Under the pieces are notes generated by a model, which made no database searches, was not told the DNA's origin, and saw only the letters and a program-made list of their open reading frames with translations. DNA of 64,000 nt from an uncultured Planctomycetota bacterium (lineage in GTDB: Bacteria; Planctomycetota; Planctomycetia; Isosphaerales; Isosphaeraceae). Shown one piece after another: positions 1 through 64,000 of this stretch; within the stretch, counting starts at the first letter, position 1, and each line of letters begins with the position of its first letter. Location of the stretch: contig CAWJTV010000038.1 of the NCBI GenBank assembly GCA_963845755.1, forward strand, positions 1-64,000, given 5' to 3'. The translations under genes were made by a program, and so were the position numbers.

Positions 1-1308
1 TGATCCCTCCTTGAGGTGTGCCTTCCGTGGTGGCGAAGAGAACTTGCTTCTCCAGGAAACCGGCCTTCAACCATTTCCTGAGCATGTCCTTGTCCATGGG
101 GATGTGGTCCAGCAGCCAGTTATGGCTGATTTGATCAAAGCATGCTTTGATATCCCCTTCCAAAATCCATTTCGGACCGGTGGGATTCCTCAGGATCTTG
201 TGACATTGATCCAGAGCATCGGCGCAGCATCGTTCCAACCGAAAGCCATAGGAGTGACCGTCGGCTTGAGATTCCGCGATGGGATCGAGACCGAGCAGGT
301 GGAGGGCCTGCATAGCTCGATCGGCCATGGTGGGAATCCCGAGGGCGCGGCGGCGGCCGTTGCTCTTGGGAATGTACACCCTGCGGAGCGGTTGCGGCTG
401 ATAGCCGTGCCGACGCAAGGCGTTGAAGGCCCTCGTCTTGGCCTCCGGCGTGGTCCAGAGGATTCCGTCCACGCCCGGAGTTCTTGCACCCGAATTGCTG
501 ATAACTCGTAGAATGGCCAGAGCCCGGCCACTATATGAGTGAGTGAGCAGGTAAACCAGGGCTTTGACTTTATTCCACCTGCCCTCCCGAACCGCCTTCA
601 CGATACGCGCCTGGAGCCGACGAACATTGCGGTAGACCGCCTTCCAATTGATGGAATGCCAGTCGGTTGCAAGGTCGGGAGCCGCACCAGCGGGCATTTC
701 TGCTGCTGACATATCTGCTTGTCTCCCTTTGTCGGTTGGCCAAGGTTCTCTCGTGACGGAAGACCAGAGGGAAGTCTGCCCCCTTTCGGGTAGGGTGATC
801 TCGCCGGATGGCTCAACCCTTATCTGGTCGGTTACGGACCAGCTTTCGCTTTCTCCCTCCTCCTTTACCCGCCGCCCCATCGGCTTCTCTTGCGAGTCGC
901 TTTCCCTTGCGGGGAGACGACGGGCTTACCACGTTTCGCCGATATGCCGGGGTGGGGAAGGTCGCAGCTATCCGCCGGTGGTCCGTCATCTGCGTCGAGA
1001 GATCGATGAGCCCTCGAACCTGACCACATGCCGTTTTGGCCCAAGCGTGTCAGCATCTTTCGCTTGTTCGCACTCACGACGTTTATCGCTGCTTCACCGA
1101 AGTTGACCTATCCACCTCATCCTGGCCCCCGACCGCCTTGATGCTCGCGGTCGCAGCGTCAGCTCACGCGTCGGCTGCCCTCTCGAGAGAGGAGGTTACG
1201 TTGTTCCGGGGCTTACTATCCCGGTAGGATCCTGTCGGCAGAACAACAGGTGCCGTCGGTCTTCTCCGAAGGCCTCGGCACAGCCACATCGACGACATCG
1301 TGTCGCAC
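1..1308 (-). mobile_element. Group II intron, 5' part (IIB/CL-like); 3' part lies beyond the window's left edge
   Basis: Minus strand starts GTGCGACACG at 1308 (GUGYG consensus); ~600 nt non-coding region precedes an RT ORF; EBS1-like (1003-1008) and EBS2-like (1069-1075) segments are complementary to the flanking exon (1309-1321). Confidence 0.93.
2..712 (-). CDS. ltrA: Group II intron reverse transcriptase/maturase, N-terminal part (truncated by window edge; absent from ORF track)
   Basis: Manual translation from ATG 712: MSAAEMPAGAAPDLATDWHSINWKAVYRNVRRLQARIVKA...TPGVDG...LRRVYIPKSNGRRRALGIPTMADRAMQ...SYGFR...WILEGDIKACFDQISH...GTPQGGI, i.e. RVT_N plus RT0-RT4 motifs. Confidence 0.96.
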   Translation of the reverse strand, partial: MSAAEMPAGAAPDLATDWHSINWKAVYRNVRRLQARIVKAVREGRWNKVKALVYLLTHSYSGRALAILRVISNSGARTPGVDGILWTTPEAKTRAFNALRRHGYQPQPLRRVYIPKSNGRRRALGIPTMADRAMQALHLLGLDPIAESQADGHSYGFRLERCCADALDQCHKILRNPTGPKWILEGDIKACFDQISHNWLLDHIPMDKDMLRKWLKAGFLEKQVLFATTEGTPQGGI

Positions 1309-1340
1309 CATCAAGAGTGCGGAAGAGCCCAGAAAGGGCT

Positions 1341-1486
1341 CAACTTTTTCGGCCAGCCGGACCCACCCCCACGGGGCACGCTCTCGTCGCCGCAATCGCC
1401 CTACACTTTTGGGCTGAGGGCGATTGCGGCGACGAGAGCGTGACACATGGACGTCACAGGTGGGTCCCACCTCACCGAAAAAGTTG
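1341..1486. repeat. Nested inverted repeat (12-bp, 9-bp and 26-bp perfect stems), MITE-like or structured element
   Basis: 1341-1352 pairs with 1475-1486; 1359-1367 with 1459-1467; 1377-1402 with 1417-1442 (14-nt loop). Confidence 0.9.
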
Positions 1487-1570
1487 TACCCTCGGAACCC
1501 GTCGCTGACACTCAACAGTCCGATCCACGCTTCTGATGAGCCCGCAAGCGATGTAGCTTCAGAGGAGCAT

Positions 1571-2365
1571 ATGGCTGACACCTCTTCCGCGACGAGAAAT
1601 GGAACGAGCCCCGTACGCCAGCACGAATATGCCTTGCCTCCCCGCTGGCTAATCTGGGTGCTAACATGCCTGCCGGCTCTCATCGGCATCGGCCTGTTCT
1701 GGCTTTATGCCTGTTATTTTTCGAACGGCTTTTCGGTCAAGCAGGAAGCGTGGGGTCAATTCGGTGACTTTGTCGGCGGCGTATTGAACCCGATCATTAG
1801 TTGGATGACGTTCGTCGCCGTCGCGGTGTCTCTCCGCTACACCGTCTCTGCTCTTCAAGTGTCTGCCACGGCGGCGAAGATAGCCTACAGTCAACTTGAA
1901 CACGAAGTGACAACATATAGTGATCGAAAGATCCAAGAAACAGATGCCCAGAACAAAGAACGAACGTTCCAATTGTATCAGTTATGGGTGTCCCCCGAGA
2001 TGCTGCTGAGACGGATAGAGGCGTTAGAGTTTCTGCGAAGCTGCGCTGTGCCATTCGGAACAGGTGGTGTTATTTATATGGGTCGCTATCGGACAAGCGA
2101 GTCTTCTACCGATCGCATGAAATACGAATCGCTTCGGGGGATCTGGGAATTTCAGGCCAACATTAATACACTTATAAAATTAAAAATGTTAAATAGAGAA
2201 TTAATCTTAGAACTATTGAGAATGTCTATAACTCCATGGATCGCCTTTAATAACAGGGTGGATCTGCGGAAAGACGCCAATGATCACGATCAGAAGAGCA
2301 CAGAGGAAACCCTGTGGTTTCGAGACCGGGTTCGATCGTTTGGGGAAGTGTTAGGGATTGGTTAG
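1571..2365 (+). CDS. Membrane protein resembling the N-terminus of putative phage abortive-infection proteins
   Basis: AGAGGAG RBS before ATG 1571; two TM helices around WGQFGDFVGGVLNPIISWMTF; coiled segment; AT-rich 3' part. Confidence 0.6.
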   Translation: MADTSSATRNGTSPVRQHEYALPPRWLIWVLTCLPALIGIGLFWLYACYFSNGFSVKQEAWGQFGDFVGGVLNPIISWMTFVAVAVSLRYTVSALQVSATAAKIAYSQLEHEVTTYSDRKIQETDAQNKERTFQLYQLWVSPEMLLRRIEALEFLRSCAVPFGTGGVIYMGRYRTSESSTDRMKYESLRGIWEFQANINTLIKLKMLNRELILELLRMSITPWIAFNNRVDLRKDANDHDQKSTEETLWFRDRVRSFGEVLGIG

Positions 2366-2485
2366 GTGTCGCCTACCTCCGGATCGATCGAAACGTCCGG
2401 TCGGGACGGCGATGAAGACATTGACAGAAAATTTCTTATCAAGAAACCGAATAGTGCTGAAGCGGCTTGCACCACTACGAACATA

Positions 2486-2583
2486 TGATAGTCCCAGATT
2501 TTGCAAGAAAAACCGAAGAAAAAACCGGGACATACTGGAAGAAAAAACCGGGACAGAGAAAAATCCGGGACATACTGAATTTC
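2486..2583. repeat. Cluster of AAAA(A/T)CCGGGACA REP-like direct repeats plus one inverted copy
   Basis: Three direct copies at ~2519-2532, 2542-2555 and 2559-2572; inverted degenerate copy gtcccagatttt at 2491-2502. Confidence 0.8.
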
Positions 2584-2589
2584 GGCCGG

Positions 2590-2901
2590 CCTGCTGGCCT
2601 TGGCGAAGTAGTCGGGTAGTTGCTCGTCATAACTCGCGACCTTCTTGCCGACTTCCTTCGCCTCGACGATGAAGATCGGGTGACCACTCTGGAGGAACGC
2701 CCAGTCGATAGGCTTGATCGAGCGGTTCGGCCCGAAATCGACCCGATACTCGGGGATGCATTCCCGCGGGTCGGTCAGGTCGTATCCCAGGAGGGTGAAC
2801 AGCGGTCCGACGAGGCTCTGCTTCGTGGCCTGCTCGTTACCGCGAACGTGTTCGGCCAGCTCCTGGACGCGTTTGACGTACTGCGGCATCGCTTCGCGCA
2901 T
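2590..2901 (-). pseudogene. Type I restriction enzyme HsdR N-terminal (PD-D/ExK) domain, truncated
   Basis: NEQATKQSLVGPLFTLLGYDLTDPRECIPEY...IDWAF...IFIVEAK...QLPDYF; similarity ends where the repeat cluster begins. Confidence 0.8.
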
Positions 2902-3196
2902 GGTCCGACCTCATCGAGTGGATCGTCAGACCGAGACGTTAATTTGGCACCGCGCAATTTTGCCACAACGGATGGCTCCATGCGAGTGGGTGGTTCCGGA
3001 ATGTCCGCTTTTTTGCGGCGCGGTCCGCTCAACCGAAAGATGAGGCATCCGCGAGGCGCCGATCGTCAGGCATCGACCAATCGAACGACCCGGCGGAATT
3101 TCGCAGTGGTAGGATTGAAAGCGTGCGGAGTCGCCATGAGGCCATGGAAATCGCCGGTCGGACGGGTAAGGCACGGGATCTGGGAGTGCCGACCCA

Positions 3197-3634
3197 ATGA
3201 GCGAGAGAGTCACCATCGAGCTTCCGGATGAGCTGTCGCGGGGGGCACGCCGCTTGGCGGCCGCAGGCCATCGGCGCCTCGAAGATGCGGTCATCGACTG
3301 GATCGACCGAGCCATCGCCAATCCGGATGTGGAGACTTTACTCGACGACGAACTGTTGAGGCTTTGCGACGCGACGCTCGGGGCCGGTGAGCAGGCCGAA
3401 TTGAGCGATCGACTCGCAGAGGCCCGCGAAGGCACGCTCGATACCGCCGGGCGCGTCCGACTCGACGAACTCATGGCCGAGTACCGACGCGGCCTGGTGC
3501 TCAAGGCCCGAGCCTGGAAGGAAGCGGTGAGCCGGGGCCTCCGGACTCCGCCGACCGATACCGAGGCCGACAACGACGCCGATACGACCCAGACAGCAGC
3601 GAGAATGAGCGATGTGCCCTGTCGGTACTCTTGA
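3197..3634 (+). CDS. Putative antitoxin (RHH/CopG-like N-terminus), no adjacent co-oriented toxin
   Basis: MSERVTIELPDEL...LLDDELL...LDELMAEYRRGLVLKARA; this type is usually found upstream of HNH genes. Confidence 0.55.
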   Translation: MSERVTIELPDELSRGARRLAAAGHRRLEDAVIDWIDRAIANPDVETLLDDELLRLCDATLGAGEQAELSDRLAEAREGTLDTAGRVRLDELMAEYRRGLVLKARAWKEAVSRGLRTPPTDTEADNDADTTQTAARMSDVPCRYS

Positions 3635-3654
3635 GCTCGCGGATTGATCATGGT

Positions 3655-4508
3655 TCAGCCGGCGTTTGCAAATAGGTCCCGTATCCATCGAAATACTCCG
3701 GGAAAGCAATCACAGTCGAGCACGAATTCCTGCCCGCGCCCAACCGTTTGAAGGTAACACCCGGCATCGTCGCGTCTCCACCTCGCAAGATCTTCATGAT
3801 AGGTGAGCGCAGGTTTCCCCGCTGTCGGATAGAACCAGGGTGGTAATCGCCAATGGCTGCGGCTTTGCCCCTCGGCCGTCAGCGTGAGAACGTCCGACGC
3901 TCGAGGGAAAACACCCGCCCCGGCGATGTGTTTCCCGATCGCGGGCAATTCGAGGCGCCTTGAGGCGACGTACACCGTGTTATTCGCACGCATGTCTCGG
4001 CGCGACGCACGTGAGGGTGCTCGGCGGCCCACTGAGGAACCGAGCCGCTCGCTGTCGTCGGGCGCAGCACGCGACCCACTCGAAGCCAGCCGAAGATGAG
4101 ATGGTGATCGGGCGCAGAGCGATCGAACATCAGGTGTCCGTTCACACGAATCGTGCGTCGAAACCACCCGAAGAACAGGAAAAGGTCACCGACGCCGACA
4201 CCGCAATTCTCCAGGTGTGATTGCGCGGCATCGACTTGCCCGAAAAGTGGCAGCCAACCCGGTGCTCTTGGGCGAGCCTGCTCCTGGAGGTCAGGATCAA
4301 GGTGCACACCGCTCAGGGCCCTGATTCGCTGATTCGTAATCGCGGAGACGATGTTGGAAAGCGGCTCGCCACGCCACAGGACGTCCTTGAGCCTCGGTGG
4401 CTCGTCCGAAGGGATCGGGAGCGGGCAGGGCGCGCCATCGGGGAGGATCGGACTCGGAGCGCCACCGTTGACAGAGTCGAACCCTTTGCGGCTGAGGATC
4501 AGTTTCAT
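3655..4508 (-). CDS. Nucleotide modification associated domain 3 (Nmad3) protein, frameshifted near 4000
   Basis: MKLILSRKGFDS..GG.PSPI, HLDPDL, FGQVDAAQSHL, GDLFLFFGWFR, HLIFGWLRVG; continues in the ORF 3655..4167 frame (NNTVYVA...WRLPPWF...GRGQEFV). Confidence 0.85.
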
Positions 4509-4595
4509 CAACGTAGGCTTCCACGTTACCGGCCATCGGCATCGACCGGTTCTACATTCTCCCACCCGCGTAACAGCTCAGCATTGTGATAACTG

Positions 4596-4656
4596 GCTGT
4601 TTCAAAACGGGGACTGGCTCCGAGTCTTCGAGGTGCCTGTCCCCCTTCTGAAACAC
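4596..4656. repeat. Palindromic REP/MITE-like element, copy 1
   Basis: TGTTTCAAAACGGGGAC-TGGCTCCGAGTCTTCGAGGTGCC-TGTCCCCCTTCTGAAACA; near-identical to 57286-57344. Confidence 0.9.
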
Positions 4657-4923
4657 GATCCTCACCTTTGCATCGGCCAGGAACTCCACGACACCCAGAT
4701 CGAGCATGGCGTGATGAGTCGGGCAAGCCACAAGCATGTTTTCGTGTGTGTCTGGGCCCCGATGTGCTCCACCCAACGGCCGGATGTGATGCACCTCGGC
4801 GTAGAAGGAACCGTTGCCGAGCTCGATGCGATTCTGACAAATCTGGCAGCGAGATTCATAGAACGCCTTGAGACGGCGGGCTTGGGCCGTGTCGCGGATA
4901 ATCCGGGTCGTGGTGAATTGCAC
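4657..4923 (-). pseudogene. HNH endonuclease C-terminal fragment
   Basis: RIIRDT..ARRLK..Y..RCQIC...YAEVHHIRPLG..HRGPD...NMLVACPTHHAMLD; no proper N-terminus, and the C-terminus runs into the REP. Confidence 0.8.
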
Positions 4924-4924
4924 G

Positions 4925-5042
4925 CGTTCCGGGGGAGGCCGGCCTGTTCGAGCGCGGCCAGGTGATCGAACGCACGTTGCTGGTCGGCCGGGTTACCCTC
5001 CACGGCGTAGATCACGATCATCGTGTCCAGGTCGTACGGCAC
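4925..5042 (-). pseudogene. PIN-domain (VapC-like) toxin, first ~37 codons only
   Basis: DLDTMIVIYAVEGNPADQQRAFDHLAALEQAG matches the PIN N-terminal LDT..(I/V)Y motif; abuts the antitoxin stop codon. Confidence 0.6.
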
Positions 5043-5348
5043 TCACGGTCCCCCCGACGCGGCCCCACGGCGCGCGGCCTCCAGTTCCCGATCCCGCTCG
5101 ACGTCCTCGTCCATCCGCGCGTCGTCCTCGGCGGCAGGTCTTCCGCCGACCGGCTGGGGGAAACCACGGGCGCGTTGCTCGGCTGCGATCTCCCGGATGA
5201 CATCCGACAGGCCACGCCGTGGACCAACCGGCGCGGCGACACGGATCGTGACTTGCACGGGGCCGGGCGGCACCCGCGGCTGTTGTGTGAGTCGTAGCTG
5301 ACCGCTCGAATCCAGCGTGCCTTCGATCGTCTCCTTGATGACATTCAT
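5043..5348 (-). CDS. Putative antitoxin of the PIN fragment
   Basis: MNVIKETIEGTLDSSGQLRL....VPPGPVQVTIR; planctomycete-type small protein directly upstream of the PIN gene. Confidence 0.55.
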   Translation of the reverse strand: MNVIKETIEGTLDSSGQLRLTQQPRVPPGPVQVTIRVAAPVGPRRGLSDVIREIAAEQRARGFPQPVGGRPAAEDDARMDEDVERDRELEAARRGAASGGP

Positions 5349-5515
5349 GGCGAATCCTACTTCACCCCATCGTAGTTGGAATGGCGGGATGCAGGAAGAG
5401 GCCATTGGGCTCCCGGCCGCTCGAACCTAAACTTGACATAAATGTCAAACTTTGGAAGAATCAGGGGTGCGTCAGTGGTGGGCGGATTTTGGCTCACTTT
5501 CATCGAGATGCATGG

Positions 5516-6064
5516 ATGTTGCCTGAGTTTACCGATGACGGACTGCCGCCGTCGGGCGATTATGAGTTGACATTCGAGCAACTGAAGCAGTCCATGCTCG
5601 TAGTCGGACCGGGAAGGAATTACCCGGATTGGCACTTAAGCTGGCGCCTGCAGTTGGTTTGCTCCCTCGAGATCCTGGCAAGACAACTCTGGCAAGCGGG
5701 CATGACCGCGTCGATCTGCATCGGCGGGTCTTTCGTCGAGGATCGAAATCACCCGCACGACATCGACGGGTATTTTTACTGCGACGACCAGGAGTTCCTG
5801 TCGGGTCGGCTGGAGAAGACGTTGAATCAGCTCGACCCTCACCAGGCCTGGAACTGGGATCACAGGAGCCGGAAACCGGACGCTCGCGGACGCATGCGGT
5901 ATCCGCTCAGACATCGGTACTGTGTGGATTTGTTCCCGAACATCGGGCAGGGAACTGGCGTGTTCGATGACGATGGGAACGAGCGGAATTTCTACTCGTT
6001 GATGCGATGGTCCTCGCGAGTAAAGAAACGTCGCGGTGTCATCCAGCTGGGGAGATCAGAATGA
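5516..6064 (+). CDS. DUF6932-family nucleotidyltransferase-like protein
   Basis: MLPEFTDDGLPPSGDY...IGGSFVEDRNHPHDID (GS...DxD NTase-like motif)...RRGVIQL. Confidence 0.75.
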   Translation: MLPEFTDDGLPPSGDYELTFEQLKQSMLVVGPGRNYPDWHLSWRLQLVCSLEILARQLWQAGMTASICIGGSFVEDRNHPHDIDGYFYCDDQEFLSGRLEKTLNQLDPHQAWNWDHRSRKPDARGRMRYPLRHRYCVDLFPNIGQGTGVFDDDGNERNFYSLMRWSSRVKKRRGVIQLGRSE

Positions 6065-6591
6065 TCCGGAGCGAAGCGGAGTACCGGGACGCTATCGCGC
6101 GTGCCCGGAAGTCAGCGGAACGGCTTGTCCAGTGCCGCGAAGAGTTGCGAGCCAAGGGCTCATCGCCCGATGAGATCGAGAAGGTCGTGGGGGCGATGGT
6201 GAGCCTCCAGGATGACGTTCTCGAAGAGATCAGGCGCTACCAGCGATTCAAGGAAGGCGATCTCTCAGAATTCAAGGGGCTGCGGGAGATCGGGCAACTC
6301 CTCATCGCCGCCCGGCTGGCCCGTGGCCTCAGCCAACGCGAACTCTCCGAGAAACTCGAGATCCACGAGTCACAAGTTTCCCGTGATGAAAGGAATGAAT
6401 ATCAAGGAATCTCCGTCGAACGGGCCGCTCAACTCCTCGAGGTGCTCTCCATCGATCTGGAGGTCCAGGCGACGCTTCGTCGGCGTGCTGGTGCGCCGGC
6501 TGGGGAACAGCTCGGTGAGTCGCAACAGACCTCGTGGGATGACCCTTGGGTCGAGCGGCACGATCAAAATGCCGCGAGTCCCTTGGCCTGA
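6061..6591 (+). CDS. XRE-family HTH regulator / HigA-like antitoxin
   Basis: ATGA overlap with upstream gene; MIRSEAEY...LIAARLARGLSQRELSEKLEIHESQVSRDERNEY. Confidence 0.85.
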   Translation: MIRSEAEYRDAIARARKSAERLVQCREELRAKGSSPDEIEKVVGAMVSLQDDVLEEIRRYQRFKEGDLSEFKGLREIGQLLIAARLARGLSQRELSEKLEIHESQVSRDERNEYQGISVERAAQLLEVLSIDLEVQATLRRRAGAPAGEQLGESQQTSWDDPWVERHDQNAASPLA

Positions 6592-6650
6592 GGGCATCGA
6601 GGCAGTTCTTGAACGGGTGCTCTCTCGCCAGAGGAGAGGCACGCGATCGA

Positions 6651-7118
6651 TGGAAGACGAAAATTCGCGGCCGCGAGGCGGACCTGTCTTATTACTTCGA
6701 CCCCGAGAAGATCCGGGTGGCCAAGGAAGCCTTTGCCCGCGACTCGATGGACCCCGCCGATTATCCCCGTCCCGACATGGCGATCGAGATCGATATGTCT
6801 CCTTCCCAGGTCGATCGGCCGGCGATCTACAGAGATCTCCGCGTTGCCGAGGTCTGGCAGTTTGTCAGAGGCGCCATGCTCGTCATCGAGCAGCTCCAAC
6901 CGGACGGGTCTTATGCCCCGGTCGAGCAAAGCCAATTCCTGCGCGTCCGGCCCGATGATGTCCTTCGATGGCTGGAAGAGGCGCGCACCGAGGGCGAAGC
7001 GGCCTGGAACCGTCGCCTGAATCAGTGGGCCATGAGATTGGGGCGCCAAGGCCGGCCCGGCCGACGACGAGCGGGTCAGCCTCCCGCGAAGCGAAAGGCC
7101 AAGGGCAACGGGAAATGA
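6651..7118 (+). pseudogene. Uma2-family endonuclease, C-terminal half
   Basis: RGREADLSYYF...PRPDMAIEIDMS...IYRDLRVAEVWQF; N-terminal half missing. Confidence 0.75.
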
Positions 7119-7780
7119 CAGCCGATCGCTCGGGGCAGGAAAGAAGAGATCCGACGATGGAGGCTCGCCACTCCCCTCGGGCTCACGGGAAGGTCCGTAT
7201 CAATCTACACCTTCCATTTTTTTGTGGATTGTTGCAACTCCTGTGGAAATCGGAAGTTCGGAATCCTTGCAATTCAAAAACGCGCGTAGGTGCATTAACG
7301 GTTTCCGAAAAGTTGCGGCATACTAAAAGTATGACCTTCGCGCGATCACTTTCCAGACGGACCCCCAGGCCTCGCCCACCCCATCGCGGGCTCGACGCAA
7401 CTCGCTTCCAGCCAGACAGATCGGGGATGACGCCCCGCCAAAAAGATGCCCAAATGTGCCACGCCACGTCGCGGTCGTCACGCGCGGTGGCCCGTTACGC
7501 GGCGATCGAACTCCCGATGAGGGAACGGAGTCGTTCCGAGAGGTCGGGGTGATCCCCTGCCGATGCCGCTATCCCCGCACCATCGCGGAAGCGTCATCGG
7601 CGAGAACCAACTCAGTGCTCCCAGCCGAGAACCGGCCCGCCAGCGTCGCGTTGGGTTCACTCAGACATGGTGATGCTACGAAAAATGACGGCTTGACTCG
7701 AATGATTCAATAATCCTTGACTGACGTCTTCACGGCCTGAGAATGCATCCACAGGTCACGCCAGGCAGGCAAAAGAATAC

Positions 7781-7923
7781 GACGAACGAACCCAGGGACC
7801 CTTGGGCTGCCGGACCCCGAACCCGCAAAATGAACCCAGAACACCGCGCCACCAGGCCCGAGTCTGCAAATCGAAGCCAGAAAACCGCGTGACGAGTCCC
7901 AGGATCCGCGAAAACGAACCCAA
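7781..7923 (+). repeat. Four ~15-nt direct repeats (consensus ~AAACGAACCCA) with 41-44 nt period
   Basis: gacgaacgaacccag (7781), gcaaaatgaacccag (7825), gcaaatcgaagccag (7866), cgaaaacgaacccaa (7909). Confidence 0.7.
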
Positions 7924-8341
7924 ACGCCCACGCATGCTACGTGATCGATAGATCTTCGCCAATCGACAATCTCAACTCAATCGGCTGAATACCACTCACC
8001 ATTGCGACCGACAAATCTCTTTTAATCCCATGATCATGCCCGGCCACGGCAACCAGAATATCACGCACAATCCTCCGCATCGTAAACACCGACACGATCC
8101 GATTACCGGAAAGCGGGAGCCACGATGTCAGGTCGCTCCCAGGCTCCGCCGCTCAACGGGCGCGTCGGGCGGGAGTGACCGCGTCTCCATCGTGCGTCAC
8201 CGAATGCGTTTCGAACTCCCGAGCCTGATCGCTCCGTGGAGCCCGTTGGTTCGTAGCAGTAGAATGGAGCGTAGGAGCCACCACGAAGACCGGGTTGGCT
8301 CGGAATGGTCCTTCGCGAGGCGCAGCGACAGCAACTCAACC

Positions 8342-11300
8342 ATGGTGCCCGATTACTACGCCAGGCTGGGAGTGGATCCGACCGCCGATCGAGCCGAGAT
8401 CGAGGCTGCGCTCCAGCGCAAGCAGCCGGCCTGGTCGATGGGCACGCGCAACCCCAAGACCCGGCATGCGAACCAGCTCTTTCTCGACGAGATCCCCGCG
8501 CTGCGCAAGTCGCTCCTGGGCGATGCCGCCTCACGGGCCGCCTATGACGCCGAGCTGGCCGTCGCGCAGCGCGCCGAGCGGGATCGTAAGCTCGATGAGC
8601 TGCAACGGCGCGTCCGCCTGCGCGCGGCCAAGGGAGGCTTGGGAGCGTCCGATCGCGGGCTCCTGATCGACGAGGCGACCCGGCTCGGCCTGACCGAGGA
8701 CGACCTGGTCCGGATCATCCGGCCGATCCCGAGCCTGGTCGAGGCACCGAGCGCCAACGGCGACGGGGAGGTCGATCGGGATCCGCCGGCCGACGTCCTC
8801 GACCCATCGACCCGTCGCCAGATCCGCATGGCGCTGGAGCACCTGGGCTGTCGCGACCTTTATGATGCCCTGGGCCTGACGCGCGATGCCCCGGCCTCTG
8901 ACGTCAACACCCGCGCCGATGCCGAACGCCAGCGCTGGATGAAGAAGGCCCAGGTCACGGCCGAGAAGACCGCCTGGCTCGAAGTGATCACTCATGCGCA
9001 ATCGCACCTGGGCTCGCCTCGGACACGGACGCGTTACGACCGGACCCTGGCTCTCGAGGCCGAGGAGGCGTTCGACCGCCTGGCCGAGTTCACGCTCAAC
9101 GGGTTGAAGCGACTGGACCCCGGCACCCGCGCCACCCTCGTCGAGGAGGCCGGTGCGCTGGGAATCGAGCCCGACCGTGCCGATCGCCTCGTCGGCCGGA
9201 CCTGTCGCCGGCTGGGCGTCACGCGCGAAGCCGGGTCGGTGCCGCAGCCGAACTCGGGACTGGTTTCCCACCACGCCGCCACAGCATCGGCCACCGGCGC
9301 CTCCCGGTTCACCCTGCTGCGTTGCCGGAATTGCGGTGGCGTGACCGAGATCAGCCCGGTGGCGCGCAAGGCCGCCTCGGCGCGTTGCCCGCACTGCGGC
9401 GCGTCGCTGCGGTGGGATTGCCCGGTCTGCCAGCGCACTCCGTGGGTCGACGAGCCGCAATGCCCCTGCGGCTTCCGCATGGCCTTGCGCGAGCCGGTCC
9501 TCCGGCACTTCGAGGCGGCTCAGCAAGCCTTCCGAAGGTTCGATCTGATCGGATCGCTCGAGCATCTCGAACGGGTCCTGGAGCTGGCGCCGAGCTTCCC
9601 CGGAGCGCGGAACGGGATCAACAGGGTCCGACAGCGTCAGGCGGACATCGCCCGCGTCAAGCATGCCTACGAGACCGCGCGAGCCGGCGGTAGCCTGACC
9701 GCTGCGCGTAAGGCGGTCGAGGCGTGGAGCCGGCTGGTCGACCCCCAATCGGCCGAGGTGCAGGCCGCCTGGGCCGAATTGACGCCGGGCCTCAGACGCG
9801 CCACGGGGCTGGCGGCCCGGGCACGGAAACTCGAACAAACCGACCCAACGACGGCGCGGACCCTCTATCGCCAGTGCCTGGAGATCGCCGCCGACCTGCC
9901 CGATGCCCTCTCCGGCCTGGCCCGCACCCCGCCCGACCCTCCCACCGCGATGGATGCCCAGGTCCTCGGCGACCGGGTCCGCCTCATCTGGACGCCGCCG
10001 CCGCCCGACGGCCTGGGACCGCTCACATTCGTCGTCCTGCGCAAACGCAACGGCATTCTCCAGCATCCGGCCGACGGCACCCGGATCGCCGAGGTTAGCA
10101 CCAGTGAGTTCGACGACACCCTTCTGACGCCCGGCGAGACGGTCGGCTATGCCGTCCTGAGCCGTCGCGGCGGCGTGGACTCGGTCGCGGCCGTCTCGCT
10201 TTCCGGACCGGTCGTCTTCCTCGCCGACGTCAAGGATGTGCGCGTCGAGCTTCGCGAGCACGAGGTCGACCTCGCCTGGTCACCGCCGCGCGGCATTGCG
10301 GAGGTGCGCGTGATCCGGAAGAGGGGCGGGCCACCGGCCGGTCCTCGCGACGGCGACCGGATCGCTGGCGCCGTGGATCATGCGACCATCCGCAACGCCG
10401 ATCCGGGTCAGGACGATCATTACGGCATCTACGCCGTCTACAAGATGCCCGATGGCCGGCTGTTCCCCGCACCAGGGATCGTCGTCACGGGGCGGCCGCA
10501 GCCACAGGTCGCGGTCCCGGAGGCGCCACGGCTGGTGCCGGAACCGACGGGTCGGGTCCGGATCGACTGGGTCGAGCCGGCGCAGGGCTCGGTCCGGATC
10601 CTCCGCACCCCCCATCCCCTGCCCTGGCCTGCCGGTTCCCGGCTCGATGCCGCCGAGATCCCGGCGCTGGGCGGACACTGGATCGAGCCGGTCGCCCCCG
10701 ATCGGGCCTACGACTCCGATCCGCCGCGCACGGGCCTCAGTTATTACACCGCCATGGTGAGCTGGGGAGAGATGTGGATCGTCGGGCACGTTGCGGTACT
10801 CACGCGCACTCCGGACCCGTCCGAACTGCGCGCGACCCGCACCAGCAGCGGGCTCGGCTCGACGATGGCTGCCGGCATCCGGGTCACGCTCCGCTGGCGA
10901 TGGCCTGCGGAAGCCACGTCCGCCCTGGTCGTCGTGCGCCCGGGCACGCCACCCCAGGGACCCAGCGATCCGCTCGCGACGACGGCGATCGTCCCCCGCG
11001 CCGATTACGACCGCCAGGACTGCTGGACGTTCAGCCTGCCGGCGATCCCGCCACGCGGCGCCGGCGCCCCGGCCTCAACCCCGGCCAGCAACGGGAACGG
11101 CGCCGGACCCATCCCATCCGATGGCGGCGCCTGGCATATCCGGGTGTATAGCGCCGCCGAGTGGGACGGCGTCCGCTCCCTCTCGCCGGGCCTGGAACCG
11201 TCCGCCGCCACCACCTTGCCCGGCCCGCACCCGGAAGTCACCGTGTCTTATCGCCTGAATCGGCCGTGGTTGCCGGGACTCCCCTGGTCGCTCACGTTCC

Positions 11301-11554
11301 GCACGGAGCCGACCAGCTCGGTCCTCCCGCCCATGGTTGTGGTGGCCCACCCACGGACTGTCCCACTTTCCGTGGATGAGGGGCAAGTCATCGCCCGCCT
11401 TCCGGCCGTCCACAATGGAGCCCGCTTCTCCATCCGGGTTCCCTTCAACCGGACCGGACACGGCGTGCGCGTCTTCCCCGACCCATCCGTTGCTCCCCAC
11501 GAGCAGGTCCCCATCCGCTTCCGCCACCCCGAGATCGGTGCAACGAGGGTGTAA
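8342..11554 (+). CDS. Multidomain protein: two J-domain-like units, zinc ribbons, TPR-like helices, fibronectin type III-like repeats
   Basis: MVPDYYARLGV...SRAAYD and DLYDALGL...RTRYD (no HPD); CRNCG/CPHCG/CPVC/CPCG; VRLIWTPP, VDLAWSPP, VRIDWVEP, LRWRWP strands. Confidence 0.75.
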   Translation: MVPDYYARLGVDPTADRAEIEAALQRKQPAWSMGTRNPKTRHANQLFLDEIPALRKSLLGDAASRAAYDAELAVAQRAERDRKLDELQRRVRLRAAKGGLGASDRGLLIDEATRLGLTEDDLVRIIRPIPSLVEAPSANGDGEVDRDPPADVLDPSTRRQIRMALEHLGCRDLYDALGLTRDAPASDVNTRADAERQRWMKKAQVTAEKTAWLEVITHAQSHLGSPRTRTRYDRTLALEAEEAFDRLAEFTLNGLKRLDPGTRATLVEEAGALGIEPDRADRLVGRTCRRLGVTREAGSVPQPNSGLVSHHAATASATGASRFTLLRCRNCGGVTEISPVARKAASARCPHCGASLRWDCPVCQRTPWVDEPQCPCGFRMALREPVLRHFEAAQQAFRRFDLIGSLEHLERVLELAPSFPGARNGINRVRQRQADIARVKHAYETARAGGSLTAARKAVEAWSRLVDPQSAEVQAAWAELTPGLRRATGLAARARKLEQTDPTTARTLYRQCLEIAADLPDALSGLARTPPDPPTAMDAQVLGDRVRLIWTPPPPDGLGPLTFVVLRKRNGILQHPADGTRIAEVSTSEFDDTLLTPGETVGYAVLSRRGGVDSVAAVSLSGPVVFLADVKDVRVELREHEVDLAWSPPRGIAEVRVIRKRGGPPAGPRDGDRIAGAVDHATIRNADPGQDDHYGIYAVYKMPDGRLFPAPGIVVTGRPQPQVAVPEAPRLVPEPTGRVRIDWVEPAQGSVRILRTPHPLPWPAGSRLDAAEIPALGGHWIEPVAPDRAYDSDPPRTGLSYYTAMVSWGEMWIVGHVAVLTRTPDPSELRATRTSSGLGSTMAAGIRVTLRWRWPAEATSALVVVRPGTPPQGPSDPLATTAIVPRADYDRQDCWTFSLPAIPPRGAGAPASTPASNGNGAGPIPSDGGAWHIRVYSAAEWDGVRSLSPGLEPSAATTLPGPHPEVTVSYRLNRPWLPGLPWSLTFRTEPTSSVLPPMVVVAHPRTVPLSVDEGQVIARLPAVHNGARFSIRVPFNRTGHGVRVFPDPSVAPHEQVPIRFRHPEIGATRV

Positions 11555-11887
11555 GCCAGCCCACAGCGACCCTCTTCAATTCCCCCGAACAGGCCCAGAT
11601 TGGATGCGAGCATGACAAGCAAACCTTATCCTTCCAGCCGGGAGTCGAATGGTTGTAACCAATTATTATCCAAGGAGATAGGATCATTGATGGACTGCGG
11701 TCGCTCCTTCCGTCAGACGAAGCCCTGGGGAGAGTCCGTCCATTCATTTCGCGGCCGGACCGGTTTGTGGTAGGATCACCGTTTTGCGGACTCGATCGAC
11801 GCCGGACGCTCTCAGGTGTGGCCCGGCGACGTCATTTCGGCTGGGTTGGGAGATCGGCGTTCTCGCCAGGATTTCAGGACCACGCGG

Positions 11888-12631
11888 ATGAATCGCTATA
11901 TTTGCGACGCAGACGACTTTTACGTCAACGTCCACCTCAATACCGAGATGGAACTGCCCAATAACCGCGACACGGTCTTGCACTTCTTCGAGCAGATGAA
12001 GAAGGGGTTCCCGGATCTGCGGAACTTCTACACCCGGGAGAACGGCGACCTTGTCCTGGAAGGGGACAAGGAGCAAGACTCTTATCGATGGATGGCGATC
12101 GAGCCGCGCCGGCTCTGCTCGGGCCAGATGAACCCCGAAACCCTGGACGACGCGTTTCGGCAGCATGAGATGGTCCTGGACCTGGCTCCGCCGCTGTTGA
12201 CGATCAGCCTGCTCGATTGCGAGGCGCTCGACGTCATGTTCGGCTTCGACTTCCACTACGACGGCAACCATGACGAGGTCGTGGCCGAGGCGCTGGGCGT
12301 CGGGCATGGCCTGGAAGGACTCTTCGAGCTCCCCCAGGCCCAGGTCATCAATTACGAGCCCTCGCTGACGCTGGCCCTGAACGAGTCGTGCCAGCTTCAG
12401 TGCCGCCTGGCGGTCGAGACCCGGACGAATGCGTATCAGGTCCGGACCCGCGAGTTCGGCGACGACCAGATCAGCGTCTATTTCACGGTGCGGCAATACT
12501 GGGGGACCGGTCCGGACCAGAGTTTCCTCGACTCGCTCAAGCGTCAGCGTGAGCTCGGCGAGGAGATCCTCCAGCAAGCGGTGATCCCTCGGGTCGTCCG
12601 CCCCCTGGCACAGGTTATTGCTTCGCGGTAA
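11888..12631 (+). CDS. Conserved planctomycete hypothetical protein
   Basis: Long ORF with genome-typical codon use, DDFYVNVHLNTEMELP..RDTVLHFFE; 10 nt upstream of the aminotransferase. Confidence 0.75.
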   Translation: MNRYICDADDFYVNVHLNTEMELPNNRDTVLHFFEQMKKGFPDLRNFYTRENGDLVLEGDKEQDSYRWMAIEPRRLCSGQMNPETLDDAFRQHEMVLDLAPPLLTISLLDCEALDVMFGFDFHYDGNHDEVVAEALGVGHGLEGLFELPQAQVINYEPSLTLALNESCQLQCRLAVETRTNAYQVRTREFGDDQISVYFTVRQYWGTGPDQSFLDSLKRQRELGEEILQQAVIPRVVRPLAQVIASR

Positions 12632-12641
12632 GGTGCGACTC

Positions 12642-13904
12642 ATGCCCCGACTCAGCTCACTGGTTCGAAGCCTGACCGCGGAGACGGCCTTCACCGTGCT
12701 GGCGATTGCGCGTGCGCTGAAGGCGCAGGGCAAGGATGTTGTCGAGCTGGAGATCGGCGACAGCCCGTTCCCGAGCACGCCGAACGCCAAGCGCGCGGGC
12801 ATCCTGGCGATCGAGGAGAATCAAACCGGCTACTGCGCCAGCCTGGGGCTCCCGGAGTTCCGGGACGCCGCCGCCCGGTTCTTCTCGGCCGAGTTCGGCT
12901 ATGCGGTCTCGGGCGAGAATATCGTGGTCGGCTCGGGGGCCAAGCCCTTCGAACAGTTCTTCGCCGAGGCGATCCTCGACCCGGGCGATGGGGTCCTGGT
13001 CTTCAGCCCTCAGTTCCCGACCTATGTGCCCAACCTCCAGCGCCGAGGGGCACGCGCGGTGCTCGTGCCGCTCTCGGTCGATCGACAGTTCCGCCCGTCC
13101 GCCGAGGACGTCCGTCGCTTCCTGGCGACCGATCCGAAGCCCCGGGCGATCTTCCTGAACTCGCCGCACAACCCGACCGGGGGCGTGGCGACTCGCGAGG
13201 ATCTGGCTGCGATCGCCGATGTGGTTCGGGGCACCAACTTGATGGTCTTCTCCGACGAGCCATATTGCCATATGGTCTGGGGCGGACGCCACGCGTCGAT
13301 CCTGGCCGAACCGGGGATGCTCGAGCACACCGTGGCGGCCTACACCTTCAGCAAGTCGTACAGCATGAGCGGCTGGCGAATCGGCTTCGCGGTCGCGGCG
13401 CCGGAGGTGGTCGATGCGATCGGCAAGCTGATCAACACGACCGCGTCGTGCAGCCCACCGCTGGCCCAGCGCGCCGCCCAGGCGGCTCTGGAGTCCGACG
13501 CCGAGACCCGCGACCAGTACATGGAACGGTTCCGCCGTAAGGTCCTTCGGCTCTGCGAGGGACTCGAGCCGATCGATGGCTTTCGCGTCGTTCGACCGGC
13601 CGGTACGTTCTACGTCTTCCCGGACGTCCGCGCGGCCTGCAACCGTCTGGGGATCACCTCGCATGGCCTGGCACTCTACCTGCTCGAAGGGGCCGACGAT
13701 CGTTTCGGCGTCGCCTGCCTCGGCGGCGAATGCTTCGGTGACGCCGGACGCGGCTTCCTCCGCTTCAGTTGCGCCGAGCCCGATGATCGCATCGATCAGG
13801 CCATCGCCTTTCTCCCCGGGGCGCTCGAACATCGCGACCGGGTTCGCCGCTATCTCGACACCAATCCTCAATTCGTCCTGGCCGAGCCTTATCCCATGTC
13901 TTGA
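12642..13904 (+). CDS. PLP-dependent aminotransferase class I/II (aspartate aminotransferase-like)
   Basis: LEIGDS, NSPHNPTG, SDEPY, FSKSYSMSGWRIG, GTFYVFP motifs. Confidence 0.95.
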   Translation: MPRLSSLVRSLTAETAFTVLAIARALKAQGKDVVELEIGDSPFPSTPNAKRAGILAIEENQTGYCASLGLPEFRDAAARFFSAEFGYAVSGENIVVGSGAKPFEQFFAEAILDPGDGVLVFSPQFPTYVPNLQRRGARAVLVPLSVDRQFRPSAEDVRRFLATDPKPRAIFLNSPHNPTGGVATREDLAAIADVVRGTNLMVFSDEPYCHMVWGGRHASILAEPGMLEHTVAAYTFSKSYSMSGWRIGFAVAAPEVVDAIGKLINTTASCSPPLAQRAAQAALESDAETRDQYMERFRRKVLRLCEGLEPIDGFRVVRPAGTFYVFPDVRAACNRLGITSHGLALYLLEGADDRFGVACLGGECFGDAGRGFLRFSCAEPDDRIDQAIAFLPGALEHRDRVRRYLDTNPQFVLAEPYPMS

Positions 13905-14139
13905 GGCCATTTCGGAACCATCGATCAGGAATCCCATCGTGATCCAGCCGGACGCGTCCGACCTCAGTTCCGGTGCGCATCAAACTTCTTGAGCTTGCCC
14001 CGATACGCGAGAAATCGTAAAACCATTGACCCCTCGGATCGATGTTCGCATTTCCCATGAGATCGACTGGCGGCCCCTTGTTCGCGATCGATCGGTCGAT
14101 CGCCCGTCCCTGGAACGGGGCGAAGGCTGGAGACCTGTC

Positions 14140-14958
14140 ATGACCTCCGGATTGCAGTCCATTTGCGCCAGGTACGCGCAGTGCAAATGCTGTGGTGGCC
14201 TGGCGGTTCCGTACGGTGTCGTGGACTTCAACAAGAACTGCGAGATTTACCGGCGGCGGGTCCTCGACATCTCGGGCGTGCCCATCTACTACTACCGATG
14301 TCCTGCGTGCCGGTTCATCTTCACGACGGCGTTCGACCATTTCACGAAAGCGGATTTCCTCGAACACATCTACAACGAGGAGTACCTGGTGGTCGATCCG
14401 GACTATCAGGCGTCGCGAGCCCGGGGAAACGCCGCCTTCCTTTGCAGGCTATTCTCAGGCGGCTGGCCTCGGAACATCCTCGATTATGGGGGCGGAACCG
14501 GCGTACTGGCCGAGTCGCTGCGCGCGGCCGGTTTTCCTCAGGCGGAAACCTACGACCCGTTCGTAACGCGCCACTCCGCCAGGCCATCCCATCGCTTCGA
14601 TTGCGTCGTCAGTTTCGAGGTCGTCGAGCATGCCACCGATCCCGCGGGCGTCTTCGCGGACATGAACGACCTGGTGACCGACGCGGGATTGATCGTTTTT
14701 TCAACCTTGGTTCAGCCGATCGATATCGAGGAAAAGGGCCTCAACTGGTGGTACGCCGGCCCCCGAAACGGTCATGTCTCCCTCTTTTCCCGGCCGAGCC
14801 TGGAATACCTGGTGCGACGATTCGGATTCCAGTTCGGATCGTTCGGCGAGAACCTGCACGTGCTATTCCGAGAGATTCCCGACTTCGCGAGACACTTCAT
14901 CAGACCCGTTCGGTCCCTCACCGAAGCGTTGTCAACATCGACTGTGCCGGTCTATTAA
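14140..14958 (+). CDS. Class I SAM-dependent methyltransferase with N-terminal Cys pairs
   Basis: CKCC/CPAC; ILDYGGGTG; FDCVVSFEVVEH; WWYAGPRNGHVSLF. Confidence 0.88.
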   Translation: MTSGLQSICARYAQCKCCGGLAVPYGVVDFNKNCEIYRRRVLDISGVPIYYYRCPACRFIFTTAFDHFTKADFLEHIYNEEYLVVDPDYQASRARGNAAFLCRLFSGGWPRNILDYGGGTGVLAESLRAAGFPQAETYDPFVTRHSARPSHRFDCVVSFEVVEHATDPAGVFADMNDLVTDAGLIVFSTLVQPIDIEEKGLNWWYAGPRNGHVSLFSRPSLEYLVRRFGFQFGSFGENLHVLFREIPDFARHFIRPVRSLTEALSTSTVPVY

Positions 14959-15087
14959 TGAGAGTTGCAGGGAAACGTGGGACACCGTGACATGCAGCCG
15001 TATCTTCCTATGCCGAGCGCGTTCCGTCAGTTTCCGCGTTTCACCGCGCGAGCTTCGCCGTGCCGGCCATCGCGTTATGGCAGGGTC

Positions 15088-16561
15088 TCAGGCCAGGATT
15101 TCTCTCGCGACGCGGCCACTGACGTCGGTGAGGCGGAAGTCGCGGCCGCTGTAGCGATACGTCAGTCGCTCGTGATCCAGGCCCATGAGGTGCAGGACCG
15201 TGGCGTGCAGGTCGTGGACGTGCATTCGGTTCTCGACGGCTTGCATACCGAGCTCGTCGGTCGCGCCGTGGACGTAGCCCCCCTTGACGCCGCCGCCGGC
15301 CAGCCACATCGAGAAGCCCAGGCTATGGTGATCGCGGCCCTTGGCCCCTTCGGAATAAGGCGTACGGCCGAACTCGCCACCCCAGATGATCAGCGTGTCT
15401 TCCAGGAGCCCCCGCGCTTTCAGGTCCTTCAGGAGCGCGGCGACCGGGCGGTCGCTCTTCTGCGCGTGTTTCCGGTGGTTGGCGATGTCCGCGTGGTCGT
15501 CCCAGGGCTGATCGCTGCCGTAATAGACCTGGACGATCCGCACCCCGCGCTCGACCAGGCGGCGAGCGATCAGGCAGGCGTTGGCGAACTCGCCGGCGCC
15601 GTACAAGTCGCGGGTCGCCGCCGACTCGCGGGCCAGGTCGAAAGCCTCTCGGGCCTCGAACTGCATGCGGAACGCCATCTCCAGGGAGGCGATCCGGGAC
15701 TCGAGCGCCGCATCGGGACCGCGAGATCCCAGGTGCTCGTGATTGAGGGCCTGGAGCAGGTCGATCTGGCGGCGCTGGGCCGGCCGCGACATGTGATGAT
15801 TCGTCACGTCGCGGATGATCCGGTCCGGGTCGATCGAGTTATTGTGGATGTGCGTCCCTTGGTAAACGCCGGGCAGGAAACTATTACTCCACAACTGGGG
15901 GCCGACGACCGGCTTGCCCGGGCAGAGCACCACGTAACCCGGCAGGTTCTGGTTCTCCGTGCCCAGGCCGAAGGTCAGCCACGAGCCGAGGCAGGGCCGG
16001 ATCGGCTGCATGTTCCCCGAGTTCATCATCAAGAGCGACGGCTCGTGGTTCGGGTTGTCGGTGTACATCGAGCGGAGCACGCAGATCTCGTCGATGGAGG
16101 CGGCCACGTGGGGAAACAACTCGGAGACCGCAATGCCGCTCTGGCCGTGCGGCCGCGCGGAAAACGGCGAAGCCATGAGCTTGCCTTGTTTGCGGCGCCC
16201 GGTCATCACCGAGGCCGGCGGGGCCTGCCCGGCGTGCCGGTCCAGGGCCGACTTGGGGTCGAAGGTGTCGAACGTGCGACGGACCGCCGTTCATGAACAG
16301 GAAGATCACCCGCTTCGCCCGCGCGGGGAAGTGCGGCGGCCTGGGCGCCAGTGGATTGCCGGAGACCACGGCCTCCGCGCCAACCGGCGACCCGGCCACT
16401 GCCGAACCGGCCCCCATCAACAGCCCGGAGTCGGCCAGCACGCTCCCCAATCCCAGGGCACCGAAACCGCCGCCGATCCGGCAGAACAGGGCCCGACGGC
16501 TCATCGGCAGCCCCATACCGAAATCCCCGCCAGCCGCGGATCGATCAGCCTTCGCTTGCAT
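15088..16561 (-). CDS. DUF1501 domain protein (Tat-like SRR leader), frameshifted near 16270
   Basis: SRRALF; AKRVIFLFMNGGPSH then shifted DTFDPK; WDDH, GEFGRTP, GRDHH, HVHDLHAT. Confidence 0.92.
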
Positions 16562-16621
16562 GGCAAGTCATCTCCGGATTCCGTAAGCGGTGAGCAATAG
16601 GGGATAGGCACCGAATGCTGA

Positions 16622-18997
16622 TCAATCCACGAACAAGAATTCATTGGCCGCCAGCAGGGCCTGGGTGTAGCACTCCCAGCGGCTCAGATCGGTCGAGGTT
16701 TTCGAGTGCGGGTCGGCCGTCGCCGGCTCGGGTGCCCGGAGATAGGCCAGGCCGAGTTCGACCTCGCGATCGGTCGCGGTGCGGCCGTAGAGCAGCAGGT
16801 AGGCGCGGCGGATGCCCTGGGCATCGTCGTGGGCAGTCTTCGGTGTCGAGCCGGCCCGTAACCGGCCGGCGACGGCGCGGGCGGCGCCGACCATGAACTC
16901 GCTGTTGAGCACGAAGAGCTGCTGGAGCGGGACGGTGGTTTCGACCCGATTCCCGCTGGTGATATTCGGGTCGGGGAAGTCGAAGAGGCGGAGCATCCAG
17001 GCCAGGTCGTGTCGGCTGATCGCCGCGTAGGCGGTGCGGCGGCGATTGCCCGGCGCGTCGAGGCTGACCGACGGCCCTCCGATCGCCGGATCGAGCCGAC
17101 CGGCGACGGTCAGCATGGCGTCGCGCCAGGACTCGACGTCCAGGCGACGGCGGTTCATCCGCCAGAGCAGGACGTTCCCCGGGTCCTTCGCGAGGCCCTG
17201 GGAATCAAATCGACTGCTCTGCTGATATGTCGCGGATAGAAGGATTTCCCGATGAAGTGCCTTGATCGACCAGCCGCACGCGATGAATCGGCGGGACAGC
17301 CAGTCGAGCAGCTCGGGGTGGCTGGGACGCTCGCCCAGGGTGCCGAAGTTGCTGTCGGTGGCGACGAGTCCCCGGCCGAAATGGTGCTGCCAGACGCGGT
17401 TGACCATCACGCGCGCCGTCAGCGGGTTGTCGGAGCCGGCAATGGCGTGCGCCAACTCGAGCCGGCCGCTCCCCTGTCGGAAGGCCGACCGATCGCCGCC
17501 CAGCGCCGTCAGGAACCGGCGCGGGACCTTGGCTCCCGGCGTGGCGGGATTGCCCCGCGCCAGCACGGGCATGTCGGTCGGCCGGGAGGCATCAGTCAGG
17601 GTGTGGATCACCGGATACTTGGGCGGCGCTTTCTTCTTGAGTTCCGCCAGCTCGGCCCAAAGCGCCTTGGCCTTCGCCTTCGCCGCGACTTGATCCTTCT
17701 CTTTCGCGAGCCCTTTGATCTGCTTATCCTTGGCCGCAATCGCCGCCTCGGACTTGCTATAGGCTTCGACTTGCTCCTTCGGCACGGTCGGCACTTCGAG
17801 GTAGTCGGTGCTGGCGAAGACGCCCTCGAGTGCATAGTAATCGGTGGTCGGGATCGGGTCGTACTTGTGGTCGTGGCATCGGGCGCAGGCGACCGTCAGG
17901 CCCAGGAAGCCGCGAGTCAGGGTGTCGATGCGGTCGGCGTACTGGTCGAGCTTGTTGCGGTCTCCGTAGTAGACCGGTCCGCAGGCGAAGAAGCCCAAGG
18001 CCGCCAGGCGGTCGAGACGCTCGGCTTCCGGGCCATCGAGCTGGTCGCCGGCGATCTGCTCGAGGATGAATCGGTCATAGGGCAGATCGCGATTGAAGGC
18101 CCGGATCAGCCAGTCGCGATAGCGAAACCCATGCGGGTAGAGCCGGGGCTGGAACGAGTGGGCCTGGTCCTCGCCGTAACGCGCCACGTCGAGCCAGAAA
18201 CGACCCCAGCGCTCGCCGTAGTGGGGCGAGGCCAGCAGGCGATCGACAAGCCGCCCGTAGGCATCGGGCGCATCGTCGCGGACAAAGGCCGCGATCTCCT
18301 CGGGACTCGGCGGCAGCCCGAGCACGTCGAACGTGACCCGGCGGATCAGTGCAGCTTTCTCCGCCCGTGGCGACGGCGACAGCCCTACGGTCTCGAGCCG
18401 GGCCAGGATGAACCGGTCGATCGGCGATTGAGACCAATCCAGATCCTGGACCTCCGGCGGCGCGGGATTCCCGACCGGCTGGAACGACCACAAGGACTGG
18501 GCACGCTTCACGACTTCGGCCGAGGGAGCCGATACCGCCTCGGTCGCCAAGGGCGAAGGAGTGACTCCCGCCCTTGGTGCGGGCCAGTGTGCGCCTCGCT
18601 TGACCCAATCGGTCAGTGCGGCGATCTCCGCACTCTTGAGCTTGCCCTTGGGGGGCATCTGGACGTCCCCCTCGTCGCGCACGGCTTCGATCAGGGCGCT
18701 TTCATCCGGCTTCCCCGGGACGACGACCGGACCGCTCTCGCCGCCCTTGATCATCGAGTCCCGGGCGTCGAGCCGCAGGCCCGCCTTGGACTTCTCCGGC
18801 CCGTGACACCCCAGGCAGTGGGTCGCCAGCACCGGACGGACCTTGGCCTCGAAGAACTCCACCGCCGCCGGGTCGAGTTTACTCCCGCCTGGCGAGGCAT
18901 CGCCGGCGGTCACGATCATCGGCAAGATCGCCACGGCCGTCATGACCAACACAGGCAGGATTCCGAGCCGGAAGATGGAGCGCAGGGATAAGCGCAT
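16622..18997 (-). CDS. Planctomycete cytochrome c + PSCyt2 (DUF1549) + PSD1 (DUF1553) protein
   Basis: HCLGCHG heme motif, YGERWGRFWLDVARY, CARCHDHKYDPI, NPLTARVMVNRVWQHHFGRG. Confidence 0.95.
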   Translation of the reverse strand: MRLSLRSIFRLGILPVLVMTAVAILPMIVTAGDASPGGSKLDPAAVEFFEAKVRPVLATHCLGCHGPEKSKAGLRLDARDSMIKGGESGPVVVPGKPDESALIEAVRDEGDVQMPPKGKLKSAEIAALTDWVKRGAHWPAPRAGVTPSPLATEAVSAPSAEVVKRAQSLWSFQPVGNPAPPEVQDLDWSQSPIDRFILARLETVGLSPSPRAEKAALIRRVTFDVLGLPPSPEEIAAFVRDDAPDAYGRLVDRLLASPHYGERWGRFWLDVARYGEDQAHSFQPRLYPHGFRYRDWLIRAFNRDLPYDRFILEQIAGDQLDGPEAERLDRLAALGFFACGPVYYGDRNKLDQYADRIDTLTRGFLGLTVACARCHDHKYDPIPTTDYYALEGVFASTDYLEVPTVPKEQVEAYSKSEAAIAAKDKQIKGLAKEKDQVAAKAKAKALWAELAELKKKAPPKYPVIHTLTDASRPTDMPVLARGNPATPGAKVPRRFLTALGGDRSAFRQGSGRLELAHAIAGSDNPLTARVMVNRVWQHHFGRGLVATDSNFGTLGERPSHPELLDWLSRRFIACGWSIKALHREILLSATYQQSSRFDSQGLAKDPGNVLLWRMNRRRLDVESWRDAMLTVAGRLDPAIGGPSVSLDAPGNRRRTAYAAISRHDLAWMLRLFDFPDPNITSGNRVETTVPLQQLFVLNSEFMVGAARAVAGRLRAGSTPKTAHDDAQGIRRAYLLLYGRTATDREVELGLAYLRAPEPATADPHSKTSTDLSRWECYTQALLAANEFLFVD

Positions 18998-19214
18998 AAC
19001 ATCCCTTTCCGCGCGAAAAAGGTTTCACCGATATTTAACATCGGTCAACCGGAGGCGGATGTCAAGGGTTTACAAGTGGCGGAGGATGAGGCGTGACCGT
19101 TCGAGAAGGTTGATTCGGGGAAAAATTCAAGCTGCGGCCTTCAACGATCGGAGGCCCTGTCTCCGAAAAATTATAGCAATCGCCGGGCTTGAGAACCGAC
19201 GGAACTGACCTAGA

Positions 19215-19790
19215 TTGACCGGCCGTCGAGAGCAACGATACCGCGATGGGGACGTGTACGACTGGTTCCAGTATAGTGTGGTCAGGGTCTGGGAGCAGCC
19301 GGTGGACCAATTGCTGGCCTGCGGCTTGACGGTCCTGCCACTGGCACCGGTCTCCAGAGTCGAGACCGAGAGGGTCCCCGAGCTGCTGCTGGCTATCTCG
19401 GAACGGCTGGCGCGGGAGTCCAGCCCCGATCAGGCCGCGACGTTGTGGAACGCGATCAGGATCCTGATGGGTTTGCGCTTCGAGAAAGATCAGGTTGACA
19501 CGATCATCGGAGGGGTATCCGCCATGTTGTTCGGAATCCGCGGGATCGAAGAATCGTCCGTCTATCAGGGGATCCTCAGGCAAGGTGAGACCAAAGGCCG
19601 CATCGAGGGCGCCGTCGATGACGCGAAGAAAATCTTACTCCGACATGGGGGCAAGAAGCTGGGGCCGCCTAGCGAGCGGATCGAAACGGAAATCGCCGCC
19701 CTCGACAATCTCAATCTCCTGCACGATCTCATCGATCGCGTCTTCGATGTCTCCACCTGGGATGAGCTGATGGCTTCTCTCGATCCCTGA
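19215..19790 (+). pseudogene. Rpn/DUF4351-like putative transposase-derived protein, N-terminally truncated
   Basis: FQYSVVRVWEQP...LPLAP...EESSVYQGILRQGE..G..EG...TWDEL; no convincing start or N-terminal nuclease part. Confidence 0.65.
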
Positions 19791-19977
19791 GCATGAAACC
19801 CGACTCCCCATCCGTCGAGCCGGCACTGGCCTGGTCTCAGGGGATGGCCTCCTCGCGGTGGCGTTGAGTCAGCATCTCCCGACTTCGGCGGAGTTTACCT
19901 CTCTCGCACCCACTCCTCCTCTATTTATTGTGGTTCGAACCGCTGACCCCAGGGAGAACCAGGAACGGAGTTAGCTC

Positions 19978-20706
19978 ATGCGACCGCGCACCATCGCCAT
20001 CGGAGATATCCACGGTTGCTCGCGCGCTTTGGAAGCTCTGCTCGCGGCCATCGGCCCGCGCCCTGAAGATGTGATCGTCACGCTGGGCGACTACGTCAAT
20101 CGTGGCCCGGACACCCGGCACGTGCTCGATCGGCTGATCGCGCTGGAGGGCCATTGCACGCTGGTCCCGATCCTGGGCAATCACGATCAGATGTTCCTCC
20201 AGATCCTGCGGGATGCCCGTGCGTCGCTTGCCGGTGTGCCCTCGGAATGGTTGAGGGTGGAAGGTGTCCCCATGAACCTTTCGAACTGGCTGGAAATGGG
20301 CGGCGACGCCACGCTGGCATCGTACGGCATTTCACACGTCCGGCCGGACGCCACCGAGCTGGCGAAGGTCCCGGACGAGCACGTCGCCTTTCTCGCACGA
20401 TGTCGCGACTATTACGAGACCGAGACACACATCTTCGTCCACGGTCAGTACGAACCCGACATGCCGATGGAAGACCAGCCGTCCTATCTGCTGCGCTGGG
20501 AGTCGCTTCGCGAGGGCACTCCCGGGCCCCACGAATCCGGCAAGCGAGTGATCGTCGGACACACGTCGCAGAAATCGGGCGAGATCCTCGATTTGGGACA
20601 CCTGGTCTGCATCGACACGAATTGTCACGGCGGCGGCTGGCTGACGGCGCTGGAGGTCCACACCGAGGAGGTCTGGCAGGCGAATCGTGAGGGCGAGTTG
20701 CGTTGA
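19978..20706 (+). CDS. Metallophosphoesterase (PPP/PphA-like Ser/Thr phosphatase)
   Basis: GDIHG, GDYVNRG, GNHD, FVHG, GHT motifs. Confidence 0.93.
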   Translation: MRPRTIAIGDIHGCSRALEALLAAIGPRPEDVIVTLGDYVNRGPDTRHVLDRLIALEGHCTLVPILGNHDQMFLQILRDARASLAGVPSEWLRVEGVPMNLSNWLEMGGDATLASYGISHVRPDATELAKVPDEHVAFLARCRDYYETETHIFVHGQYEPDMPMEDQPSYLLRWESLREGTPGPHESGKRVIVGHTSQKSGEILDLGHLVCIDTNCHGGGWLTALEVHTEEVWQANREGELR

Positions 20707-20902
20707 CCGAACTCCGTGTAGAGTGGCACTCCTGCCCTCACGTTCCGCCTCGGTTCCCGATCTCAAGGATCCTTCCCGACCCGGCGGGACTCGCAACTTG
20801 CATCCTTCTACAGCCTGTAGTAACCTGACTGGGCCTGACCTTCGGACGAACAGCGGCGAGCCCTCGGACAATCCGGATCGGTTGACAACCAAGGAACATG
20901 CG

Positions 20903-23900
20903 ATGTCGCGACGACAGAGGAATCGTTGGTTTCATGCGGCTCTCACGATCGGCATGACCCTCATCCCGATCGGGGCTAACGCCCTGGACACGGCCGACAC
21001 CCGTCTCCTGTCCACCCCTGCGATTGCTGAGGGGAAGATCGCGTTCGCCTATGCGGGAGACATCTGGGTGGCCGATTCCGACGGCTCCAAGCCGAGGCGC
21101 GTCACGGCGCACGCGGGCGAGGAGGAGAACCCGCACTTCTCGCCGGATGGCAAGCACATCGCCTTCACGGCCAGCTACGACGGCAACGTGGACGTGTACG
21201 TCATCCCCACCGAGGGCGGCGAGCCGGTGCGATTGACCTGGCACCCGGGCGCGGATCTCGTCCGCGGCTTCACGCCCGACGGCAAGGTGCTGTTCAGCTC
21301 GCAGCGCGAGGTCTTCTCGCGACGGCATGCGCAGTTCTTCACGGTCCCCGTCGCGGGCGGTGTACCCGCTCGCCTGCCGATCCCGTCCGCCGACAAAGGG
21401 ACCATCTCTTCCGACGGCAGATACCTCGCGTATACGCCCCTGGGGGAGATGTTCCGCCAATGGAAGAACTACCGCGGCGGCACGGCCTCGCGAATCTGGG
21501 TCCTCAAGCTGGCCGACCTGTCGCACGAGGAGATCCCCAAGCCCGCCGGGGGCTGCAACGATACCGAGCCGATGTGGATCGGCGACACGGTTTACTTCCT
21601 CTCCGATCGAGACGGGGAGTTCAACCTCTACGCGTACGATCGGAACTCGAAGACCGTCACGCAATGCACCCACCACGACGGCTTCCCGATCGCCAGCGCC
21701 TCATCCGGCGCAGGCAAGGTGATCTACGAGCAGGCCGGATGGATTCATCGGTTCGACCCGCAGGAACGACAGTCGCATCGGCTCAAGATCGGGGTCGCCG
21801 CCGACCTGGCCGAGACCCGGCCTCGTTACGCCAGCGACTCCAAGCATCTGCGAGGCGTCGGGATCTCGCCTACCGGCAAGCGGATCGTGGTCGAGTATCG
21901 CGGCGAGATCATCACCGTACCGGCCAAGAAGGGCGACCCGCACAACCTCACCGAGGCGCCCGGCACGCACGAGCGCCACGCGATCTGGTCGCCGGACGGC
22001 AAGTCGATCGCATATTTCTCGGATGCCTCCGGCGAATATCAGTTGGTCGTCCGACCGCAGGACGGCAAGGGCACGAACCGGTCTTATCCCCTCAAGGGCT
22101 CCGGTTACTACGAGCGGCCGGTCTGGTCCCCTGACAGTAAGAAGATCGCCTTCATCGACAACTCCCGCACCATCTCCTGGATCGACCTGGCCACCGGCGC
22201 CGTCAAGCGGGTCGCCGCCGAGCCGATCTACGGGCCGAGCCGGGCCTCGCGCACGACCTACACCTGGTCGCCCGATTCGAAGTGGCTGGCCTACTCCCTC
22301 ACCAACCGCGCCGACTTTCAGGCAGTCTGGCTTTATGACCTCGAGTCGGACAAGTCCCACGCCTTGACCGACGGACTCGCCGAGACCGGCGAACCGGTCT
22401 TCGACCACGGCGGCAAGTACCTGTATTTCCTCGCCTCGACCGACGCCGGACCCGTCAACAACTGGTTCGACCAGTCGTTCACCGACATGCAGGCGACCAA
22501 TTCGGTCTACCTGGTCACGCTGGCCAAGGCGACGGCCAATCCTCTCCTGAAGGAGAGCGATGAAGAAGGGGCCTCGGAATCCGAAGACGGAAAGGACTCC
22601 AAGACTCCGGATTCGAAGGAGAAGAAGGAGGGGGAATCCAAGGACAAGAAGGACGCCGATTCAAAAACGAAGAAGGACGCTGATCCCAAGGACAAGAAAA
22701 GTGACAAAGCCAAGCCGGTCGTGATCGACCTGGAAGGGATTATGAGCCGGGTCGTGGCGTTGCCGATCGAGGCGGGGCGTATCGAGAGTTTGGGGGCCGG
22801 TGAGGAGGGTCAGCTTTACTACATCCGTCGAGTAGGGGCCCGGCCGGGCCAGGGTCCGGCCGCGCGCGGGAAGCCGTCGCTGATTCGCTTCGACCTGAAG
22901 AAACGCGAAGAGGAAACGCTCGCGGAGGGGGTCAACGATTATCAGGTTTCGGCCGACCACAAGAAGATTCTCTACGTCTCCGGCGATCCGCCATCGCCGT
23001 TCGGACCCCCCGCCGGGGCACTGGTCCTCGGTATCGTCAACGCGGGCAAGTTCAAGAAGGGGGATGGTACTCTCAATCTGGATGCGGTCTCGGTACGAGT
23101 CGAGCCGCGGATGGAATGGGCGCAGATGTTCCATGAAGCCTGGCGGATCAACCGCGACTTCTTCTACGCGCCGAACATGCACGGGGCCGATTGGGACGCC
23201 ATGCGGCGGAAGTACGAGGAATTCCTCCCCCACCTGGCAAGCCGGGAAGACTTGAACCGTGTGATCCGCATGATGCTCAGCGAGTTGTCGGTCGGCCACA
23301 GTTTCCTGGGCGGTGGCGAACACCTCTACGAGCCCAAGCCGATCCCCGTGGGCCTGCTCGGCGCCGACTATGAGGTCGCCGAGGGCCGGTTCCGATTCAA
23401 GACGATCTACGGCGGCGCCTACTGGGATCCGAGGCTTCGCGCCCCGCTGGGGGCTCCGGGGGTCAACGTCAAGCCGGGCGACTTCCTCCTGGCGGTTGAC
23501 GGCAAGGACGTCAAGGCCGATCACGAGGTATATCGGGCGTTCGAGGCGACCGCCGGCAAGCGGGTCGAGCTGAAGGTCGGGCCCAAGGCCGACGGCTCCG
23601 GATCGCGCACGGTCGTCGTCGAGCCGATCGCCGACGAGGGTGCGCTCCGCAACCGGGCCTGGGTCGAGGGGAACCTCCGCAAGGTCCACGATCGGACCAA
23701 GGGTCGCGTCGCGTATGTCTACGTGCCCAACACGGCGGGATCCGGCTATGAATACTTCAAGCGGTACTTCTTCCCACAGGGTAACAAGGATGCGATCATC
23801 GTCGATGAGCGGTTCAACGGCGGCGGACAGGTAGCCGACTATTACATCGAGCTGCTCCGCCGGCCCCTGGTCAGCTACTGGGCGACCCGGTACGGCGAAA

Positions 23901-24334
23901 CGCTCCGAACGCCCAACGCGGCCATCTTCGGCCCCAAGGTCATGATCGTCAACGAGACAGCCGGCTCGGGCGGCGACCTGCTCCCGTGGATGTTTCGCAA
24001 GTTCGCCCTGGGCAAACTGGTCGGCAAGAGGACCTGGGGCGGGCTGGTAGGCATCCTCGGGTTCCCGACCTTGATGGACGGGGGCGCCGTCACGGCGCCC
24101 GACCTGGCCATCTTCACCGAGGACGGCTGGGTCGTCGAGAACGCAGGCGTCGCGCCGGACGTCAACGTCGAGCAAGACCCGGCCGCCGTGGCCGCGGGCA
24201 AGGACCCGCAGCTCGATCGGGCCATTGAGATCGTCCTCAAAGAGCTGGCCGAGAACCCGCCGCCGAAGCCGCCGGCCCGGCCGCCGTTCCCGGTCCGCGT
24301 GCGGACTCCCGACCGGGCCGCCGCCGCGCGGTAA
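20903..24334 (+). CDS. Tricorn protease-like S41 peptidase with beta-propellers and PDZ
   Basis: Signal peptide; PD40 repeats; RNRAWVEGN, DERFNGGG, ETAGSGGD, GKRTWGGLVG, DPQLDRAI. Confidence 0.96.
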   Translation: MSRRQRNRWFHAALTIGMTLIPIGANALDTADTRLLSTPAIAEGKIAFAYAGDIWVADSDGSKPRRVTAHAGEEENPHFSPDGKHIAFTASYDGNVDVYVIPTEGGEPVRLTWHPGADLVRGFTPDGKVLFSSQREVFSRRHAQFFTVPVAGGVPARLPIPSADKGTISSDGRYLAYTPLGEMFRQWKNYRGGTASRIWVLKLADLSHEEIPKPAGGCNDTEPMWIGDTVYFLSDRDGEFNLYAYDRNSKTVTQCTHHDGFPIASASSGAGKVIYEQAGWIHRFDPQERQSHRLKIGVAADLAETRPRYASDSKHLRGVGISPTGKRIVVEYRGEIITVPAKKGDPHNLTEAPGTHERHAIWSPDGKSIAYFSDASGEYQLVVRPQDGKGTNRSYPLKGSGYYERPVWSPDSKKIAFIDNSRTISWIDLATGAVKRVAAEPIYGPSRASRTTYTWSPDSKWLAYSLTNRADFQAVWLYDLESDKSHALTDGLAETGEPVFDHGGKYLYFLASTDAGPVNNWFDQSFTDMQATNSVYLVTLAKATANPLLKESDEEGASESEDGKDSKTPDSKEKKEGESKDKKDADSKTKKDADPKDKKSDKAKPVVIDLEGIMSRVVALPIEAGRIESLGAGEEGQLYYIRRVGARPGQGPAARGKPSLIRFDLKKREEETLAEGVNDYQVSADHKKILYVSGDPPSPFGPPAGALVLGIVNAGKFKKGDGTLNLDAVSVRVEPRMEWAQMFHEAWRINRDFFYAPNMHGADWDAMRRKYEEFLPHLASREDLNRVIRMMLSELSVGHSFLGGGEHLYEPKPIPVGLLGADYEVAEGRFRFKTIYGGAYWDPRLRAPLGAPGVNVKPGDFLLAVDGKDVKADHEVYRAFEATAGKRVELKVGPKADGSGSRTVVVEPIADEGALRNRAWVEGNLRKVHDRTKGRVAYVYVPNTAGSGYEYFKRYFFPQGNKDAIIVDERFNGGGQVADYYIELLRRPLVSYWATRYGETLRTPNAAIFGPKVMIVNETAGSGGDLLPWMFRKFALGKLVGKRTWGGLVGILGFPTLMDGGAVTAPDLAIFTEDGWVVENAGVAPDVNVEQDPAAVAAGKDPQLDRAIEIVLKELAENPPPKPPARPPFPVRVRTPDRAAAAR

Positions 24335-24385
24335 GCATTGGTGGGTTTCACTCGGCCTATCGGCCTCTCGAACGGTCTGCAACGA

Positions 24386-24697
24386 TCACATTCTCATGGG
24401 ATCCTCGATCCAGCTCTGGTAGCATGAGATGCAGAGATGTAAGATCTCTCGGCGATAGACCTGATCTCGGGCTTGCTGGGCGTCGAGCCCGCTCGCTTGG
24501 GCGATGAGGCGGCGGATCTCGGCGCCAACGTCGAGGGCGAGGTCCTCCGCGGTAAAGACCGGCGGCCACGGGTCGGCGACTCCGAGGATCGAAACCACAT
24601 AAAGGTCGCCCCGGCCGGGATGGAGTTCCCGACCACAGCGACGGCACTCCAGACGCGGCGGCCCGGCATCGTTCGCCGGTGGCGGATCGGTCGTCAT
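24386..24697 (-). CDS. Small CxxC...CxxC hypothetical protein
   Basis: CRRCGREL...YVVSI..VADP...LCISCYQSWIEDP. Confidence 0.7.
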   Translation of the reverse strand: MTTDPPPANDAGPPRLECRRCGRELHPGRGDLYVVSILGVADPWPPVFTAEDLALDVGAEIRRLIAQASGLDAQQARDQVYRREILHLCISCYQSWIEDPMRM

Positions 24698-24895
24698 GGT
24701 GGGGTCTCGTGTTGAGATGGGTGAGCCGAGGAACGGGACGAATGGACGATGATGGATGCGTGTCAGGTGGATGACCCCTGGAGGTAAGGGGCTTGCCTCT
24801 GATACGATAATCCCGGTGGTGAGCGAGAAACCATCGCGTCCGGGGATTTCGTTTTCCGATGGCCGGCGCGGCGGCTCGACGAGGGGGGGATCTCG

Positions 24896-25420
24896 GTGCA
24901 GGCGGCCAAGTTGGCAATCTTCTTGAGCCTGGCTGTGGCGACGGCCCTGGGCTCCTGGTACTTGCGCGTGCGGATCCCGGAAAGCCAGTGGCGCGGGCCG
25001 CATGAGGCGGGCCGGGTCTCCATGAGTCGTGGACAGTTTGGCGAGGCCGAACGTGAGTTCGCGACCGCCGTCGAGCTGGCCAAGGCGCTGGGCGAGAACG
25101 ATCCCCGCGAGGCGCTCTCGCTGTTCCACCAGGCAGACGCCCTGGTCGCGCAGAATCGGTTCGACGACGCGATTCCTCTGTTTGAACGCGCCCTGGCGAT
25201 CGATGAGAAGGCCCTCGGACCCGATCACCCGGATGTCGCCCCGGTGCTCGAACATTACGCCGTGCCCCTCCGCCGGATGGGCCGGACCGCCCAGGCCGAG
25301 GCCGCCGAGGACCGTGTGCGGAACATCCGCGACCGATCCGCCCGCGGGAGGAGAAGCGGTGCGGATCGGAAGTGGAGACGGGAAGGCGGGTCGGGAGGAG
25401 ACAAGATTGGGGCCGGCTAA
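24896..25420 (+). CDS. Tetratricopeptide repeat protein with N-terminal membrane anchor
   Basis: RALAIDEKALGPDHPDVA (TPR_12-like); hydrophobic N-terminus. Confidence 0.8.
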   Translation: MQAAKLAIFLSLAVATALGSWYLRVRIPESQWRGPHEAGRVSMSRGQFGEAEREFATAVELAKALGENDPREALSLFHQADALVAQNRFDDAIPLFERALAIDEKALGPDHPDVAPVLEHYAVPLRRMGRTAQAEAAEDRVRNIRDRSARGRRSGADRKWRREGGSGGDKIGAG

Positions 25421-25629
25421 GAAGAGCATGTGAAGGGATCGGATCCAGGATACCAAATTCAATATTCAATCAACGTAATACCCTACGCAGGGATGACTTA
25501 CATCCACTTAGAATCTTGAATTTGTGATTTCGAATCGATTCTTCCACCGCTGCATGTCGATCCGGGCGCTGCCGCCGGATTCTCTCCCGGTATCAACTCC
25601 GGTCGCGTTCCCGGTCACCCGGGTCCTCT

Positions 25630-26259
25630 TCACGTCGCGGTAGGGTTGGCGCCCTGGATGCGCCGGACCGTGACGAGCCAGGCCCTGGGACCGCCGAGGC
25701 TGAATCGGGGCGCACCAGCAAACTCGGCCGCCTTGAAGCGCGTCTCGCGGATCGCCTCGACATCCCAACCGTCGTGGAAAGTGGAGCGGATCTCCTGCTG
25801 GGTCACGCGGCGTGGCCCCTCGCCCGGAGGCTCCTGGTCGCTGAAGCAGAGGAGATGAACCGCGCCGCCGGGCGCGACCACTCGCGCCAGGCCCTGCACG
25901 TACGTCTGACGCTCTTCGTCGCCGAACGTGTGGAACAGCCCGCAGTCGATCACCGTATCGAAAGTCTGGTTGAGCTCATCGAGTTTCAGCGCATCGCCGA
26001 TCTGGAATTGGACAGGAAGCCCGCGTTGCTGGGCCTTGTCCCGCGCCCGCTCGATGGCCGTCGCTATGAAGTCGATGCCCCTGACCTCATGCCCCTGTTC
26101 GGCCAGGTAGAGAGCGTTCTCGCCGGTGCCGCAGCCGATGTCGAGCACCTTGCCCTCGATCGCCCCCGACTCGGCCAGCCGCACGATTTCTGGCTGCGGC
26201 TCGCCGATATCCCAAGGCGCCTCACCCTGATAGGCTTTTTCGAAGACGTCGAGGTTCAT
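25630..26259 (-). CDS. Class I SAM-dependent methyltransferase
   Basis: APWDIGEPQP, VLDIGCGTG, FDTVIDCGLFH. Confidence 0.92.
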   Translation of the reverse strand: MNLDVFEKAYQGEAPWDIGEPQPEIVRLAESGAIEGKVLDIGCGTGENALYLAEQGHEVRGIDFIATAIERARDKAQQRGLPVQFQIGDALKLDELNQTFDTVIDCGLFHTFGDEERQTYVQGLARVVAPGGAVHLLCFSDQEPPGEGPRRVTQQEIRSTFHDGWDVEAIRETRFKAAEFAGAPRFSLGGPRAWLVTVRRIQGANPTAT

Positions 26260-26394
26260 TGCGGGGCCCTCCGATTCGGGAGTCAGGGCTGGAGATTGGA
26301 CGGGTTCCACGTTATGGTCGGCCGGTCTGACCTTCAGGATACCCGGACGACCGCAGGTCGCCCAATGCCAGAACTCCGTCGCTTGGTGTTCGCC

Positions 26395-27105
26395 ATGACC
26401 GCTCGTGAGATCCAGGAACGATTGCGCGGGCTGGGCAGTCCCGAGGCTGCCGCGATGGCCGCTCGCTTCTTCAAGACCGGGCCGGGCCAGTACGGCGAGG
26501 GCGACATCTTCCTGGGACTTCGGGCCGCAGAGATGCACCGTCTGGCCAAGGAATTCCACGCGCTGGCGCTCGACGAGCTGCGAATCCTGCTCCAGTCCGA
26601 GGTCCACGAGGATCGCATGCTCGCGCTGTTGATCATGGTCCGCCGCGTCCGGAAGGCCGATGAAGCCGCCCGGAAGGCGGTCTACGATCTCTACCTCGCC
26701 AGCACGCGGCACGTCAACAACTGGGATCTCGTCGACGCCTCGGCGAGGGAGATCGTCGGCGGCTACCTGGCCGACAAGGGCCGCGAACTGCTGGACCGGC
26801 TGGCGGCCTCGCCCAGCCTGTGGGAGCGTCGAATCAGCATCGTCGCCACCCATTATTTCATCCGTCAGCAAGACTTCGCGGACACGATCCGGATCGCCGA
26901 GCGGCTCCTGGCCGACCGTGAAGACCTGATCCACAAGGCGGTCGGATGGATGCTCCGCGAGGTCGGCAAGAAGCATCAGCCGACCCTCGAAACGTTCCTG
27001 AACCGCCACGGCAAGGTGATGCCGCGGACCGCGTTGCGATACGCGATCGAACGGTTCCCTGTTGATTTGCGGCGGGCCTACCTCGACGGATCCGCCTGCC
27101 TGTAG
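26395..27105 (+). CDS. DNA alkylation repair protein (AlkD-like)
   Basis: RFFKTGPGQYGEGD, NNWDLVD, DLIHKAVGWMLREVGK, MPRTALRYAIE. Confidence 0.93.
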   Translation: MTAREIQERLRGLGSPEAAAMAARFFKTGPGQYGEGDIFLGLRAAEMHRLAKEFHALALDELRILLQSEVHEDRMLALLIMVRRVRKADEAARKAVYDLYLASTRHVNNWDLVDASAREIVGGYLADKGRELLDRLAASPSLWERRISIVATHYFIRQQDFADTIRIAERLLADREDLIHKAVGWMLREVGKKHQPTLETFLNRHGKVMPRTALRYAIERFPVDLRRAYLDGSACL

Positions 27106-27109
27106 CCGC

Positions 27110-27577
27110 CTACTTGGCGTGCGACTTCTCGCGGATGAACGTCCGGAGGGTGCAACCGCTCCCCTTCTCGGCCTTGAACTCCTTGGGCCGGGGATTCTCG
27201 GGCGACGCCATGCAGATCGTGAGCTTGTCCTTCTCGACCTTGTAGATGCCCAGGACGCGCTTGTCGCGGTTGGGTCCGCCATCGGGAATCACATCGATCG
27301 CCTTCGGCTCCCGGGTCGGGTCGAGCACGATCTTCGTTCCCGCGAAGCTCTTACCGCTGCGCTTCCAGACCACGTGGTCGCCCTCGACGATTCGCTGGAT
27401 CGTGAGGGCCAACGGGTCGGGAAACGTCTGTCCCTCGTAGATCGAGGAGGTCACGGTCCAGGTGCCCCGTTGCGTCTTCAACGCATCCTCGACCGCCTTG
27501 TCATCGGCGAGGACGGGTATACCACGAACGAGTACAAGAAGTCCCAGGGCCAGCAAAACGACGCGCCTCGAATTCAT
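27110..27577 (-). CDS. TIGR03067 domain protein
   Basis: Signal peptide; GTWTV, LDPTREPKAID, GIYKVEKDKLTIC, RPKEF. Confidence 0.9.
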   Translation of the reverse strand: MNSRRVVLLALGLLVLVRGIPVLADDKAVEDALKTQRGTWTVTSSIYEGQTFPDPLALTIQRIVEGDHVVWKRSGKSFAGTKIVLDPTREPKAIDVIPDGGPNRDKRVLGIYKVEKDKLTICMASPENPRPKEFKAEKGSGCTLRTFIREKSHAK

Positions 27578-27675
27578 GTGCGGGGGCCTCACCCGGACAG
27601 GAGCGGGGTCGTGGACCGCCGAGAGATACGGGATTGCGCCGTGTCCCTCGGCGGCCCTGGGGCCGGAATCGAGCC

Positions 27676-29151
27676 TCAGGCGAATAGCCGGGTGACGGCG
27701 TCGGCCTTGACCAGCTCGCGGGGCTGATTGAGGTGGTTCATGACCATCGTGGCCGGGTCGATGCCGAAGCCGTGGTAGATCGAGGCCAGCAGCTCTCCGG
27801 GGTGAACCGGGTCAACCAGCGGGGCCGAGCCGGTCTTGTCGGACTTGCCATGGACATGGCCGCGGCGCATCCCGGCGCCGGCGAGGACGGCCGTGTAGCA
27901 ATACGGCCAGTGGTCGCGGCCGTCGGGGCTGTTGCCGTTGCCTGAGGTGCTGACACCCTTCTGGGGACTGCGACCGAATTCGCCGACCGCGACGACCAGA
28001 GTCTCTTTGAGCAGCCCGCGATCGTCTAGGTCGGTCAGGAGTCCCGCCAGGCCCTGGTCGAGCATCGGGCCGGACCGGTCGCGCATCCGGTTGGTCAGGT
28101 CGGTGTGGTGGTCCCACGAGTGGTTGTCGGAGTTGGCGACCTTGGGCCAGATGACCTCGACGACCTTGGTCCCGGCCTCGACCAGCCGGCGAGCCAGCAG
28201 CAAGCTCTGACCGAAGGTGTTCCGGCCATAAAGGTCGCGCGTCGGAGGCGACTCGGCCTGGATGTTGAACGCCTCGCGAGCCCGTCCCGAGACGATCAAG
28301 CTCAGCGCGCGGTCATAATACTCGTTGAGCTTGAAGTCGGCGACGGCGTGGTCGATCTCCTGCATCCCCGCGTTGAGGGCGTCGCGGAGCTTGGCTCGCC
28401 GCTGGAGTCGCAAAGCGAAGACCTCGGGCCGGAGCTTCAGGTCGTCGACCTTGATCCGGTCCATCTTGACCATGTCCATGTCGTCGCCTTCGGGGAACAG
28501 GGTATACGGGTCGTACGCCTTGCCGAGGAAGCCCGCCGTCCCTCCCTTGCCGACCACGTTGCTTTCCTGGAGCGGTCTCGGCAGCATCACGAACGGCAGC
28601 ATCGGCACATTCTGCGGCCGGAGCCGGATGATCTGCGAGCCGAAGTTCGGGAAATCTTTCGGGCTCGGCGGTTCGAGCTGGCCCGACGGGCTGACCTTGT
28701 CGGTCGTATAGCCGGTCATCATCTGGTAGATCGCCGCGGTGTGGTTGAACAGACCATTGGGCGTGTAGCTCATCGAGCGGACGAACGTGAACTTGTCGGT
28801 GATCTGCGCCAGCCGCGGCAGGACCTCGGTTACCTGGATGCCGGGAACCTTGGTCGCGATCGGCTTGAAGACGCTCCGCACGTTGTCGGGGACGTTCTCC
28901 TTGGGGTCCCAGAGGTCGAGGTGGCTGGGACCGCCCTGGAGATAGACCATGATGATGCTCTTGGCTTTGCCCCAGCCGGGTCCCCGACTGGCCTCCGCAC
29001 CCTGGGCCGACCTCGCCTGGAGCTCCAGCAACGAACCCAGGCTCAGGCCCAGCAGGCCCGAGCCGCCAACTCGCAGGATATCACGCCGCGTGACGCCCAG
29101 CTCCGGATCGCACAGGTCTTTCCCAGCTCGTCCCGGTACGATGATCATCAT
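27676..29151 (-). CDS. DUF1501 domain protein
   Basis: [41 protein letters not shown]. Confidence 0.93.
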
Positions 29152-29456
29152 CTCGCTCCCTGGTCTGGTCACCCACGTGGTCTCGGTCAAGTCCGTCCCG
29201 CGCAGCTCCGCGCACATGTCAAACAAATATTGTATCGCGTCGTACGGGTCGTGTCCTGCGGAAAATGCTTTTTTTTTCGAAGACCGTCGAACGGTCAATA
29301 TCTATCCAGATGTTCCGCTGTATGTGGAGGTGACAATCAGGACAGTCCGATCAGATCGCGCAGAAGTTCGCGGTAAATCCAGGCGTCGGCAGCTCGGGCT
29401 TGTTCTCCGCGAACATCTGGCCAACGGAGGTTGTGGCTTCTCGCGGGCCAGCCGGA

Positions 29457-31463
29457 CTATACTTCGGACTTCAACTCGACCCCATGGCGCTCGAAGGCGC
29501 GGAACAGGGGCTGGAGGCTCGGTTCGTAGTTCCTCCAGCGACCCACGGAGTGAGAGTGAATGGGCTGGCGGACCTGCACCAGGCTCGGTGTTCGGATGAC
29601 GCGACGGGTCAAGTGGAATTCGAGGCAAGCCGGGTCCCAGTCCATACCGATGTAATCCAGCAGTCAACGCGCGTGTCCTTCCAGGTCGTCGACCAGGTCC
29701 TCATAACGGACGTCGATCCAGGGGACGGCCTGGATCCGTCTCCAGTGCGCGACGATCCGTTGATAATCGGCGAACCGCCGCGCGATGTGGTCCCAGGACT
29801 TGCTCCAGGTCATCGCGAAACCGTTCAACCAGCAAGAGACCGCGATGTCGCGCAGGTCTCGGCGGCACACGATCACCCGGGCACCGGGCCAGAGCAAGGC
29901 GATCAGGCCGAGGAACCGGATGTTGTCGGGCATCTTGTCGATGACGCGAGTGGATGTGGCGGGGGCGAGCGCGTCCAGTCGTTCGAGATAGATTCGGGCT
30001 GCGGCGTTCGCCGAAACTGGACCGAGGCAATTTAAGGCATCGAACGAGTCGCCGGCGGTGAGACCGACGAGATCGGGCAGCGATTGGAAGATCTGGCCGA
30101 CATCGCGCAGCTCTCCCGCGCCGTGGATCCCGGGATGAGAGGCGAGGATCTGTTCGACGAGCGTGGTCCCCGAGCGCGGCAAACCGACGACGAAGACCGG
30201 GCGCGGCTCAGGCTCGACCCAGTTACGGCCGCGAGCGAACAGGTCCGGATCGAATGCAGCGATCATCCTGTCGACGAACCCGGAGTCCGCCTCGGGATCA
30301 TGGGACCGGCCCAGCGCGGCCAGCACATTGTGCTGCAAGGCATTGGCCGTTTCGAGGTGCGCCGAAGGCCGGATCGTAGAGCCTCCGTTCATCCATGACG
30401 GCCGCCAGGCCGTACCGCAGGAAAGCCTTGGCCGCGTCGGGTAAGGATTCGTCGGCGACCAGATTCTCGATGGCCTGGACCTCGGCTTCGGAGAGCCGGC
30501 CTCTGAGGGTGGTAGCCAGTCGCCAGTGTGCCTCCGCCAGCTTGGGATTCACGGCCAGCGCCGCGCGGGCCGACTCACAGGACTGCTCGATCTCCCCGCG
30601 CCTCCGATTGGAGCTGCGACAAGCCCACCCAGGACGTGGCCATCGTGGGGTTGACGGAGAGGGCCGCGCGGAAACAGGCCTCGGCCTCGTCGTGCCGGCT
30701 CTGCCGCAACAGGGCCAGACCCTGCTGGAAGGAGGACCTGGAGGAACCGGGGTCGGCCGGCTGGCTACTCGCCATGGCGGGGTCAAGGCGACGCTGAAGC
30801 CGCAGCACATTCTCCCGGGCCTGGATCGCCTGCGGAAGCCGAGGCGCCAGCTCCACGGCACGACGGCTGGCGGCTTCGGCGTCATTCAAGAACCGGGGAT
30901 CATCCACCTCGCACAGCACGTTCGCCAGGTTGATCAGCGCCAGCAGGTTGTTCGGCTCGATGCGTAAGGCCACCCGATGCGCCTCGGCTGCTTCATGGCC
31001 GCGCTCGAGGGCCTGGAGCGAACGACCCAGTTGGAGGAACGTCTCCGCAAAGCCGGGCCGGAACCGGATCGCCTCCCGATAGGCGACCTCGGCCGCGCCG
31101 TATCGACGTTGATCGAACGCCAGCGAGCCCAGGCTGTGCCAGGCTGGCCCACAGGTGGGATCGGCTTTCACGGCCTGGCGAAGATGTTCCCGAGCCTCGT
31201 CGAGCCGACCGAGGATTTCGAAGGGCTTCCCCCAGGTTCGCACGCAACTGGGCCGACTCCGGCCGGATCGCCACCGCACGAGTGAACAAGGACGCGGCCT
31301 CCTGCGCGCGGCCCTGCTGGAGAACCAAAACGCCCAGTCCCTCGAGGGCTCCTATGGCGTCCGGCTGCGGTTGCAGTAGCGCGCGGTAGAGGGCCTCGGC
31401 CTCGGCTGTACGCCCCTGACGTTGGAGCGTCTGAGCCTCTTCGATCGCGTGATTGGTGACCAT
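29457..31463 (-). CDS. TPR-repeat sulfotransferase family protein, several frameshifts
   Basis: TPR repeats spread over ORFs 30993, 30575, 30298; PVFVVGLPRSGTTLVEQILASHP, IDKMPDN, RYEDLV, TPSLVQVRQPI...SVGRWRNY. Confidence 0.88.
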
Positions 31464-31870
31464 TCGAACTTTCTCGACGGGGGAAGCCCAGGCATCGGCG
31501 ATCGGTATCTTACCGAATCGGAGCCAAGGGGTGAACGCCACCACCGTGCCAACCTGACTCCCGCCGCCGAAACCGGCGCCGATCCGGCTGGCCCCGTCAC
31601 AGCTCCCCGCGACTCGGTGTGGATCGCGAGCTTTTCCCCCGAGTTCATGACATATGATGACTCAGGGCCTCGGGATGGAGGCCCGAGGCGAACCCGGCCA
31701 TCATCGTACGTGTCGGCGTGGGAAGCACTGCCGGGTCAATTGACCGTATCGGGGCAAGGAGATGATGATGAACCAGAGATTGTCGGTTTTCCGCCTCGGT
31801 AGGGTGCGGTTCTCTGGACCCGCCCTGAGCGCGGCCGAAGGTCTTTCGAGACCAAGGGTGCGAGGTGAGT

Positions 31871-32431
31871 ATGGGCAAACCTTACGAGCAACTGGACGAG
31901 AAACTGATCGACTTCATCGGCCGCCAGCACGTCTTCTTCGTCGGCTCGACGCCGAACGACCCCGACGGACATCTCAACATATCCCCCAAGGGGCTGGACA
32001 CCTTTCGGATCCTCGGGCCGAGGACCGTGGCGTACCAGGACCTCGCCGGCAGCGGAATCGAGACGGTCGCCCACCTGCGGGAGAACCGCCGGCTGACGAT
32101 CATGTTCTGCGCCTTCGAGGGTGCGCCGATGATCCTGCGACTCCATGGCCGCGGCCGTATCGTCGAGCCGGGCGATCCGGAGTGGGATGATCTCGTCGAA
32201 CGATTCCCCAGCCAACCGGGAACGCGCTCGGTGGTCGTCCTCGACCTGGATCGGATCGCCGATTCTTGTGGGTTCGCCGTCCCTGTGTACGAGTACCGTC
32301 GCGAGCGGACACAACTGGCCGATTGGAGCCGCCACAAAGGACCCGCTGGCCTGGAGCAGTACAAGGCTGCGAAGAACCGCAATAGCATCGACGGGCTCGA
32401 CGGGTTGCGCCGGCTCAAGAGTCTGGAGTGA
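31871..32431 (+). CDS. Pyridoxamine 5'-phosphate oxidase family protein
   Basis: QHVFFVGS, NISPKG, GSGIETVAHLREN.R.TIMFCAFEG.P.ILRLHG, SCGFAVP. Confidence 0.9.
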   Translation: MGKPYEQLDEKLIDFIGRQHVFFVGSTPNDPDGHLNISPKGLDTFRILGPRTVAYQDLAGSGIETVAHLRENRRLTIMFCAFEGAPMILRLHGRGRIVEPGDPEWDDLVERFPSQPGTRSVVVLDLDRIADSCGFAVPVYEYRRERTQLADWSRHKGPAGLEQYKAAKNRNSIDGLDGLRRLKSLE

Positions 32432-32518
32432 TTCCGCTCCGCTCCGTCGCCGGGAAGGCTCCTAATCATGGAATGCCAACTCGATCTCGACCCGGGTTTC
32501 ACGATTCACGATCGTACC

Positions 32519-33401
32519 ATGACCGGCAACCTCGTCATCTTACGAAGCGGCAGGAAACTGGAGGTCCAGGAGTATGGGGATTGCGCGGGACATCCCGTGC
32601 TCTTTTTCCACGGACTCATCGGTTCCCATCACCAGGCTTCCTATGTCGCCGAGTGCGCAGATCGGGAGGGGCTGCGGATCATCGCACCGAATCGGCCCGG
32701 AGTGGGGCGGTCGGAGTTCGTCGCGCGCCGGAGCGCGCTGGACGCCGTCGACGACGTGGAAGACCTGACGGCGAAGCTGGAGATCGACGAATTCAGTCTG
32801 ATCGGCATCTCCGGAGGCGCCGCCCTACGCCCTGGCCTCGCTCTATCGCCTGGGCCGTCACATCCGGTCCGTGACGATCCTCAGCGGGATGGGCCCGATG
32901 CAGTTGGCCGGCGCCTTGAACGGGATGGATCAGCGCCGCCGCCTATTCCTGGGGGCCGGCTCCCGGTACCCGCAACTGGCGCGACGAGGCTTCCAGGTCG
33001 CCGCCGACCGATTCCGGGCTGACCCGGACCGATTCCTCCACCGCCTCATCACCACGTGGTCGGTCCCCGACCAACGGATGTTCCAACGAAAAGAGGTCTT
33101 CGACCTCTTCCTCAAGGATCTGCACGCCGTGTTCACCGAGGGCCACGGCGCGGAGGGCCTCGCGCAGGAGCTGACGATGTACCGGAATTACGGTTTCGCG
33201 CCGAGAGATCTGCCCCCGAAACCGCGGGTCGTCCTCTGGCATGGACTTTCCGACAACATCGTCCCGCCCGCGATGGCCTGGAAGATGGTGTACGCCCTGC
33301 CCAACGCCGAGGCCCATTTTGTCCCGGGCGGCCATTTCATGGCGATCGACGCCGCCGGTCTCATCGTCGCTCGGCTACGGCAAGGTCTCTCCGGCGAGTA
33401 G
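32519..33401 (+). CDS. Alpha/beta hydrolase, frameshifted near 32825
   Basis: FFHGLIGS, NRPGVGRS, GISGG nucleophile elbow; LWHGLSDNIVP and GGH in the second frame. Confidence 0.88.
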
Positions 33402-33600
33402 GCTGAGTCGGGATTCACCCTCTCCGGTTGCTCGATACGCCTCCAGGATGAGCCAGGTTGCCGCGAGGAAGGCGATCGGGCCGATGTGGAAAAGCAGGCG
33501 GGGCATGGCACTGTCAAGGTGCCATTCGAGGGGTTGAGGCGTGAGCTGAAAGATCACCAGGTAAACCAGGAGTTGGGCCGCCGGGAAGATCCAGAGAACC
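33375..33600 (-). pseudogene. C-terminal remnant of a multi-TM membrane protein
   Basis: AAQLLVYLVIFQLTPQPLEWHLDSAMPRLLFHIGP; no own start, overlapped by neighbours. Confidence 0.45.
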
Positions 33601-33603
33601 TTC

Positions 33604-34011
33604 TCATAAGGGCTTGCCAATTTCCCAATGGTGTCCGAACGGATCGACGATCCTTCCCAGGCGCCAGCCATACTGATTGCCGACGGGCGAGACCACGGTG
33701 GCTCCCGCCGTGACGGCACGTTCGAAAGCAGCGTCCGGATTCTCCACGATCATCACCATCCGCACGGAACCGCCGCCGAGCGTTTCGGGACTGAAGTTGA
33801 GGTGTTCCGGTGACTCGTCAGCGACCCAGAATTCGGCTCCCTCCACGCACAGACGAGCGACCACCTCTCCACTTTCGGCGTCGATGCGGAACAGTTCGCT
33901 CGCCCCGAACGCCGCCTTGTAGAACTCGATCGCCTTCGCTCCGCGACGAACCGAGAGCATCGGGGCGATCGCGGTCTTCGGATCCCTGGCGATGTTCGAG
34001 TCATGGCTCAC
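33604..34011 (-). CDS. VOC/PhnB family protein
   Basis: AIEFYKAAFGA...YGWRLGRIVDPFGHHWEI. Confidence 0.92.
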   Translation of the reverse strand: MSHDSNIARDPKTAIAPMLSVRRGAKAIEFYKAAFGASELFRIDAESGEVVARLCVEGAEFWVADESPEHLNFSPETLGGGSVRMVMIVENPDAAFERAVTAGATVVSPVGNQYGWRLGRIVDPFGHHWEIGKPL

Positions 34012-34052
34012 GGGAAATCTCCTGAACTTGACTTCACTTGTCGTACACGCCC

Positions 34053-35576
34053 TCAGGGCCGGGTACGGCCCGCCTCGCGGATCGACCGGAGGCGGGCGGC
34101 CATCGCCTGGACGCGCTCCAGGTGCCGGGTTGCGACGTTCCTCGTCTCGCCGAGGTCATCGACGAGCTCGTAGAGCTGATCGACCGGGGCATTGCCGGTC
34201 TCGGTGGTTGTGTTGGTCTGGACGGCCGGGCCCGGCCCGGCCGGGATGTATTTCCAAGACCCCTCCCGAAGGGCCAGCCGGCTGGAGTGGTGGACGGAGT
34301 GGTCGCGGCCCTGACGCGACTCGCCGAGTAGGGCCGGCAGGACGTTGAAGCTGTCGGGCACGGAGCCCTCGGGAAGAGTCCGGCCGGTCAGCGACGCGAG
34401 GCTGGCCAGCATATCGACCTGGTTCACCAGCGCGTCGGAAACACCCGGACGGACCCGACCGGACCATCGGACCAGGAACGGGACCCGCGTGCCGCCCTCG
34501 AACAGGCTATACTTGCCCCCGCGGAGCGGACCGGCCGGCCGGTGACCGTCGCGGTCGCGGACAGCTCCGTCGGCGTAACCGTCGTCTACCACCGGGCCGT
34601 TATCACTGGTGAACAGGACGAGCGTCCGGTCCGCGAGCTTGAGCCGGTCGAGCGCGTCGAGGACCTGACCGACGCACCAATCCAGCTCCTGCACGACGTC
34701 GCCGCGCACGCCGCACCCGCTGGTCCCGGCGAACCGCGCGTGAGGGACGCGCGGCACGTGGATGTCGTGGGTGGCGAAGTAAAGGAAGAAGGGGCTCGAC
34801 GCGTGCCGCTCGATGAACGCGACAGCCTCGCGGGTGAAGACGTCGGCCATGTCTTCGTCAACCCGACGCGCGGCCTTCCCGCCGGCCATGTAGCCGATCC
34901 GGCTGATGCCGTTGACGATCGTCTGGTCGTGGCCGTGGCTCGGCTTCAGCTTGAGCAGTTCCGGGTGCGCCGCACCGGTCGGCTCGTCGCCGATCGGATT
35001 CCCGTAACGGACCCGGATCGGGTCGAGCGGGTCGAGACCGACGACGCGGTCGCCCCTGACGAACACGCAGGGTACGCGGTCGCCGGTCGCCGCCATGATG
35101 AAGGAATCATCGAAGCCGACCTGCTGGGGGCCCGGCTTGATCGCGCCGTTCCAGTCGATCGGACCAGACCCGAGCCCGAGGTGCCATTTGCCAACGACGC
35201 CCGTCGCGTAGCCCGATCGCTTCAGCATGGCGGACAGGGTCTCGCGGCCCGGCTCGATGATGAGCGCGGCATCACCCGGGAGGACGCCCGTCCCTTTCCG
35301 TCGCCACGCATATTCCCCCGTGAGCAAGGCATATCGGGACGGCGTGCAGGTCGACGAGGCCGCGTGCGCGTCGGTGAACCGCAGGCCCTCCCGCGCCAGC
35401 CGGTCGATCTTCGGCGTGCGGACCCGCGTCGCTCCGTAGCACCCGAGGTCGCCGTAGCCCAGGTCGTCGGCATAGATGAGAACGACATTCGGCGCGTCGG
35501 CGGCGACCCTCCGACCATCAGGCAAGCCCGCCACAAGCGAGAGGACGGCCGCCAGGCAGGCATGTCGGAGAGTCAT
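34053..35576 (-). CDS. Arylsulfatase (S1 sulfatase, Cys-type)
   Basis: PNVVLIYADDLGYGD, CTPSRYALLTG, GKWHLG, SDNG. Confidence 0.95.
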   Translation of the reverse strand: MTLRHACLAAVLSLVAGLPDGRRVAADAPNVVLIYADDLGYGDLGCYGATRVRTPKIDRLAREGLRFTDAHAASSTCTPSRYALLTGEYAWRRKGTGVLPGDAALIIEPGRETLSAMLKRSGYATGVVGKWHLGLGSGPIDWNGAIKPGPQQVGFDDSFIMAATGDRVPCVFVRGDRVVGLDPLDPIRVRYGNPIGDEPTGAAHPELLKLKPSHGHDQTIVNGISRIGYMAGGKAARRVDEDMADVFTREAVAFIERHASSPFFLYFATHDIHVPRVPHARFAGTSGCGVRGDVVQELDWCVGQVLDALDRLKLADRTLVLFTSDNGPVVDDGYADGAVRDRDGHRPAGPLRGGKYSLFEGGTRVPFLVRWSGRVRPGVSDALVNQVDMLASLASLTGRTLPEGSVPDSFNVLPALLGESRQGRDHSVHHSSRLALREGSWKYIPAGPGPAVQTNTTTETGNAPVDQLYELVDDLGETRNVATRHLERVQAMAARLRSIREAGRTRP

Positions 35577-35641
35577 TCGAGTCAACCCCGGTGATCGTGA
35601 ACGAAGGTGACGGTGACGGTGCGCGGTCGCGGCATCCCGAG

Positions 35642-36016
35642 TCACAAGTAGTCTTCGCGAACCGGCTGGAACACGTCAAGCGCCAGCGCAGGCTGGTCCA
35701 GGGCGCGGACGCGGTGCACGACACCTCCGGGTATGCGCCAGAGATCGCCGGGGCCGAGGAGGCGCGTGACGCCGCCCACGGTGAACTCGAGCTGTCCTTC
35801 CAGCAGCATGCCCATTTGCTCATGAGGATGCGCATGGTCGGTCACGACGGATCCGGGTTCGAACCGGACGACGGAGAGCATGACGCCCTTGCCCGCGGTC
35901 GTGCGGATCTCGACGCCGGGGAAGATGACGTGGCGCGACCCCGATCCCGCGGGGAGGAAGTAGCCATCCGGGTCGGGCAGGAGCCCGGCGTCCCTGGCCG
36001 GGTCGTTACCGGTCAT
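35642..36016 (-). CDS. Cupin domain protein
   Basis: HAHPHEQ...IPGGVVH...DVFQPVREDY. Confidence 0.9.
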   Translation of the reverse strand: MTGNDPARDAGLLPDPDGYFLPAGSGSRHVIFPGVEIRTTAGKGVMLSVVRFEPGSVVTDHAHPHEQMGMLLEGQLEFTVGGVTRLLGPGDLWRIPGGVVHRVRALDQPALALDVFQPVREDYL

Positions 36017-37602
36017 TCGAGGTTCCCGTAACGCGCGGCGACCCACTCGCCGGTGATGTTCAGGAATTCCTCGCGGCCGCCGTGATAGACGTCTTTGAGC
36101 ATGTCATCCAGGTTTGTCGGGCCTTTGAGCATGCCGCGGAGGAATCTCGGGAAGTTTCGGCTGAATTCGGTGGTCATCATGCATTCGACCAGTGAGAAGC
36201 CGACGGCGCGGAGGTCGCCGCTGGTGATCTGTTCGCCCCCGCCCAGGGCCTGGTTGGCCTTGGTCTCCCAACCCTGCTGGAAATTGGCCAGGGCGGTCTG
36301 GCGAAGCTGGTGATAATAGGGGCTCCGGGGCTCGACGCGGGAGGCCATGTAGAGGCCGATCCCGTCCTTCAGCCAGCGCGGGGGCGTCCCCTCGGAGGCC
36401 ACGACTCCCGAGCCCAGTCCTTCGGCCAGAAGCCCGAGCAGCGACCGCTCGGATCCCCCCATCCCGCCCGCTTCGCTACGCTTGCCCCGGCCCCGCCGCT
36501 TCGGCGTGGACTCTTCCTTCTTGCCGCCGGCCGGGTCCAAGGTCGCGAGATAGGGCTGAGCGGACGCGAGCTTGACGGTGGAGAACTCCTCCGGTTCGAG
36601 CTCGCGGCCCTCGACGGTGCGGACGAACTCGACGAAATCGTTCTTACTGCTGAAGACATAGAGGCTCACCTTTTCGACCCAGTCTTTGGCCGGTACGCCC
36701 AGACGCCTCAGGTGCAGATACTGGGTCTCCAACTGCTTGATGGTACTGGTCGCCCGGTCCTTCGGCAGATTGCTGAACATGATGAATTGTTTGCCGTGGA
36801 CGATCTCGGGCGTCAGCTTGGGATTGGCCTGCTTCCAGCGCTGCAATCCGACGGCCTCAATCTGCTTATCGCGCTCTGAGACCGGCAGCCTGGCGAGCTC
36901 TTTCTGGGCCAGTTGCTCGGGCGTCGCCGCGTAGGAATCCAGCTTTGCCTTGGGGTCGAGCCCCTTGTCGAGTTGGGCTCCTTCCTTGACCCATCGGGTG
37001 ATCTTGGCGACCGCTTCGTCCGAGATTTCGCGGTTGCCCCCTTGCGGCATCTTCGGGGTCTCCTCGCCGTTGATCCTCAGGACCAGGTGGCTCTCCTCCG
37101 GCTTGCCGGCGACGAACACGGGATGGTCGGGCCCCGTCCCCTTGCGGAGGTTCTCGTACGTCGTCATGTCCAGCTTGCCCTTACGTACGCCCACCTGGCC
37201 GGGTCGATGGCAGCCGACGCAATTGGCGACGAGGATCGGCGCGATATCTTGCGAGAATTTGAGCTGGCCACCACCGGCCGTCTTCGTCTCCGTGTCCGCA
37301 TCCGCGTCCTTTTTGGCCTTGGCCTTCGGGGTCCCTTTCTCCGCGAGCCGGGCTTTCTTGCGGGCGGTCTTCTGGGAACGGCTGGGGCGCGGCGCGGCGT
37401 CCGGGTCGTCCGGTGGCTGAAACGGCCTCGGGTTGGGGGCCTCCTCGCCGCCGGTTTCTTGAAGCGCATGGTTCTGGGCAGCCGCTCGAACCCGCCGGGA
37501 CGAGATCAGGAACACGGAGAGTTCGACCGGCACAAGCCAGAGCGCGGTCAACACGACGACACCGACCCGCCTCAGACCAGGCGACCGCATGATGCGCGAC
37601 AT
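36013..37602 (-). CDS. Planctomycete cytochrome c (PSCyt1) domain protein
   Basis: FSQDIAPILVANCVGCH...GKPEESHL...MP...ITRWVKEGA. Confidence 0.85.
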   Translation of the reverse strand: MSRIMRSPGLRRVGVVVLTALWLVPVELSVFLISSRRVRAAAQNHALQETGGEEAPNPRPFQPPDDPDAAPRPSRSQKTARKKARLAEKGTPKAKAKKDADADTETKTAGGGQLKFSQDIAPILVANCVGCHRPGQVGVRKGKLDMTTYENLRKGTGPDHPVFVAGKPEESHLVLRINGEETPKMPQGGNREISDEAVAKITRWVKEGAQLDKGLDPKAKLDSYAATPEQLAQKELARLPVSERDKQIEAVGLQRWKQANPKLTPEIVHGKQFIMFSNLPKDRATSTIKQLETQYLHLRRLGVPAKDWVEKVSLYVFSSKNDFVEFVRTVEGRELEPEEFSTVKLASAQPYLATLDPAGGKKEESTPKRRGRGKRSEAGGMGGSERSLLGLLAEGLGSGVVASEGTPPRWLKDGIGLYMASRVEPRSPYYHQLRQTALANFQQGWETKANQALGGGEQITSGDLRAVGFSLVECMMTTEFSRNFPRFLRGMLKGPTNLDDMLKDVYHGGREEFLNITGEWVAARYGNLE

Positions 37603-37763
37603 GATCTCACCCCTTTTGGCTTGCCCGAACGATGGTGACCGGACCAATCCATTGTTTCCCCCGTTGCGTGGTTTGACAAGATGAGCCATGATCGAACGCA
37701 TTCACCACCGAGTCACCGATCCGATGCCGTCAAGGGGCTCCTGGGAGTGTGAAACGCCAACGG

Positions 37764-39270
37764 TTACGGGACGGTGCCCTCATCCTCCGTTGTCGAGGCC
37801 CGAACCATGCCCGTGAGAAAGAGGCAGCCGGACAGGAACGTCGGCAGTCCGCATCCCTCTTGCAACATTTCCCAGGGTGCCGATGTCACATCAGCGAAGG
37901 TGTCACACACATCGAAGGCGGCCAGCCACGCGAAGTGCCAGCCGATCGCGACTCCCAGGAGGGTCCGAGCCCTGAGTTGCCCCCAGTTGCGGAGGGCCCA
38001 GCACGAGGCGAGCACGAACGGCACCATGTGATACTGCGGGAAGCCGACGCGATAGAGCAGGACGGTCGTCGCGGCCACGACCGCGGCGGACGCCTCGAGA
38101 TTCGGTCGCCGGGCGCAGCGACCAGGACCACGCCAGCATCAGGGCCAAGAATAGGATGACGGGCGAGAGGGCGTCGTAGTTGATCGGGGCCCCCAGCCGG
38201 AGGAGCGGGGAATAGGGGCCTCGGATGAACCGGAAGATCGACAGCGTGGTCGACGGCCGATTCGCGGCAAACTCCAGGGGGCGCAGCGTCGACGGCCCCC
38301 ACAACCAGCAACTCAGTATAAGGCCGAACCCGATCGATGCCAGGGCCGCGATCAGCAACCGGAGGCGGAATCGGCCGCGATCCAGGGCGAGAAAGGGGAG
38401 GAGTACAATCGGGAGGTATTTCAGCAAGACGCCCAGCGCCAGACACACGCCCGAGAGGATTTCGCGCTCCCGGAGGCGCTCGTGGATCGCCGCCAGGCAC
38501 AACAGGCCGACCAGGATGTCGAAATGACCCCGGATGGCGATCTCAACCCAGGGATATGGGTTCCAGAACAGTGCGAAGAGCCCCAGCGCCCGGAGGCCCG
38601 ACGACTGTCGGCCGGCCATGGCGCCCTTGATCTGCACGATCGCGAACACAACATAAGCAGAGGCGAAGAGCAGCTTGGGCGCCAGCGGATTCAGCCACGA
38701 CAGGCCTGCTAGCAGGTTGAACACGGGGCCGTAGGCGTTCAGCGGTCCCATGCCGTGCGCCCCGCCGACGAGCCACCAGGGGTCATGTCCCTGACGCACC
38801 TCATACCAGATCTGAAGGTAAAAGTAATAATCGTGCCGCGGCCATGTGAGGACGGTAACTGCCAGAAAGGCAAGGGCGAGGACCGAGAGCGACAGGCTGA
38901 CGCATCGCGCCGCGCGGAGGTCGTTCGCGGATCGTCCTTCGGCGGCCCGGAGATCGTAACGCTGAAGGATCAAGAGGATCATCAGATGGAGGAACCCGGC
39001 GATCCCCACGGCAACCGAGAGCTCGACCCAGCGACCGAGCAGGTCCGTACCGGTGAAGGGTGTGACGAACCCCTGAATGTAACGCTTCACGGCCGCGTGA
39101 AGGTCTCCCGGATGCTCCGCGACCAGGAGCGGCGGCACGACCCAGCGGGCGAGTCCGGCCCAGGCCACGGTCAGGGTGACGTACAGCGCTAGCCGTATTT
39201 GCAGCCGAGTGCGATCGATCTGGGCCATCGACAGGCTCGAATACGTCCGCTTCCTCAGGAAAGGCGGCAT
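37764..39270 (-). CDS. GT-C fold membrane glycosyltransferase (GT87-like), frameshifted near 38090
   Basis: Many TM helices; NAYGP, WNP, GHFD, LLKY, VGFPQY motifs. Confidence 0.75.
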
Positions 39271-39763
39271 GCGGCAACGTCTCGCCGCAGGCCGCCGATC
39301 GGATTCTGCCCCCTCCGGCGCGCGATTTCAACCGGGCACCGAGGAATGCCGAGGGGATACCGGCCTCACCACGCGACCACGGTTGTATCAGCTCGTTCCC
39401 ACGCGAAAAGTGCGGAGCAAGCCGCAAGTACCACGGTCTCCTGATCCCAGTTCCTCGAGCAGGTCCCTACCGGATGCAAGCCAAGAAGAACCGGAAGGTG
39501 ATTCGAACAAGAATTGCTATCTTCGACCAGAGACACTATCGTGGGGGTCCATGTGGGTCCGTCATTGTGCTCCGGCTCGGTCCGTTAACGGCGTCCATTC
39601 CTGAAGCTTCGCCATGGTTGTTAGCCGTCCCCTCTTACTCATACTGGATCGGGACCGGTAAAGAGACGTATAGGGAGGCTCCCGCCGGTTGGGGCGAGGA
39701 CGGCGGTCGAATGTGGGCTCGAAGCCTAAGTGGCGGAATGATGATTACTGATTGGAGTTGAAC

Positions 39764-40577
39764 ATGAAATCCCTCCTTCGGCCTCTCGCTCGTTTCGCCG
39801 CCGAGCCACCGTTCCGGCTGTTCGTGCGATCCGCATGCCACGTCTTGCCGGTCTCGGTTCGGACCCGTGCCCGATGGGACGCGACACCCCGACCCCATTA
39901 TCTCGTCGGTACCCTCTTCGCCGCCGACCAAGCGAGGCGCGAGAAAATCCCTGCCATTTCGGTGGTCGAGCTTGGAGTGGCGAGCGGCGGCGGCCTGCTC
40001 GTACTCGAGCGCGCGGCTAAGGAGGTCGCGAGAGAGACCGGAGTCTCGATCAGCGTCTTTGGGTTCGACTCCGGCGCAGGGCTCCCTGAGTTCATCGGCG
40101 ACTACCGCGATTTCCCGGATGTTTGGCAGGCGGGGTGGTACCCGATGGATGAAGCGTCGGTGCGGGCGAAGCTTGACCCGAGCACAACCCTGCTGATCGG
40201 CAATGTGCGCGACACGATACCCCAGTTCCTCAGGGACCACGACACGCCCCCCATCGGGTTCGTCGCGGTCGATCTCGATCTCTACTCGTTCGACGGCCGT
40301 CGCGCTCCAGCTTCTCTCAGCCCCCAATCGACGCATGCTCAAACACGTCCCGGTATACCTGGATGATATCCATCTCGACGGCACCCACCAATTCGGGGGT
40401 GAGCTACTGGCGGTCGCCGAATTCAACGAACGGAACGATGAGGTGAAGATCGATTCCTGGCGGGGGCTCCCCGAGAGGCGGCCCTTCAGGGATGCGGGCT
40501 GGCTGCCCCTGATGTGGATGGCACACGACCTCAAGGCGATCGGGCAGATCGCGCCGAAGGTTCAAAAGGTGACATAG
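39764..40577 (+). CDS. TylF/NovP-like methyltransferase-fold protein, frameshifted near 40290
   Basis: VELGVASG, GFDSGAGLP, GNVRDT, AVDLDLYS, YLDD, GELLAVAEFN. Confidence 0.7.
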
Positions 40578-40752
40578 GTTCATAGGGGACATAGGGGGTT
40601 CAGAAGGCGAACAGTGAACCGCAGCCTCTGGACAAGCGTCAGATGGCGCGGAGCCCTGTCAGCAGGCCAAACACCTTGACTCTCCTCAGCGTGGCACTAT
40701 TCGATAATTGGTGCCACCTGTCCGGGCCTTTTTCGCGACGTGGTTTGCTGCT

Positions 40753-44027
<3,275 letters not shown>

Positions 44028-44056
44028 ACTCGCCAATTGCCACTAACAACTACCTG

Positions 44057-44993
44057 CTACGTAGGGATTCTAGGCAACGGTCCGCGTTCTGACCATGGCG
44101 ACACCACGGCCGAGCTCCCCGGACGGTCGGCGCGTCGATGAGGACGGGGCGGCAATCCGTGGGGCGGTTCGGCCCTTATTGGGACGGGCCACGTTTCCAG
44201 GTCGGTTGACCGGACGGCTCGATTGACGGAATCGAACAGGTCGTCGATGTCACAGGGGAGTTCGAGGCAAGCGACGGCCCCGGCGGCCTTGGCCCGGGCC
44301 ACGATCGCCCGATCGGCGAATCCCGCAAGCCCGATGACGGGGCCGGTCCGGGTCGCGGCGCCATTCCAGCCGATCCGCCCAGCCCGGCTCGAGGACCGGG
44401 ATCTCCCAGATCGTCAGTACCCGCTCCGTGACGACCTCCGATCGATTCCGGCTCTGGAGAAGTCCTCCGATCTCCTGATCATCGATCACGTCCGCCCGAT
44501 AGCCCGCCGCCCCAAAGGCATCAGCCAGCGCCCGGCACATCTCGTTGTCGCCGCCAGCCAATTCGATCCGGAACGCCGGCGCGATGGACCGCGGACTCCG
44601 GCGTTCCCCTCCCTCAAACAAGCGGCCGAGCTGGCCGGGCAGCACCTCGACCGCGACCGCCTCCGAGACGACGAGATCGACCAGCCCCGCCCATCGTTCG
44701 AGGTCCTCATAACGGACATAAGGGCTGACACAGAGGATCACCACCGGCACGGGTCCGCCGCTCAGGGCCTCGCGCCAGCCCTTGACACGATCGGCGTCGG
44801 TCCCGGCAAGCCTGTGCCGATGAATCACCAGGGCGCGCGGCGCATACCCGCGGTCGAAGGGACGCTCCGGGAGTGGCCCCGGGCAGTCCAGTCGTTGGGT
44901 CTCCCCGGCTTCCATGACGACGTCGGCAATCGCGGTGACCCACGGGTCGCCCAAATCGCCCATGAACCAGATGGGGCTTGGTGATGCGTCCAT
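44057..44993 (-). CDS. Hypothetical protein with degenerate receiver-like domains, frameshifted near 44350
   Basis: PVVILCVSPYVRY...VDLVV; ALADAFGAAGY; AKAAGAVACLELPCDIDDL in the second frame. Confidence 0.55.
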
Positions 44994-45403
44994 GGAACGC
45001 CCAGCCTCCCTGCTCGGTTGACGACTCCCAGCGCGGACAGCCGCACGCCGTCGGATCGACCCGTCGTTGAACTTATCACAAGGCGCTTCATTGGGCAATG
45101 CAACCACGTCATCCGCAACCGTTCGTCAAGCGTTATGAAGTGCACGCATGCCTTAAGTCTCCTTCGATGGAGGGACGCTCCCATGGGGCGAATCACACAC
45201 AGGTTGGGTCCCGCTCATCGACGACCTTGCGGGAACCGCTCGACCCTCGCGCGGGCCTCGCAGTCGTCGGGGCATTTGGCGAGCACCGCCAGAATCGGAA
45301 AGCGGGGACCAGCACGCCTGGGGCCAGGCAGTCGCCGTTGACCAGGGTCACTTCACCAGGCGGCCATTGCGCCTCCCCCATCGAATGGCACGGAGCACTC
45401 GTT

Positions 45404-47580
45404 TTACGAGGAAACTGCCTTGACCATGTAGATGACCCCCGCCCCCGTGCCTTGCGAACTGAACAAGTCCCCGTTGCTGGACAAATCGGCGATGAAGAGC
45501 GCGTTGCTGGTGGACAAGAGCCCGTCCAGGTGGCCGATGTTCGGCTCGTTATTGCCGATGAAGTCGAAGTATTTGCCGGTCGCCCGGTTGTAGAAGACCA
45601 GCGGGTTTTCCTCATTCGCCAGTCCGCCGAGGTCGAACCGGCCGTGGAACCCGACGAAGATTCCGTTGTTCAGGCTACTCGGGAAGCCCGCCGGTGCGAA
45701 GGCGATCTCGGAAGGCCCCTCGCTCTCCGAGCCGGTGTAGGGGTCCGGCCACGGCTGGAAAGCCACCACTGCTCGCATCGGAGAGCCGACGATTTTGCCG
45801 GTCCGGTAGGCAATGTAAGAGTCGGGGAAGCCAAAGTTGAAAACCTTGGTCCCGATCCGGGACGCCGGGATCGCGAAAACTCTGTTGACGCTGAGAGGCT
45901 CATCTTCGTTGGGGGGGAAGTCAATTCCGTTTTCCTCGAAGTAGAGATCGCCCGTCGTCGGGTCGAACGCCATCCCGGCGGCATTCCTCAGACCGCTGGC
46001 AATCTGGGTCAATCCGCTCATGGTCACGGAAGAGCTGGAATCCTGGACCGTCACCATGTAGATCGAGGAGCCATGGAGCGTCCCTGAGATCAAGCCGTTC
46101 ACTCCGACCATGTCGGTGTCGGGCGCGTCGTTGTACTCCGAGCCGATGTTGAAGAAGAGATCGTACTCACCAGGGCCACCGCCAGGCGTCGGCCGGACCG
46201 CCGTTGCGAAGGTGGTATGTTCCCAGGAGGCATTGGGAAACGCGAAGTTCAGGCTCCCGACCAGCGAGTATGGGTCGGACGGCGAGGCACCCATGCGGAG
46301 GACCCAGATCGACTCGCTTTGTGTCTGCGAGCTCGTGACGAAAACGAGATCGCCGGCCACTCGCATGGCCGTGAGTGTTCCCGGCAGTCCGGAATACATG
46401 ACCTGGCCCGGCCCGTCCGCCACGCCATTACCGTCGGCGTCCACGAAGCGGAGCAGCGTGCCCGTCGAATCGTAATAGTTCCCCCCTGGCAGCGGGTCGC
46501 TCGTTCGACACGAGGAGCGACCCGTCGGGGAGCTGCTGCATGCTGTGGGGATAGTTGAGCCCCGTAGCGAAGGTTGTGATCCGGTAGTCGGCCGGGTTCA
46601 CGCTGGGGTCGCCCCCGATGGCAAAGGGCTGGGGCAACTGGACCGTCCCAGCCACGGAAACCGAGTCGAACGATGCGGTGGAGTAGCCCTGGCCCTTTAC
46701 GGCTGCGCCACCATCGAGTGCCGGATCGCCACCAGTGCGGTCGGTCCAGCCGCTCTGCTGGAACATCCAGCTCGAGGGTTCGGGCGTCCCGTCCTGCCAC
46801 ACTTTGCCCAGGAGCGTCCCGCCCTGGTCCGTGAGTTCGAACCAGTACCAAGTGCCCTTTTGCCAGGAGAAGGGGAAGGCATTGCCCCAGGTCACGCCGT
46901 CGTCGAGGAACTGAACCTGGTTCTTCCCGTGCAGGACCAGCTCGTAACCCTGACCCGTATTGGGGTCCGTGTAAATCCCGACGCCGGCGGCGCGCCGCAT
47001 CACCCGCGACCCAGTTGGTGACCGAGAGCTTGGCCGTGATCGCTTGATCCGATGGATAAGACTGGTCAGTCAGGATCGCCTTGCTGCTGCCGGAAGGTCT
47101 TGTAGTGTTGAACTGCTGAAGCATCCCGTCTTTCTGCTGCCACCTGCCCCCTACGAACGACCAAGCCGGGTTGAGGGCCCGCGAGTTCAAAGAGTCCGCG
47201 AAGATGGGATACGGATTCGGGAGGGCGGCTTGGGTGTAGGCGGATGCAATGTTGCTGCGCTGGACGTCGCCCGAAGCATTGCGAGCGACCACCTGATAGC
47301 TGTAGAGGATGCTGTAGTAGAGCCCGGTATCCGAATAACTCGTTGTGCCGCGTTGGGCGGTCGCGATCGTGAAGAAATCGATGCCGTTGTAGCTACTCTG
47401 AATCCTGTACGAGACTTCGGGCTTGTCCGTCGTCCAGGACAGATCGATCTCGCCGGGGGGGCCCGTGACCGCACTGAGCGTTACGGACGGCACAGCCCGG
47501 TCCTCGAGGGGCTCGAGGCAGAAATGACGGGCGACTCGCCGACGGCGGGTTGACGTCGAGTCTCCACGCATGTGTCTCAT
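45404..47580 (-). CDS. Secreted protein: LEPR-XLL-type signal, FN3, beta-sandwich, glucose/sorbosone dehydrogenase-like propeller; frameshifts near 46990 and 46480
   Basis: CLEPLEDRAVPS; IDLSW...YSYQVVARN; FATGLNYP; SGLRNAAGMAFDPTTGDLYFEENG; NFGFP. Confidence 0.75.
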
Positions 47581-48278
47581 GGCTGCGCTCTCCTGATCCA
47601 GGGTGTGGCTCAAAACCGATCGGTTACGAGAGAGGTGATCGGCGTATGGGCCAAGCTTGGTGGATGTGGATCCTTGGGGTCGGTCCTCTGTTGCGCAGGC
47701 ATGCCGCCTACGGGGCCGCTCAGGCAGGAGGCACTCCGGCCCCGTTACCGATCTTGGCCCATGAGTCTGGTGATCTTCGGTAGCCCATCCCAGCGGCGAG
47801 ATGCACGATTTCCCTGGTGTAATGATTGGGCGGCCGAGATCGTTAAGATAAGCCCCCACGCTCCCAGGGTCAATGGCCCGCAAAACGGGGATACATTTGC
47901 CTTGGCCTGCTCCCCATTTTTTGGTCCAGTGATCATGGGCATCACCTGTTCGTTGATTCAGTAGACTAGTCGTGCCTTGCTCCTCAGCATCGTTGGTCGT
48001 GACATGCCCATTCTCACTGGAAACCGGGGCCTGGCATGGAGTCATCCCAGACCCCGGTTTGTTTGGGGCCATCGGCCCCTTTGAGAGGGACTGTCTGCCG
48101 GTGCTTGTGCAATTTCCCCGATCATCACCCCGTGCATAAAGGCCCGAGGGTGCCGTGTGAAGTCTCCGTGAAGACTCTGAGAAGCATCGGGATTCGAGTC
48201 GGGCCGGGCGAATAGACTGGCAGAAACGGTCCGAATCGGGTTCCCAGGAGGCGGGGCGGCACAAAAGGAGCCATTTCG

Positions 48279-49859
48279 ATGGGTTGGCCGGCGCGATTAG
48301 GCAAACGGGTCCGCGATGGCTTACTCGCCATCCTTGGGGTGGCGGCGCTGAGCCTTGGGACTTTCTTCGCCCTCCACGAGCCGCGGGAGCGACCCGTCCG
48401 GCTGCGGATGACCGCCGGTCAGGACGGGGGAACCCGTCATCGCATCGCACTGGCGCTGCAGCGGGAGGCGGCCCACCGTGCAATCGCGATCGAGTTGCAA
48501 GCGATGGTTGGCTCGGGGGAGGCCCTCCAGGCCGTGGAGTCAGGACGGGTCGATGCGGCTTTCGTGCAGGGTGGGCTCGACATGATCGACCATCCGGGCC
48601 TCCGTCAGGTCGCGGTACTCCACGTCGAACCGCTTCATCTGTTGGTCAAGGAGGAGATCCAGCGCGCGGTCACCGGCAACCTCGGCGGGCTGCGCGGGAA
48701 GGTGGTCAATTTGGGCGAGCGCGGCAGCGGAACCTACTCACTGGCCAAGGAGGTCCTGGCCTTCTCTGGCTTGCGGGCTGGGATCGATTATACCGAGAGC
48801 ACTCACACCTATGTCGATCTGGAGCGGGAGCCAGAAGGATCCCGGTTGCCCGACGCGGTCTTCACCGTCTCGACCCTTCCCTCGCCAATTGCGCGCCACC
48901 TGGTCACGAGGCACCACTACCGGCTCACGTCGCTGCCCTTCTACGAGGCGTTCGCACTCGGGACCCTCGACGAAGACCACGCCCTACACAATCCCCGGGG
49001 TCAGTCGTTCTCCCGGATCGATCGTCGGCGCGTCTACGACGCCACGATCCCAGCGTTCGCGTACGAAATCGAGCCCGGCGTCCCGCCAGAGGCGATCCAC
49101 ACGCTCGGTACCCGATTGCTGCTGGTCGCCCGCAAAGATATCGCGGCAACCACGATCCGACGCCTCCTGGAAGTGGTCTTCAATTCCCCGTTCTCACAGG
49201 TCCTCCAGCCAGCGCTCGATGCGAGGCTGTTCGAGTCGCCGCCGGAACTGCCCTGGCACGACGGCGCGATCGAATACGTCCGTCGCAACTCTCCCCTCAT
49301 CGCGGGCGACGTCATTGACCTGATCGAGAAGGAGGTGAGCATCCTCGGGGTCCTAGCTGGCGGCCTATACTGCCTGATCCAGTGGCTGCGCCGGCGGTTT
49401 CGCCGACGACGCGCGCGAAGCTTCGAGGCGTATATTCTTCAGGTCGCCCGGGTTGAGCGCCTGGCGTTGGCGTTGTCGCGGGCGCCGACTCTAGACCTCG
49501 CGCAGTTGCTGCAACTCCAGGAGGACCTGGCCCAAATCAAGGGGGAAGCGCTCGAGCGCTTCGCCGACGGGGAACTCGATGGCGAGGAACTCATGTCGGG
49601 ATTCCTGGTTCACGCCAGCGACGCCAGAGACTTCCTGATCCGACTGATCTTGCACGAGCGCGACAATCTGGAGGACCACGCCCGGGCTCAGCACCGACCT
49701 GCAGAGGTACTCTGGAAGGAGGCGGTTGGCGAACCCATCCACGGGGCAGTGGATCATCGCGGAGTCGTCAACAGCCAAGACCTGGTTCCCGTGTCAAACT
49801 CAGCCGGCTCCTCGCTCGAGGTACCCTACTGGAGGCATGGGTCGGCGGGGGCAGATTGA
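48279..49859 (+). CDS. TAXI-family (NMT1-like) solute-binding domain protein with extra TM and C-terminal helical domain
   Basis: GRVDAAFVQGG, EPLHLLV, LRGKVVNLGERGSGT, PWHDGAIEY; second TM follows. Confidence 0.8.
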   Translation: MGWPARLGKRVRDGLLAILGVAALSLGTFFALHEPRERPVRLRMTAGQDGGTRHRIALALQREAAHRAIAIELQAMVGSGEALQAVESGRVDAAFVQGGLDMIDHPGLRQVAVLHVEPLHLLVKEEIQRAVTGNLGGLRGKVVNLGERGSGTYSLAKEVLAFSGLRAGIDYTESTHTYVDLEREPEGSRLPDAVFTVSTLPSPIARHLVTRHHYRLTSLPFYEAFALGTLDEDHALHNPRGQSFSRIDRRRVYDATIPAFAYEIEPGVPPEAIHTLGTRLLLVARKDIAATTIRRLLEVVFNSPFSQVLQPALDARLFESPPELPWHDGAIEYVRRNSPLIAGDVIDLIEKEVSILGVLAGGLYCLIQWLRRRFRRRRARSFEAYILQVARVERLALALSRAPTLDLAQLLQLQEDLAQIKGEALERFADGELDGEELMSGFLVHASDARDFLIRLILHERDNLEDHARAQHRPAEVLWKEAVGEPIHGAVDHRGVVNSQDLVPVSNSAGSSLEVPYWRHGSAGAD

Positions 49860-50037
49860 AAGGGACTCAGCCGGTTACCTGTCACGGCTCTGACAGGACA
49901 GGCTCATGAACTCCGGCACAAGACGAACCGCGGCAGCCGCCTACCCGACCGTTACTTACCTCTACCCGGCGACCGGGAATCGACGATTGCATGCACTTGC
50001 CAACCGGCAGGCTGTGGGACAAACCACCGAATCCGCC

Positions 50038-50133
50038 CTGCATCAAGCCGTGGGGCAAATACCCTGGGGTCACAACCTCGTCCTGGTCGAGCCGCTCAAG
50101 GCTCTCCGTGAGCGGCGCGCCGAGTTGGCTTAA
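50038..50133 (+). pseudogene. DUF1016/YhcG N-terminal remnant
   Basis: LHQAVGQIPWGHNLVLV signature only. Confidence 0.6.
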
Positions 50134-50188
50134 CCGCGGCGATGGCAAGCGAGGGAGCGCCAGGATCATGAAGCGTTTTGAGCACACC

Positions 50189-50272
50189 CGGCCGACCGCA
50201 GGTCTCCAGTTCCCACACCCGTCAGGAGACCTTCGGTCCGGCTTACGGCGGGGTCAGGAGACCCGCGCCGAA
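50189..50272. repeat. REP-like inverted repeat (GACCGCAGGTCTCC ... GGAGACCTTCGGTC)
   Basis: Imperfect inverted pair 50189-50207 / 50225-50242 followed by ggcggggtcaggagacccgcgcc. Confidence 0.65.
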
Positions 50273-50407
50273 CGGAATTCCAGAAGTTATTCCCATCCCG
50301 TTCCCAGGCACATCAGGACGATCTGCTCGGATTCCGGAAAAAGTTGTATCGGAACACCGGGGTCCGTGCATCAAATAGGAGATTCTCAACGCGCGGGGGG
50401 ATCTGAT

Positions 50408-52360
50408 ATGAGGTTACACCGGTTCGTCGGTCCGGACCTGGGTCGGATCTTCCGGGGAGAGACGGTCTCCGGACTTTCGGAGTGGCAACTGCTGGAGCGT
50501 TACCTGGAGCGGCGTGACGAGGCGGCGTTCGAGGCCCTGGTCAGCCGTCACGGGCCGATGGTCCTGGGGGTCTGCCGGCGGATGCTCAGAGACACGGCGG
50601 ACGTCGAGGATGCATTCCAGGCGACGTTCCTGGTCCTGGTGCGTCGTGCGCGGCAACTCGGGCCTCGGGATGCGATCGGCCCGTGGCTGTACGGCGTCGC
50701 CGCCCGGGTGGCCTTGCGGGCACGGTCGCAGTTGGCTCGTCAACGCCGTCATGAGCCGGTCGCCCTGGAATATCCGGCCGCCGCGCCGGTCGGCGGGTGG
50801 ATCGATCCCGACCTGGGCGACGTGCTCGACCAGGAATTGAGCCGGCTCCCGTCCAAGTATCGATCGCCGCTGGTCCTCTGCTACCTGGAGGGCCGGACGC
50901 ACGAAGAGGCCGCGCGGGAGCTGAACTGGCCGGTCGGCACGGTCAAGGGCCGGTTGGCCCGGGCGCGGGACCTCCTGCGGTCGCGGCTGACTCGCCGCGG
51001 CCTGGCGCCGACCGCAGGCGTCCTGGCCACGCTCGCGACGTCTGATGCGACGGCCGTGCTCGAACGTCCCGTGATCGAACGAACCGTCAGCGCGTCACTG
51101 AAATTCGCTTCGGGGCAGTCCCTTGCCCAGGTCGTATCGACCTCGATCACCTCACTCGTCGAAGGAGCCTTGGCCGCCATGATCCTCAATCAACTGAAGT
51201 GGGCCGGTCTTTCGATCCTCGTTGCCGGACTCGCATTGACCTCGGCCGGGGTGATGGCCCGGCAGGAGGCCAAGTCGAAAGCCGATCCGCCGTCGACCGC
51301 GGTGAAGGCTGAATTCAAGGCGGCTTTGTCGGACTTCGAGAAAGCCGCACGGAAATCCGACGAGAATCCGCCTGCGGCAAAGAATGCGCCCACGTTCGAT
51401 CCCCGCGAGGAACTGGTCCAGGCTGCGCGGTCGGCGTATCGAGCCACCTGGGAAGCCTACCGCGCCGGGCACGCCTCCGCCGAGCAGGTCGATCATGCCT
51501 CGCAGAAGTGGATGGAAGCCCAGGACAAGGTGCCGAGCAACTCCGAAGCCCAGGTCGCCGCCGCCGATGCCCACCTCGAGCGGATGCGCGAGCTCCTGCG
51601 AGTCCAGGCCGACCGGCCCGGATCTCCATCCAAACCCGCCGAACTGGCTCGGATCAAAGGCTATGTCGCCGAGGCGCGCTTCCTCGTGGCCCAGGCCAAG
51701 ACCCGGCCGACTTTGGCGGACGTCCCGAGCGCAGGCGGATCGGGCGAAGGCGAGGGCTGGGGCAAGGACGCGAAGTCGCGGCAGGTCCTCGCCAAGCTCG
51801 AGGAACCGATCTCGATGTCGTTCGCCGCGGAGACGCCGCTCGACGACGTACTGAAGTACATCAAGCAGGCGACGACCACGCCAACTTACGCCGGAATCCC
51901 GATCTACGTCGATCCCATCGGCATGCAAGAAGCGGAACGATCGCTCAACTCGACCGTCCAGTTGGACCTGGAAGGGATTCCCCTGCGACGGACCCTGCAA
52001 TTGCTCCTCACCCAACTGGGGCTGGTGTACTTCGTGGACGACGGGATGCTCGTAATCACCTCGGCGGATTCGGAACAAAGGGGGTTACCGCCTTCGATGC
52101 TGAAGCAATCTCCCATCCTGGCAAGGGCCGCGAAAGCCGAGCGTGGCGAGCTCACAAAGGCCGAGATGGAGGAATTGATCGAGGATTTCAAACTGCGCGA
52201 GACCGTATTGAGCTACGCCGCGGGGAAAGGGATATCCACGCATGAAGAGGGAGCAAAACGGGATCGCGAACCGATGAACCAGGTTGTCAAGGAGTTACGC
52301 GAGCTGGTCGAGCAGTTGAAGGCCGAGCGGCAGGCGAAGAAGGAGTCGGGGGCGAAATGA
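50408..52360 (+). CDS. ECF sigma-70 factor with TM and long C-terminal extension (STN-like)
   Basis: [82 protein letters not shown]. Confidence 0.93.
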
Positions 52361-52670
52361 GCCGCTCCGTTTCGCGCCGGCTGATCCGCCCCAGGGTGGG
52401 ACACGCCGGCGCGGCGAGTTGTCCGGTCTGACGACGTTGGTGCAGAATCGATCAGACCACCGACGCCGTTTCCGAGCCAAAAACGGACACTCCTCGCTGA
52501 ACGTGACCCATCCCCGCGCGGCCAAGCGGCCCGTGCCTCGGGAGCGCCAGGCGTCACGCGGCATGGCAAGCGCTCGAGGTCACGTGCCGGGGTTGCGAGT
52601 GTTGGATTGGCTCAGGCGGCCGGTCGTCCCTGTTGAACCGTAATTCTTGGGCCGTAACCGATGTCAGCCC

Positions 52671-55600
52671 TCACTTCTCCGGCTGTAATTCCCGCCCGGC
52701 CAGGAGTGCCTCGGCCTCCTTCAGGAGCCTTTGTGCTTCTTCATCTCTGGCCGAATTCGGCTTCTGCATCGTCTCGCGTAATCGATTCAGGCTCGCCTGA
52801 GCTCGGTCCTTCTCACCCATCTGGTACCGGGCCATCGCCAGAAAGGCCAGGTCCGCCGGAGCGTGACCCCCTTGATCCGCCTGGTTGAGTTCGTCCGCGC
52901 GCGTCAGCGTGGCCAGGGCCTCCTGGTACTTCCCCAGGCGGTACTGGGCCATCCCCAGAGTGGTATGGTAGGAACCCTCAAACGGAATGAGGCGGCAGGC
53001 GATTTCCGCCTGATGAACCGCCCGGCGGTACGCGGCGGCTCCAGCGCCCGGACGGGAGGCGACCGCCCGACTGGCCCGGTCAAGGTAGCGCGGGGATTCC
53101 CCGAATCGCTCCGCCAGGGCCAGGGCCTCTTGCCGTACAGGTTCGCTAAGGACAGGATCGGCGCGGAGGTGTGCGAGGATCTCAGACCGGAACAGAGGCT
53201 TGTAGATGAGAGACTTCACCGCTTTCTCGGCCTCCTGACGGACGCGGTTTCGCCAAAACGGCTCGACCAGGGTGAGAGCTTGCTGCCGCACGGCGTCGCT
53301 GACGGCGTAGTCTCTGAGCCGGGCCGACACCGCCTCCGGGGCCGGCGATTGGGCGAACAGGAACCTGACCAGGCTTGCCGCCTGCCGCTGTTCGGCAAGT
53401 TCCGTGTCGAGGGGGGACCCTTCCCAGATCGTCACGCCCTCGTCTCCACTGACCGCGAGGCGCCGGCCACCGCGATCGAACGCCACACGGTGCAACTGGG
53501 CCGGCACCCGCGCAGGGTAAGGATTTCCTGTCCGTTGAGGGCGTCCCAGAGCTTCACTTCACCGGAGAAATGCCCTCCCTTGCTCACCCCGCCCGCGGCG
53601 GTGACAAGCCGCCGGTCGTCAGGACTGTACGCCACCCCAAGCACGGCGCTCGTATGTCCGCGGAGAGTAAGGAACGTCTCTCCGGTGACCGCGTCCCAGA
53701 CCTTGACCGACCCGTCTACACTCGCGGCGGCGAGCCGCGAGCCGTCGGGACTGTACGCGATGCGTGTGACAGATCCCTCGAGGCCGGACAGCGTGAGGAT
53801 CTCCTGTCCCGTGGCCGCGTTCCAGACACGCACGGTCCGGCCCGCACTCGTGGCCAGGCGCTCACCGCCGGGGCGATAGGTCACGTGGGCGAACCCGGGG
53901 TCTCTGCCAGGCTCGGTTCGCCCGGGCCGTGTCAAGACCGTCTGCCCCGTCCTCATGTCCCAAATCATGACCTCGCCGGGAACGAGCCGTCCTCCCCCCG
54001 CCAACTCGCGGCTAATGGAAGCGAGACGCTGACCGTCGGGACTAAAGGCCACAGCGTGAATGGAAGCGGTGTGTCCTCGTAAACAGAAGATTTCGACGCC
54101 GTTCGTCGCATCCCAGACACGTACAGTCCGATCCTCTCCGGCGGAAGCGAGCCGCCGGCCGTCGGGACTGTACGCCACTCCCAGAACGGCACGGCAATGC
54201 CCGGTCAGTGTGAAGACCTCCAGCCCCGTGGTTGTATCCAGGATACAAACCGTGTTATCCGTGCCGACCACGGCCAACTTCCGGCCGTCCGGGTCAAACG
54301 TCATATCCTCTATGCGGCCGACGGCCGCGCTCAAAGTGACGGCGTCCATCGCCGCCGTCGCATCCCAGAGCTTCACCGTGCCGTCCCCACTCCCAGAGGC
54401 CAGGCGCCAACCGTCGGGGCTAAACGCCACACTCGCGACGCCGTCCTTGTGGCCGCGCAGGACGGCGGCTTCTTGCCCGGTGGTCACGTCCCAGACCGTC
54501 ACGGAATCGTTCGCAGCCGCAGCCGCGAGTCGCCGCCCGTCCGGGCTAAACGCCAGGCCCACAACTCCACCCACCTGTTGAAAGGCCAGGGTTTCTCTCC
54601 CCGTGTCCGCGTCCCAGACCTTCACCACCCCATCGTTGCTGCTCGAGGCGAGGCGCCGGCCGTCGGGGCTGTACACCACGCTGTTGACCAAGTACGGGTG
54701 CTTGCCCAGGCGGAAAAGGTCTTTTCCCGTGGCGGCATCGCAGACACGAATCGTAGGACCGTCCGCAAAGGCGAGTCGCCGCCGCGGCTCCGCCGCGGCG
54801 GGGCTGAAGGCCACGGCGATGGAGGCAGTCGGCACGGCCGCAGCCTCGTTCCCCGGAATGCACAGCAGTTGCTTCCCACCGGCCGCGTCCCAGACTTTCA
54901 CTTCGCAGGGTAAGACCGAACCCGTGGGAGCAACTCCCCTGCCGAAGGAGGCGAGCTGCCGGCCGTCCGGGCTGAACGCCAGGCCCCAGACCGGAGTGGC
55001 GTGCGCGGGCAGGCCAAGAAGCTCGCGTCCGTTGGCCGTGTCCCATAGCTTGATCTCGCCCGGAGTGAACACTCCCCCATTCGCGGAGGCCAGCCGCCGG
55101 CCGTCCGGACTGAAGGCCAAGCAAGATACGAAGTCCTTGTGCCCGCGCAGGCAAAAGCGCTCCCTTCCCGAGGCCACGTCCCAGACCTTGACCTCCCCTG
55201 GTTGGCCATAATTGCCGGCGGCGGACGCGAGCAGTCTACCGTCCGGACTGAAGGCCACGCAGCGGACGGGAGCCGTGTTGCCGAGCAAGGTGCGCATGTC
55301 GAGCCGGCACAGGCGCTGCAAGTGGTACCACTCGAAGCTTCGCAGGTCCGGCGCACCGGGTTCGTGCGGTTTGAGGACGTCGAGCCGCCGCTCGAGCGAA
55401 GCGAGTTCGCCCTCCTGCCAGTCCTTCTGGGCCAGGGTACTTTCCGCGGCGTACCAGCGTCGGTCGCTACGCGCTTTTTCGGTCTCCAACCTCTGGGCGT
55501 AGGCGAGCGTGTCTTGCTCCCGGTTGCTGGCCTGGATCGCGTAATGCGACGTGCCGGCCATGCCCAGCAGCAGCGAGGCCGCCACCGCGCCGAGTAGGAG

Positions 55601-56842
55601 TGCCACGGCCGGGTTGCGCCGGCACCAGCGCCACGCTCGCTCGGGGCCGGAGATGGGCCGGGCCACGATCGGCTCGCCGGCGCGGAACCGGCGGAGGTCC
55701 TCGGCCATCGCCGCGACATCGGGGTATCGCCGAGCCGCGTCCTTTTGCAGCGCCTTCAGGCAGATCGTCTCCAGGTCGCGGGGCATGCGGGGAATGAGCT
55801 GTGACGGAGCGACCGGCTCGGCGGTCCGGATCAGGTCGAGGGTGTCCAGGATGGACGACCCGCGGAACGGTGGCCGGCCGGTGAGCATCTCGTAGAGGGT
55901 GGTGCCCAGCGCGTACTGGTCGGCGGCGGGGCCAGCCTTCTCGGCGCCGGTGGTCTGCTCAGGCGCCATGTAGCTCGGCGAGCCGAGGATCGACCCGGTA
56001 CCGGTCTGGCCCGAGTCGGCCTCGAGCCGCTTGACCAGGCCGAAGTCGGCGATCTTTGGCGTCGTGTCGGCAGCGAGGAGGACGTTCGCCGGCTTGATGT
56101 CGCGGTGGACGATCCCACGGCGGTGGGCCACGTCCATGGCCCGGGCCAACGTCTCGATGATCCGCGCCGCGTCCTCGATCGGCTGCGGTTTGCCGGCGAT
56201 CCGCTGCGCCAGGCTGCCTCCCTCGAGAAACTCCAGCGAGAAATAAGGCAGGCCGTCGTGCTCGCCGATCTCGAAGATCTTGATGATGTTGGGGTGGTCA
56301 ATCGCGGCGACGGCGCGGGCCTCGGCCTCGAAGCGAGCCAGGTCGTCCGGTTGTGCACCGGCGCCGGCCTTGATCATCTTCAGCGCGACCAGGCGCTGGA
56401 GCCGGAGGTGCCGCGCCTTGTACACGATCCCCATGCCGCCGGCGCCCAGCACTCCCAGGATCTCGTAGCCGGTGATCCGGGGCCGTTTGTCGCCCTCGCG
56501 GCCGACGGTCGATCGGGACGCCTCCTCCGTATTCGCCGCCGCGACACCAGGCGAGTGCACGAAGCCCTCGGTGGCATCGGGGTCGTAGTCGGCCGTCGCA
56601 TCGCGGTCCGGTGCGGTCGGGGCGTCGGGATCCCGGTCGGCGGTGGCATCACGGTCGAAGTCCGTGATCGCGCCGCGGTCGAGGTCCGTGATCGCGCCGC
56701 GGTCGAAGTCGGTGGCATTCGGATTCGAGACCTCGGCATCGGGCTTGTAGTCAGCCGTCGCGTCGCGGTCGAGGTTGGTGACCGCGTCGCGGTCGAGATC
56801 CGCGGCATTCGGATTCGAGGCCTCGTCTGGGAGACGTGCCAT
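52671..56842 (-). CDS. Hanks-type Ser/Thr kinase - TM - WD40 repeats - TPR, frameshifted near 53505
   Basis: GAGGMGIVY, VALKMI, HRDIKPANVLL, DFG, YMAPE; TM AVALLLGAVAASLLLGMAG; many GH...FSPDG...WD repeats; TTLGMAQYRLG. Confidence 0.95.
56570..56825 (-). repeat. Coding tandem repeats (24-nt / 8-aa units) at the kinase N-terminus
   Basis: DLDRDAVT NLDRDATA...DFDRGAIT DLDRGAIT DFDRDATA; gcattcggattcgag duplicated 90 nt apart. Confidence 0.85.
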
Positions 56843-56976
56843 GAGTGACCCACCCTACGACGGTTGACCTGGCACGCTGCCGCTGACCGGACCAGCCCCG
56901 AGCACGAACGAGGGATCAAAGAGACCTGCTCGCTCGCGCTCGGCTGGTTGATACGTAATCCGCTTAGGACAACAGG

Positions 56977-57222
56977 TTATAGGCCCCCGACTTTGCAACC
57001 ACAAAACCCCGTGCCCGGATCAAGGTCACATATCTGACCAGTAGCACAGCATGTGGCCGTGCCGTTGCTGCAAATGCAAGCATTGGGATAACTGGGATTC
57101 ATACAACTGATGACGGTGTGAGCGGGTTCGATGCCAGGTTCGGTGCTGCCGCGGGCGGGTCGGTGCGTTGGCCAGGAACAGCTCCCACGGACGACCGCGG
57201 GTGCTTGCACGGGAGGTTTCAT
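56977..57222 (-). CDS. Cys-rich RiPP-like precursor 1 (81 aa; leader ending GIEPA, 8-Cys core)
   Basis: AAAGGAGA RBS; leader shared with the 57351-57629 gene; downstream of the PatA-like protease. Confidence 0.85.
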   Translation of the reverse strand: MKPPVQAPAVVRGSCSWPTHRPARGSTEPGIEPAHTVISCMNPSYPNACICSNGTATCCATGQICDLDPGTGFCGCKVGGL

Positions 57223-57285
57223 GTCCGGTCTCCTTTCAAGTGGACCCGAGGGAAAAAAGGTGCGCGGGGATGGCTTAATTTAGAA

Positions 57286-57344
57286 GCTGTTTCTAAACGG
57301 GGACTGGCTCCGAGTCTTCGAGGTGCCTGTCCCCCTTTTGAAAC
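57286..57344. repeat. Palindromic REP/MITE-like element, copy 2
   Basis: Core aaacggggactggctccgagtcttcgaggtgcctgtccccctt identical to that in 4596-4656. Confidence 0.9.
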
Positions 57345-57350
57345 CGCCTT

Positions 57351-57629
57351 TTAGGGCTTGGGCTTGCAGGCACACCCGCCGGTGAGAATGGCATTACCAT
57401 CCTTAGCCGGTTCGCACCCATACTGGCAGCAATTGCAGGTACCATTAGGGCACCTGCACACCTGATAATTACTGTCAAAGTTGCACTTCCACTTATCACG
57501 TGAGGCGTTACCTACACAGACGTCGAAGTCGCTTCGGAAGGACGCAGAGACGCCATGGGCCGAAGAACGGCGGGCCGGCCAGGAGTGGCCCTCACGGAGG
57601 ATGGCTGCGGCTTGCACGGGAAGCTTCAT
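57351..57629 (-). CDS. Cys-rich RiPP-like precursor 2 (92 aa; leader ending GVSAS, 10-Cys core)
   Basis: AAGGAGA RBS before ATG 57629; MKLPVQAAAILREGHSWP leader. Confidence 0.85.
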   Translation of the reverse strand: MKLPVQAAAILREGHSWPARRSSAHGVSASFRSDFDVCVGNASRDKWKCNFDSNYQVCRCPNGTCNCCQYGCEPAKDGNAILTGGCACKPKP

Positions 57630-57679
57630 GTTCAGTCTCCTTGTGGGTTGCCCGGCGCAGTGCGCTGCCGGGGACACAT

Positions 57680-59543
57680 TCAGCGCGTGAACCAGGCCGC
57701 GCGTTCGGACCGACCGTCACTGGCACGGTGTCGCTGACGTCCACCGTAAACCGGTACACCCGGCGCACCGTCTGCACCTGCCGCTCGGGATAGAAGAAGT
57801 ACAGTTCGACATCCCAGCACTCCGAGCCGGGTCGGCAGATCGGGCTGCGGACGACGTTGACGCTCTCCAATTCCATCTTTTCCTTCAGGGCGGCTTCGTA
57901 GATTCTCTCGAAGGCAAAGGCATTGGTGGCCGCGAAATTGATGGCCCGGTCCTGCGGCGTCAGACCCAGGTTGCGCAGGCCGTGGTAAACGCGGTCGAGG
58001 AAGTTGCGGAGGCCCTCCGTGCGCTGCGCATGCGCATCGCGCTCGGGCTGGGGAGCCTCCGCCGCGGGCGCGGGGCCGGCCACTGAGTCCGTCAGGGCCG
58101 CAGTCGTCCAGCTAAACATGCCGCGCAATTCCGGCACGATGACGGGCACGACCTGCCCCGTCAGGAGCGTGGCCTTGCCGGCAACGACGCCCGGGATCGA
58201 TACACGCTCGACCCCCTCGTCCAGTTGCTCACGCAGGAACCGCCGCAGTTCCTTGTAAGCGTCGGCGGCGAACGGTCCTTGCGGCCGGACCGCGTAAATC
58301 GCCGTGCCGTCGAGAGAGAGGGTCCATTCGACGGAGGCGGCGTCCCAGGGGTGCTCGTCGAGATAGTCGAGCATCCGCCGGGGGTCGAACGCCAGGACGC
58401 GTTCCGTATGACTCGCACCGGTGACGCCGGCTATCACCTGGGCGAGGCTGTCGAGGCGGGCTTCGCTGACCAGGTCGTAGCCGAGCTGGCCGAGAGCGTA
58501 GACCAACTGCCGCGACCCGGCCTGACAACCGCAAGCGGACGGTTGGACTGCCGCGGGGCGAACCGCGTTTTCGGTCGGGCCGGGTGGGATCGGCGAGGCC
58601 GCGTCCAGGTTGTCTTGGCTTGGCGCCACCTCGCTCTGTGAGGCGGTGGAGTCGGACATGGTCAGCATACTCCGCGTGAGGATTGTTACGGCTCCATCGA
58701 CACTCAACCGTCCAGCCAGGAGGCGGCGGCAATCCGTTGTCGGCTTCTGATCACATCCGAGGGCACTGAGCAACAATGCCTCCCGGACGAACTGCGGGCT
58801 CGGCTGCCGGCCGCGTTTTCGCTGCAAACTCAGGAGCAGGGCCGCGACTCCCGAAACCACGGCCGTCGCGTAACTGGTGCCGGTACCCGCGCCGTACCTC
58901 CACCGGGTTGCGCTCCCAGTATATCCACGCCCGGCGCCAATATCCCCTGGATTCCGTAAAGAGCGCCCCAATTGCTGGACTCGAGGGGTTTCCCCTGGGC
59001 ATCCATCGCGCCCACCGCCAGCACCGAGTCGAGGGCGGCGGGGACGTGGAGGCACGCGCAACCGTCATTGCCCGCGGCGGCGACGATCAGGACGCCGCAC
59101 CGGGCGCAATCGCGGACCACGTCGGCCAGCAGCGGGTGAGCAGTGCCCGAAGGGGAAAACTGTCCGCCGCTGATGTTGACGACGTGGGCGCCCTGCTGTA
59201 CCACCTGGGAGATGGCCCGTGCGAGATCGAGTTGCGAACAGAGCTGAATCGACTGCTCACTGACGGACTGAAAAATCGGCACGAGGACGCCTCGGCAGAG
59301 CGGCGCGAGGCCCGGCACGGGCCCGTCGTGCTGGCCGAAGATCACGCTGGCGATGTGGGTACCGTGCCGGCTGGCCAGGCCGAGGTCGGCGGTCCCCGAA
59401 ACCAGGGTTTCCACCTGCGTGAGGTTCGCAGTTTTCAAACTCGGGTGGGAGCGGTCAACCGGCCCGTCCAGCACCGCGATGCAGACCGCGGGATCGCCAA
59501 GGGTCTCGGCCCAGATTTCTCGGATTCCGGAGAGGAGGCCCAT
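57680..59543 (-). CDS. patA: PatA-type cyanobactin maturation protease (S8 + PatG_D/PatG_C domains), frameshifts at ~58887 and ~57700
   Basis: IAVLDGPVD, HGTHIASVIFGQHD, SQLDLARAI, AAAGNDGCACLHVPAAL, SNWG..Y..QGILAPG, GTSYAT; then VYALGQLGYD, ERVSIPG, FLDRVY..LRNLG....RAINFAATN, SPICR..S.CWDV, VYRFTVDVSD..PVTVG. Confidence 0.92.
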
Positions 59544-59672
59544 GACGATACAACCGCAATCTGCCCACGAAGATGAACGCTAGAAGTGGTCGCACGCCTT
59601 GTGAGCCCACTCCCCTGTGTGTCACTAGGATAAGCCGCCCGCCACGCGATGACAAATGAAAAACGCATCCTG

Positions 59673-59922
59673 ATGGCACCCTCGAAATTTCGAGCGATCT
59701 CTGCGTTTGTTCCAGCGCCAAAGTCCATTCCGGCCGTTCTCGGTCACCTTGGTGAATGGCAATCGCTTTCGCGTCCATCATCCCGAGGCCATCGTCGTGC
59801 GGAATGGGGTCGGGGTATACTTGGCGGCGGATGGTGAAATCTGGCTGTCCCATCATGAGAGCGTCCGCCAGTTCGAGTGGGAGCCGTCGAGTAAGAAGTC
59901 CCGCCGGCAGGCGAACTCGTAA
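59673..59922 (+). CDS. Small planctomycete hypothetical protein, probable frameshift near 59682
   Basis: PFRPFSVTLVNGNRFRVHHPE motif; nearest plausible ATG (59673) is in another frame. Confidence 0.55.
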
Positions 59923-59981
59923 GTAGGTCAGGCTTTCCAGCCTGACGTCGGCGGATTGTCAGGCTGGAAAGCCTGACCTAC
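59923..59981. repeat. GTAG-type REP pair (perfect 24-bp inverted repeat)
   Basis: GTAGGTCAGGCTTTCCAGCCTGAC-11 nt-GTCAGGCTGGAAAGCCTGACCTAC between convergent genes. Confidence 0.92.
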
Positions 59982-60913
59982 AGGGTCTCGACCTCGATCG
60001 CCTCGGTCCACCGCTGGACCTCGGCCAGTTCGATGGCCCCGGCGTCCCAGACCAGGGCGTTGGCGACGGCGCAGGCCAGCGCGTGGCGGAACAGCGGTTC
60101 GGGATCCCACCGCTCGAGCCAGCCGTCAACCAAGCCGGCCAGGAGCGAATCGCCCGAGCCGATCGGGTTGACGACCTCGACCGCGGGCGGGATGGCGCGA
60201 TAATGCCGCCCTCGGAACTGGGCCGCGACGGGATGGGGCCCGTCGGTGATGATGCCGCAAACCACGCCGTGGCGATGCCAGTCCTTGAGCAAGCCGGCCG
60301 CGTCGTCGTCAGTGAGGCTGGGCTTGTGGAGATGGGCGGCGGCCTCGCGGCGATTGAGCTGGATGACCGTCGGCCAGAAGCCCCAGATCGCCCCGAGCGC
60401 CGGTCCGTACGTATCCAGGAACACCGGCACCCGCCGCGTCCGGGCCATCGCGATCAAGTCGCTGAACAACCCGTGCGTCGCCGGGCACGGACTGGAGCCG
60501 GAGAGTGTCAGCGCCTCGACGTCGCCGCGGAGGGCCTCATTGACGCGCTGGAGCATCGCGCCGGCTTCGGTCGGCGTGATGGCCGGATCGGGGTCGAAGA
60601 ACGCCGTCTGCTCGGCACTCGATTCGGTCCGGACCGTCAGGATCACGCGGGTCGGTGCCGCGGTCGGGATGGCCAGCGATTCCAGGCCGTCGTCGGCACG
60701 CAGCAGGGCCTCACACGAGGCGCCGACCGGCCCTCCCAGGAAGGTCACAGGCACCGGGTCTCGTCCCAGCCGCCGCAGAGCGCGGGCGACGTTATTCCCC
60801 TTTCCGCCTACGACCTCGCGGAGGGCTGTCCCACGCACCAGGTCTCCCGGACGCCAGGGAGGGACCGTCAAGGTCTTATCGAGACACGGGTTCAAAGTGA
60901 CGCACAAGATCAT
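59978..60913 (-). CDS. PfkB / 1-phosphofructokinase-family sugar kinase
   Basis: VTLNPCLD, GGKGNNVAR, LSGS, NPIGSGD. Confidence 0.92.
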   Translation of the reverse strand: MILCVTLNPCLDKTLTVPPWRPGDLVRGTALREVVGGKGNNVARALRRLGRDPVPVTFLGGPVGASCEALLRADDGLESLAIPTAAPTRVILTVRTESSAEQTAFFDPDPAITPTEAGAMLQRVNEALRGDVEALTLSGSSPCPATHGLFSDLIAMARTRRVPVFLDTYGPALGAIWGFWPTVIQLNRREAAAHLHKPSLTDDDAAGLLKDWHRHGVVCGIITDGPHPVAAQFRGRHYRAIPPAVEVVNPIGSGDSLLAGLVDGWLERWDPEPLFRHALACAVANALVWDAGAIELAEVQRWTEAIEVETL

Positions 60914-60954
60914 GGCGATGGTCACCAGGTTCGTCGATCACTGAGTCATCCGTT

Positions 60955-61581
60955 CTAATCCTTGGCCTGTCCGGGCTCGGCCGCCCCATTCGGGTTGGAT
61001 GGCAAGCTCGTGGGCGGCTCATGTTGCGGGAAGATCTCCCGCACGGGGCAACGGAAGCCGGGGATGATGTCCTCGCCCGAGAGGTCGTCCCCTTCACGCA
61101 CGCGGCGGCATGAGCCGTCAACGCGGTAAACCTTCACCGTGCGCGACTTTGGAAAAACCACCCAGATCAGCGGAATCCCCGCTCGTTCATAATCGTCCAG
61201 CTTCTCATCCAGCTCCTCCGCGGTATCATTGGGCGAGACGACCTCCACGGCCAGGTCGGGACGGATCTTGATCCAACCCCTGGGCAGCACGCCGCCGGCA
61301 AGGCGGCCGTAGCCGACGAATGAGACATCGGGCCTCCGGACGAGGCGAGGAGCGTGGGGAAAGCATTGGTAGCCGTTGTCGGCGGGGAAGATCCACCCCA
61401 GATCGTGCTCCTCACAAAAACGTCCGAGGCGGGAGCTCAAACGAACTCCCACCCAACTGGATTCGGCTCCCATCTTGCACTCCACGAGTTGACCATCGAC
61501 CAGCTCGAAGGTCTTTTCGTCGGGCAGTGCCAGTAGGTCTTCGGGCGTGTACTCGGTCGGGGTCGCGACTGCCGTGCTCAT
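60955..61581 (-). CDS. Uma2-family endonuclease
   Basis: ELVDGQL, VRRPDVSFV, PDLAVEVVSPND, K..DY..AGIPLIWVV.P. Confidence 0.92.
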   Translation of the reverse strand: MSTAVATPTEYTPEDLLALPDEKTFELVDGQLVECKMGAESSWVGVRLSSRLGRFCEEHDLGWIFPADNGYQCFPHAPRLVRRPDVSFVGYGRLAGGVLPRGWIKIRPDLAVEVVSPNDTAEELDEKLDDYERAGIPLIWVVFPKSRTVKVYRVDGSCRRVREGDDLSGEDIIPGFRCPVREIFPQHEPPTSLPSNPNGAAEPGQAKD

Positions 61582-61792
61582 GGTCGGCCTCTCTCGATCG
61601 ATGACGTTGAGGATCACGGATCGACGTCATTGTACCATCGATTCCCGCGCCTTGGAGTCGAGACGGCGGACAGCCCCGTTGTCGGGACGCCCTCGCGTCG
61701 GATATGGTGTACCCGGTTTTCCTTGCGTCGATACGCAACGAGAGGGTTCGGACAAGATCGGACCGGGGCCGCCGGCGGGGAGCATCCAGTTT

Positions 61793-64000
61793 ATGCAAGG
61801 TCTTGCGCGCTTGTTACCGTACGCTCTGGCATTCACGAGCAGTCTGTGCATCATGATCCTGGAGCTGGTTTCGAGCCGGCTGGTCGCGCCGCACGTCGGC
61901 TCGTCTTTGACGGTCTGGACCAGCGTGATCGGGATCATCCTCGGCGGCATCTGCTTGGGGAATGTGCTGGGAGGCCGGCTGGCGGACCGGGTCCAGCCCC
62001 GTCGGGCGATCGGACCGCTGTTCGCCCTGGGAACGTTGCTGACCCTCGCGACCTTGTGGATGAATGGGGCCGTCGGCAGCATCCTCCCGCGCCCCGACCA
62101 GATGAACTGGGAGCTGCGGACGATCCTGGTCGTGACGGTCGTTTTTCTGATCCCTGCGACCGTCCTGGGAATGGTCGGACCGGTCGTCGCCAAGATGGCC
62201 GTGGAGCAGGCGGCGAAGTCGGGCAGCGCGATTGGCGACGTGTACTTCTGGGGCGCGATCGGATCGATCGCCGGCACGTTCCTCTGCGGCTTCGCGCTGA
62301 TGGCCCTGGCCGCGACCTCCACCATCGTCATCCTGGTCGCTGCGGCACTCGCCCTCCTGTCGGCGGCATTGATCGGCACTCCCGGCGGCTGGATTGCCGG
62401 TCTGTTGACAGCCCTCCTCCTGGTGCTGGGCGCGAGCCCCGCGGTGGTGAGCGGGCTCGGTCTCGGTGGCGTGAACCTCGGCTCGTACACGCTGAATTAC
62501 ATCGTCGTGGCGGGGAATGTCCTGGCTTGCGCCCTGGGCCTCGTCGGCCTGACCGGCCTGCTGGGCGCCGGACGGACGAACGAGGACGTTTCCGCCAGGC
62601 CGGCTTCCAAACCTGTCCTCAAGGAGGAGGACGAGGATCAACCGCGCCCCGGCTTGTGGGACCTGGCCGCGCTGGCCTTCGTGGCCAGCCTCGTGTTCAT
62701 GGCCCTGGAGATGGTCGCCGGCCGGATGGTGACCCGGCATCTGGGTTCCAGCATCTACGGCTGGACCAGCGTGATCGCCGTCCTGCTGGCCGGCCTGAGC
62801 TTCGGCAACTTCCTGGGCGGCAAGATCGCCGATTTCATCAAGAACGAGAAGCACGCGAGCTGGCTGTTCCTCGTCGCATCGGTCCTCACCCTCGTCATCC
62901 TGGTGCTGGAAAGCCCGCCCAAGTGGCTCCACGACCAGTTCCTCGAGGATATGCCGCTGAATCGGTCCATACTGAGCAGCGCGATCTCGCTCGACCATTT
63001 ACCCCTTCCCGGCGGGAACGCCCTCGACCTCTCCTGGCCTTATCGCATCCTGCTGGTCGTCGCGATCGTCTTCTTCCTCCCCGCCTTGTCGCTGGGAACC
63101 GTCAGTCCGGTGGTCGCCAAGCTCGCCGTCGATCGCCTGAAACGCTACCAACGCACCGGCACGGCCATCGGTGAGGTGTACGCCTGGGGGATGGTCGGCA
63201 GCATTCTCGGTACCTTCCTGACCGGCTTCTTCCTGATCGACACACTCGGGACTAAGGGGGTCATCCTGGTGCTGGGGACCGTCCTGGCCTTCGGCGCGAC
63301 CATGCTGGGCACCCTCTGGCATGCCATCTGGGCCGGGATCCCGCTGGGTCTTTGCGTCCTGGCGTTCACCCCGCCCGGATGGGTGGATTCCGTCAATCGC
63401 CTCATGCCCTGGTTCCCCAGCGGTCAGTCCTTCGAAAAGATCGGGCTCGACTGGGGCATCCGCGAGAAACAGGGGGACCTCGGCGACAAGAAGGCGGAGC
63501 TCGCCTGGATCGATGAGAGCAAGTACTATTATATCAAGATCGAGAACGAGCTCCTCGGCGACGGCGAGACCCATCGCCGTACGCTCGTGCTCGACAATCT
63601 GATCCATGGATACTTCATCCTCGGCCACCCCGAGCGGTTGGATTACGATTACGAGCACATCTATGCCCTGGTCGCCTACCGGGCCGCCAAGGCCGGCGGC
63701 AAGGTGACGTTCAAGCCCGAAGCCGACATCAAGGGTGAAGATTCGACCCCATCGCCTGACGCGAAGCCCGATGACAGTAGTCCGGCGAAGCCCGCGGAGC
63801 CCAGCAAGGGCGGCGCAACCGAGTCACCGAAACCGGCCGACCCGAAGGACACCGACACGACCGATTCGCCCAAGGCGGAGGCCGGATTGAGGAGCATCCC
63901 CGCGTCGATCCAGGACGAGAAGGGATCCGGCACCCCGGCCCAGAAGGACGCCCCCAAGCCGGAGCCCAAAGCCCCGACGACCCCGCCCAAGGCAGAGGCC
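61793..64000 (+). CDS. Fused MFS-like / spermidine synthase protein (runs off right edge; absent from ORF track)
   Basis: Manual translation: MQGLARLLPYALAFTSSLCIMILELVSSRLVAPHVGSSLTVWTSVIG...; second unit LEMVAGRMVTRHLGSSIYGWTSVIA; ESKYYYIKI...RTLVLDNLIHG in the same frame. Confidence 0.9.
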   Translation, partial: MQGLARLLPYALAFTSSLCIMILELVSSRLVAPHVGSSLTVWTSVIGIILGGICLGNVLGGRLADRVQPRRAIGPLFALGTLLTLATLWMNGAVGSILPRPDQMNWELRTILVVTVVFLIPATVLGMVGPVVAKMAVEQAAKSGSAIGDVYFWGAIGSIAGTFLCGFALMALAATSTIVILVAAALALLSAALIGTPGGWIAGLLTALLLVLGASPAVVSGLGLGGVNLGSYTLNYIVVAGNVLACALGLVGLTGLLGAGRTNEDVSARPASKPVLKEEDEDQPRPGLWDLAALAFVASLVFMALEMVAGRMVTRHLGSSIYGWTSVIAVLLAGLSFGNFLGGKIADFIKNEKHASWLFLVASVLTLVILVLESPPKWLHDQFLEDMPLNRSILSSAISLDHLPLPGGNALDLSWPYRILLVVAIVFFLPALSLGTVSPVVAKLAVDRLKRYQRTGTAIGEVYAWGMVGSILGTFLTGFFLIDTLGTKGVILVLGTVLAFGATMLGTLWHAIWAGIPLGLCVLAFTPPGWVDSVNRLMPWFPSGQSFEKIGLDWGIREKQGDLGDKKAELAWIDESKYYYIKIENELLGDGETHRRTLVLDNLIHGYFILGHPERLDYDYEHIYALVAYRAAKAGGKVTFKPEADIKGEDSTPSPDAKPDDSSPAKPAEPSKGGATESPKPADPKDTDTTDSPKAEAGLRSIPASIQDEKGSGTPAQKDAPKPEPKAPTTPPKAEA

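Follow-up and report, generated by a model that had tools for sequence, protein, structure and literature searches.

A PatA-type protease beside two cysteine-rich precursor genes in a planctomycete: evidence for a minimal peptide maturation module and hints of peptide signalling

The leader protease of the cyanobactin pathway, PatA, cuts its substrates after G(L/V)E(A/P)S (PMC10885120, in part), and KKNxxPxxxxPVxR has been described before as a motif of cyanobactin precursors (PMC3428304, in part). Precursors of the anacyclamide and piricyclamide type (PirE, AcyE-like) carry the N-terminal PxxxxPVxR and have no heterocyclase; their cores of up to 22 residues are followed by FAGD and macrocyclised by PatG (PMC3428304, in part). 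Piricyclamides can carry one disulfide, a point of likeness to the Cys-rich cores described here. Aeruginosamide, viridisamide and muscoride A are linear products of systems with a PatA-type leader protease and consist of 3-5 residues bearing azoles as well as prenyl and methyl groups (PMC4663559, in part), and the follower of muscoride is removed by the YcaO enzyme MusD (PMC10885120, in part). Two questions have long been open in this field, namely the role of the cyanobactin DUF (PMC4259220, in part) and the purpose of PatB (PMC4663559, in part). PatG-DUF showed no PatE binding by NMR, and the covered parts of that paper test neither PatA-DUF nor PatB (PMC4259220).

Here we analysed a window of 64,000 nucleotides, the whole stretch of DNA under study, from an uncultured planctomycete of the Isosphaeraceae. 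The following features are concerned:

59627..59655, minus strand: weak sigma-70-like promoter match upstream of the protease, consensus match only
57680..59543, minus strand: PatA-type S8 protease with C-terminal cyanobactin DUF (PatG_D and PatG_C), about 620 aa, by Pfam and NCBIfam
57351..57629, minus strand: precursor 1, 92 aa, leader 1-30 ending in GVSAS, predicted 62-aa core with 10 Cys
57280..57350, no strand: genome-wide intergenic repeat between the precursor genes
56977..57222, minus strand: precursor 2, 81 aa, leader 1-34 ending in GIEPA, predicted 47-aa core with 8 Cys
52671..56842, minus strand: Ser/Thr kinase, single predicted transmembrane helix and WD40 repeats, about 1390 aa, by Pfam and hydropathy

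The protease, precursor 1 and precursor 2 are three co-oriented genes in this order. The promoter match agrees with the consensus at 9/12 positions (1 found versus 0.3 expected). The intergenic repeat, which has about 75 similar places in the genome, is not part of the peptide system; in a related contig both precursor genes are joined without it. The kinase-WD40 gene 134 bp downstream of precursor 2, as well as three more PatG_C loci in the genome, were absent from the preliminary description of this locus. An ECF sigma factor with a long C-terminal extension (49991-52360, plus strand) is convergent with the kinase-WD40 gene.

The preliminary description had recognised a PatA-like S8 protease with C-terminal PatG_D and PatG_C domains, and indeed Pfam matched Peptidase_S8, PatG_D and PatG_C within 59543..57680. 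The two pieces of the window gene scored 223 and 417 bits on TIGR03895 (cut-off 421 bits), and the intact relative P0005 (620 aa, 91% identical across both pieces) reached 646.9 bits, above the cut-off, which assigns the enzyme to the PatA type. The Asp-His-Ser triad is in place: across 94 aligned rows H60 and S224 are invariant and D26 is conserved in at least 90%. The closest solved relatives are PagA/PatA structures (4h6w, E 3e-97; 4h6v), while the alignment of PatG chains starts only at query residue 43. The macrocyclase insert which PatG carries between the catalytic Asp and His is absent, the Asp-His spacing in the alignment being 34 in the window-type protease versus 84-85 in two PatG-type rows; this points to a leader protease, not a macrocyclase, and excludes membership in PatG.

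The AlphaFold2 model of P0005 (pLDDT 83, pTM 0.81) shows an S8 domain, a disordered linker (294-342) and the DUF, the architecture of PatA/PagA (4h6v, 4h6w, 3zxx; TIGR03895) joined to the cyanobactin DUF (4uvq). The latter is matched with Z 28.9 and rmsd 2.1 over 255 aligned residues, and a fold search with the full-length model returned subtilisins and 4uvq and nothing else. From the pTM of 0.81 we infer that the S8 domain and the DUF would pack together. The linker contains a conserved CxC (C338, C340), directly preceded by a cut-site-like motif in 47/94 rows. Since such a motif stands before the CxC, and PDB entry 3zxx, a PatA fragment, carries "self-cleaved" in its title, it is plausible that the protease cleaves itself and releases a DUF with an N-terminal CxC. 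When the DUF (P0005 335-620) and the precursor-2 leader were modelled as a complex, the values were 0.71, 0.21 and 0.00, which say nothing either way.

The need for a repaired protease sequence had been indicated before and could be narrowed to two frame breaks, one near 58885, directly before the catalytic GTSYA, and one near 57698-57706, in the last codons. The C-terminal break is not found in a contig with one mismatch in 151 bases, and the catalytic-site break, which is covered only by two relatives about 92% alike, is missing from both. The rpoB gene of the same assembly is likewise divided across frames, and the reading frame of the neighbouring kinase-WD40 gene breaks near 53504 (judged from a 74% identical relative), with about 280 more codons beyond. 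Given the split rpoB, the broken kinase gene and the other contigs without breaks, the two protease breaks are very probably assembly errors. A segment of rpoC also lies in another frame, and rpoB is far from rpoC (C34:79366-83015 and 567489-571586).

Both small precursor ORFs, described earlier as having strong ribosome binding sites and a shared leader, are real genes. Each has an AAGGAG-type ribosome binding site, and contigs of a public sequencing run, which may represent the source sample, match the two genes free of gaps, at 0 and 1 differences. A chance origin of the ORFs is contradicted by the 37 homologs that were found and by the core Cys kept across the aligned precursor-2 sequences: in an alignment of 29 sequences all eight are kept, seven of them invariant and one in at least 90%. 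The leader Cys of precursor 2 is not conserved in this alignment. Four short strands are predicted in the precursor-2 core (AlphaFold2, pLDDT 75-81); fold searches with this low-confidence model gave nothing usable and the ESM Atlas no usable match. In a comparison with known disulfide-rich folds such as knottin, defensin and WAP, every Pfam match of 34 peptides stayed below the cut-off.

The leader holds two motifs, a proximal one in the first 12 residues and a distal, cut-site-like one before the core. The distal motif [VILY]-x-[PA]-[SQALM] precedes the core in 60/80 non-redundant leader peptides and, as so defined, is missing from 20/80; seven PatB rows and one near-duplicate had been removed from this set beforehand. 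The cut sites predicted in the preliminary description fall in the conserved register [VIL]-x-[PA]-[SQA]; compared with the PatA consensus, GVSAS agrees at 4/5 positions and GIEPA at 3/5 plus a conservative Ile. Judged from these motifs and the PatA-type active site, the protease quite likely cleaves both precursors at the predicted sites. The same leader was seen by eye on short, Cys-free hydrophobic cores resembling amphipathic helices (L169, L177, L184, P0132), and an acidic repeat core (L167) stands behind the same leader type.

The proximal tag reads M-[RK]-L-P-x-[QL]-x-x-x-[VI]-x-R with the register P4, V10 and R12 conserved. It carries the cyanobactin PxxxxPVxR motif, without the KKN prefix, and the leader can no longer be regarded as free of cyanobactin features, since its first 12 residues are of the type present in PatB and in PatE/PirE. 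A tag matrix built from 23 planctomycete leaders and run on 1003 ATG-started ORFs of ten non-planctomycete loci ranked six PatB first, followed by Cys-rich precursors, and placed seven PatE precursors inside the top 24; NCBIfam confirmed four of these PatB and three of the PatE sequences. In the literature, mostly openly accessible texts without supplements, the tag was not found noted in PatB or in Cys-rich peptides of this kind. Since it keeps company with PatA and the DUF rather than with YcaO, its likeliest reader would be the protease or the DUF attached to it.

The protease is a PatA-type member, without a PatG insert and with a cut-site motif close to G(L/V)E(A/P)S, and the module would operate in the manner of the opening step of the cyanobactin pathway. 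The remainder of the pathway differs. Unlike PatA/PagA systems, the locus lacks PatG, PatD, PatF and PatC, its single fused protease is not accompanied by a second (G) protease, and the cores of 47-62 residues run to the stop codon. As stated previously, neither a LAELSEE-type heterocyclase site nor a C-terminal follower (AYDG, SYDG, FAGD) is present in any of the 80 non-redundant leader peptides. The PatE-family models TIGR03678 and NF042906 matched 0/28 precursors and did match three true PatE controls. With no PatG and no follower, the locus is not a member of the cyanobactin pathway, and the reading of its products as linear Cys-rich peptides is supported. It also does not belong to the YcaO-dependent azole peptides, given the lack of YcaO in the 87.9%-complete host genome and of the site in 80/80 peptides. 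The likeness to PirE/AcyE-type precursors extends to a G-L-x-P-Q-like leader end (L174); unlike these, the window precursors have no follower, four to five predicted disulfides and a linear predicted product. With PatB/AcyB/McaB (TIGR04220) the precursors share the first 12 residues and the place directly after patA, but the conserved HGANYND region is absent, and membership was rejected: only 1/28 precursors matched TIGR04220, over residues 1-12 and with 12.1 bits against a cut-off of 55. In a protease tree (FastTree, rooted on the split enzymes) cyanobactin PatA/PatG are nested among the simpler modules with weak support (0.89), which does not bear out the earlier label "cyanobactin-derived".

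PatG_C occurs in 27/121 genomes of the host family and in 5/401 of a phylum sample, the host genome counted. A Cys-rich leader peptide stands directly after the fused-type protease in 19/26 host-family genomes; among the remaining seven, one lies on 2.4-kb contigs and one holds a remnant precursor only. The co-occurrence of leader and PatA-type genes expected by the preliminary description was found: all 29/29 leader-profile matches at E<=1e-4 are in PatG_C-positive genomes, 23 of them being training rows, and none of the nine weak matches inspected in PatG_C-negative genomes is a Cys-rich ORF with a leader. Protease and precursor occur together in Nitrospira and Acidobacteriota records, and in many metagenome contigs. 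Plasmids of Acaryochloris marina and Gloeocapsa PCC 7428 carry the pair as well. In the plasmid of A. marina MBIC11017 (L248, 5002-5190) an unannotated precursor gene with 4 Cys, and in that of Gloeocapsa PCC 7428 (L249, about 4960-5205) one with 10 core Cys, follows a PatA-type gene. Both strains are cultured carriers of the module, which is hence not confined to non-cyanobacteria; the products had been called distinct from cyanobactins, which holds with no PatG and no follower, and outside cyanobacteria, which does not.

The three further PatG_C loci of the host genome (C31:175037-177430, C14:49562-52520, C36:419985-420554) are of a split type, with a stand-alone DUF, their own Cys-rich precursors and the leader MxxPG(F/L). 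The S8 gene is separate at C31 and C14; at C36 the copy adjoins a transposase-like gene and is truncated. DUF-only genes were seen beside precursors or a second protease (L231 on G070:C14, L129 on G120:C4, L049); in G070 such a gene is found with a precursor and with a kinase-WD40 gene in convergent orientation, and an S8 domain is missing. In several loci with a convergent kinase, the protease is immediately preceded by a conserved gene of about 780 codons with a VWA domain (L216 2798-5140, L218, L219, L222, L223, L224, L226). We treat this neighbour as synteny, since it is absent from the window and a search of the host genome gave no match.

The association with the kinase-WD40 gene is a hint of peptide signalling. 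Within 1 kb downstream, a kinase or WD40 match is present at 25/30 host-family precursor loci, related loci included and hence not independent, compared with 6.8% of random 1.5-kb stretches, a background taken from the host genome only; at the other five loci there is one match at 1.8 kb, none at three, and a contig edge at one. The kinase is kept at 7/8 precursor loci far from an intact protease and present at 0/5 fused-protease loci without a precursor. It occurs in two arrangements, on the same strand for the leader type of the window and convergent for a six-Cys type, and the proteases of the two fall in separate clades of the tree. The 25 linked kinases form four supported clades among unlinked paralogs, and the same peptide type adjoins kinases of two different clades. 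They are not simple orthologs: the window gene is the top match in the host genome for 2/11 other linked kinases and second to fifth for the rest. A peptide neighbour of this kind is found at 1/34 kinase-WD40 genes of the host genome. All 12/12 linked kinases examined have a hydrophobic segment after the kinase domain, and periplasmic WD40 domains have been predicted for such kinases (PMC11032199, in part). Acidic DRDAT-like repeats were seen at the N-terminus of the kinase-WD40 protein.

From this gene linkage and the predicted topology, the likeliest single role in the host family, though a tentative one, is that an exported peptide would act on the WD40 domain predicted to face outward on the neighbouring kinase. 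Against a general role count the lack of any visible export route, the 33/34 kinase-WD40 genes of the host genome that have no such peptide, and the rarity of the pair outside the host family. Equally tentatively, the same maturation might yield secreted antagonists, antimicrobials or protease inhibitors, with the kinase as a historical neighbour or a means of self-protection. Outside the host family a kinase-WD40 gene was found at 1/26 peptide loci, many of them short, and 24/26 module loci examined there have no kinase at all, as would be expected of antagonists. The Cys-free, amphipathic-looking cores would also fit, as would weak PDB matches, none of them significant: for six-Cys cores, bromelain inhibitor VI (E 0.08) and a squash trypsin inhibitor (E 0.29); for cores of precursor 2, a fungal antifungal protein (E 0.25). 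Against the antagonist reading stand a kinase that is kept where the precursor is far from the protease, is missing where a protease has no precursor, and comes from four clades, and a core 2 that is acidic (pI 5.2) and well conserved.

The fate of the cysteines bears on what kind of product is released, for which the preliminary description had offered a "disulfide-knotted or metal-binding" peptide. Among the 70 peptides with four or more Cys, 59 have even counts, a figure that includes non-independent relatives, one frameshifted ORF and two peptides with leader Cys counted; among the 37 direct precursor homologs, core counts are even in 35. Core Cys are absent from 7/80 leader peptides. In the nine precursor-1 relatives one Cys pair is jointly present in seven and jointly absent in two, and both members of a second pair found in the precursor-1 family are lacking in the precursor-2 family. 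These mostly even counts, together with pairs gained and lost together, favour disulfide bonding over metal binding, so that the first half of the earlier alternative gains weight and the second loses it; the cores are probably disulfide-bonded. That they instead remain in reduced form inside the cytoplasm, chelating or sensing metal in the manner of metallothioneins, is unlikely. Neither precursor has a signal peptide and no transporter was found among 23 neighbour ORFs scanned (one locus has a thiol-disulfide oxidoreductase-like gene), the cores show CxC and CC motifs, and the linker CxC with its preceding cut-site-like motif and the "self-cleaved" PatA fragment would suit such a role, but the pairing of the Cys, the long spacing between them and the lack of His in core 1 speak against it.

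It is very improbable that the locus is what is left of a cyanobactin pathway, with YcaO and PatG supplied in trans from another place, or a cluster of pseudogenes in decay: an incomplete genome, two frame breaks, decayed copies at L122, L128 and L116 and a higher YcaO frequency in PatG_C-positive (14/27) than in other host-family genomes (15/94), which we suspect to be a genome-size effect, stand against the missing site and follower in 80/80 peptides, the many intact relatives of about 620 aa, the contig without the C-terminal break, the similarly split rpoB, and the absence of YcaO from the host genome as far as it is complete, from 13/27 PatG_C-positive genomes (five of these at least 90% complete) and from within 300 kb of any protease locus in the PatG_C-positive host-family genomes. 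The other S8-DUF sets of the host are split and have their own precursors. The earlier view of a system with no need of YcaO or PatG is supported.

On balance, we regard the locus as a minimal PatA-type maturation module that probably yields linear disulfide mini-proteins. A cytoplasmic PatA-type subtilisin would take precursors starting with the conserved 12-residue tag and cut after the second motif, GVSAS or GIEPA, to give linear cores of 62 and 47 residues, which would fold as small beta-rich domains with five and four disulfides; neither a heterocyclase nor a macrocyclase would be involved. A wider reading, in which the Cys peptides are ligands of dedicated WD40 kinases, the tag is the signal for PatA or its DUF, PatB serves PatA as substrate or regulator, and cyanobactins arose from the module, is doubtful as a whole.

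In plants, RALF with FERONIA and EPF with ERECTA are subtilase-processed Cys-rich peptides with receptor-like kinases, the plant peptides having signal peptides. What the planctomycete locus shares with them is logic only, that is, subtilisin-type maturation, a putative disulfide peptide and a single-pass Ser/Thr kinase, and no homology is claimed; unlike in the plant systems, WD40 forms the predicted outer domain, and the pairing of peptide and kinase is putative. A description of the module was not found in the literature, mostly openly accessible texts without supplements, and the putative peptide-signalling system seems to be undescribed.

In the module, the cyanobactin pathway is pared down to a single enzyme and a single leader, by which the questions of the DUF's role and of PatB's purpose become testable through the shared tag. 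The cores constitute a large natural library of probable disulfide mini-proteins without a curated family. Planctomycetes have many membrane Ser/Thr kinases with WD40 outer domains, the inputs of which are largely unknown (PMC11032199, in part), and the linkage of peptide and kinase genes names candidate ligand-receptor pairs; if true, this pairing would be a bacterial counterpart, in logic, of plant signalling by Cys-rich peptides and receptor kinases.
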